This document shows, piece after piece, positions 1 to 64,000 of a DNA stretch of 64,000 bases; position 1 is the first letter of the stretch, and the number at the start of each line of letters is the position of its first letter. A program made the translations under genes and the position numbers. Location: positions 248,001-312,000 of the forward strand of contig NW_020846109.1 of NCBI RefSeq assembly GCF_003704095.1, read 5' to 3'. The notes under the pieces are model-generated. The model worked only from the letters and a program-made list of their open reading frames with translations, was not told where the DNA came from and did no database searches. Source of the stretch: Pocillopora damicornis (Eukaryota).

Positions 1-12232: not shown

Positions 12233-14565
12233 GGCTTTAAATTCCTTTAGAAAAGAAACATGAAAATATAAATGAAATAAAGATTGTCAACAATAATTGC
12301 TTCAAATTGGAAAGGCCTACATGTAAATGTCAATAAACAGGAAATTAATGAATCGATTCTTCATTTTGAAAATTGCACGATAGAAACAAATTCTAATTTG
12401 TTCCTCTAAACAGCATAAATAATACTTCACTGTAAAAATTCATTAAAAAAATGAGGCTACTGACATAATAAGGCTGAGATCATACCATGAATTAGTCTCT
12501 CAAGTAAAAATTTTCCCTAATAGAAGACAAGCTCGAGAAGTGAGGTGTTGAACACAACCAATAAGATACAGGTCATATGATAACTTAATCTGTTGAGTTT
12601 GTTTATGTTGGTCTCAATAGATTATATAAATTGAAATGGTCATCTTGAGGTGTAACCTTCCAAAAGGTCAACATTCTTGAAGATTGAATCTCTGTGTTCT
12701 TTTGTGTAAACATGTAAAAAACAGGAGCCATCTTAGAAAGTACAATAAGAAACTGAATTACCTTTTTTCAAGAATATAATAAGCTAAAAAAATAATACTC
12801 TCAAAATTCATGAAGAGGAATGGTTTTAACATTGATAGACCTACCTAATTTAAAAACAGTAATCAAGTATTTAAGTGGTACTGTGGTTCTTTCTTTATTC
12901 ACTCCGAGCTTTCGCCGTTCTACGGCATCATCAGAACGGTGAAAGCTTGGAGTGAATAAAGAAAGAACCACAGTAGCACTTAAAGGCTTCATTTGATCAA
13001 TATCCCACATCATTACGACATGCTACTAAAGGACACGTTCAAATGTTTAGTAATCAAGTAATTGATGCAAAATCTACAAAACTAACCTTATGTCCCTTTA
13101 TCTTTGATACATAGAAATTGTGTCAAAATATATTTTTGAATTTAAAACTTTGAATGTTATCTTGAAATTTAGTAATATCAAGGCAATATCAAAAAAATGT
13201 TACCAGTACATTGAAAAAAAAATGGAAAATCTTATTATGAACAAACAGCTCTCCATGCAAACAATTTACAGAATCCTTTTTTTTCACAAATAGATTGACA
13301 AAACTTAAGTAATCTCAGTTACATTAGTCTACTTTCAGAGGAAATAAATAAGGTTGGGCCTGAATTATTAAAATAGCTTGGTGGAAAGATTTACAATCAA
13401 TGAAAACCATTAAATAAACTTCTTATGCCAATATCATTATTGAGTCATGTTGCAGTCCATGATGTCAACAGAAAGCATGCATAACAACTTATTTCACTTC
13501 TATTCTTGCAAAGGAAACCTACACCTAAGCCCCATAACTTTTAGCTGTTTTTCGTGTTTGTTAACAATGACATGTGACCTAAATTTTTTTTAACATTTCC
13601 CAAAGTTTTTCACAAATATTTCATATTGTTGATAAATAAATATATCATAAAGTGTTCTCAATATCTAAAATACAATATTCCTGTATATCAATATTGTTCA
13701 CAAATTATGAATATTGTAATGAATTCAAGATAAAAAGTAACAGATTTTTGACCAAAATTATGGTTAAATTGTCCAAACATACCTCAAAAAATAGCTTTAT
13801 CCGCTGAAAAAATCATAATTCAATAATCATAAAACAATAATTAATTATTTAATGTATACTGGATTTTAGAACTGCAAATAAGTTGAAATCATAGAAAGAA
13901 CCATGTAAAATATGATCAATTATCAATTGATGCATTCAGCCCATTTTCAAACTTAGAGAGCATTTTCCCTGATAGATTTTAGAAAAAGACGTTTCAAAAT
14001 TTCAATTTAAGTTCATTTAGACAGATAACGACAGCGGGGGTCGGTTTAAAGTTTGATTTGGTAATGACACAGTACATGTGAGATGACAGCTTTGCATCGT
14101 GTTAATTCTAAAGAGCAACTCGGTCAAATCAGTCGAGATCCATTACATGTAAAACAAACCGCCGACTGTATCCATTTCGTATCATCAATACTCCTTAATC
14201 TGCAAATTTAGTACCAGAAGCATGAAGGACAAGAAAACACGAAATCACAAACTTCAATGATAGTGAAATATAAATATTAACTGCAATTGTAGTCAGACAG
14301 GATTCTTGAATCAGGTAATTCAAACCGTTAAGGAGAGCGATCTGCCCATTCCTTGACAATTATGAGTCAATAAAACCAATTTAAAACAACCCCTTAAACA
14401 AGAAATCGCGTTAGCTAGTTTCGATTGAAATTATTCCAGTTTTCAGATTTCCCGCGCGCGATCGATGCATGTTGTGCGCACTCATTCGAAAATGTTTTCG
14501 TGCAGTCTATCAAGAAGGAATATATCTTATGATTCTGATCAAAGTACATTGCTTCATTTTCTTAC

Positions 14566-14700
14566 CTTATGCTCAACAGAAGGTAGGACTTTGTACGTGA
14601 CGGTTTTCACTCGGGTGAGGCCAATTCAAGACTAATAGGATGACTTCATGTGTGGATTTCCCATTCACCTTTGACAACGAAGATTCCCACAGTTCCTAGC
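14566..14700 (-). other. Probable non-coding first exon of the septin, containing a 10-codon uORF (14664-14632)
   Basis: Strong donor AAG|GTAAGA at 14566/14565 in a CpG-rich neighbourhood. The next acceptor lies just upstream of the Kozak ATG at 12232. Confidence 0.55.
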
Positions 14701-14895
14701 GAGGCGATACTTCGTGATGACCACGCGCGGAAACTGCGAGGGATACGATCCAAGCTAAAATGGTTTCGTTCACATTCAACACCGACATCTTATTTCTTGG
14801 CCAAGAAAGACTAGGCTTGTCTCTTGGATTAATTATTTTTTACAAGGATTGCCTTGTGCAGCGGAATCAGAGTGTCCAACTGAGCAATAGGCCCT

Positions 14896-15075
14896 CTTTA
14901 TAAAATAATTCAAATAGTACGCGCGCTCTGATTGGCCATAAAACCATTTTACATGAGCGTATGTAAACACGGTTTTCGTTCCTCTTTCATTAGTTATTTT
15001 ATAAAAGAAATGTAAAATGGTTTCCGTGTTTACATGGCCTGATGTAAGCACGGAAACCATTTTACATTTCTTCAG
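14896..15075. mobile_element. Hairpin MITE with a 31-bp inverted repeat
   Basis: AAGAAATGTAAAATGGTTTCCGTGTTTACAT (15005-15035), 6-nt loop, then ATGTAAGCACGGAAACCATTTTACATTTCTT (15042-15072); one mismatch. Confidence 0.8.
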
Positions 15076-15274
15076 TAGTCACCAGAGGATGTGCTGACAG
15101 CGGTTCTCTCCTTCATGATGCGCAGATCCGAGAGATAAGCCATACTAAATCAATGTGACTACTTAGTCATCTGCTTCAAATGAGCTTCTTATCTTCTTAT
15201 CTTAGATGACGGATCACCAAAAATAAATTTGATTGTAACTGAACGGACGGACACAAAAAAAAATAAATAAAGGG

Positions 15275-15424
15275 GGTAAGTTTCTGAAGAAACTGTGGTG
15301 CTGCGTTAGAAGGAAAATATAACAGGGTAATTTAGTATTATCAACTGAGTTGATAACGTAAATTGGCCACCATGAAGAGTTTCGAAGCTGAAGTTCCGAG
15401 CGTCAGCCCTTCGTCAGAGCGAAA
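15275..15424 (-). mobile_element. Penelope-like retroelement terminal fragment
   Basis: Minus strand contains CTCTGACGAAGGGCTGACGCTCGGAACTTCAGC, a CTGANGA...GAAAC hammerhead-like core typical of Penelope termini (here GGAAC, degenerate). Confidence 0.5.
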
Positions 15425-16012
15425 GTTCTGGGTTTCGCGCAAGTATTAGAAAACAATTTAGCTTGTAGGCCCTCACTAGAATGGCTGGATAAATAATTGA
15501 TACGGAAAATGTGTAGCAGGTGGTGATGACTTTCTTAACAAGAACATCTAAAATTCATAGTTTTCTGAGAACGGTTATCGTTAAAGATGTTCCTCTGGTT
15601 ATTGTTTTTGGAAGGGTAAAGCAGATGTTTAGAATAATGTAAAGGTCGAGTAAGAAATTTGATAACATTTGGATCCATATAGGAGACGGAAAATTGCGGG
15701 TTATTTTTCTTTCAGTGTGGTAAACGAAGCGAAAATTTGCATATCTTGCTTTCAAGAAGAAATTAAAATAGATGTGCACGGGTTCTTGGCAGGCATTCAC
15801 ATTGCATGACCCTTTACGTAATTTGATACCAATATTTGCATGCGGCAAATGATTTCTAAATAAAAAAGTTGACATGGTTACATGCAAATCACATCGCAAA
15901 AAACAAAAATTTCTTTGTACTTGTGACGAGGTGTGACGAACACGACGAGGCCCACTGTCGCTGCTTGGAAAGTTTCGCTGTTGTAAAGGTGCTTAATTGA
16001 AAATTTTCAGCA

Positions 16013-19000
16013 ATGAACGGTGATCTTGTCGAAGAAGGAAAGGCGAAGGCAGCAGGAATAATTTCCGTTCTGGTTGGAATATCAGCGTTTATTCAGCTAA
16101 TATGTGGATTTATCTACTTGAGCAAGGGTGGACCCGAAGGTTCTGGTCTGTGGTCTGGAATCGGGGTAAATAACTCTTCGTATATCATGTTAAGCGTTGA
16201 TTTTAAAGATATAAGCCACGTAGTGACCCTTGCTGATTATTTTTTAACAGCATTCCTTTCAACGAAACCTATTCAGAAAACGATAGGCGTGAATTTAGCA
16301 GCTTCAGGACCTTTCAATCAACCCGTTCGTTAACCGCTTTGCAGTTCAGGTGTTTTCGTTCCGGCTAAACTTCAAAATACCCGGCCACTTTGGTCCGTCT
16401 CACTCGCATTTCCTCGACCTTATTTCTAAACTAAAATCAATATCCAATGTTGTTTTAAAACCGAGTGAAACCTCGAAATATGATGTGGTAGTCTTAGCAT
16501 ATCGAAAGTCATCGTGTAATTGTCTTCATACTGCTCAGAGCCAACCCCAACCGAGGAATTGATTGCGATACAATAACGGCTTAGAAGTCTTTTGAAACAC
16601 CTTGCCTTTGATAGTCCTCACTGATGTCTATTTTTACAACAGTGACTTAGAGGTTAACAGTCTTTGAAATCGTGATTATTAAATGCATCCTTGGTTTGTC
16701 CAACGCTTAGAAGAAAGTATGATCAATCGAAAAAAAAAAAAAATTTAGTCACACAGCCAGAGCAACTGTCTTGGTAAATTATGGAGTACTGAATGATGCA
16801 ATGGCAAGTCGCAGCCGGTCGAAACATTCGAAATAAAATTTAAACAAGGGAAGATTCGATTTTCCAATTGCGCCACTGATTGAATCAGCAATGCTTTCAT
16901 ATTCATGAATCAGCAAAGTCAAAATTTATTTTGAGCAAAGTTTCATTTCCACCAAACTTCTAAGACCAGTGTGAGGGGTTAGGATTTTGTTTTACTATCA
17001 TAACTGAAAGATCGGCGTTATTGTTATTTTTTGTGTCTCGAAAAGCTAGACCAAAATAAATATTGACGCACCGTAACAATCGTTACAAGTAATTTATTTC
17101 CTAGCGATGAGTTTTGCACGGAATTAATGCATGAAAAAATGATTGACATCCTGAAAACAGACGCAGTCCAGCTTTGCGTCGTAAAACATTAGACATTACG
17201 ACAAGTTACGAGTCAGGCTCTGCGTGACTTAGCTCAAAACATCTTAAAAGGCTAAAAAAACGCGGTTAAACATCCATGCCGCATCGTTTTTCATTACTTT
17301 GCGCTATTTTGCGGCTCTGTACGATTCATCTGGCCGTAATCACATCTGTAATCATAAACGTTCAGTCATTCCATGTTGATAATTACCTCAAGCAATTGGT
17401 GAATAGACTTGGGAACCCGAGTATTTATATAGGCTGTAAACAACCTGTCGCAGTCGAATTGGCAAAGCTGAGAGGATAAACCTAGTTTATACATAACACG
17501 TCGAGTTAATTCTCGCCTTCTTGTACACTTACTTAAGACTGTGTTAAACTAGATTTCCTTCTGCGGACAAAAATGAGCTTCTTCTTTGACATATTTTGCT
17601 CACGAGGAATTAAATCCTCTTTGAGCACTGGAGAGCACCTGGTAACGTTCTTCTGTTTAAATGCATTACATGGTCTGACAAGAAGAGTTATTCTCAGTTT
17701 TGTTTCATGGCAAAATTTGTGCTTTATGCTGTAATAAGAGGCAGTGCTACAGTGGGGGAAAATTTTCAACGAACAGCAATATCTGTTTCCATTGTTTCGT
17801 TTGTGTTTTTAATTACTTTTGGCGAGTTAATATTATGCAAGGAATAACAAAATAATAAAGATACAAAATGTCGTCTTCTCCGAGGGGTTCGTTTGTTTTA
17901 TTCAAAGTTACATAAAAAGTGGAGTCACAATCGCCACAAGTGTAGTATAAAGTAATGAGTTTTGAAAGAGTTGTGGTGTTGGCCTCGGCGAGCAGGAGAA
18001 AAATTTATCAACTAGATCAGTTGACTTCAGAGGTAAGGAAACCGCTCAGCGGCCGACGAAAAAATCGACGCGGCCTAATGGGGTAAAGAATAATTTTTGA
18101 AAAGCTTAAGTTTAAACCAGTTTCAGGATCTTCCTCAGATCAGTAAGCTACCGGTACGAAGAAAAACCCCCAGTCAACAGTGATCGATTTTTCAAAATCC
18201 GTCGCGGCGACTGGACTCCGGACTTTTCTACCTACCAAGGAAGAATTCAGGGGGACATTCAATTGGTCGTTAATCGCAGTTGTCGATTTTCAAGTGACAA
18301 CTACATGTCACAAGGAGCCGACTAGCGCACGAACGCGTCTGGCCCTGAAATGAAACATTCACAAGGTTAGGATAAAAAAAATAGCTCCAAACAGACAAGA
18401 AAAAAACACTTCGTTCACACTTTCATTAGTTCTTAAGTTCACCGGTTCGTCTGATCCGTTTTTCAGTTGATCAGATCAGTAATTAGTTACCTTGTACCTT
18501 TGTGTTTTCCGATGTATTTTGCTGCACAGGTTAATTTTGACATATTTTTTCTCTGACTGCATAGCTTGCCGTTATTTGTGGTCTCGGAATTCTCGTTTGG
18601 TTGAGGAAAAATAAAACAGCGGTAAGTAGAAAAACAATAGATGCGTAAATATGCTCACGTTTTCATTACACACTGTCACCTCCGCATTGTCATTTATACA
18701 TTCCCCTAGACCTAGGAGTCGCGGGGGGGATAGGGGGAATATGCCGCAAAACAGGGTGTGGTCTTAAGGGTCTTGCATCTCTCTCAAAGTGGGTAGGCAT
18801 GGTGAAAATAATTCTTTTCCACTAACGAGGCAACAACGTGAAAAGCCCATCCATGACTTCCCTTAACTAATCCCCCAGGCCTGAAGTGAGTGGCGCGAGT
18901 GTTGGTCACCCCCTTCATATTTCCCCATCTCAGAAAAGAAAGCAAAGACAGTGCACAACATTGAGGCGATAACTTGATTTTTATGGTGATTTTATGCCTT

Positions 19001-20508
19001 CCAGATGGTGTTTTTCTTGGTGATGAACATCCTGTGGTTTATTGTGTGCCTTGTCCAGATCATTATCGCCTTCATCGCCTGGGTGATCTGGCACTTCATA
19101 AGGAAGGTGGTTGAGACGAACTGCTATCAAAGTGGAAGCACATGCCATTGTCAAACCGAAAAGGATGAGCCATGGCCAGGTAAGTCTGTGGAGCAAAGAT
19201 GGATTGTCGGTCGTGCAGTCAAAGATTATGAAAAAGTGTTTTTTTGCATGCGTTGTTGCTACTTTTGCCTCGACTGTTCCAACCGCAGTTGCGACTGCTA
19301 GTGTTTCTATTCGTTTTGTACATGATTTAAAAGAACGATAGCATATAAATTCGACTCTCGCCTTACGGAAACATCGCTATTACAAACACCCCGCCATTGC
19401 GAACAAGAGCCAGTCCCCCGGCGAAACGAATAGGGAGATGAATAAAACAAACTCCTGTTATTATGTGATGTACAGACTACCGCTCTTACGGAAATGGGGA
19501 TACCTCCATGCCCCCCCAGCGCCACACTTCACTTGATTTATTTCTTGCTAGAGCGGACACTTAAGTATTTCGTCCGAAATCCTGACTCACATAATACAAA
19601 GCGACATTACGATAAAGGAGTGAAAGCCTTTCTTCAATTACGTGCGAGTGTGAGAATTTCCTGCTTGCGGCCGGATATTTTTCTGGCTTGTGAGGCCACG
19701 TTAGAAACTTTATGTTTGCGTATTAACATATTATTTCATATGTTGTTATTTTTCTTTCCTCTCGAACCCCGCTATTACGAACTCTCGCTATTACGGACAC
19801 TAAATCTTCCCCCGAGGGTATCCTCAATGACGGGTGTCGACTGTAGTTTGTAGGATACAGAGACATTGTCTGCTCATGAAATCCATCATTTTTCCTTTCA
19901 CAGTGCACAACTGCGATGACATCAGAGTCATCGAGAGCTGCTTCCTAGCAATTCTGATTATGAGTGCCTTTTCTGCCATCCTGACCCTGTCTGGTTCAAT
20001 CATTGGTTGCATGGGAACCTGCTGTGCCAGGCCAGCTGTAAGTCACGTAATCCTGAAATGAATGTTACGCAATCCTATTATAATAGTAATTTTCGGGTCA
20101 CGAGTGTTTGTAGCAAGGGAAGGGAAGAGGTCAGGGCAGTATTTTCTCACCGACAAGGAAGTTAACATCGTTTACGGAGAAGATACTCGATACCCGGACT
20201 TCATTAGTTTCCATGCCGGGCATTTCTCAGTTCAGTTTCCACTAGTGTTGAACAAATAGAAAAATCAAAAACTATTCGTCCAAAAGAAACTGTAGGCGTA
20301 ACGATGCATCCACATTGCACAGCCAAAGACAAAGAAAAATGGTTTAATTTGAAAATAGCTTCATCCCCGCTTCCGAAGAAGTGAAGAAAAATAAAATTAT
20401 CACCCTCTATGTACAGTGTTTCCGATCTATTGCTCTCCTCTCATATGAGGGCTCGAGGGCATGCCGGGGTGTCATGATTGAAAAAAACTACTTTTCTTGT
20501 CAAAAACG

Positions 20509-20544
<36 letters not shown>

Positions 20545-20792
20545 GCCTAAGTATTTCATTCGAAGGTTATTGAGGCCGTAAGTTCCTGACTTGATGCACG
20601 AATTCGTTTTCACAGCAGCCCAACGTGGTAGTGATGCAGCAACCTACTGGGTATCCCATGGTGATACAGCAAACCACAGCTCAGGGCTATCCTGCTCAGC
20701 AGCCATACCCAGGCCAACAACAGGTGATGATGCAGCCACCAGCCGGTGCCGGGGGTCCCCCACCTGACTATGGGTTGCCACCAAAGCAATAA
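16013..20792 (+). CDS. MS4A/CD20-like four-TM protein, paralog A (exons 16013-16165, 18565-18621, 19005-19179, 19904-20037, 20616-20792)
   Basis: Four hydrophobic helices, GSGLWSG motif, Cys-rich second extracellular loop, juxtamembrane GCMGTCC, and a Q/P/Y-rich tail ending PPPDYGLPPKQ*. Canonical splice sites, phases 0,0,1,0. Confidence 0.88.
19347..19843. mobile_element. Degenerate pogo/Tc1-like MITE in intron 3 of paralog A
   Basis: Ends TCGACTCTCG... and ...CGGGTGTCGACTG|TA; internal repeats of CGCTATTACG(G)AC. Confidence 0.55.
20509..20538. repeat. Poly-C homopolymer of about 30 nt
   Basis: Seen directly in the last intron of paralog A. Confidence 0.9.
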
Positions 20793-20954
20793 ACATCAAG
20801 TGTTGAGTTCGCCTCCCATTGCTGTTTTAGTTTAACTATTTTTATATGATAATTTCTTCGATTTACTGTGTAAAAACTAATCCAGAATTCCAGTTGTCTT
20901 CGCTATGTTTTTTTTAATTGATCTGTAACATTCCTGTTACCCTGTTGACCAATT

Positions 20955-21429
20955 AATAATGATAATAGGACCGAGAGGAGTCCAACTCGGTCTGTAATCA
21001 TACGAGTGATTAACAAAATCGGACGACCGCGAAGCGGGAGTCTGATTTGTTTACCACGAGTATGATTACTGACAGAATTGGACGACAAGAAATCCTGTTA
21101 CCAATTAATCATAACCATTTCAATTTCCGAAAAAACAAATACGCCTAAAACAAATATCTCCAGTGGAGACAATGTCTTTGGTTAAATATTCTCCATTTTG
21201 GAAATTGTCTTGTTTTTTTTTGATGAGTGGTTGTTTCTATGGTTATTGTGCTCAATTCTGTGATTGGTGGATCTAGCTGAGTGGACATAGTATAATTGGC
21301 TGCTTCAACTGTCCGATTACAGCCAACTGTCTGATTACACTGTCCGATTACATCTGTTCAGAATGATTAGTGAAAAATGAAGCAGTGATGCACTAATCAC
21401 ATTTGAGGATATTGTAATGGTTATGATTA
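20955..21429. mobile_element. Composite repeat: palindromic element 20955-21105 adjoining a TIR-bounded MITE 21106-21429
   Basis: TAATCATAACCATTTCAATTTCC (21106) matches the reverse complement of GGATATTGTAATGGTTATGATTA (to 21429). The left part is an imperfect hairpin flanked by a duplicated CCTGTT(G)ACCAATTAAT. Confidence 0.7.
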
Positions 21430-24400
21430 GACGCAAAATAGGTCGTTGGCGTTACCTTTGAGTTTCAGTTGGTGCGCCTCTGCTTACTTTCACAACATTC
21501 ATTTGAAGTACCCTTTGTTTTTTAAGATCGTTTAAGTAAAATATAGATACAAGTGCTATGGGAGATGGTGAATTCCTTGTTTGCTGGTATTTACAAAAAC
21601 CATTGTTATGTTAGTTAGCTTGAGGTAGTTGTTGTAGCTATTTTACAACTTACACGTTATCCGTTCCATGCCATCGCTCGATTGGTATCTTTTGTATTTC
21701 AGGCAGCTTCACGAGGTTGCCATTTTGTTGTTGGATTAAAAACATGTCACTGATGTCGTGATTCGTGGCGCCATAAGTAAATCCATCACCTGGTTTGTAA
21801 AGTGCTTAAAAATGCAGCCAGAATGCGTGGGAAAGAGGTTGGTTCATCAAGTGATTCGAAGCGCTGCATTAAGAAAGATTCTTGTGCGTGCTTGATACGA
21901 ATTCTTATCAGAAACTCCACTAAATATCTCATTTCTGAGTGACTAACGTCGAATGCATCGATCGCTTGGTTGTTGAATGCATTACTGTCAGTTTGGCATT
22001 ATCATATCATATCATCGCATATAAGTCTTTAGAGTTATGCAGAAAGCAGACATTTATGCTTAGTCTACCTTTCAAAATCATTGTGAGAGATCCATCCATA
22101 AAAACATGCGCAATTTTTTGAACAATTGATAAGCATCCATGCAGGACACACAAAGAAGTGTAGCAAGTTATTTTGTTGAGAGAAGACAAACAAAAACCGA
22201 CCTAAACTGCTCACACATTTACCTACATCTCACGAATCATAGTTCCTCTCGATGCTTCCCAAGGTTCTCTAATTCTTCCCGACTACAGTCTTAGAAAACT
22301 TTCAAAACACCAATAATAATTAGCGGAAACACGGAATACTCTTACCGGTTCAATCAGTGTTCTTTTTACATTCTACAATAGAGTAACAAATCTGGTGAAT
22401 CTAATATTTGATTTCCAAATGATTCGCTGGAACCAAATATCTGAACACTTGTGTGACATTTTTGCAAATTCTGAATAACACGGCCCACTCAGACGATGGA
22501 GTATAAATTTAAAGCAAGTCTTTTATTGTAGAACGCATGCTCAGTGTGGTAGAAGAAAACCAGTGTATCACTAACGCGAAGACGCTGGAATATTTGAATT
22601 TTAATATTAAGAGGCCATTTCTTCTAACTAAAATTTTGATCCCATTTTGCTATTTGTATAGAAGAAGGAAGAGCAAACACCTGCTAGAATAACTAAATCT
22701 TAAAAGTTTTTACTAAATTTATTTGGCAATTCGAATGTAGTGCGTATTCAAGGGCGGCGTTATTTGATTAATCAACATATGGCTAAAGATGATAATGACT
22801 AAATTCCTGCAGTGAAACCTAGAACTTTTTCATAACTGCTTAGTTTGGTTGGGAGATAAAAGCTTGTACTTTGCCCTGGCTTACGGTTGTTCCGATGAAG
22901 CTCTTAGCTTTTACAAGAAACCTGCATGTTGCTGAAATTCCGAAAATAAATACGTCAGACCGTAATATCCTCTATTGGTACAAATTTACCAACGATCCAC
23001 TTCAAGCGCTGCAACGTGATTGACTACGTGACTCGCCCTAGCCCTCTCTATTGTGTGGTAGAAAGTGAGTGAGTAGCTAACAGTGTGCAGTTGGAAACAA
23101 AATAGAGTGAAAACAAGAGCCTGCCTTGTTGTTCAGTTTTGGGTGAATAATAGATTTTCATTAAAATAATTAGATTATTCGCTTTCATTATTCGATTATT
23201 CGCTCCATTTCTATGCGCATTTGTTGATTTGGGCGTCACCCTCGTTAACCATCTGCAATTGAAATCTCGCGCTCATCAGGCTACTTGTTTAACAGGTGTC
23301 GTATTCTTTAGATACAGCGCTTATCATGGGGGCGGCACTTAATTATCTGTCTGCTGTAACGCTCATCGAAGAGCGGCGCACTCAAAGGACGGTCTGTCCG
23401 GAATGCGACCAACAAAACTCCTTCTTATTCTTCTTGTGCCCTGTGGGACTTTGACATGCCGAGTTAATTTACTCACGGCGGTGAAAAGTTCCATTGGCGC
23501 GTCGGTTATTTAACCTAATTTGGCCAGGCCGACCTGGTAACTCTGAAAGAAATATTTCTCAGAGAATGGTAAAATTTTTGTATAATGACTGAAAATTTTA
23601 AATTGCTTCATTTACGAAAGATGGTTATACTCTTGGCGTTACACTGAAAAACTTGAATAGGAAACAACCTTTTTGCGGCGAAGCGATTTATTTAAGCGGG
23701 CCCTCTGGAATGGCGCGGAATAGAATACCAAACGACTGATCAGATTATGCTCCTCGCTTGGGCCCTGTGAAGACAACATTAACCGACTCGAATCCAGGAA
23801 TTTATTCGGGGTTGAAAGATGTTTTCTATTTTTGTAGAAGCATTTTGTTTACTAGTGTATACTTTTCATACTTACCTCGTTAGCATAGTTGTATAAAAAG
23901 ATGATAACAAGAAACACACACACGCTAACACGGTACACAGCAAGTATTACTTCATATAAATTGACGTAAAGACTCTCGGATACTAAAACTTAAACCCTCG
24001 TTTCCATTTTCCCCTTTTTCCGACCCCCTTATACCCTTGAATTGCCAAAAAGTTATCAAAAATTTAGCCAATTAGCAAGCTTAAGATCCTACCTACAATT
24101 CTTTTTCTGGGTGAAAAGTAGGTGGCAGTTATCCCGTGGTTTGTGGCACTCGGACACGCACAAAACTCTTTGAGCAACGCCCTATTAAACGTTAACCAAT
24201 CAAATTAAACTCAGTAGACTTGACGGTTATTAGCTTACAATAACGAATGAAAAATCAATGAAAAACTTTGCTTCAAAAAGCGGTGCATATTCTTAGCCGG
24301 CGCAATTTCGAGTAAAGTAAGGCTTTGGGTTGTAAGATTGCAAACATGTCAATTCTGATCCGCCGCTTTCAAGTTTACACACGAGACCTTGTAGGATTGA

Positions 24401-26145
24401 AGTTACGATCTTGATGGAAGTATCTTTCTGATGGAGCTATCTTTCTGCTGATGGACCGCACAATTCAGGGTCAAAATGAAAGGACTGTCTCTCCTGAGAA
24501 AACTAATGTAGAGGCCAGACAAACAAAGAAGCCTTACCTAAATCCACTCTTTCAAAGGCAGATAATGAAACACTGATTTGTTTGGCAATTAGTTGCGATG
24601 GCAACAGCACAAAGACCACGCTGATTCTGCGAGACGGTTTGCAATGCCTTCAGCAGTCACTCTTATATGATTTTCAAGTTTTTTTATCTCATTTTGCCAC
24701 TCGGTGGTGTGAATGTTTGACCTTCAAGAGTAAACCTTTATTTTGTTTTCGCTCTTGGTTTTCACTTAAACATCTGAATCCTATTAACACAGTCGGAGCT
24801 ATGATGGTGCTTATATGCTTCTCCTTGACATTTGAGTTCAAGTACTTCAAACCAAACTTAATTTATTAGAAAAATAGAACCTGATCGCAAACAAACAAAA
24901 AGAATTACCACGATCAGTCAAACTTGACTGATCACCCAGTTTTCCAGGTTTTTTTCTTCCCTCAGTTCTAGACAAAAATTCCTTTGCAAGGACTGATAAA
25001 TTAAGAACATAAAATAAAATACTTCAAATCAATTTATGCGCTACTGAGATTCTATTGAAAACTTTGTTTCTTAGGAACGAAGTAATAATACTACTCAGCG
25101 CCAAAAGTTGCTCTACTGCTATGTAAAAAGCATATTTCGCCATTATGTCTGATTGAAAAGAATCTTATTAGATGTGCCTATTGTTTTGAAAATAACATAA
25201 ATATTCCCATTTTCCGTTTGAATATCTTTCTTTCCCGAGTCTACTTTCAAACGTTTGAAAACACCTGCTTTTCTTTGTTGACACGAAGTGTTTGACTCGA
25301 CTCTTTTTTCTGTAAACTTCCATTTACACCACCAAAACCTATAAGCTGATGAAGGTTTTGGAACAAATAGTGTAAAACAGATGATCGCCATGGGTACTCT
25401 CTGATACTATCAAAACAACCAACGCAGCTCCAATGCTTTCTATCGCTTGGAAAATTTATTTATTGTTCAAGGACATCAAAAATAGATTTTGACTGCACCT
25501 CACAGCTAGTCGCCAACTCAGTTCATTCTCCATATTTTCAACAAATATTCTCTTAGAGAAATGATGCATATCTTATTTTCTTCGGTATTTAAATTTTATA
25601 TTAGTTGCGCCAAACATCCTTGCGGAAGCATTGCGTTTATCTTGCCGCTTTTAGCAATTATGCTCGCGGTGCTCTGCGGGTGCCGAGATTGAGAGTGACG
25701 TTGATTTGTCCCTAAAATTAACTTTGGACCCGTGCAAAGGATGTCTCACCAAACGACCAAATAGAATCACAGATCGTTTCATTTGTTTTTGCCATGTAGC
25801 CACGAAAACAGTATGTGAACGACAAGCGATAATCATTTTGCTCAAACAAAAGAGTTCTTTTTATCAACCAAACTGGAGAATCGGGCTTCATTAACGCTTT
25901 GTAGAGCTTAGCACTGTACCATTGGTTGGGATGGTTTGTTTGGACGATTATTTACTTCGTTCCTAGGAAACAAAGTTTTCAATAGAATCTCAGGGGACGG
26001 CCTTGGCAAAGAGTCTTTTACTACCATTTTCCTTGCAGAGAATTAGTTTGGCATCGAGACCACGTGAAACGGTTGTAGATTGGAGCGTTGCAAGTCTTTC
26101 CAGATTCTTCATCGCAATTTTTTGTAGTGAAAGTATTGGAGAATA

Positions 26146-29100
26146 ATGACAGGTGAAGCCGAACCAGGAAAGGCTAAGGCAGCCGGAATTGTAGGCATAC
26201 TTATAGGAGCGGTGGGTCTTTGCAATCTCGTATGTGGTTTCATTTATGCTGCGCTTGGCGGAAAGGATGGTTCTGGTCTGTGGGTAGGATTCCCGGTAAG
26301 TTCAGCACTTATCACCTGACTACGCCAATTGTACTTAGGAAATACATGCAAAGATCAGATCGTAACCATATTGTGTTCTGAATAAGATAGATATAAACTA
26401 GGTTTGTTTTGCATAAGGGCCTTGACAACAGACTGTTTCATATTCAGAGAACATAAAAGCCATTTTTCTTCGAATACTGGGCCACTTTCTTGAATACAGG
26501 CTTATGATCGAGCGTCTGTTTAAGTAGATAATTCGACCACAAACAAGACACACTTTCAATCAAAGAATATTCAGATTCGATTGCTTAAGTCATAAAGATA
26601 CCGCGAGTCAACTGTAATCCTTTTCTTTTTTTCTTCATGGAAGTGTTTTTTATAAGTATTTCCCAGATACTAATTCAGAAAATCAAAATTCTTTTGGTAC
26701 AACCAAACATGAGTAATTTCACTGCTAGATTTGTAGACTGTTCGGAAATTGCCCCCGCGATTGGGTTTTTTTTACACCACAAGTACGCAGTTAAAAAATA
26801 TTGCATAGCAACGCCCTTACTAGGAATTGTAAACTTACAGCGCAATTCAAAATGAGGCTCTCAGTCGACTAGCGCTGAGTGAGCCAGCTTAGAATTATTT
26901 TTTCCTCTCATCTTATTCCTTCCACAAAGCAATCGCGAATGTCGGTCGTTTATCCTAAATCAAATATTCATTGTTCTTTCCAAACATGAAAATATATCTA
27001 AAATGGAATATTTCAAAACAATTTGCTTCACTAATGTATATGCAAAATGACCCATATCTATGCAAAATCAGCCTTTTAGGTTATGCTAATTAAATCACAT
27101 CACTGCGTGTTGATTGCTTTCTAAAAAAAAATTTACAATGGCCTTTTTAACACTGTTTATTTCAATAAGTTGACACTGTTTACTCTGTGATGGTTAGTGG
27201 AAGCTGATAATTCTTCCTTCTGATCTCGATAATGGCTACTACGAAATATTTTCTTGTCAAATGTAAGGCTGTTGTATAATCATGTGTCGGACACTTATTG
27301 AAATCTCCGCAAATCAAACGAATTTGGTCTAGAAGAGAAGGTTTCCCGTTGAATTGGTGATCGCTTAGGACATAATGTATACACCAGAGCGGTTTATTCA
27401 AGTTAGAACTTATGTACCTCAATTACGAGTTTAGTTAGCTCTTGATGTTAATATTTAATGCCTTTTACGTTGAAAATAAACTGAAAAGTGTTCATTTCAG
27501 AGACACTTTTTCTATGAAAGCTGAAAGTGGATCACTTTTTGTCGAATGAGTTGTTATTTTGTTGATTGGTCTCAATTTGCGAGTCGGAATGGTTAAAATA
27601 ACTGCTTCTCTGTTCCAAAGACGAAAAAACATGGGTACATGTATATGAAGAATGAAACGTAACTAGACAAGGATAAAGAAAAAGCGGAAATGTTTTTCCT
27701 AGATTATGATTAATTAACGGCTTTTTTTGAGGAAGTTTTTCCTTTTTCTCCGTAAAAACCGAATTACAGTTAAAACTTGTCCAGTTTTTTTCTTCATCTT
27801 TCTAACACTTTTTATTCAATTTGTTTACAGCACATAATCATTTTCATCCTGGGACTGGTGACATGGTTCAAACTGAGCAAAGGAGCGGTGAGAGAACATT
27901 TCAGGAATATTGTATTGATTTTTTCACTATAACATTGAGCACCCCTATAAGCACAAATATTCTTTTTTTTTTATTAATCTACTGATTTAGTTGTGGATTA
28001 TAAGGCTACATTGTCGAGATCTTTTTCTTCGGTTTTCAACGGTGAAAACGAAGTTTGTAATTATGAGCAGCGAAGAGTGTTTTCATTTCTGCTAAGGCAA
28101 TCTTTTCTGGGAAAGGTCAGGAGAGAGTGTTGTAAATGCAACCTCTACCCCTTTATTCCCTATTCCCCCACCCCCTCCCGCTTCACTCACTATTTCCCCC
28201 ACCCCTCCCCGCTTCACTCCCTATTTCCCCCACCCCTCCCCGCTTCACTCCCTATTTCCCTCACGTTGCTGGGTGTGCCAATGTCTTTACTTTCCCAGGG
28301 AAAAATATGCTCTAAGTCCTTTCAGGAAAGTCACTGATGAATTTGCTCTTTAATTTCAGTTCATCGGTTACCTGGTACTGAGCATTCTAATGCAAATTGT
28401 GACCATTGTTTTCGTGATTATCTGCCTGATTGCCTGGCTTATCTGGCACATAATCCGAAAGGTGGTGGAGTCAGAATGCGCACAACAAGGAGACCAGTGC
28501 GTTTGCCATGCTGAGAAGAAGGTTCCAATCCCAGGTCGGTAAAACGAAAACTCTGAAATGCTCTTGGTATTGAGCGACAACTCTTACAGCTATCATTAGC
28601 TGCCAAGGCACCCCACTTCAAGCACATGACTCTTTTAGCAAGTTTTCAAGAAAATGTTTGAGGAACACAGAATTTTATTAATGCTTGGATGTAACGGCAA
28701 TTTCTGAAAGCTGAAAAAACCTGGGAATTGATGAGACAAAGGGAGGACTAGAGAATCGACCCGTGGATCATAGGCGTGATGGAGCTACATTAACAGAGGC
28801 GACTCAGCACATATGAAAAAAAATTGCTTCCATCTGTGATTAGCAGTTGCTCGCAAGTCTTAGTATCAAAGTTCGCTTGTACTTTTCCAATCTCGAAAAG
28901 TCTTCTGGCCTTGTTTTCTCAATTTCGTCAAGACATTTTAGGGTCTGAAATTAATGAAACAGCATTTACGTAAACAACGCATGCTCACTAAGGCATGCGT
29001 AGTGGCCATTATAAACTTTTGTGCTCTAACTGTGTACTTTCTTTGTCAACAGTTGACAAATGCAGTCACATCAATACAATTGAAAGCTGTTTTGCCTGCA

Positions 29101-29904
29101 TGACGTTCGTTAACATCATCGGAGCCATTTTGCTTCTTGCTGCCTCTATCATTGGCTGTATGGGAACCTGCTGCGCCAAATCTGTAAGTCACGCAGCTTA
29201 GTTATTAAATATTAAAACTTCAATAGACCTGAGTTTAATTTCGTCTTGGTTGTGAAACATCAATTTCCTTGTTAATTGATTAATTATGCAAGGTTCAAAC
29301 TTGTTTCATTACTTTTGCGGTTTCATTTAATAGGATACCAAAATCTCATGTAATGTGGTGTTATGTTAGTAAATGTAACGTTAGCTCGGAAGTCTAGTCA
29401 TGGAAGTCTAGTATCTCTCGGTTTCAATCTTTGTCAAGATGATTCAGAGAAACCTAAAATATCATCAAAGTGATAGAAAAACTACGAAATCACTCTAGTT
29501 ACGGGATGTTGATAAGTTACCCTCGTAACTTTTTGTTGACTTTCAAACTTTTTTCTGACCAAAGCACTTAACCATGCCAGTACACGGCATAATACATAAG
29601 AAAACCATAATCTGTTTGGTGGCACTTACCTGTATGGGTAACACCAGGTAGTAACTTCCCGAGAGTTTGATTTTTCCCGGTGGAAAAATCCGTGGGCTAG
29701 TCCTGAAGTGGTCTTGTCTACCTGTTCGAATCTCGTTTCACCTAGCCGGAAAACTAGAGCACCCAGTTGTACTTATCCGAATTCATAACATTTTTATTTA
29801 ACCAGGAAACCAACGTAGTTGTTGTGCAACAGCCTGCTGTGGTGATGACGACTCAACAACAAGGTCAAGCTCCACCAGAATACCCTGAAAAGCCAGGTTA
29901 CTAA
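26146..29904 (+). CDS. MS4A/CD20-like four-TM protein, paralog B (exons 26146-26295, 27831-27887, 28360-28534, 29053-29183, 29806-29904)
   Basis: MTGEAEPGKAKAAGIVG...GSGLWVGFP / ...WHIIRKVVESEC...C.C / ...SIIGCMGTCCAKS / ...QAPPEYPEKPGY*. Exon phases match paralog A and exons 2 and 3 have the same sizes (57 and 175 nt). Largely missed by the ORF track. Confidence 0.88.
28158..28262. repeat. C-rich minisatellite, ~31-bp unit, about 3.4 copies
   Basis: CCCTATTTCCCCCACCCCTCCCCGCTTCACT repeated in tandem. Confidence 0.9.
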
Positions 29905-31274
29905 GTGATCTTGTCTCCGCTAGCGGAAAAAAAAAAGGAAAGGAGACAGGAGAGGGGAAATACAATGCACTTAAAAGTTCAATGCACAAATTCCAAAAAA
30001 ATTTCGCTGCTTAAATTTTAACATATATCATACTTATAGTTGCCTACAGTTCAGTGTATTTGATGTACAGCCATTCTGAACACAGCGAAAGTCAGTTGGC
30101 CAGCGCGCTTTGACAATGGACGACGGCTGCAGTTTTCGTGTTTGTCTCGGTGCTCGGTTTTACAACTTCTGCCTCAGGGCCCTCTGTCTCTTCCTTCCTC
30201 CAGGGAGGTAGAGCGATGGCCTTGGGAACGAGTTTCTATGCGAGGCTTGTATCACCTGCACATTTTAGGAGTTTGCATCTGTGTGAAGGCTTAAGAGATT
30301 ACAAGTCAACTAGTCAACGTTATGAGTCTTTTGCTGTCTCTCAGACAAAAAGAAGTTTGGGTCTTTTGAGTTTAAAGGATCATGACATCCCGAACGTTGT
30401 AAAAAGGTGTGAATTATGTTCAATAAAGAACTTCTCTTACTTGTCTACAACCAACGCTTTGTAAGTGTTTGACTTCATTGGATAACGCCGCAGTCTCCCA
30501 CCTAACCGAACGACAGCTGTATATCTAAATCGTATTGTGAGAAAAAAGATCGAATTATTTGATTTCCATGAAGTATTGGAAGATTCCACGAGTATTAAGC
30601 TTTATGATTGCCTACAACGTTTCTCTCGCACTACTCTGGTCTCAAAGCATCAGAAACATGTACGGTTGTTGTTTAAGAGGTCAGGTGCAAGATAATCTTT
30701 TCGCAACTACCCAATATAAACCCTCCCCGCTTATTTCTCTGTCTATTTTAAAAAGTGCATTTTGAAAGAGTTCGTTAAAAGCGATACATTCTCTCGCCAC
30801 ACAGACATTCCCCCCTACTTCTTTCCTCACAGAGATATTTTAACCCTTAAAAAAGGGCGCCAAAGCAAAGACACAGGTAACCCAGGCAGTGTGAAGACCG
30901 TTTGAATTTGAAGTATCATTTAAGAAGCCAAACGGTTTCAAAGCAGTTGCAGAAGCGAGCCTTACAGCAAGACACAAGCAAGTACGTCATTCTTATCTGG
31001 ATTATTTTCAAAATGACACACTTTGGCGTTTGTAAATTTTAGTTACTGACAGTACATCTACGGCCACTAGAGAGCCTGGGATCCTGTGGTCAACACTGTG
31101 GTCAAGAATTGTGAGGCAGTCTGCCACAGCTCACAGAAAGTTTATTAACTTTCGCGCTAACTGTTTTTCATCAGTTGTGAACGTGAATTATTTTCCTTAG
31201 ATTCACAGTTCTCCTGACGTTTTGTGCTTTCGTTGCTAAGCTCACAACTTAACGATTATTTCTTGAGAGCGAAA

Positions 31275-33888
31275 ATGACTGATCTTGTCGAGCGTGGCAA
31301 GGCGATGGCTGCTGGCGTCATGTCAATTTTCATTTTAATTACCGCAGTCGCCGACATGATATGTGGAGCGATTTATGCTTTGATAGGAGGGATACATGGA
31401 TCTGGACTTTGGACAGGATTCGGGGTATGGCATCTATTCATGTGTGTCTTGATTATCAAATAAAAAGGAATTGTAAAACGTCAATTGAAATTGGTAAACA
31501 AAAATAACGGTTTGAATCTGCTTTACGTTTTCAATACTGGACGCCAGTTAACCCCAATAATGATGTTTTTCAATCTAAAATTGTTCATAAAAAGAGTTAA
31601 ATGTACATTCATCCAAACTTTCATTGATCAGAGGGGGTGGCAGGGCTGAAATAAAGTTAAGAGGTAGCTAGTCTCTCAATACATTTTCCTAAATTTTGCC
31701 ATGTTAAAGACCGTGTGAAAACTTTTCTCAGGAAAACTACAACGGAAAACGTTGGTTACATAAAGAATTCTCGTCTATTTTGAACTATACGAGAAAAATA
31801 TAAAAAATATACAGTTACTGCCTATTTAATTCTACGTTCAGTTCAACGAATTTAGTTTAACGTAGCTCAGCTAGTTCTATTATACTTTGCCGCAACGCCA
31901 CCATTTCAACTCACATAACATTATTAGTGAAGCTGTATTGACATATTTTTCTCTTTTGTTCAGTTACTACTTTGTGCAGTGTTTGGTCTCATAACGTGGC
32001 TGAGAAGAAGCAAAACAGCTGTGAGTGATTTAGAGTAGATTAAAAAAAAAAACTTATTTACCGTTCAGAGATGCAACAGGAAAAAAACCTGCTTATTGAA
32101 GCCGCTTCAAAATTTTTCTTTATTTTATCTCATAAAGAGGTTATAAACTGAGCTCAGTTTATATCATAGTCTTGATCTCTGTCATGTTTGCTGTTTTCCT
32201 TTTCTCTGTTTTGAGCGAGTGTTTAGCTGGAAAAAAAAGTGCGGAGAATCGTTTTAATGCAAATGTTCTGTGGCCGGGGAAGGATTACAATTTGTCTGAA
32301 ACAGTTGCAAGAGACCCTATATCAAATTTCCCTGGAAAAAAAAAAGGAAACTAAAAAACCACAAGATTTTCAATGACGTTGGATTAACCAGTCTTACAAC
32401 TTTGAACACCTTTAAGGGTTCTTTAAATCTTCTTTACCTTGGCATCGAAACACTTGACGGGAGCTTACATGATATATTGTCCCTATGCAATTTGATTGAC
32501 TGATGAATCTGGCTTTTTCTTCACGCTGAGATGCCATTTAAAAATAAAATGGGGCGATCACGGGCAAATAAATGATACTGCTGAGAGTTAATACAAGTAA
32601 TAAGTTCTCTGATAATCGCAGTGGAAAGAAAGAGGGAGTTTTATGTTACTCGTTACTTTTTGCAGATGGCGTTCTTCCTTGTCCTAGACATCCTGTGGTT
32701 TGTTGTGTGTGCGGCTGGGACCGGAGTCTCATTTGGGCTTCTTACCTTACTCACCATTCTAAAAGGGTTGATGGAAGAACACTGCAGCTTGAATGCGGAG
32801 GGAACATGCCACTGCAGTGGAGAGTATGATGTCCCAATGAACAGTAAGCTTCTAACACATAATGTCCGACGAGCATTCGCGTCTTTTTAAAGGAGGTTGC
32901 CCTAGGGTGACTTCCTGTGAGTGGAGGATGTACAAAATAGGTTTCATGTAACTTCAATTTGAGCAACAAGCATAACGTGAAATTTTCAAATCGATCGCTT
33001 TTATCTGATCTGAATCTACGCCTTCCTCGCTGCTTACTGTAAGGTGTAGCCTTCTCAATTTGATATTTTGTTCATTAACCCAAATGATTTTTTTTGCTTT
33101 TTTCTTCCATCTTGAGAGAAATTTGCGCATCGAAGAGAAATACTCAAAAACTTTTGACACTATTTAAGCGAAGAGCCAATAAGCCAACTAAATTGAAAGG
33201 TTGACGTTACAGCAAACAACACTTCGACGAGCTAGTATGTCGACGGACATTACGGCTCCTTTTATGGCCAGTGCTGTTATTAGAAAATAAAATACATCAG
33301 ACCCTATATGCAATGGTAAATGTATTGAAATAACTGATTAACCTTATTCTACCATTCTTGCAATTCAATTTTCAGTGGATGACTGCGACAAAGTAACAGT
33401 TGCCCAGCGCTGTATGTTTGCTATCTTCGTGTTGGACGGCATCGGAGCCCTCCTTGCGCTGGGTGGTTCTATCATTGGTTGCATGGGAGTCTGTTGCACT
33501 GGACAAGTCGTGAGTGACATGTTTCCTAGACAGTTGTACAGTTGTTTCTTGGGATGTCAAACCCCCCCCTCCCCCCATAACCACCCCCCCCCCCTCCTCA
33601 CTCAGTCAAAAGAGAAACTTTTTGTGGTGAGGACTGGAGTAGGATTTACATTGCGTGACATTTCAAGAACGGCTTCTTTGACATTCTATGACCGTTGGTT
33701 ACGAAAGCTCTTTGCATAACGTCGTTCTCTGTCAACAGATGAATTTGATAATTTTTTCTCTGTTTGTTTTTTTTTGTTTTTATCAGGCGACTACAGTTGT
33801 TGTTGTGGAGCCCTCTGGAGTGACGACGCAGAAAATGAACCAAGGTGCACCTCCCCCGGAATATCCTTCGATCCCTCGCTATAAATAG
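31275..33888 (+). CDS. MS4A/CD20-like four-TM protein, paralog C (exons 31275-31424, 31964-32020, 32666-32843, 33376-33509, 33787-33888)
   Basis: MTDLVERGKAMAAG...GSGLWTGFG / ...C.....TCHC / ...SIIGCMGVCC / ...APPPEYPSIPRYK*; same five-exon layout as A and B. Confidence 0.88.
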
Positions 33889-34997
33889 TTTTGAACTTTA
33901 CCAGGAACACATTTGTCCGGGGTGGGAGGATGACCGTACTTGTGGGGATGCTTTTGTTCTCATAAATCATTTTGCAGTTTACGGCTATTCCAGTTTCGCT
34001 GTGACTTTTCAGATTTCATTGAGGGGCCAACCATCAGTCCCAGGAGATGGAGATTGGGTCAGTTACTTATTCATTCCTTTTGTCACAGTTGACGTTGAAG
34101 AAATATTCCCTTCACATTAGGAAGCAAATTTTTTATGAGCATTTTCATTTTTTTTTCGCCAATACCAGCTTTTTACGCATAAAGCGGCGTTTTTCTTTTG
34201 GCACCAATCCGATGGTAAACCGACTGAAAATTATATTCTATCCCTTTCATGTTTGGCCTTCCAATGTGACACTTTGTACCTAATTTATCTGAATAAAGAT
34301 CGGTACCGACGAGAAACAAACCCCTATGACGAGCGTGTTGAGCTTTTCGCAAAAACGGATCCCCTTAACTTGCTTTCTTTGCGGGCTTAGGCATTATAAT
34401 AAGCCACTGTCTGGGAACTGAGCGGAGGAACGAAGATCGGACTCGAGAAGGCAATTAAAATAGAGCACTCGGCAACTGTGATATCTGCGAAAAAATAAGA
34501 TTTTCATACTTGCATGTTCTTCTTGATTTTGAGTGGAAAGTGCAGCTGTACCCGCACGCTACAGCTGATCTTCACGAATAACTTGATCCCCGTCCCTTAG
34601 TCCAACTTTAATTGTTCCAGGTGCATGATTACCGTTTCCTTTCCCATCGCTGCCACAAGTTTTCCGATTCAAAGCAGTCATCATTATAAATAGCCCTTTT
34701 TTCATCTCCGCTATTTATAAAACTTCTGATACTCAGCTGAGTGGTTGTTGTTTTCAGTTTTTCTCTTGTTCATAGTTCCTGGGATTCCGTGGTGATCGAG
34801 GAATGCCCAGCAACCAGGCCGCTGATTTAAGGCCAGGCTGCTGATTGAAGTGCGAAAAATATCACCCGTCGACAAAATGTAGGGGGCAACCAAGGATATA
34901 AATACGTTGGGGAAAAAAATTACCGGGTAGACAATATTATACAATGACGCATTTACTCTTCTCTTGAGTCTGCCCTATATATTTCATTTTGCTTCGC

Positions 34998-37900
34998 ATG
35001 GAAGACGCAGTGTGCGTAAGTTGTAGTAGTCTGCTACAAAAGGATGATACACCCATACAAGCGTTATGCAGCAAATGGCACCGCAATTGCTTCAAGTAAG
35101 TTTTCTTTCGTCGGAAAACTGAATTCCTTTATTTCCGGATGCCTCTTCCCTAACACAATCTTTCTTTAGGTGTTCAGAGTGTAAACGGCAACTTTCATCT
35201 ACGTATTATGCCCGTGGAAAGACGCTTTACTGCAAAAAGGACTACACGGAAAAATTCCGATCTAAGTGTCACGTCTGCGAGCAAAAAATTAGTGGACTTG
35301 TTGTGGTGTGTGCCATAATCTATCGTATTACATTTAATTCGTGTTGTTACTTAAGTCTGCTCAATTGAGTGTAAATCTGATACTGCTTTTGTGGTCTTAA
35401 TTATCTTGTAAACCATTCATCCACCGCTCGTACATTGTTGGCAATAGTTTTCTCCGTTGTAGAGGGGCGAATATTTCATTTGAGCTTCATTCACTGATTC
35501 AACTCTTTCCATTGCAATTTATCGCTAATGTTTGGTATATTTCTTAATTTACCGATTTAACACTTCTTAATCTTTATAATTTTCCGCATCATAGAGTGAA
35601 TGTACATCAAATTTTCATTTTGTCCAGGAATGCTACAGATTGTGCCATTTCAGTTTTCAGGAACTTTCCCTAATTTCAATTAATATGCATTTTTTATAAC
35701 AACAACAGGAAGTTATAACTTCTTCACCTGCTGAGTTAAAAAAAATATTTTGGTGTAGAACAGGATTTCTGTAACTAGTCAGTAGAATTTAATGTGTACA
35801 AAATGATGTAATTTGCATCTTTTTGTTTAATATCAGTATTGGTTAGTGAACAGAAATCAATCATTTAATTACTGATAACTGAAAGGGCAGTACCAAAGAT
35901 TGAAAACTTGGTATATTAAACCAAAATTTTTCAAGTTGGTGACTTGCAATCTCCATCAAGGTGTACTATTACCTCTTACAGTAAGTGCCACCAAGTCTAT
36001 GGCACTCAGAAGTTGAATACATGAACATGTAGTTACACATATGGAAAGATAGAATAAACTTCTTGTATTGAATATGTTTCTTCTAAATTTTTTCAATCAG
36101 GTTGTAGCTGATCATAAATTCCACACTGAATGTTTTTCATGTGGAAACTGTCAACAATTTTTGGGAGAAGAAGATGATTACGTCCTTCTTGAACAACATA
36201 GACTGACATGGTATTATGTTTCATGTGATTTAGTCTATGTAGTTGTAGAGTAAAATTGCAAATATTGGAGTACATGAAAAGTGACTCAAAGATCATTCTC
36301 TATACAAGTATCTACTCATAACTAATGCTCTATTTAGCTTTCCTCTTCTCTCCTTCCTCTGATAAACAAAAAGTTTACTCAAAAACACAGGTATGGGGTA
36401 TTATTTGGAAGCCTCTCTTAGTTTCACCCTGAGAGACAAAAAAAAATTTCATGTACCTTTTGATAATTGTATTACAGTGCAACAATAATCCAAACATTTT
36501 TTCTTACCATATTTGAAATACTTTTAACCCTAGCTGTACATGTTTCACGAAAGGAAAAGAAGAGTCTTGGTGGAATCCTTCTTTACATGCTGTTCATCAC
36601 TTAAATCTGACTCCTGGAGCTTTGAGCAATCATAAAATTGAAGTAGAAATTGTGAAGAGGGAAAGAAAGAGGTCTATAAAATCTAGAAGTTTGGAGAAAG
36701 AACCTGAGACGTCTCTTGTTATCAAAGGGTATTCTTATTTTGTCACACAACTTTTCTGCTTCAATATAGCTTGTTGATTTATACAAATAAATTATCTACC
36801 TGTGTGTAATCTCGAATATCTTTTTTGGGTGCAAAGTATAAAACTTTTTATGGTATATAACTTGTCTACTATTTTAATACCCATGTGGTATTTACAAATT
36901 GTGAAACAGATTATGGAGGTTTAAAATATTTGGTACTTTTTGTTTATTATTTTTTCTCTGAAATTTACTTTAAATTTGGTATGCACAATGGTACAAAATT
37001 GAAAATTATGTTGAAAGTGAACTTTTTGAGAGGCTTAAACCTGTATTGAAGAAAATGTAAACAACTGGATGAATGTCAAATATATTTTTTCAGTCTATTT
37101 ATATTTTCAACAGGTAAACAGAGAGAACATAATAATGATGATAATAATGATTGTCCTGAAATACTTGTACTTGGTAGTCTTACCTGTACTTTAATATATG
37201 AAATTAGAAATGTTTTATCACCACAAGGTTTAAAACAACCAAAAAGTCACAGAGCTGTGATACATTAAATGTCATGGTTGGAGATGTGGTACTGGAGGTC
37301 AACAAAGTTTTTGTGTCTCCTTCTACTATTGATAAGGTAAACAAAGAACTGGTAATTGATCTAGTGAGCAGTGAGTGAGGTCAATTGGGAAATGTTTAGA
37401 TAACCAGGCAAAATCTGAGGTGGTTTAGAATTAGCTATTTGCTTTTAAGATATTGTGAAACCTGTTGTAGGGAAACTTTGCACTAAGGATATGTGTCATA
37501 CTGGATATACAACAAGAGAATTCCTTATATTTGCAAAGAAGAAGGGGGCTGAGAATGACTTATTAAAGAAGTAGCCTGAATGAAGTGTATGGTTGTAACA
37601 GACTTAGAAAAATTAAGCTTCTTATGGTTTTTCAGTTGGATATCCTGTGTCATTTAATGCCGGCAAGAGTTGTTTGGGTTTTGGCTGAACACAAGTTCAA
37701 CTCTAGGCTGTAAACAGGAAACAAATGTCAATCATATTTGGAAAACTTAAGATGCAATTTCTTTTTAACCCCTGTAGGTTGCTTCTCTCCTGACGTCCCA
37801 GTCAAATGAGATCACTGAAATTACCCTTGAACGAAATGCAAGTGGACTTGACCTGAAACCCAAACAGTGCAGACTACTCAGTGTTGATTCTGATGGTGAA

Positions 37901-40900
37901 TCTGGGGCAACTGCTGAAGATAAAAGCTTTCGTAACAGGTCAATATCTCTATTCTCCAGAAGGGAACTACGGCGTTGTCAAATGTCAGCATCCTCAGAAA
38001 ACCCCCCACTCATTAATGGGGAGGGAGATTCTTTGAAAGATGCCAGTGGAAAGAAGATAACAAAGCCTGCTATGCGATCAAATTCACTTCCAAGAAGGTA
38101 ATTCTTTGGTCTGGTTTTCCCTGAGAGCTAGTCAAAAAAATTTAATGATGACAAGATAACTTCTTTAAGCTTTAAAATGAACTTTTATATTTTAACCACA
38201 TCTTTTTCAGCTGAATAAGCCTCTTTTAAATCTCTTTTGCAAGTTCAAGGGTGGATGCTCAGCTTGGTTGTGCGTTTTTGTACCTCTGAACAACATTAGA
38301 GCAAATTTTGGTTGTTTATTTTTCTCTTGATCTGGACAAGCCCTTGATAATTTTTTGGTGTCTAATTTCTTTCCTTGGTTTATTTTTTTTCAATAGTAAT
38401 TCATTGTCTGACAATTTCAAGTTACGATCGGCAATTCACAGAGCTCAGTCATTCAAGTCAGAGACTGCTGCCAACAGGTAATACTCAGCAATGTTGTGTT
38501 CATTTATCTCTTTATTTATTTGCCAAAATTTCCTCAAAAAAACTTTCAGCCCAATTCAGGTTTTGCTGGTTACATTAGGTACATTTGACTTCAATTTGTG
38601 GTTTAGTCAAAATGCTTTGTAGCTTAACTCCTTGAAAATTTTCAATTTTCAACTGTAGTCCAAAGCACTTCCCTTTTTTATGTCTTGCAGGCTTAACTCT
38701 ATTGCATGACTTGCTTATTTAAATGTTTTTTTTTTCCAGAAATTGTTCTTAAGTTTCATGAGCAAGTGAAAGGATTGGTTGTCTTGTTTTCCTACGACTG
38801 ACTGCTTTTGACTCATCAGTCATATTGAGAAAATCAAAATTAGTAAAAATCATTTCTAAAACCCATCAAATACATAGTACAGATATATTGAACATCTTTT
38901 TAATCTTTTCTTGTCAGGGAGTAGGGTAAGTTACAGAACTCAGTGTGTAACTTTCAGTACGACAGACGTGTTACATAGAGATCTAAAGGAAATTAATGCT
39001 ATATAACTGACTTCTTATAAAGGGTCTTCAGGCCCTGTGATTTGGTCCTTGGAGATGTGATTGGAAAAGGCTTTTTTGGACAAGTGAGGAAGGTATGCAG
39101 CAAGTGACTTTATCTCAGGAGTAATAATTGATCTGAACAGTTGTGTGATTGTCTGAAGAAAGGCAGTTCCAAAAGGGATCAGTGTCTATTACAGTGACTG
39201 ACATTGCAACAACCAGAAGGATCTCAATGATGACCTTGATGAGTCATTGAGTCAACTCTTCATTCAGTTAACCTGACTCAGATAATGGCTTCTGCTTGGC
39301 TGGTCGAAATGTCAGTTGCTATTTCCAAAACAGTCTTTTTCAGGATTACTCTCTCACAATCAAACGTAAAATTCAGTCAGGATGTCATACATATTTTTCT
39401 TAAATTAAGACCTTATCTAGTACATTCTTTCATGGATGCATAGTAATTGTGCCTTTGTTTTTTTTTCCAAGGTGACACAGAGACAGAGTGGAGAGGTAAT
39501 GGTGATGAAGGAGCTTCTAAATTATGATGAAACAGCTAAAGTGAGCTTCTTGAAGGAGGTAAGTTACATTTTCTTTATAAAGCTTGGTTGGACAAGTGCT
39601 TTTAGCAGGCACAGTATATATAAACTATCCAGAAACTTGATGCCCAATGCCATCAAATTTTCAGCAACAGCTGCCCTCTTCAAAACCATAGGAAACCCAT
39701 TTTAGGTGATAAGGGGAGGGTGCTAGAGGGGGGCTTATCAGAAAGAAGGCATTGCAAAGGGGGCTTCTGAGAGAAGAAGCTTTGTAAAGAGAGGGCTTTT
39801 TGGAGAGGGGGCTTTTTAGAAAGGGGGCGTTTAGAGAGGGGCCTTTTTAGAGATGGGCCTTTTTAGAGAGGGGGTGTACCAAAGAGGGGCTAGTCTGTTA
39901 GCTCCTAAAATAATAGTTTGAATCTTTTTCAGGTTGCATTGCTAAAGAGTTTGAATCATCCTAATGTACTGAGGTTCATAGGCATTTTGTACAGAGACCA
40001 GACCTTGAACTTGATTACTGGTAAGCCCTTTGCTAAATACATTTATAATGTAAGGAAAGTCAGGAGGAGTTGATAAGGTCTTTGTTGATTAAAACATTGA
40101 TGTTTTGCAGAGTATATTGGTGGTGGTACAGTGCGCCAAGTTCTAAAGGATAAGGTAAGAAATTTTGTTATTTGTTCTACTGACTTTAGGAAGAAAGGTG
40201 GAACTTACTTGTAAGATATGTGTGGACCTTGTGATTTATTGTGAGAATTTTTATGTGCTTATGTTCTCATTTCCACATGGTCCAGTTTTGTATTGACTGA
40301 ACTCAGGTGTTTAAACCTCTATTTGTGATGGTATTAATTTGTGCTCAAACTTATTTCAGAGGTTTGGTTTCCTTGTAGGGTAAACAATTGCCGTGGTTGC
40401 AGAGGATTAGATTTGCCAAAGATATAGCAGCTGGAATGGTGAGTTGGAGAAGTTCTGATTTATGAATTGTAATGCTAATATCCTGATACTTTGTCTAGAA
40501 GTTTAGTAATGAGAATTTAAAAAGGTGATTTAATGCCAAAGTACCACAACTAGTCAAGGAAGAAATGCTTGCTTGTCAATCAAGGGAGAACAGGCTTTCA
40601 GATCATGCACTAGAACATATAAACCCTTTTAATTAAAGCAGATTCTAATTTACATGTGCAAATGTAAAGTTTGGAAGACTTTACCTTTATTACTCTCTGG
40701 AGATTGTAAGTCCATACTCAATGGTGTACTTTTACTAAGGGTCATGAGAATAATTCATTTTTTCAGTTCATTTGTTTTTATTTATAGCGAAATGTTTTTG
40801 TTAGCTCCTTTATTTCAATCCTTTTGCCAGGCTTACCTCCATTCAATGAACGTCATGCACAGAGATTTAACCTCAAAGAATTGCCTGGTTGAAACGGACG

Positions 40901-43736
40901 AGGTAAATTAGCGGTTTTGATGATTTGTTTGTAAAGGAGATTTTTTTGTTCCTATTTTCCTCTCCATATGAATGCAATATTTTAAACGAAAACCAAAGCT
41001 GTGTCACCAGCTCAGACATAACGTAGTAACTCTGCAACCGGAATCATGTGTTGGAAATATTAGGAAGTTTGCGATTGGCTGAGGAAAACAATTACGCTGA
41101 TTGCATCGAGGAAGGACCAAGGACCATCAGGAGCGCTCTCAGAAGGAGTATCGTATAACCTAAACTAACGATATTACGGCCGCAAATCAGAAGAAAGAAA
41201 GCAAAAGCCAATAAAAAATCACAGTGATGAAATGCGAACTGTTTGAAGCGTGTAAAACGATTTTCTTTTGCATCTGATTGGTTGAGAGGGTAACACGATT
41301 TTTCTGGACCAATCACAAAACGTGATAAAGAAATAACAACGGGGATTGCTTTCGATACATAGCGTTCACGGGAGTCGCACAACCAAACTATCCCTTTTCT
41401 CTCAAACGAACATATTATTAGAGCAGCTTTAAGGCCCACTTTTTTAGTTGTGTTTAGCAGTTACTCAGATCGAGTTTGCACAAGTTTCCATGTATTAGTT
41501 TTACTACAATCCTCCTTCTTTCATCATGTGCAGGAGTCAGGCGATATGTCAGTGGTTGTGGCCGACTTTGGCTTGGCTCGTGTGGTCAGAGACAAACCCT
41601 TATCGCCTCTTGATCAGATATCATCGACCATACCTCCCTCTTCAGGACGAAAAACACGAAGCCCTACCGGCAACAAGCCGCCTCCTCCAAAGAAAAGGTG
41701 TGATGCTTTTGTCATGGTTCTTATCTAAAGAAAATGATTCTTAATTCGGAATGCTAACTATTATATTTACTTCCGGAATCTAACTATAAAGTAGTAAATC
41801 ACTGTTGTTTCTTAGGTACACTGTGGTGGGTTCCCCGTACTGGATGGCGCCAGAAATGATGTTGGGTAAGTTGACTTTTTACTTTAATTTGCTCGAGCAA
41901 AAACGGTTGGGCTTCACTTTTTGTTTGAGACGCGGTGGCTTGTGATTAGTACGCTGAGCTTTTGATCGAAAGGTCTGGGTTCAAGCTCTGGCTTGGTCAG
42001 TGAGTTAAGTGTATATGTAAGCAGTATGCTGTACCTACACAATGCCTCTCTCAACNNNNNNNNNNNNNNNNNNNNNNNNNNNNNNNNNNNNNNNNNNNNN
42101 NNNNNNNNNNNNNNNNNNNNNNNNNNNNNNNNNNNNNNNNNNNAGGGCTCTGGCAAGGGATTGTGGAATTGTGCTCTGGCAAGTTGGACGTCTTGGGTCG
42201 AGTGCTGCCTTGCTTGTTACGTAGCGCCCTTTTCACCATCTATTTCATTTATCTTTTTAGGAATGACGTACAATGAAAAGGTCGACGTTTTCTCATTTGG
42301 GGTTTTAACATGCGAGGTATGATTTTTACCTCCATGGATCAATTTGCTTTGTCATTTCATGTCATTCCTGTTTAAAGTCCACAGTCAATCTCCATATTTA
42401 CACGTTCTTGAGGCTCCACTATCACCTCCTTCCTTTTTTGTTTCAGATAATTGGCCGAGTAAAGGCTGATCCAGACTTCCTCCCTCGATTATCAGTAAGA
42501 ATTTTCTTATACTCCTTAGTTCCATAATTCTAGTTGCTTTAGTTTGACTATGCCTGGGTAAATCTTGTCTTCTATTTACACCTAAAAAAGCGCTAGGAGT
42601 TCATAAATTAATTGTTTGATCCTCGAAGTGATCTGTACAGATCTTCTCCAAATTTCATAACAAGTTTCGGTACAAAGGTGCTGAAAATAGACAAAGTTAT
42701 AAGCTGTGGATATATTGGTATAACTTCAACGTCCTTTCCGCTGCATTTCATGGGGAAATAAACAATTGGTTCCTAGAGTTGAAGCGAAAGAAAGATTTTG
42801 CGTGATAGGGTTGCGGGAAATGTAGAGAACTATCAACTGAATCAGTGTCATTGCTTTCTTAAAAAATTCGGTCACGTATTAATCGTTCTCGCTTTTGTGT
42901 CCACAGAATTTTGGAATTGATGAGGAGAAATTCCGTAAAGAGTTTTGTGAGGGATGTCCCGAGTTATTTTACAAAATAGCTTTCCTTTGCTGTGATCTGG
43001 ACTCAGATAAGAGGTAAAAGAAAGGTTTCCTTGCTTGGAATTACAGATTCAAAGTACGTACACACAAATTATTTGTGTAGCAAATGACAACAGGGTTCAG
43101 AACATTAAGCTATAAAATCATTTTTATGGCGAACTACCCGGTGACATTTCTTCTGATGTTTGTCAAACCACTGATTGAATCAGTTCGTTATATTACAGCT
43201 TTTATGCCATAATATGTTGGGTAGTTTGCCAAGGATATTGAGGAGATTTCTTTCGGCTCTAGGCTCTTTGGTTATAAGAAAAATTCTTGAATTTTACTCT
43301 AATTATTCCAAGCAAAGATATTGTTTCTTTAACCAAAGCGGAAAATTATTAACAACAGTGATAACTTGGTTTTTTGTACATGTTTTTTGCCTCGAGTCTT
43401 GGGTTTCCCTTGCTTGAAGCACTTTGGGTCTTTTGTGATCAAAACAGCAATACGCTTTCTGGGAAGCAGAGAAGTCAAACAAATTCTATGTGCGGTTTTT
43501 TGACTCTGATATTGCCTAGACTTTAGTGGGTGGCCACGATATGTTTGCGTTTTACTGAACTACTTTTGTCCTCCTCTAACAGACCCGAGTTTTGTGACCT
43601 GGAGAAGTGGTTGGAAGCCTTACTCCTTCATTTAGACGTTGGTTTGCCTTTGCCATCTGACATGAGGTTCACTCTTCTACCTGCCACCCTCATGAGAAAA
43701 ATCAGTGAAAGTAATGAAGGAAGCGGGCAGACATGA
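34998..43736 (+). CDS. LIMK: LIM domain kinase (LIM-LIM-PDZ-kinase); 19 exons: 34998-35095, 35170-35305, 36101-36210, 36534-36728, 37228-37336, 37778-38097, 38397-38477, 39023-39092, 39472-39558, 39933-40020, 40111-40154, 40379-40438, 40831-40902, 41534-41697, 41816-41865, 42261-42316, 42447-42494, 42907-43013, 43583-43736
   Basis: Two LIM zinc fingers (CVSC..WHRNCFKCSEC..YCKKDY; CHVC..FHTECFSCGNC) and a degenerate PDZ (VGDVVLEVN). Kinase motifs: VFRPCDL..GKGFFG, GEVMVMKEL, HRDL, DFGLAR, KKRYTVVGSPYWMAPE, ADPDFLPR. Confidence 0.95.
39715..39892. repeat. G-rich degenerate tandem repeat, (AGAGGGGGCTTTTT)n-like
   Basis: About 9 imperfect units in a LIMK intron. Confidence 0.7.
41934..42200 (+). 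mobile_element. tRNA-derived SINE interrupted by an assembly gap
   Basis: A-box-like GTGGCTTGTGATTAG and B-box-like GGTTCAAGCTC, followed by a non-tRNA body; no cloverleaf. Confidence 0.6.
42056..42143. other. Assembly gap (88 N)
   Basis: Run of N; the flanking LIMK exons are contiguous in protein, so no exon appears to be lost. Confidence 0.99.
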
Positions 43737-46700
43737 ACGAGATCCTTCTATCATAGCCAAAGCCTTTTGGAAAAGATAGATTGCACAAAACGACAGTTGT
43801 TCGCCTCTGTCGTTGCTTGTCCTTGGGCAATTTCCAGAGCACTGTAGCAGCTTGGATTCCTTCCCTCCCAGCAACTTTATCATGTACCAAGTTTGGAGGA
43901 TTTGATCGCTTCCTGTGGCAAGCTGAACCGTCCTGTGAATATATCTTGGTGGATTCCACCCGTGTCAACTCTGTCAGCGGTCAGGCGTCAGTCTGTTCAC
44001 CCTCACCCTCTCCCTCTTGGGTGACATGTACGAATGTGACGTTCGCACCAGCTTTTCCCCTTTTAAAGGAAAAGTTGTCAGGTCGTTCACAATGAAGAAA
44101 ACGAAACAATGCGCGCAACTGCAGTCGTACCGCGTATAATTTTTCTCAGTTTTAATGACTCTACTCACTTCCTTAAAGCTGCGAACCTCCTGGCCTGTAC
44201 AGGAATTACAAGGCTTTATGAGAAATGGATAATTCTTGTTACTTGGTCGGCTGGTAAAAAAAAAAACAACAAAAACATTAGAAAATCGACAGAAGAAAAC
44301 GAGTTTCGACTCAACCTGAGATAAACAGTTCTCGAAGTGGTTAACGTGGCTCTGGGAACCAGCTGGGTAATTTGGGAATTTAGTACTCGAACAAAGCACA
44401 TTGTCTTACACCGCTGAATTGTAAATAGATTTATTTTTTCATTCCTCTTTTTACTCAAGCACGCGCTGACTATCAACAGTTGTAATAAAGCGTCCAGTTA
44501 CTGACGTGCGAAAACCAATCGTCGGAGAATCTTTAGAGTTTTTTTTTGTTATTTATACTCTCCACTTGTCACAATGACCGGTCGTGTGTTACCAAATTGG
44601 AATAAAATCAGGATTTTATAACATCTGCGTATGATGGTTCGTGTCCCCACCGGCGGGGGGTGGGGGGGACTTTCCACTTCTCTCGAAAAAGTTCTTAGTC
44701 AATTTTCTATGAAAGGTAAAAGTGTAGAACCTTCATTTCAGAGCCAGGTCTGACTTATAACTTCCAGTGAGACTAGATGTCCTCTACCATGGTTGAGGAA
44801 AACCTGGGACAAAAATATTACGAGCTAAAAATCCCGCAAACCTGTCGGTCAATTACTTTTGTAGCTGTGAAATCGGGTAGTCTTCCTTTTCAGTGTCGAA
44901 AAGCCCAAAGCAGTAATCACATCGACCAGTCAGAATGAGGTTTAACATCGTCAGCAAATATGAGCTCAAAGTTAAAATCGGTGAACTACTTTGAGCGTGG
45001 GAGAAAGCGCTTTTTTCTGTTTTGTCTGGCTTTTTCTTTTCTTTTCTATGAAATTGTATATTGCTAACCAAAAATGTTGGGTGCTTTATACAAATATGAT
45101 CCGAGCCTGAACAATGAATTTGAAGTTTTGAACATCAACTTTGTATAGTGACATTTCATATTTCATCTTTATGAATGTTTAACTATTGCTGCACGAAAAT
45201 CAGCGGGAAAGGCCATCTTTGCACGGAACTTCCAAATTGTAAGTTCTGTCGAATATAGTCGAGTATATCACAGAAGGCGCAAGGCTGTTTGGTTACACTC
45301 CCTGACCTAAGATCAATGATATCAACCCCGAACATGTTTGGAAAAATAACAAGGGTAAACGGCTTGTGAAATCTTCCCAAGAATTGAACTACTTTGCTTT
45401 GTTGTTTATAGAAGTCAATCTTGACTTTGTGTTATAAACTCCGGTACCCGTTGCTTGTTGCTAAAAGCTTTTTATAATCTAAGGTCACGACTATTGTCAA
45501 GAATTGTTTACTTAACAAATTGATTTCAAAACAGATGTTACGCACGAGTGATCACAAAGAGATTTCTGGAACCTGTTTCCAAGCTGAAACTTCTAGCTAT
45601 CATTAAAATTAGATGATTTTTCTAGAAATATGGCGGATTGATATCACATCACGTCGAATGTCACAACGAATAGTTTTTCGTCTTGCTGTGGCTGTCAAAA
45701 AGATTTAGTTCTCTTGTGTGGGATTTTTGAAATGGAAAGGAATTTCTCCCCAACGGATTAGGGTTCTCATCGCGAATCAAGAATGAGTGACAGGGACATA
45801 AACTTGAGGTAAGAATCAATGTAATGAACTAATGTTTTGATACCGAAAAAATCACGATTTAATCACAGATGACTTCACCGAATTGCTTTTAAAATCAAAT
45901 TTTCAGCTGGGAACAACACTGCCGAGAAATTTTAAGGTTGTGGTGAATTATTTAGCTTCCATCGACCTACCAAGTGGTAGCCATGTAAAAGAACAAACTG
46001 CTTCGCGGCAGGTGTCCATTTTACTGCAATGTTTACTGTATCTTTTGATCTGAATCCATTCCTGTTCTTGTCGGTCTTAGAGTAAATAACTAGTTTTCGA
46101 TTTTGAGCTCGGAATACAAAGGAATGGGCGTTAACTTGATATGGCTCACGGACTGGGTGAAGTGTGGCTTGCCTTACGAGAACATAATCTATTTGGTTCT
46201 TTGGTTCACTCAGAGAAGGAAAGTGTCTGTTTAAGGTTTTCATTGATTAAACTCACCTCTATTCTGTTCGTTTAAAGTTTGGGAGCCAATCTAGTTGTGG
46301 TTGGAAACACGAGATCGATGAAACTGAACCGGCTTTTGTAGAGTATCGTTTTAAGCCTGACCGTTGTCCTGATATAGAGAGGGTAGTGTCTTTTACACAC
46401 ACTTGACATAAGAGGCAGTTATAGTAACGGAAATATTGCAACAGTTAAGTTACTTATGCGGCTTTGAATGAGTCGTGCTACTTTTGTCAGTAATCAAGAT
46501 TGAATGGTACTTTCATAGAGCAAGCCGACCTTTCGCAAAAATTTTGTACAACCTTGGAACTAAATATGAGCCAAAGAAGTCACAATTAGCAATACTTTTG
46601 AACACCATTATGCTTATTTCACTGATAAAATACATTTTTCATCAGAGGTGTCCTGTAGCACCTTTAACTAATTTTTACTATTCTTATGTTCGGTTTTTTT

Positions 46701-46739
46701 TTCCATTTGCTCAGGTATCAGTGAGATCAATAAAGTAAC

Positions 46740-48187
46740 ATGGAGACAAAAGATATTGTAAAATGGTCCATGGTCGGTTTTTTCATCCTCTTTTTTTTTA
46801 CTGGCCTCTCTCTGCTCATTTTCGCTGTCACCGTATCAACGCCATTCGGAGACTACCTTACGATGAAAGCCGCCTCGTTCCCGGTGAATTATGGACTCAG
46901 AATTGGTCTTCTGATCCTTCTTTTCTTCATTACTGGGCTGTTTGTCTTTGCGGTAGTGAAAGAAAATAACAGACTTCTAACATTACTGGCCATCTTGTTC
47001 ATCATCTTGTTTCTTGTCGAGTTCATTATGGGAATAGTGTATTTTACGTTGAAGAATGAAATGATTGTCGTTAAAAAGAAACTTAGCAATGGGCAGCAAA
47101 TGCTGGCCGAGTATGGAAAGGACGAGAAAGTCACCAAGGCCTTCGATCAGATCCAGCAGACTTACGCCTGCTGTGGAATTGTTGACTATCGTGATTGGTT
47201 TACTTCAAAATGGGCAGCAGCTCAGGTTGGTGAAAATATTTGCTTTTTGTTTTCTAGACGTGTCTTTTGCTAAAATGTAACCCCAGTATTAAGACGAAGT
47301 TTAGGACATGTTATCCTCTTTGGAATTGTAGCTGAAGGTAATCATGAAGCGTGCACGCCCGAAATACGCCAACTTCCTACCACGTCCTAAGAGGCACTAG
47401 GCATTTTCCCATCTAAATTATGGCTACTAAATGCGTCCGAAATATGTCCTATAAATAGGCTAATATAATTGGTAGTAAACACGAGATTTTTGAGGTGTGG
47501 AATGATTTTTGTTTAGACTCGTATCATCCTTTCCATCAATTTCCGTATGTTTCTGATAGAGTTAAGTAGTAAAGCGCTTTTGTGCAGAGGAGCCGATACT
47601 CTTAGATCGGAAAAATAATCTCGTTCTCATCCAGGAGTCCCGCTGCTCCAGATTTGTATCTACCCCTTATTTGTGTCAGTTGTGTGCAATAAAGTCGGTG
47701 ACTATTTTTTCCTTAGGGGGTGAACAACAGGGTACCAAAGTCATGCTGTAAGTTCCCGACAGCCACCTGTGGTAATGATATGGACTTAAAGAACCCGATG
47801 GATTTCATCAATATATTAGGATGTACGGGACTAAATTTCGCCTACGATGACAAACTGCAAGTGGTGGGAGGGGTAGGTTTGGCTATCGGTTTTCTGAACT
47901 TATTCGCCCTATTGTGCTGCATCATATTCTGCTTCTGTTTCAACGCCGCGCGGGGACTTAGTCCTAAGGACGCCTTAAAAGGAGAGGAGCCTAATGACCA
48001 ACCGTCGTCGAGCTCATCGAATAAGGGCCGTCGACGTTCCTCAGCTCAAAGCTCATCAGGATCCTTGCGGCGCCAACCCTCTAAGAAGGCTCTGCGTGCA
48101 TCAAGGGAGGACCTTAATAATGACGAGAACGATGATGACTTACCCTCTTACTCAAATAAGGATTTACTCGATAAATCTGAAGGATAG
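46740..48187 (+). CDS. Tetraspanin; 2 coding exons (46740-47225, 47717-48187)
   Basis: Three N-terminal TMs, EC2 with QQTYACCG..YRDW, VPKSCC and a final GC before TM4, and Cys-rich juxtamembrane LCCIIFCFC. Phase-0 intron CAG|GT...ttag. Confidence 0.92.
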
Positions 48188-49049
48188 TCAGGAATCATTG
48201 CCCACTACCCCTCAATAAAATGTCTTAGGAGAATCAACTCAAGTTGAAGGTAATAGCCAACAGCTTTTGTAAAACCCTTTCTTGATTTCTTGACGGAACG
48301 AGAAAATCATGTATGCTTTAGATGTTTTTCATTTAAAAATATATGTCTATCCACGGGTATCCACAATTATACCATGACTAGAATGTCGATACGAAAAGAG
48401 GCCAGCGTGAAATAGAAGGGAGGGGCACCCTTCTTTATCGTCCCACTTAAGGAGCTAGCCTACACTGACTTTTACGAAGAAACTATCACTGCGTGTCCAA
48501 TATCTACATGTTGTATACTTGAATATTAAAACAAGCTGAGGGAAGAGTGACAACTTGTTTTTTCTTTTTCTTTCTTTTTTTTTTTTTTTTAATTTCGAGA
48601 AAGAAGACTTAAAATGAAATAAAACCTGACTCTCCTCCTTCAAAGGTATTTTTCGTTTATTCAACCAATGCCCGACTCAATTTTCCATCTCTCCGTTCAC
48701 TAGATTACTCATCCAGTAAAAACTCTGAGCAGTTCTTCCTCTTTCATGAACTGTTCTCCTTTCCTCGAAGTTCACGAAGACATTTTGGTACCCTTAAATG
48801 TAAATGTATAATTTGTAACTGATATTGTGTAAAAATGGCTCATGGTATTTTCACAATAATTACGCAAGTTTTATTGAAGTACACTGTAGTAGGCCAAGCC
48901 AGGATCTGTAATTATAATAAACAAATTTTTTGGTAGGCTGTTATCACAAGTTGGTTTATTTACTAGTAATACGACAGTAGAAATGTTTTTTCCAAATTTA
49001 TGTGTTACAAGTGTTGTCATTGATTGAGTTTATTTCGAATTTCTGACGG

Positions 49050-49059
49050 AAAAAAAAAA
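49050..49059 (-). terminator. RNA Pol III terminator (T10)
   Basis: Ten T residues on the minus strand, 3 nt after the tRNA discriminator base. Confidence 0.85.
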
Positions 49060-49062
49060 GGC

Positions 49063-49109
49063 TGCCGAGACCCGGGATTGTTCAGAGTTCATACGAACTC
49101 TCCGGTTTT

Positions 49110-49160
<51 letters not shown>

Positions 49161-49165
49161 TCGGC
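49063..49165 (-). tRNA. tRNA-Phe: tRNA-Phe(GAA) with a 30-nt insert in the T-loop (49078-49107)
   Basis: GCCGAGA TAGCTCAGTTGGGAGAGC G TCAGA CTGAAGA TCTGA AGGTC CCTGG TTCAA [30 nt] TC CCGGG TCTCGGC A. All four stems pair; the gene is 73 nt once the insert is removed. Confidence 0.93.
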
Positions 49166-49280
49166 TGTTGAAAAAGTGGAGGTAATTTTTGCATAAATAT
49201 TTCTATAATAAATAATATCGTCCTTACTGCGTCTGCGCCACATTTTGCCTCGCTCTGATACAACGAACATAAAAACAAAA

Positions 49281-52200
49281 ATGGCGCTTCCGACATTACA
49301 ACCGTACTGGCTGAAAAACTACAAAAACAGGAATGAGGGACTCCTTGTTCGGAGAACACAATTCGAAGCGGAAAGAAGGGAAGCTTGGGATAATAACGCA
49401 CGATATTTCAATAGATCTAACGTGGAGACTACCAAACAACGAGTGTGGGGATCAAGAGAATCTTACGAAGACAGGTGAGATCTGCAAGGATATTGCAAGT
49501 TTTATGACTTGAATGCGGAAATACGAACCTTGTTTTTTTATTTCTGCCCAGATTGACTATTTCATCAGTCATACTTCAGTCTTTGCCCTGGTATTTCCTT
49601 TATCTCATAGATCCAGTTCTGCCACTTTGAGAACTGGCATGTGTCGATCATGCATGGTCATATATTTATATAATCTCCTTGGTAACATTTCATGCCATTT
49701 CAACTTTACCACAACATAATTCAACACTTAGTCACTCCAGCTTACATAAATACGTTAGAGAAATTTGTATTCCCTGGGTAGTATCACATTCTTAGTGTAG
49801 TATCACATTATTTCAAGGGTATACTTTTCAGTCAATCACTAAGGAATGTCCTTAGGATGAACATCTCAAGTTATTCATGCGATCATTGAATTAAATGAAA
49901 TGTCAAACTTTTCAAGGGTGATTTAAGTCTTCTCCAGGGCCACATGAGTGAATGATATTTTGTTTTTAACAGCATGCAAGCACTGGATGGTTTGTACAAG
50001 GAGAACATGAAACAAGATAAACAGCAAAGATTAGATGGGAGGAAAAAAAGACTGTCTGAAATGTTGTTAAAGGAGACTAAAGAGTATGAGGTAAGGTGTA
50101 AAACAAGCTTAACTATTTGACTGTAGTGTAAGGTAGTGTTTTTTTTTGGTTTTCTGTAATTGAGACTTAAAGTAGATTTAAACCAAATCAATTAGTTCTA
50201 CTCACAGGGTATTTAAGAGTCTAGTTGGTGGTCAATTTGAGAGAAAGGGGAAATATGAACATTTGCCATGAGACTTGGAAAACTGTCAACTCTTTGATTT
50301 TGATCTTAAAGGTCATTTGTGTATTGAACAACCACAATAGAGCTTTTCATTTGCTTTTTAATTGAATCTCTAGGAAGAGCTTAAGGCAAAAAGACTTGGT
50401 GGAGCTGGTAGACTATTACAGATGAAAGAGAGGTTTGTAATGTTAAAAAAGAAAACTTGCTTTGATCATCTGTGATGTTTGTAGTAAACATGTCCTGCTG
50501 TTTAAAGTTGCTTACTATGTTGTCACTGGATTAAATTTTCATGAAGTGAACTTTTCTTCCCAGGGCTGATGAGCTAAAAGCTGACAAGGAAGCCAGAAGA
50601 AAAGAAGTATGAGCTTTATCATTATTTTAACTTGGATAGTGTATGTTAGGGTTTGGGAATAAACATTTGCACATTAGATAAGTCATACACTCAGATTAAT
50701 GACACTTACAAGACATCATTCAACAGCATGAAGTTCCCCCACAATGCTCCAAGGTATTGCTTCTGATTGCATTATTTTGTACAGATATGTATACTTATTT
50801 TTTGATTTAGCTATGTTTAGCCATTATTGTATTCTGTGCATGAATGAGGGTCTCAAGAAACCAAGCAGTATCATTTATTTTTGACGATGCACTAATTGAA
50901 CTTTCTTCTCAGATTGCTGAACAAAAATTGTATGATCATTGGAAACAAAATGCCGTAGAACTTAGAGAGGTGAGCATTCATAGTGATTGTTGAGTGCAGA
51001 GATATTTAATCAATAAGTACTGATCATTTTAATTGGAAATTCAACAACTTCTTGCACCAGCATTGTGATATTTTTTTGTTGAACATGGTGATGGTCTGCT
51101 TGCAATGAAGACACAAGATCAAGTGATGATCATGCTCTTTTTTGTACCCTGTTATGTAGTTCTCTGGTGATAATCTGATGGCCTTCTCATTATACTTTAC
51201 ACGGTACTTCTGATGCTTCATTTCCTATTGAAAATCCTGGTTATTTGATAATTTATTGTCTTTTCTAATCCCCATCACTGTAGATTGAAGCTGACCAGCT
51301 CAGAGAACATGTAGTGAACAGCTGGGCTGATCAAGTGTCTGACCGGGAAGAGGTAGGGACTGTCATGTAACCTTGCTTGAATTTCTATTCCAACTGAAAC
51401 ATTTTTTAAAAGTAATTGTCAAGGATGGAGCTGAGGAAAATTTCAGTGGATGAACATATTGCATCTAGCAGGATGGGCCTTGAAAGGAATAGAGATTAAA
51501 AGCAGGTGATGGATAGGTAAATTCCTGAAAAGTCTCATTCTGTTCTTATCTCATTGAATGGCTCTCCTCTTTTTCAATTTAGAACTTGAAGTCAGCAAGA
51601 CAAGAAGACAGAAGGTGTGTGTTTAGTTAATACTAGTAACTCAAGTCACCAAGTATTTAAGCTACTTGAAAGTGCACAGTATGTTTGGTAAGTTGAGGCA
51701 AGAACATATTCTCAGTTACATGTATCATTAAGCAATTTTCAATACTGTCAAAAACATGAAATTCAGGTTTGCATTTACCTCTTGACACTCAATCAAAATG
51801 CAACCAAGGAACAGGTTCACATGTAAAATGTGTACTGATTTTGTTTCCACTTATTGTTTCACAGAATGGATGCTGTTATGGAAAAAGATAGGCTACTTGC
51901 TCTTGAGAAAGAAAGAGCTAAGGAAGAGGAAAAGAAGAGGTTTATTTTAAAATAATGCTAACCTTAAATCTATTTACACTTATTTCAGGGTTTGTACCCA
52001 TCCTGGAAAACCTGAAAAATCCTGGAATTTTATTCTGTAATTTTCCAGGATTTAAAAGTCCTAAAGATTTCAAGATTTAAAGATTTCAGGTCTTAGAAAG
52101 TCCTAAAATTGCCTAAACTTGAGCAAGAAAGTTGTTGGAATTTAGGTTATAAGAAATGTATGTAGACCATAAGGAGAATAATTATTGATTTTGAAATCTA

Positions 52201-55200
52201 GGGAATGAAAGGGTTTAATGGGAAATTTGGAGCCCTGTAAAAATCAATGTGTCCTGGAAAAAAAAGATAAAGCTGTACCCTCCTTATATGTTAGTTATGA
52301 GGAGAAATAAATGCTGAAGTCTTTTTTATTTAGTGTTGCCCAATTCTATATATGCTAGAGATTTTTCTTCCGTCATTCTAGAACTACATTCCATTCTGCA
52401 TTTGTAAACACTTCAATTCCATATAACTGTTGTTTGATCACTTCTCCTTCAGGCATGATAATGTTTAATTTTTCTTACTTATTAATTGTAGAGAACAAGA
52501 AAATCTTGCTGCAGATCTGAGAAAACAAATGGAAGAACTTAAACTTAGAGATGAAGAGGTATAGTTTGTAAACTGAACTCTTTGTCATATTTTCAGTCTA
52601 GTGTGGGTAGCCATCCTACAGTTTTTTTCTTTCTGAGGAAGGGGGGAAGATTTTTCCTTGAAGACTTCTAAAGACAACATGGAAACCTTTCAAAAACCCT
52701 GACCAGCCATGCAGTTTACTTCGAGCAAAATCATCCCTTTAGATGAATGACTGATGCATACAGATTTAAACTGACCTTTTTTTCCTCGACTAATTTTACT
52801 TCGAGGAGGTCACTTAGCCAATAAATGTACCTATAAGGCCAAATCAAGCTGATAAACCAAATATTAAAATTACAGCAAGGAGGATTAGATGAAGTACATG
52901 TACTTGTTGCTAAATTAAACCCTTCAGTGGAGAAGAAATACTTTCACCTATTATTACCTAGAAAAAAATATTTGTTCAATTAATCATTGGTCTTTCCTTT
53001 ACCATATGCAAACATCCTATAACAATGTAAATGTTATTGTGTTTATTGGCAGGCTCAAATGCTAAAACAGGAACAAGAGGATTTGCTCAAAGCACAAAGG
53101 AGGCTTGAACAGGCAGTAAGTTTTCATAGTGAGATTGTTTTAATTAGATTGTTTTTATGGAGACTGTTTGGTGTTAAAATCAATAAAGAAATACAGAGAG
53201 TTGAATTTCATGGTCAGATTTTTTGGCTGTTTACTTTGTCCATTTTACCAGCCCCCAGTTCATGTGGTTGATTGAGGATTGTGTANNNNNNNNNNNNNNN
53301 NNNNNNNNNNNNNNNNNNNNNNNNNNNNNNNNNNNNNNNNNNNNNNNNNNNNNNNNNNNNNNNNNNNNNNNNNNNNNNNNNNNNNCATGAACATGAATTT
53401 CTAGACCCTGTGTGTAATTCAAATATGTGACCCTTGGTTTTTGCAGGAGCTGGATTTGAAGATTTTAGAAGCATTGGCCAAGAAGGTAGACATCTTTTTT
53501 TTATCAAAGTGGCTTTTTTAATGAAATAGATTTCAGTTAGTATAATTTATTTTTATTGACCAGAAATCAGAAGGTAAGACTCATTTAATAAACCTTGCAA
53601 GTGGAGAGCTAATTTTTTTCATCTCAATTCTTGTAACAACAGGAAGATCAAGACAAAATAGTTGAGACTTCAAGACGAGAGAAAGCCAGAGCTGATGCAG
53701 AATACATGAGACAGGTAATGGATCTTCAAATTTATTTCAAATGTTTTCCATGTGCAGAAGTTTGAGATACATGTGTCTATATTGTTTCTTTTAAAGGTTG
53801 TTGAACAACAACTTAAGCTTGAACAACAAAGGGAGGCTGAGTTGGACATGCTCTACAGGTAATGATAACAATCTCACATGTAGCCATTGTTTGAATCATT
53901 GGCTTGCCCTGATATAAAGTTCATAAAAGCTGTGAGAAGGTTTGAAGACTAATCCTGGATTGGGATGGATTTCTTTAACTTTTCTTTGTGGTGGAGGTTG
54001 ATCCAGCCAACTTCCATCACTCTATCAACCCATCATTAGTAAAAAGAAAACATCCTTTATGAAGTTTACACACTAGTCTCTGATTGTGGACATTACTGTC
54101 CAATTTTTGACACTAGAGTCCGAAGTTAGACATTTGTATAGGATTTAAGACACAAGTGTCTGATTTTAGACAATACTGTCCAATGTTAGAAACTAGTGAC
54201 CAATTTAGACATTTATGTCCGAGTTTAGACACTAGTGTCCGATTTTAGACACTAATGTCTGATGTTAGACTCTAGAGTCTGATTTTTAGACACTCAAGTC
54301 TGAAGTTAGACACTAATGTTTAATTTTAGACACCAGTGTCAAATCAATGAATAAGAAAGGAAAATTTGTTATCAATGGTAATCAATCATTTGATCAGTAC
54401 TTAAACATTTATTCAAGGTTCGTGCACTGGTCTAGTACAGTGCATATGTCTTTTTCTCTTTTTCTATTTAAGAACGTCAACAATTTTGAATCTTTAAAAT
54501 ATTTAAAACCCCAACTTAGATCGGAATTAAGAATTCATTCAAAGTGCAAAGTATTGGACATAATGTCCTGCCCTCCTTGGAGTTGAGTGGATAAAACCTT
54601 TATTGGACCTGACATTGTCCGTTGACCGCCTGTTTTTCCGAGCCCTGATACTTTTCACTATACATTTCGTAAGGTACTGAGAAGGAAAATTAGTTTAATT
54701 ACGAGCCTCTTTAGTTGGTGATCATTTCATTTATATACGTGACCTTAATGTTTGTTTGATTCAGGGGGGATATTGAAAGGAGAAATTAGATGCTAGTCAC
54801 CCTCGGGGATTTAAGGGTTGAAGTATCTTTTATTAATCGTAAATTTGTGATGTGTAGAGATGAAGCAGCGCGAATGTGGACCAAGAGAGAAGCAGAGTGG
54901 GAACGGGAAAGACTGGCCAGAGAGAGATTGATGGCTGAAGTAAGGAAAACACGTTGTTTACATCTGTTTTTAAGACTTCTCCCCAAGGCTACATTTTTTT
55001 GATAACAGCTGGTATTGTCCTCTGCCAGGTTTTAGACGTTCGCAGAAAACAGCTGGATGACAAAATGGAGGAAAATAAACGCCGCCAAGAGGAGTCAATC
55101 GAAAGTCGTGAACAACTGCTGCGAGAATTGGAGGAAGCTCAGAGAATGACAGCAAGAGAGAAGAGTGAAGAGGCAAGACTACGGAGGGAACGAGAAGAAG

Positions 55201-56300
55201 AAATTCAAGCACAGGTTGAAATATGAAAATACACGTTTGTTTTACTCCTTATAATTAACTTCCCACTATTATCTTCATTCACAGAAACCTTCCGTTTTTA
55301 TACCTATTTTCTCCCTCCAACACTGTATTTGTTTTGATCTTTTGAAATTGAACAGATAACTTCACGTAGAGAAAAGGCCAACGAAATGAAACAAATTGAA
55401 AGAGAAGAGCTAGAAAGGGAAAGGTGAGTGTGATAGTCATTAATAAACTATTGACGAGTTTCAATGTTGATGAAACTTTGTTTCCCCGAAACTCATGAAA
55501 GCTGCCTTTTGTTGAAATAGGCAGTTGCCTTTTCGCCAATTTCAAACGCTTTTGTTGTGGTATTTTAAGAAGTTTACTGTGGGTGGAATGTTACGACAAC
55601 AGTTTTGCACACAGCCTCACTGTACGTGTAAATTGCATTTTTTGTACTAGGCGAGAGAAAGAAGCATATGATAGAATGTTGAGACATGAGGCAGATCATA
55701 TGAAAGCGAGAGGACCTCATGCAAGGGTGAGTATAACATGTGCTGTTTCTTAACTACCAGTTGTGCTTACTTTGTGTTACTTCTTACTATTTGTATGTAC
55801 ATTGTCCAACAAATGGGGGATGAGATTTGCTAAACGTATCAACTAGATACAAATTAATGTGACATTTTCACCTGATTGAAGGATGTGTTGAAATTGTCTG
55901 AAAACTATGCCCCGTTTGTGCCGAACTTTACCCCGGTTTCTCTAGCGTGAAGCGATTGCGAATTCTTTTTGCACCCTTGGAGGGTATTCTACTCGATCTT
56001 GTTTTACCCACCCGTCCCTCGATATTTCGTCAGGTCACTTTAACTTTTTGACCCCTAAGGCTGGCTACCATCTAATTTCTCCCTACTATATCCCCCTCGG
56101 ATCACACATCAAGGTCACGAGATTAACGGAAATGATCACCAACTAAAGAAGCTGTTGATTTATAGACAAATTCTCCTTGTCAGCACCTAAGAAAATGTAA
56201 AGAGCACATTATGGAGAATATGCATACTCATGTTAGGGTGTGTTCGTATTTGTTTTTGCATCCGTAGTTTGTTCCAAGAAGGAGAACAGCATTTGAATAG
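49281..56300 (+). CDS. TCHP: Trichoplein keratin filament-binding protein; many short exons (first 49281-49474, last 56268-56300); part is probably hidden in the N gap
   Basis: N-terminus MALPTLQPYW...WDNNARYF...KQRVWGSRESY matches TCHP (MALPTLPSYW). Coiled-coil exons include EQQLKLEQQREAELDML and EAARMWTKREAEWERERLARERLMAEVL. Ends FVPRRRTAFE*. Confidence 0.92.
51987..52282. mobile_element. Degenerate hAT-like MITE in a TCHP intron
   Basis: Starts CAGGGTTTGTAC, carries repeated (GT)CCTGGAAAA motifs and has a decayed GTACCCT right end. Confidence 0.45.
53286..53385. other. Assembly gap (100 N, probably a placeholder size)
   Basis: Run of N inside TCHP. Confidence 0.99.
54068..54343. repeat. 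Minisatellite, ~21-bp unit TTAGACACTAGTGTCCGATT(T), about 13 copies
   Basis: Tandem degenerate copies without unique spacers. Confidence 0.9.
54640..54820 (+). mobile_element. Short MITE of a TTAA/piggyBac-like family, copy 1
   Basis: ...TTAGTTGGTGATCATTTC...GGAGAAATTAGATGCTAGTCAC...AAGGGTT; homologous to 56040-56242 (inverted) and 59445-59593. Confidence 0.75.
55915..56035 (-). mobile_element. SINE 3' fragment
   Basis: Minus strand ...TCGCTTCACGCTAGAGAAACCGGGGTAA; same family as 8835-8996. Confidence 0.5.
56040..56242 (-). mobile_element. Short MITE, copy 2 (inverted relative to copy 1)
   Basis: CATCTAATTTCTCC...GAAATGATCACCAACTAAAGA...GGAGAATATGCATACT is the reverse complement of copies 1 and 3. 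Confidence 0.8.
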
Positions 56301-57176
56301 AATAACTTCCTTCGGATCAAATGGATTGTTACTTCATCTGTCAGAGGTAACAGCGTAAATATGGTTGTAAGGAAGTGTTTTTTAAGTGGTTCGCCGACTT
56401 CTTCACAGTTTGTCTCGCAACAGCTTTTGTCACACAATCATGAAATAGTAACCGCTGAATGAAACAGCATCAAAGACTGGAAAGGGACGCCATAACTATA
56501 AACTGTATCCTGCTGTAATGCTGTCAGGCTTGGGCAGAAATGCATGAGTCAACATTTCATCGAGCAGGACTCAGTATCACGATTAGAAGTGTAAATTTGT
56601 CCAAGTTTTGGTTGATACTAAAATGTGTAAAGGTATTAGTTGTAAATAATAAATAAAGATCAATGTCGCGGGAGATTTCTCTAATGATTCTCTCGGCTCT
56701 TTTTTGTTTTGCTTGTTTATTTCTTTGTTTGTGTAAGGTGGGTTAATTTACGAACAGTTCATCAAAAGCTTCTAATTACGCTACGTTGTTTTAAACGAAA
56801 TCAAGACATCAAGAAAGTTTTTCAAAAACTGTCAATGCGTTTATTTCCTTGTGCAAATGGTACATTTTAAAAAGCCTTTATTTTTAAAGTTTCCTAAACG
56901 TATTCGACAAACGTTTGACCCTCATTCTACAAGCTCTTTAAAACATCTTTTATTTCAGCTTCCTCCATCCGTAGCTACGTAGCATAGGTTCAGAGCCACC
57001 GGTCATAGAAAATTTAAGGTAGCAATTAAAGATTTGGTGTTTCACAACTCCAACATCCACCTTACAAAAATCAGATTAAAAATAAAGCTAGCCGTTTATT
57101 ATCTTCTGTGGATGAAAGCGCTCTAAATTTTGGAAAAACTTGAAACATGTTAGAGCATTCGCACTGTGTAATTCGT

Positions 57177-60100
57177 CTACTGCCAGTGCAGTTGTTTATA
57201 CCGGAAACTGAGTGTGGATCCGTCACCAGGCCTTAGATCATCCACACCCGTAGTGGCCGATTTTTCGTCCACATAGATCATCCAGTAAAATTTATCGACT
57301 GGTCTGCGTTGGACACCACAGATAGACGTCACCGAGTTGCCGTAGGAGGTTTTTTGGGTGGTGAATGCGTAACAAGAATTTTTTTTGGCAGCTTCTTTCA
57401 GGATGTCATAAGCATTAGTGCCATTTGCTACTGTCACGCACTCAGTGGTTGGAGCTGTTTTTCCTTTGGTGTATTTGTTGGTGTTGACGAACTTCAGCTC
57501 AACGCAGACGGTTATATTCTAAGTCAATCAAAGGAAAAACACTCAGTTGTTTTTAATATTCTACAAATGTTTGGTTGCAATTTCAACAGAGTGAGTTATG
57601 ATATGTCACCGTTATTTCAGAGGTGTTAAATTTTAGTTATAAGCGGTCACCATATCACGATAGAGAGGAAGGTGATGGTGGGGACATAACAAAGATAACC
57701 CCTCCTGTCATGCCTCTCTCTGCGACTCAAACTAATAAACACGAAATGAATTTTTTTACCAATCTCACCTGTTGTTCTTGTTGATCTGAAAGGGAAAAAT
57801 TCAATTGCGTTAGAGACTTAAACTTGAGTTATTCACACAACAAAACCCATTTGAATTTAGAGAAGAGAAACCCAGTGCGTTTTATCACTCTTGCCGCACA
57901 AAAGCAAACAAACTTCAGGGGAGATTCCACTGGGAAGGAGAACAGGTGTAACTGCAGGTGGACAGAAGGCTAACGCGTCTGCACTTACAGCGGATTTGCT
58001 AAAGGTCGGTATGTAGGGTATAAAAGGTCACAACTTTTCCTGTAAAACACAGCTGTCAGTTACCTGATACGTCTGTAGTTCTGAGACACGCTATGTTTTT
58101 GACATCGTGGGGCAGCGCTCCGATCAAGGCTGGTGTGACATAAAGTGTGCTCAACAAGTTAATGAAGGATCCATCGGGTTTTTGACGAGACACGAGCCAG
58201 CGTAAAGTCGTCGAACACCTTTTTGTCTTCCATCCGGCTGCTAAAAGAGCCTAGACATGAAGAAATGTGATCAGTGTAAAAATTCACCCTACATATACAG
58301 TATGTTATGGAGCTGATTGATAGGTAGTGTGAAAAATAATCAATTGTCATTTGCGATCCAGGTTTGTCTTCTCATTCCTTAACATCTCGGTTCCCTGTTA
58401 ATTTATTCCAGTTTTGCGTTTTCAGAGCTTGAAGAAAATACATATTCAGTAAGACTCAAGCAGCTCAAGGGCAATTCTCTTCGACGCTCAAACTTCTTGG
58501 AATTTCGTGACTTAGCCCCTTCAAATCACAGAATATGAATTGTGTGACAAAACAAAAGACAATTGGCGTGATAGAGAATTAGAAACGTACTTGAGAGGCA
58601 AGAGCTGCCGTGACTTCGTTTTCCCCAAACGTGCTATCATTGATTTGAGCCTTAACCAACTTTCTACACCCCAAATTAACAGCTTTTTGGATCTTCTTTT
58701 CAAGTGCCTTCTTTTTCTGCCCTTTTATGGACTTCTTGATACAGGTTAACGCCATTATTTGCATTGCAAGCGTGTCGGCATGGTAACTGGCAGTGTGAGA
58801 TTCATTTTCTACTTTCTTCAGGATTTCGTTCACATGGCCAAGCGTCTTCCTCTCTAGAGGTGCGTTGCTGCTACAGAGAGCCATAACAGCTAGGCTGTAC
58901 TGAAAAGGGTGATTAAAACCCAACTGAGGGAACTTGGTTAGTTTGTCTTTCAGACTTTTTATCAAATTGAAATCATAAAAGTTGCTGGGGTCTTTGCACG
59001 TAGCCAACGCGCCGAGAATATACAATGCTACCCTACCCCCGGTCAGGGAACCAATGTCAGCTTTAATGATCTCCGCATTCAGATGCTCAGCACCAGTCTC
59101 CACAGAGTGACCAGTAAGACGCAGAGAGTTGAACGCAAACGCACTCACGTGACCCAATCCGTAAGTGCCATTTTCGTCTTGTTCATTCCTTAACCATTCG
59201 GCAGCTCTGACGGCCGCGCGCGTGATGCTTGTTCGCAGGAGTCTGGTACCTGAAACGCGTCAAGTGTCAATAATGAGCTACAGCTTAGAAATGAGGCTAT
59301 ATATCACGATCGACTGATTTCTGCGCTGTTAGAAAAAAGTCGCTTCTAATACTTCGAACACTGAGCACTATGACTTATGGTCACTCAGAACTAAACTGGG
59401 CAAAATTGATTTGAAAAACAAGCTGTGATGGAGTCTACCGTAAGCCTTTACACCGTAATTTCATTATGCATATTCTCCATACTGTTCATTATACATTTCC
59501 TAACATGCTCACAGGGAGAATTTGTTTACTGATCCAAAGTGATATCGTAAGGAAAAATTAGATGCTGGTCATTCTTAGGATTTAAAAGGTAAAGCGTGTT
59601 TAAGAAATCCATAAGGGGATAACTAACAATATGTTGAGTTGTGGTTACTGAAAATTAAGCTAATTGAAAGGTAACCTGCCAGAGTAAACTAACACCAACT
59701 GAGGCGCGAGAAAGAAAGCTGTAACGCAACTCTTATCCGTGACAGAGAAAGAATATTAATTATGTTATAAAGACAATGGACAAATTCTTTGTTTTACATA
59801 TAATGGGTTTAACAGCCCAACTTCACGCTTAGTATAATCAGTTCAGAGTCTATTTTTCCCTTTTTTTAATTTGTGTTTGTCTGTCAATTTATTTTTTTTT
59901 ATCTTTCGGTTTCGCTTTCAAGTGATTTTATTCTCCTCATTTTTGGCAGAATGGGAGAACAAAGGTTACTACCACACGCAGAGATGGAAAATAACTAGAA
60001 AAGTCATATTGAGATTTAGCTAACAAAATTTCTTTTGTACATGGTAAGAAAACTGCATCCCAGCTATCAACATCCAGGGAAAGAGAGTTTGAAGACGAGC

Positions 60101-60689
60101 TCCTTTAGTCGCTCGCCTCAACAAAATCAGCCGATTGAAAGCACTGTGACTGTGAGGAAGTTAATACCCAAGAGCGCAAAAAATTAATTACACATTTTTT
60201 TAGCATTATGATTCAGCGAATAGTTGGTGGGCAATAGGAATAACTCACTGAACTGCTCTTCTGTTTGTACGACTTCGTCTCCGGGCATATTAAGACTCTA
60301 GGGAAGAGAAATCTAATTTTCCTCTCGAACAACATGTCTTGAGCTGCAGGGGACACAAAGAGGCATTCTAAAATACTCAGATCTTCCGTTATCCTTAATT
60401 TAGGTCTGCGTATCGCGTAACCAAAGTTAATAGACCGTATGATGTTTAGCTGTTAGGCCCAAAGAGCGGAGAAAGGTTGGAAAAGTTCATTGCCTTGAAA
60501 ATTGCACACGTCAGATGTGATGAAATATGCTGAGTTTAGCATTAATGTTATTTAGCATGTATTTCTATGTTTTACTCAAATGATTTGTGGAAGAACAGTA
60601 ACCCATATCTTACCGCAATATCCTGTGGCTTGAGAGAAAAGGGCAACAATCGCCAAGAGCGTTAATAGTTGGAAGTTCATGGCGGACAT
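57177..60689 (-). CDS. Secreted cobalamin-binding protein (transcobalamin/intrinsic factor/haptocorrin family); exons 60689(or 60680)-60614, 59249-58591, 58250-58064, 57785-57769, 57518-57177
   Basis: Signal peptide MNFQLLTLLAIVALFSQATG. Alpha domain with GRVALYILG, FQYSLAVMALC, DTLAMQIMALTC, TFG.NEVTAALASQAL and QKPDGSF. Beta domain with YGNSVTSICGV...YWMIY...TGVDD.RPGDG..LSFRY. Splice phases are consistent. Confidence 0.92.
59445..59593 (+). mobile_element. Short MITE, copy 3 (internally deleted)
   Basis: ATGCATATTCTCCATACTGTT...GAGAATTTGTTT...AAATTAGATGCTGGTCA. Confidence 0.75.
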
Positions 60690-61734
60690 TCGCCTTCAAA
60701 AGTTCAGGTTCTAGATTCGGGAGCAGCGACGAAAGGAAATGTTATGTGACAGAGGAAATTCTGAGGTTAATCCTTTAATATCACATTACCAGTGAGTTCC
60801 AGACCCCAGCAACATCAGGCGCACATCAGTACCAGGCAAACGTCCGCCTTGGCGCCAAAAAAAGTAACATTTGACGGGTACTGAAAATTGAATACAGAAA
60901 AAGCCTGATTCCTTTTGCACCGATTACAAAACATGGGGAGAAATTTCTGCAATCGTCCTTGAAAACTGTATTTTAGACAATAGTTATGTCATGCCTTCTT
61001 ATAGATTACATGAATATTTTCTGCACCCCTAAAAAGTTAAGTGAAAATGTTTGATAGACTTCTTCATGATTAAAATGTTCTGGAGAATATCTTCCACTCG
61101 TTTTATGAGATAACATGTTTATGCTGCCATAGTACGTTATATCAGTGCTTAGACAACTTGTCTGGATTGTTGCGTACATACGGTCGAACTCCTCACAGCT
61201 CAGTGGGTAGAGCATCATGACAACCTCATAGGCTCCAAACGCGAGCTCAGGAAACTAGTCTGTTGATTTTTTGTGTTTTTGTTGTAAATCGGAAACTTAA
61301 TAATAAATTACCAAGTTCAGCGTATGTTTGTTTGTTTTTGTAAAAGTTACTTGAAAATGGCTAATTCTTAGCAAAACGTTACAAAAGTCACAGACTTCAA
61401 CCTAACGTGTGGAAATCTGTAAATAGAGTCTGAATTTCTTTTCTCGTCGTATGGGGGTACACTTATGCCGCTTGAGTTGATCTCGGAACTACTCAATAGT
61501 CAGGGGAACTGATCTTCGTGTTTTTACTTTCAATAATGTCTTTTGATTTTATTTTGTACATTTGTCTGTTTTGCTATTTTATACTTTTTCGGTAATATTT
61601 AATTCATCTCTTTTACTTGTATTCCGATGTGAAAAGAATATTTTGTTTGCCTCAGTGAGCTTTTTGTTTAGGAATTCGTACTTAAATCAGATGTATTCTG
61701 TCATCATTATTTAATACAAGATCTTGCGACTGAG

Positions 61735-62515
61735 TAGCACGTGAAATGCCTTTATTTCTTCAGGGGCGTTTCTGATGCGCTCCAAAAGGCGTGCTAACAA
61801 CACAGGCGTCGTAATTGTGACGTACTCATCAGTGATTGGTTTGTTCTCTCATTCCATATTCATGACAAACAGGTCAAGGACGAGAGAGGACGTGTTACTC
61901 CGAGGTCTCTGTGTTTGTGCCAAGAAAATGCAGTCTGCTTGAAAGTTTTCTGAAGGTAAGCATCACTGTTAGTAAACAGCTGAAATAATCTTGTCGTTAT
62001 TTCTGTGCAGGGTAATTAACTAATCGAGCAAGGGAAAAATAACGTGCTTTTGGTTTGCTTCTTGCTTCGCCTTCGACTCGCACAAATTTCGTTCATCATG
62101 CCTGTAGAGTACAATTACTGCCTTCGTCAAGGTTTCGAGAGAAATAACCTACCGTAATTTAAGTTTCGAGTTGTTGATTCGAGAAAAAAGCGATGACCAC
62201 GAAGGAAAATGAAGTGCAAGTATTTCGAAGCCACGTGCACTTCATCTCTTGTCGGTTGCTCTCCTAAATGCGCTGAGGAAATGCAGCAAAAACCTTTCAA
62301 AAACACGTATTTGCGACTAAAATTTGTTGAACCCGAATTTTCACTTCTTAATTGTACGTGTTGGTAAAAGTTGTTGGTAAATCAGCCAAACACTAAACAT
62401 CATTTTTCTTATCTCTGCTTACAGGATGACTGAGAGAATGAAGATGACGGCAAAACCAAGAATTCAAGAGGACAACCTGGAATCAATGAATGCAAAAGAA
62501 ACTCTACAAAGATAA
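61735..62515 (+). other. Possible spliced transcript start (promoter motifs, donor at about 61956, acceptor at about 62424, 29-aa ORF)
   Basis: CACGTG, TGACGT and ATTGG motifs; AAG|GTAAGC donor; tctctgcttacag acceptor followed by MTERMKMTAKPRIQEDNLESMNAKETLQR*. Confidence 0.3.
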
Positions 62516-64000
62516 GAACTTTAAAGTTTATTACATTGTTCTAGTATGAAAATGGTGGCTGCCTATATTTCTACATTTTCTTGCGAACCTAAGCTGATGT
62601 AAGTTGGAGTAGAAGAAGGTGAGATGGCAGCCACCATTAAAGTTGAATATTTTAAGGCGGCACTGTAAGGCAAATGGCTTTCAAAAGAAAAAAAAACTGA
62701 AAATAAAAAAAAAATTGAAAATAAAAACAAACTTGGGTTCTCTTGTTGTAAAACTAGAACTAAGAAGCAAAATAATCGAATTTGTATGGAAACAACTTAT
62801 TGTTCTCGTTTTTTACAACTTTTTATTTGGAAAACTACGATTTCCTAAAGGATAAATCGTCTGCAACTTTGTCAATTCAATAATCAGTGCTGCTTCAGAA
62901 GATTCACATATTTTCTTTGTAGTTTCCTTGCAATGGACTAAAGAACGTTGGCAATATATAATCCTTTGGAAAATTATTCAACCGAGTTTCGTCTGATTGG
63001 CGTAAAAGAATAGCCATATCCTTTTAAGTTTTCATCGTTATGAAACAATTTCACTTTGGTGTTGCTACGTTATCGTTACACTTACCGCCTTCACAATGAC
63101 GAAATGAACGAACAGAACACTTAACATTAAGTTCATTAGAAAAGATGAAGAAGAAGGAAACCTCCTTCTCCAAACCTTTCATGAAACGGAAAGATCACGT
63201 GAATCAGACGTATCATCTTCGAATCCGAAATCACACCAAGTTACGAATATTAAGAGACGAGGGTGACGAGTTTATAAAGTTGACCACACGCTTGAAAATT
63301 TATCCGGCGTAAAATAAAATACCTTGAACGTTTTTTTTCCTTATGAAAAAAAGCTACAAGTACGAGTTTATCAGACGAAAACAAAACTCACTTCGACCTT
63401 CGGAAACAACCGAAACGCGAGCCAGCTCAACTGATACGAGAAATCGTAACGTAAACAGTCAAATGACAGAAAAAATCGACGAACGAGCCATGCCACTGCT
63501 TGACGTTTAAACCATAACACTGCCTTTTTTTTCATGGACTTATATAATTAATTGGACAGCCGCATGTCTATTAACTTGCAACAGACCACGGATGATATCA
63601 AAAACGATTAACAATTATCGACATACTACAAAACTACGTAAACACGACATGACATAACAAATGATGCGAACGGAACCACCTTAATTCATGAATTACAAAT
63701 GAGAAAGACTTGTGATTCTTACAGCCAATTAAGAACAAAAGAACTGTTCTCTGTTACGTTTGCATTGACTGTAAGATAGTGTATTGAGAAAATGAGATTT
63801 CTTTTGAAAACTAATGTCTTCCATAAAATTTATTTGCCTACGTTCTCTTGTCGTTTTGCAAGTTAAGTATATAAATCCTAATTGTCTGGTTCAGAGGATT
63901 ACTAGAATTTTCATGAAAAGGTATCACTTTAGCAGTTCTACAGACCAGTAAAATCTGTCCTGTATACAAAAAAAGCAATACGTCAAACAGTTGGGGGCAT

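Follow-up and report, generated by a model that had tools for sequence, protein, structure and literature searches.

How can a tRNA gene whose T-loop is split by an insert, right within the B-box, be transcribed and give rise to a standard tRNA? The question is raised by a tRNA-Phe(GAA) gene in the window, which is the 64,000-nucleotide stretch of DNA from the coral Pocillopora damicornis analysed here. Joining the two exons of this gene (Table 1) restores a tRNA-Phe of 73 nt in which the acceptor, D, anticodon and T stems are all complete. Its anticodon loop is uninterrupted, so the insert does not occupy the canonical 37/38 intron position. ARAGORN missed the gene in a scan of the whole window and gave two truncated tRNA-Phe calls elsewhere in the genome; the Rfam match to the window gene covers model positions 8–63 only. 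The bases flagged in the initial annotation are real: the minus strand reads CCCTGGTTCAAAACCGGAGAGT at 49118–49097, within which GGTTCAAAACC (49114–49104) fits GGTTCRANNCC and is the sole such match on either strand of the window. We regard it as reasonably probable that the insert is a non-canonical tRNA intron at 58/59, which would be cut by TSEN on a refolded T-arm, after which RtcB would join the exons.

Table 1. Coordinates of the tRNA-Phe gene, its parts and its neighbour in the window
Feature	Position	Strand	Remarks
tRNA-Phe(GAA) gene	49165-49063	minus	103 nt = 58-nt exon + 30-nt insert + 15-nt exon, then T10 run
5' exon, tRNA positions 1-58	49108..49165	minus	identical in 50/83 aligned rows
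Anticodon GAA	49132-49130	minus	
A-box, positions 8-19, intact	49147..49158	minus	from sequence; box positions as given in PMC3978253
30-nt T-loop insert, putative intron at 58/59	49078..49107	minus	register fixed by paralogues
Hybrid B-box, 7 exon bases + first 4 of the insert	49104..49114	minus	the insert supplies AACC in this copy and ATCC in the majority
Decoy T-arm, C50-G53 paired with insert +3..+6	49102..49116	minus	7-nt loop
7-bp hairpin within insert, +7..+24	49084..49101	minus	compensatory changes across copies
CTGAAY, insert -8..-3	49080..49085	minus	most conserved insert part
3' exon, positions 59-73	49063..49077	minus	native T-stem strand + acceptor strand
T10 run, Pol III terminator-like	49050..49059	minus	from sequence
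First coding exon, trichoplein (TCHP) gene	49281..49474	plus	head to head with the tRNA gene at 115 nt; synteny anchor

Thirteen tRNA-Phe loci were located in the coral genome (12 matches in a DNA search, nine with a 5' pattern and one extra decayed copy in neighbouring stretches). Twelve of them bear the T-loop insert and the remaining one runs into N; no insert-free Phe gene was found among these 13 loci of a draft assembly with gaps, where counts are lower bounds. A gapped pattern able to match an insert-free gene gave two genome matches and a looser one gave a single match, all likewise insert-bearing. The insert measures 29–30 nt in full genome copies and about 20 nt in two decayed ones. 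A pattern scan of metagenomes yielded a further 73 loci; since this pattern demanded a gap, insert-free genes are uncountable by that scan. Metagenome loci and genome copies together make 83 distinct rows, of which five (L027, L043, L059, L060 and L084) were dropped before all counts, leaving 78 copies (7 genome, 71 metagenome). The five are uninterrupted tRNA-Phe genes of another organism, followed by unrelated sequence with a conserved hairpin-like stretch downstream. The 78 copies hold 59 distinct inserts of 29–34 nt, with a length of 30 nt in 68 copies. At exon positions free of the search pattern, 38 of 2691 bases differ (1.4%), against 4–20% in the insert regions. A T-run lies at most 12 nt downstream in all 44 exon-perfect genes, and the distant copies L026 and L075 show compensatory acceptor-stem changes. 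Given the low exon divergence and these stem changes, the tRNA body is not decaying freely as that of a SINE or pseudogene would. Among the copies are a Phe tandem cluster of six in L146 (G000:C2744:486000-490002), which includes a copy with an anticodon-arm deletion, one with a changed C32 and one cut by an assembly gap, and two loci (L035 and L093) in which the 5' half is replaced by anticodon-loop heptamer repeats and the insert is kept.

Comparison of the copies fixes the register of the insert at 58/59, as A58 and T59 do not change among the full genome copies, whereas the first and last insert bases do. Placement at 59/60, which would make the T-arm a copy of the anticodon arm, was rejected because variation affects the base following A58 but not T59, and because the helix would then stop 4 nt away from the junction. 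A register of 57/58 or earlier was likewise discarded, the final insert base being G in 6 of the 68 30-mers. Within the insert, the pairs of the 7-bp hairpin are kept in 52–57 of the 59 distinct inserts. In a covariation test on 24 sequences hand-picked for diversity, 19 cells showed two-sided change against 7.1 ± 2.5 in shuffles, and these changes fall at three pairs. The 3' end of the insert is its tightest part. All 44 exon-perfect genes have CTGA at -8 to -5 and A or G at -4, and 42 of them have a pyrimidine at -3; the B-box and decoy positions +1 and +3 to +7 are kept in 40 of 44 each. The conserved CTGAA (44 of 44, with one wobble) complements G53–A57. Beyond the insert, all 7 full genome copies keep the native strand TCCCGGG, while the decoy varies among them. 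A likeness of the insert to a hammerhead core or an IRE1 loop was also considered; by-eye comparison with these motifs gave no fit.

The first insert bases bear on transcription. The initial annotation held that the insert rebuilds the B-box, and this stands as a family trait, given that 70 of the 78 copies read GTTCRANNC and the consensus is present at positions 52–62 at family level; the AACC of the window copy itself is rare (2/78). Most copies (54/78) read GGTTCAAATCC, an 11-mer shared with ordinary Ala and Thr genes of this coral. Seven of the eleven letters belong to the exon, so that only four are supplied by the insert, and a random 4-mer would reach the score of AACC in 5.7% of cases and that of ATCC in 0.6%. 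With 12.2 bits, the window box lies just below the 17 ordinary B-boxes of this genome (12.9–18.0), a range reached by 60 of the 78 copies against 4.8% for a random start. Conservation of AACC among orthologous inserts, proposed earlier as a check, was not borne out, as the copies beside trichoplein read ATCC (L033, L055 and L085) or ACC (L075); all four retain the C at +3. This B-box C is absent in four exon-perfect genes, and its presence in 40 of 44 such genes compared with 25 of 29 decayed copies (p 0.7) is not an enrichment. As for the suggestion that selection keeps the gene transcribable, the B-box is indeed kept in the family, but conservation at C+3 does not exceed that of the adjacent bases, so that an effect of the B-box is not told apart from selection on pairing or from shared descent. 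The genome encodes the B-block subunit of TFIIIC (a PF04182 match over the cut-off). We consider it likely that the hybrid B-box is used.

The same five loci provide synteny. In the window and in L033, L055, L085 and L075, that is, in four distinct metagenome loci besides the window (L086 repeats L085), the tRNA-Phe gene and trichoplein stand head to head at 111–128 nt. The two genes form a conserved Pol III/Pol II divergent pair, a distant host included. The start of the L075 trichoplein is identical at 33–34 of 47 positions to each named stony coral and to the window, and the named stony corals and the window score 40–47 (of 47) against the other trichoplein loci. The acceptor stem of L075 differs from that of the window and is fully paired; that of L026 is similarly distant. 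Judged by these sequences, the metagenome copy L075 comes from a host that is further removed than any named stony coral. Because this host is so distant, the insert is likely older than stony corals, a dating that depends on one locus.

As to how the insert arose, a tandem duplication of the T-arm had been suggested, with CAA repeated at both insert boundaries. The first 16 nt of the commonest insert align with positions 58–73 of the tRNA itself (p 0.058); in the same uncorrected comparison, p drops to 0.025 when the L075-type exon is used and rises to 0.19 with the window copy and to 1.0 with L039. These values lend weak support to a duplication of the tRNA 3' end, whereas the route through CAA appears incidental: the repeat is seen in the window copy but is no family trait, with CAA at both ends in only 6 of 78 copies, and was rejected as a target-site repeat on the same count. 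The insert probably began, as far as the alignment tells, as a duplication of the tRNA 3' end plus trailer, which would have supplied B-box and decoy at one stroke, without separate invention. A retroelement origin was rejected, since the sequence after four primer-binding sites in the genome does not resemble the insert.

The 3' end of the insert suggests how the exons might be released. GAAY of the insert can pair with G53–C56 in 68 of the 78 copies and in 42 of the 44 exon-perfect genes, and when it does, each junction lies 2 nt past (3' of) the resulting 4-bp helix. The motif known as bulge-helix-bulge (BHB) is cut at a position within the bulge, namely 2 nt past the helix. The helix is only marginally enriched in intact genes (42/44 exon-perfect against 23/29 others, p 0.052). 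The flanking bulges measure 8 nt on the 5' side and 5 nt on the 3' side, different from the two 3-nt bulges of a strict hBHBh', and the 3' bulge becomes 3 nt only if G52 re-pairs with C60; the motif is thus at best a relaxed BHB, which in the strict form consists of a helix and 3-nt bulges (PMC10275265). In several respects the insert does look like a BHB intron: it interrupts a canonical cloverleaf, no uninterrupted gene was found in the draft assembly, and the 4-bp helix has the corresponding spacing from the junctions.

RNA runs and retroelements bear on the mature product. Among 22 RNA runs listed for the stretch, which carry the label coral metagenome, four were compared as contigs with insert, 3' exon and downstream flank, and these leave the gene uncovered; such contigs can drop out in filtering and are ill-suited to a 76-nt RNA. 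Retroelements copy their primer-binding site from a mature tRNA and stop at the methylated A58. Four exact 18-nt primer-binding sites in the genome match CCA plus positions 59–73, correspond to the 3' end of this exon version, and do not continue past 59. One of them directly follows an LTR-like 370-bp direct repeat of 88% identity, and a second site shares this repeat. As the sites end at 59, these genes likely yield CCA-tailed 3' ends; the joining of the exons is not thereby proven. The elements concerned fall into two small LTR-like families primed by tRNA-Phe (L160–L163; G000 C2564, C3216, C2498 and C4007). In one of these families, 7 nt that immediately follow the primer-binding site could also pair with tRNA positions 49–55.

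The enzyme that would act here is encoded in the genome. All four TSEN subunits (TSEN2, TSEN34, TSEN54 and TSEN15) were found, and either kind of catalytic subunit has a single gene; TSEN34 is a single frame and TSEN2 is seen as a TSEN2-like exon. A third catalytic TSEN gene was rejected, because the weak third match (E 0.17) sits among frames that we take to be amidohydrolase-like. The closest named relatives of TSEN34 are those of Oculina (62%), Desmophyllum (55%) and Acropora (46–49%), which marks the host as a stony coral. No coral-specific insertion in its catalytic domain was seen among 12 sequences, and the non-standard architecture of a broad-specificity endonuclease is absent. Three columns of the TSEN34 alignment, which we presume to hold the catalytic Tyr, His and Lys, are invariant. 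Eukaryotic enzymes can reportedly cut isolated BHB motifs, in work ascribed to Fabbri in 1998 and Fruscoloni in 2001. The catalytic triad is taken from PMC10275265, and the four-subunit TSEN of animals and fungi is described as cutting at 37/38 only (PMC10485636).

The present observations enable us to propose a putative pathway. TFIIIC would bind the hybrid B-box and thereby keep the gene transcribable by Pol III. The precursor would then refold such that G53–C56 pairs with GAAY, which would bring both junctions to 2 nt beyond a 4-bp helix. TSEN2 and TSEN34 would cut there without the usual ruler mechanism, and finally RtcB would ligate the exons into a standard tRNA-Phe. That the insert is excised at all is quite likely; if it is excised, there is a good chance that TSEN is the enzyme.

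The pathway can be pushed further. Corals and some wider anthozoans might make their sole cytosolic tRNA-Phe through dedicated T-loop splicing beyond standard TSEN, in which a new nuclease or TSEN mode would read the hairpin and CTGAA, and the first insert bases would serve as B-box in the DNA and as a stand-in T-arm in the RNA until the cut. We hold this to be unlikely; if true, Phe decoding would hang on one regulatable event. About as unlikely is excision by some different nuclease, or by a subcomplex of TSEN that has gained a new cofactor; either would read the hairpin together with the invariant CTGAA, and might do so on the decoy fold. It would account for the departure from a strict BHB and for the rarity of the central helix in folding models, as well as for the hairpin base and the near-constant 30-nt length, both tighter than a BHB requires; the ordinary look of this coral's TSEN also speaks for it. 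Against it stand the junctions, both spaced from the helix exactly as in a BHB cut, and the changes at -3, -4 and -5, which mostly preserve pairing. It is, moreover, a reading for which no candidate enzyme emerged. We keep to TSEN cutting a refolded T-arm.

That rarity emerged from ViennaRNA calculations on 51 precursors, in which the central helix had a mean probability of 0.05, as against 0.32 (decoy), 0.28 (native stem) and 0.26 (a further cross-pairing). The central helix exceeded a probability of 0.5 in 2 of the 51; the decoy outdoes it by about 2.6 kcal/mol and the native stem by 4. Of five models compared, hBH came out as the least stable, in a treatment of folding that ignores tertiary contacts and proteins. 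The T-arm mimic CTGG-TTCAAAA-CCGG described in the initial annotation does form in the unconstrained fold of the window copy, the whole fold having a z of only -1.2, and its probability reaches 0.93 once the acceptor, D and anticodon arms are fixed. That it competes with a BHB-like fold holds in these models but is not reflected across the copies, where the decoy undergoes no two-sided change; this covariation test has little power because the 5' strand of the decoy is fixed by the native stem. Inserts of 29 nt shorten the decoy loop to 6 nt.

The further idea that decoy and BHB-like folds form a selected switch or checkpoint gating the processing is quite unlikely, and we found nothing in its favour beyond the facts that the folds are mutually exclusive and within about 4 kcal/mol of each other, and that four decoy pairs are possible in 40 of 44 exon-perfect genes. 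The decoy is kept equally in decayed copies (27/29) and lacks covariation; the changes that do keep its pairs are all transitions, several of them at CpG, as expected anyway, and an origin by duplication accounts for the decoy without selection. With such an origin, the decoy would be a by-product or a folding aid.

If the insert were instead retained, the mature tRNA-Phe would use the decoy as its T-arm and carry the remainder as an additional arm ahead of the acceptor stem. With its 7-nt loop, the consensus decoy comes close to a canonical T-arm, it is the lowest-energy fold in 5 of 6 examples, and the spliced form is not seen in the contigs of the four RNA runs. We nevertheless judge retention very unlikely, for the native strand 59–65 is intact in the full genome copies in which the decoy decays, the decoy loop shrinks with the shorter inserts, and the primer-binding sites stop at 59. 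Elongation factor binds tRNA at the junction of T-stem and acceptor stem, and the extra arm would occupy this site. Least probable of all is that the inserts mark pseudogenes or a small repeat family and that the assembly lacks the functional, insert-free tRNA-Phe genes: the assembly is fragmented, one copy runs into a gap, several are decayed and the metagenome pattern was blind to insert-free genes, yet the low exon divergence, the compensatory stem changes in L026 and L075, the copies' own flanks, the constant T-run and the trichoplein neighbour in five loci all argue against it.

The insert appears confined to tRNA-Phe in what was surveyed. A pattern of the insert signature gave six Phe matches and two others, against one control match. 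Neither 44 ARAGORN calls of other isotypes nor a generic A/B-box scan, over 31 stretches, showed a further T-loop insert; the stretches were chosen around top Rfam matches and so favour intact genes. The Rfam tRNA matches of the genome are dominated by an abundant, decaying SINE-like repeat family resembling tRNA-Thr(GGT) (L095–L112, L134–L144). The window also contains long open frames at 46734–47270 and 47717–48184 on the plus strand and 58582–59259 on the minus strand; from their translations, we presume that they resemble a tetraspanin-type membrane protein and a cobalamin-binding (transcobalamin-like) protein. Two genes with anticodons unusual for eukaryotes, a tRNA-Ile with GAT (L125:1027-1101) and a tRNA-Asp with ATC (L131:2276-2347), are probably single-base variants or pseudogenes. 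In a Met/Lys cluster (L125; G000:C1122:405000-414999), six of six called tRNA-Met(CAT) genes have an insert of about 12–15 nt in the anticodon loop, where canonical introns lie; PMC12530127 lists four metazoan intron isotypes, and Met is not one of them.

In searches of openly available full texts, we found no report of a T-loop intron in corals or other animals; in the literature found, such introns are limited to archaea and algae. Archaeal introns (Thermoproteales, Nanoarchaeota and Asgard; PMC4090602, PMC4033280, bioRxiv 10.64898/2026.10.13.758758) share with the coral insert the position in the T-arm, the 4-bp helix with junctions 2 nt beyond it and an inner hairpin. The T-arm positions given there include 53/54, 56/57 and 59/60, compared with 58/59 in the coral. 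Unlike the coral insert, they are cut by symmetric, motif-reading endonucleases and have no internal promoter to keep; the coral signature pattern had no match in a prokaryote genome collection. The nucleomorph of Guillardia theta offers eukaryotic inserts in D- and T-arms, mostly without a BHB and with tRNA-Phe included, whose excision is described as confirmed (PMC4090602, PMC3728597). It is, however, a reduced endosymbiont nucleus with inserts of 3–24 nt and an enzyme reported as unknown. Elsewhere in eukaryotes, D- and T-arm insertions usually hit a single gene copy among many and are regarded as pseudogenes, according to PMC4090602, whereas all readable Phe copies of the coral are affected.

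The metazoan introns at 37/38 (Tyr, Ile, Leu and Arg; PMC12530127, PMC10485636) resemble the coral insert in being short and present in all isoacceptor copies, and in having intron bases that pair with a 7-nt tRNA loop and a BHL-like junction. The coral insert differs in arm and isotype; the acceptor-stem ruler mechanism cannot apply to it, and it interrupts the B-box itself, not the stretch that separates the two boxes. An essential animal tRNA with every readable gene split in the T-loop would break both the rule of 37/38 only and the confinement of metazoan tRNA introns to four isotypes (PMC12530127), and would make coral tRNA-Phe a natural substrate for learning how far TSEN works without its ruler. 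It is also a tRNA that standard annotation misses or truncates in corals.

A close parallel is the alga C. merolae, which likewise has short T-loop introns (four) in nuclear tRNA genes missed by standard annotation. Its T-loop introns are spliced, as demonstrated by RT-PCR (PMC3728597), whereas splicing of the coral insert is predicted from genes; the BHB motifs of the alga are strict or relaxed, and that of the coral is relaxed at best. Many isotypes are affected in C. merolae, and only Phe is seen affected in the coral. According to the report on the alga, TFIIIC box-binding subunits and Sen15 were not found there, in contrast to the four TSEN subunits and the TFIIIC B-block subunit of the coral. 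Transcription in C. merolae is ascribed to an upstream TATA-like element; in the coral the insert itself restores the B-box, which would represent one way to interrupt this element without losing it.

Follow-up and report, generated by a model that had tools for sequence, protein, structure and literature searches.

The gene described here, a tRNA-Phe(GAA) gene of the coral Pocillopora damicornis, probably carries a functional ectopic tRNA intron, namely a 30-nt insert in the T-loop that would be cut as a relaxed bulge-helix-loop. Taken together with the further copies found in the genome and on public contigs, the best reading of the sequences is that every tRNA-Phe gene of this lineage is interrupted by a candidate intron of about 30 nt at position 58/59. 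An initial annotation had presented the locus as a functional gene with a non-canonical intron of archaeal style. All of the comparative tests that we ran agree with the functional, non-canonical part of that description, whereas the strict archaeal-style BHB geometry did not stand.

A tRNA-Phe gene with an insert in its T-loop

The gene lies on the minus strand at 49063..49165 of the window, the 64-kb stretch of DNA that was analyzed (C2744:248001-312000). It runs over 103 nt, from tRNA position 1 at 49165 to the discriminator A at 49063, and was aligned with 77 other insert-bearing copies. Exon 1 (49108..49165, minus strand) comprises tRNA positions 1-58, that is, the acceptor 5' strand, the D arm with the A box, the anticodon arm with GAA, the variable loop, the T-stem 5' strand, and U54-A58. 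Exon 2 (49063..49077, minus strand) comprises positions 59-73, with U59, C60, the T-stem 3' strand, the acceptor 3' strand, and the discriminator A. The 30-nt candidate intron (49078..49107, minus strand) sits between the two, at positions 58/59, and a T10 Pol III terminator (49050..49059, minus strand) stands 3 nt past the discriminator. Sequence and anatomy are as the initial annotation had quoted them for a tRNA-Phe(GAA) with a T10 run and a 30-nt T-loop insert, the minus strand having been left unstated there.

When 49078-49107 is removed, what is left is a canonical 73-nt tRNA-Phe(GAA) with an acceptor stem of 7 bp, a D stem of 4 bp, an anticodon stem of 5 bp, a T stem of 5 bp, and a T-loop of 7 nt, which bears out the normal T-loop that had been claimed for removal at 58/59. 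Since A57-A58 reads AA and the 3' end of the insert reads AA as well, junctions at 56/57, 57/58, and 58/59 are equivalent in yielding the same product.

Within the insert, bases 7-24 (49084..49101, minus strand) form a hairpin of 7 bp with a 4-nt loop, whose pairing is perfect, as had been described. Insert bases 25-28 (49080..49083, minus strand), which read GAAC here and GAAU in most copies, are complementary to exon G53-U54-U55-C56 (49110..49113, minus strand), the exon strand of a central 4-bp helix, and AA follows both strands of this helix. This pairing had also been noticed before, and the helix and its AA ends prove to be conserved in the comparison given below. The folding energy of the 103-nt RNA is -39.9 kcal/mol, compared with -29.1 +/- 3.4 kcal/mol in shuffles (z = -3.2).

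The expectation that default scans would miss such a gene holds for ARAGORN, which reported zero tRNAs over the whole 64-kb window. The Rfam tRNA model gives only a partial match (model positions 8-63, 37.7 bits), in which a false T arm is built from exon 1 together with the start of the insert.

The Pol III signals (A box, B box, and oligo-T terminator) are present as predicted signals. In the DNA, the B box GGTTCRANNCC (49104..49114, minus strand) consists of G52-A58 and insert bases 1-4; these four bases complete the B box, which the 30 bp would split without them. Among the 78 insert-bearing genes described below, the B box is matched in 59, with insert bases 1-4 supplying its last bases, a C stands at the position-61 equivalent in 64, and a run of at least four T occurs within 14 nt downstream in 70. 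Insert bases 1-4 can also pair with C50-G53 to make a decoy T stem, which is 95.6% paired and in which one-sided changes keep the pairing; both RNAalifold and the Rfam model pick this decoy.

As for the surroundings of the gene, a tetraspanin-family gene lies on one side (window positions 46740-47273 and 47720-48187, plus strand; PF00335 was matched on the orthologous contig L117). On the other side is a divergent gene with its first exon at 49281-49478 (plus strand) and its start codon 116 nt from the tRNA 5' end. The order of tetraspanin gene, tRNA, and divergent gene is kept in all orthologous contigs.

Copies, orthologues, and covariation

The P. damicornis assembly that we searched comprises 234,350,878 bases on 4,393 contigs. 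A BLAST search with the gene found 12 places and a 26-nt anticodon-arm pattern found 10, and the insert is present at the same point in every tRNA-Phe copy with a readable T-loop (ten anticodon arms, one of which enters an N gap). Outside the window, the loci are two single ones on C809, one on C1307, a tandem array at C2744:486.3-489.2 kb, and a degenerate copy on C469 with a shorter insert. The visibly degenerate copies are those at C809:61271, C469:530633, and C2744:487283. A pattern demanding a 7-nt T-loop, with up to three mismatches allowed, found no insert-less tRNA-Phe in this assembly and returned only insert-bearing copies and other isotypes. As about 234 of an estimated 349 Mb have been assembled, reportedly without high-identity repeats, insert-less copies may sit in the unassembled part.

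The tandem array (C2744:486300-489200) is found about 190 kb downstream of the window and has at least seven head-to-tail tRNA-Phe units, with gene starts spaced about 320 to 760 bp apart. Units L003-L007, L011, and L012 have a common upstream motif and all carry the insert; unit 487283 is without an anticodon arm, and unit 489136 enters an N gap. Variation in the 5' segment of the insert is far greater among the tandem-array copies than at the single-copy loci, and exon 2 does not vary there.

Public metagenome records (JGI, ENA, and NCBI) were searched with a pattern made up of the anticodon arm, a free T-loop gap of 14-44, and the 3' end, which gave 56 contigs with insert-bearing genes. Together with eight complete genome copies, they make up 78 distinct genes; the insert is 30 nt long in 66 of these, and in the longer ones the enlargement is confined to the hairpin loop. 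The pattern could retrieve insert-bearing genes only and fixed some exon letters while leaving the insert unconstrained, so that exon conservation in the 78-gene set is partly a matter of ascertainment. None of the 85 tRNA-Phe 5' halves on the fetched contigs continues into a normal T arm; what follows is the insert or else a break or the contig end. Six independent contigs of the orthologous locus (L118, L120, L123, L124, L125, and L127) end inside tRNA-Phe before the T-loop. Short-read assemblers evidently break at the multi-copy tRNA-Phe genes, and the insert is thus partly hidden in draft assemblies.

Orthologues of the window locus are found on contigs L087, L066, L051/L088, L117, L122, and L121, which have the tetraspanin gene and/or the divergent downstream exon in common with it. 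On L087, L066, L051, and L088, identity is about 80% over the upstream tetraspanin exons, the tRNA, and the divergent gene's first exon; L117, L122, and L121, also complete orthologues, were found by a search with the peptide of the downstream exon (window 49281-49478). Two other loci of the genome also have collinear counterparts, with the tRNA in place in each: C809:54-61 kb on L060 (74-85% identity) and C809:430-435 kb on L052 (68-83% identity). Three loci are syntenic across taxa, with an insert-bearing tRNA-Phe at each. The initial annotation had allowed that the insert might be private to this assembly or allele, which is rejected by its presence in all genome copies and at the orthologous loci.

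When the window is compared with the four aligned orthologues, the exons are identical at 73 of 73 positions (58/58 in exon 1 and 15/15 in exon 2) and the insert at 23-24 of 30, the differences in the insert being mostly compensatory. The 40-nt flanks are 50-62% identical on the 5' side and 38-44% on the 3' side, and the contrast between fully identical exons and flanks at 38-62% indicates purifying selection on the tRNA at the orthologous loci. The most distant orthologue (L121:567-668, minus strand), whose peptide is 72% identical, has an insert of 29 nt, two acceptor-stem pairs changed on both sides, and a hairpin that is off the consensus at two pairs. On L044 and L056, the acceptor and anticodon stems are vertebrate-like via compensatory change, with the insert as elsewhere. 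The compensatory acceptor- and anticodon-stem changes in L121 and the JAAUXV contigs suggest that these are live tRNA genes of other lineages, and as the insert is common to lineages with changed exons (L121, L044, and L056), it is older than those exon changes.

The alignment of the 78 genes (A1) has 69 distinct rows. Over these 69 distinct genes, the cloverleaf is paired in 96.7% of cells in the acceptor stem, 99.3% in the D stem, 98.8% in the anticodon stem, and 97.1% in the T stem, and the insert hairpin is paired in 93.8% of cells. Three hairpin pairs are changed on both sides: one is A:U in 42 and G:C in 21 genes, another is A:U in 61 and G:C in 4, and a third is C:G in 50, U:G in 12, and U:A in 3. 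Cells changed on both sides number 32 in the 69 genes versus 11.1 +/- 2.5 in shuffles, counts that are inflated by sequence kinship, and when the hairpin is slid by one to three columns, pairing comes to just 21-45%. The orthologue set, with its diverged flanks, provides a fair test of covariation; at the syntenic site of the window, six distinct sequences are paired in 90 of 90 cells, with two-sided changes at four of the seven hairpin pairs.

The central helix between G53-C56 and insert bases 25-28 is paired at 96% over the 69 genes and at 100% among the orthologues. Opposite G53, 61 of the 69 genes have U and 4 have C, and the two bases alternate among the orthologues. Within the insert, conservation outside the hairpin peaks in the GAAYAA 3' segment (majority frequency, 0.94), with a terminal AA in 65 of the 78 genes and GAAT or GAAC ahead of it in 67. 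The anticodon is invariant across the copies. It had been proposed that the GUUC/GAAC helix and its AA would be kept while the hairpin drifts, and this is the picture obtained, the drift of the hairpin being compensatory. Decayed stems in orthologous copies, which had been named as an outcome that would speak against an intron, are rejected by the same data, since the stems are kept.

Splice-motif geometry, processing, and rival explanations

Under the rule that a cut falls after the second base of the bulge 3' of a central-helix strand, the central helix is obtained with junction 58/59 only; a BHB placed for junctions 56/57 and 57/58 has, by inspection, no central helix. The 5' site lies in a bulge that extends from A57 to insert base 6, which agrees with the relaxed 8-nt 5' bulge of the initial annotation. 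Its 3-nt 3' bulge closed by G52:C60 fared poorly, as the bulge is 3 nt only via this lone pair, in the worst conformer tested (-4.6 to -5.9 kcal/mol), versus -9.8 to -13.4 kcal/mol with the native T stem. If the native T stem is kept along with the central helix, the 3' bulge is 5 nt, at -9.8 to -11.7 kcal/mol; the T stem and hairpin alone reach -13.4 kcal/mol, and the decoy T arm reaches -12.1 to -12.6 kcal/mol. In these predictions, the bulge-helix-loop conformer is one of several near-isoenergetic folds but not the one of minimum energy, the best alternative being lower by 1.7-3.6 kcal/mol.

Of the features of the strict hBHBh' motif, the central 4-bp helix is found here and the two 3-nt bulges are not. 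The helix and loop of a bulge-helix-loop are both present and conserved, with a 3' bulge of 5 nt instead of 3 when the native T stem is kept. As modeled, the motif is best described as a relaxed bulge-helix-loop, without the strict BHB geometry of archaea, and it is located not at the canonical 37/38 but at 58/59 (equivalently, 56/57 or 57/58). Two other arrangements were considered. A junction at which insert CCGG would serve as the mature T-stem strand is disfavored, as this segment varies in the genome copies and exon 2 is constant, and a pseudoknot of insert CCGG with the T-stem strand of exon 2 was discarded, as it would cross the central helix.

We infer from the sequences that the gene is transcribed and spliced, and likewise which conformer is active, where exactly the junction lies, and which enzymes act, in the following proposed model. 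First, Pol III would transcribe the gene via the internal A box and a B box completed by intron bases 1-4, stopping at the T run. In the precursor, the 7-bp intron hairpin would be stacked on the 4-bp helix formed by G53-C56 and intron bases 25-28, which would place the 3' site in a short bulge (AA/U) beside the T stem and leave an 8-nt loop (AA/AUCCGG) for the 5' site. The G53:Y(-3) pair would be the analogue of the anticodon-intron pair, and the layout would be the relaxed bulge-helix-loop typical of eukaryotic pre-tRNA introns, shifted to the T-loop. [quoted passage not shown]

The genome encodes a Sen54-type domain (PF12928, 35.7 bits) and, at two loci, the endonuclease catalytic domain (PF01974, 71.2 and 28.1 bits), pointing to an endonuclease of the ordinary animal type. 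Since an interrupted T-loop precludes formation of the elbow from which such an enzyme measures, splicing of the insert would require that local structure be read instead. A review reports that eukaryotic endonuclease is able to cleave artificial BHB substrates on the basis of their local structure (PMC4090602, citing Fabbri 1998 and Di Segni 2005).

Against this reading, the four-subunit TSEN of animals is said in a review to remove 37/38 introns only (PMC10485636). This restriction would favor a scenario in which the insert is removed by another nuclease/ligase pair, or by TSEN guided by a different conformer or cofactor, as would the failure of the motif to show strict BHB geometry and its absence from the minimum-energy conformer. 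The scenario would also be in keeping with the very short T-arm introns of the Guillardia nucleomorph, which are excised even though most are unable to form a BHB (PMC3728597, PMC4090602). We nevertheless regard this scenario as unlikely, as the features that are conserved are TSEN-type cues (AA ahead of both sites, the 4-bp helix, and a base pair located 3 nt upstream of the 3' site) and the TSEN subunit domains are encoded in the genome. The splice sites are, moreover, unlike the IRE1 cleavage-site loop motif, and we know of no further eukaryotic pathway for removing short tRNA introns. It is less probable still that the insert is retained, which would give a coral tRNA-Phe of about 106 nt with an extra hairpin arm leaving the T-loop where nucleotides 59-60 normally bulge out. 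In the T-loop motif, positions 59-60 face outwards, and insertions are found at this point in other RNAs. Such an enlarged cytosolic tRNA-Phe, with a covarying hairpin arm at the T-loop elbow, is compatible with the conserved length, the covariation, and the presence of the insert in all copies; as hairpin covariation is expected for a spliced intron and a retained arm alike, it cannot by itself separate them. The conserved complementarity of insert bases 25-28 to G53-C56, however, would unfold the mature T-loop, which argues for a structure of the precursor only. In addition, an arm of 7 bp at the elbow would be expected to interfere with the D-loop contact, the T-loop modification enzymes, the elongation factor, and the ribosomal elbow contacts, and in the tandem copies the insert's 5' segment is free to vary, unlike exon 2. 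To our knowledge, there is no cytosolic tRNA with an arm of this kind.

We give a very small chance to the insert-bearing copies being pseudogenes or tRNA-derived repeats, with the real, uninterrupted tRNA-Phe genes residing in the unassembled genome. The assembly is indeed about one third short, lacking high-identity repeats, several genome copies are degenerate, public contigs often break inside the tRNA-Phe gene, and tRNA-headed repeats are abundant in the genome. Yet pseudogenes would hardly account for exons that are 100% identical at syntenic orthologous loci with flanks at about 40-60%, for the compensatory stem changes in other lineages, for an invariant anticodon and terminators in 70 of 78 genes, or for 0 of 85 tRNA-Phe 5' halves on the fetched contigs having an intact normal T arm. 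Nor does membership in a repeat or pseudogene family fit an insert that is in all copies, with stems kept and three loci syntenic. T-arm inserts in eukaryotic tRNA genes have been taken as pseudogenes in a review, on the grounds that one of many synonymous genes is affected (PMC4090602); with the insert in all tRNA-Phe copies found, that argument is inapplicable to the coral.

Relation to known introns and significance

Ectopic tRNA introns are known from archaea, Cyanidioschyzon, and nucleomorphs (PMC3728597, PMC4090602), and the relaxed bulge-helix-loop is the form described for ordinary nuclear pre-tRNA introns (PMC3728597). Searches of full-text literature, mostly from outside the subscription journals, turned up no animal for which an ectopic tRNA intron, in the T-loop or elsewhere, has been reported. 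Like the coral, Cyanidioschyzon has nuclear eukaryotic tRNA genes with introns outside 37/38, four of them in the T-loop; its motifs range from the strict BHB to the relaxed bulge-helix-loop, and it was an apparent lack of essential tRNAs that led to the discovery of its genes (PMC3728597). Whereas this unicellular alga has 63% of its tRNA genes disrupted, at many positions, the coral has one isotype interrupted at one fixed position. No TFIIIC homologues were found in Cyanidioschyzon, so that the B box is irrelevant there (PMC3728597), while the first bases of the coral intron restore the B box. Splicing was shown by experiment in the alga (PMC3728597) and is predicted from sequence in the coral; the coral encodes a Sen54-type subunit.

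The T-arm BHB introns of archaea (Crenarchaeota and others, at 53/54, 56/57, and 59/60; PMC4090602) resemble the coral candidate in being short, in lying in the T-loop, in having an exon-intron helix with bulges, and in being spliced by proteins, putatively so in the coral. They differ from it in their 3-nt bulges around a 4-bp helix, which occur in strict hBHBh' or defined relaxed forms, and in enzymes that read local structure only; the coral candidate, by contrast, has a 5' bulge of 8 nt and a 3' bulge of 3-5 nt, and its host is an animal. As summarized in PMC4090602 (for Kawach et al. 2005), the nucleomorph of Guillardia theta also has T-arm insertions, with tRNA-Phe(GAA) among the affected genes and removal confirmed by RT-PCR. 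On the same account, those introns are 3-24 nt long, mostly without a BHB, and belong to a reduced algal remnant with a tiny gene set, in contrast to the multi-copy family of the coral.

The canonical 37/38 introns of animals (tRNA-Tyr and tRNA-Ile-UAU; PMC4536317, PMC6614914) have the relaxed bulge-helix-loop layout in common with the coral candidate, in which a stem is followed by a bulge that holds the 3' site, a helix that includes the pair 3 nt upstream of that site, and a loop that holds the 5' site. TSEN and RtcB are the likely enzymes for both; the canonical introns are known to yield circular products (PMC4536317, PMC6614914). The difference is one of position, since in the coral it is the T-loop that is interrupted, and the elbow that Sen54 uses for measuring cannot form.

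The tRNA introns of animals, fungi, and amoebozoans are held to sit at 37/38 only, with a four-subunit endonuclease that measures from the folded tRNA body (PMC10485636, PMC3728597). In all of the tRNA-Phe genes found of an animal lineage, the insert interrupts the very elbow used for this measuring. If it is spliced, animal TSEN would act in vivo on local structure alone, which would provide a natural and testable case of an old biochemical observation, namely the cutting of BHB mini-substrates by eukaryotic enzymes. Standard eukaryotic tRNA annotation would then leave corals without any tRNA-Phe, an annotation gap that bears on codon-usage, tRNA-repertoire, and genome-completeness work on reef corals. 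An intron holding the 3' half of the B box would be constrained by the promoter in DNA and by the splicing motif in RNA. If the insert is instead retained, it would represent a new tRNA architecture for a cytosolic elongator.

With regard to other isotypes, a pattern consisting of the T-loop start, 20-40 free bases, GAAYAA, two free bases, and CC exceeded its control count in the genome for tRNA-Phe only, and none of its matches outside tRNA-Phe had an Rfam tRNA match. Two further loci, C3510:191078-191135 (L023) and C1708:472944-473003 (L024), gave partial Rfam tRNA matches (model positions 7/8 to 63/64) in a search that scored 63 of 19,702 candidates. Both have a tRNA-like head followed by a short GC hairpin, a T run, and then a common downstream sequence. 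They were rejected as T-loop introns and look like a tRNA-headed repeat family that is unrelated to the insert. Another element, of about 155 nt, was seen on the contig that is collinear with C809:430-435 kb (L052:4950-5115); it matches the coral genome more than 60 times, at 70-90% identity, and the matches in the two orientations cover the same coordinates, which makes it palindromic, in the manner of a miniature inverted-repeat element.
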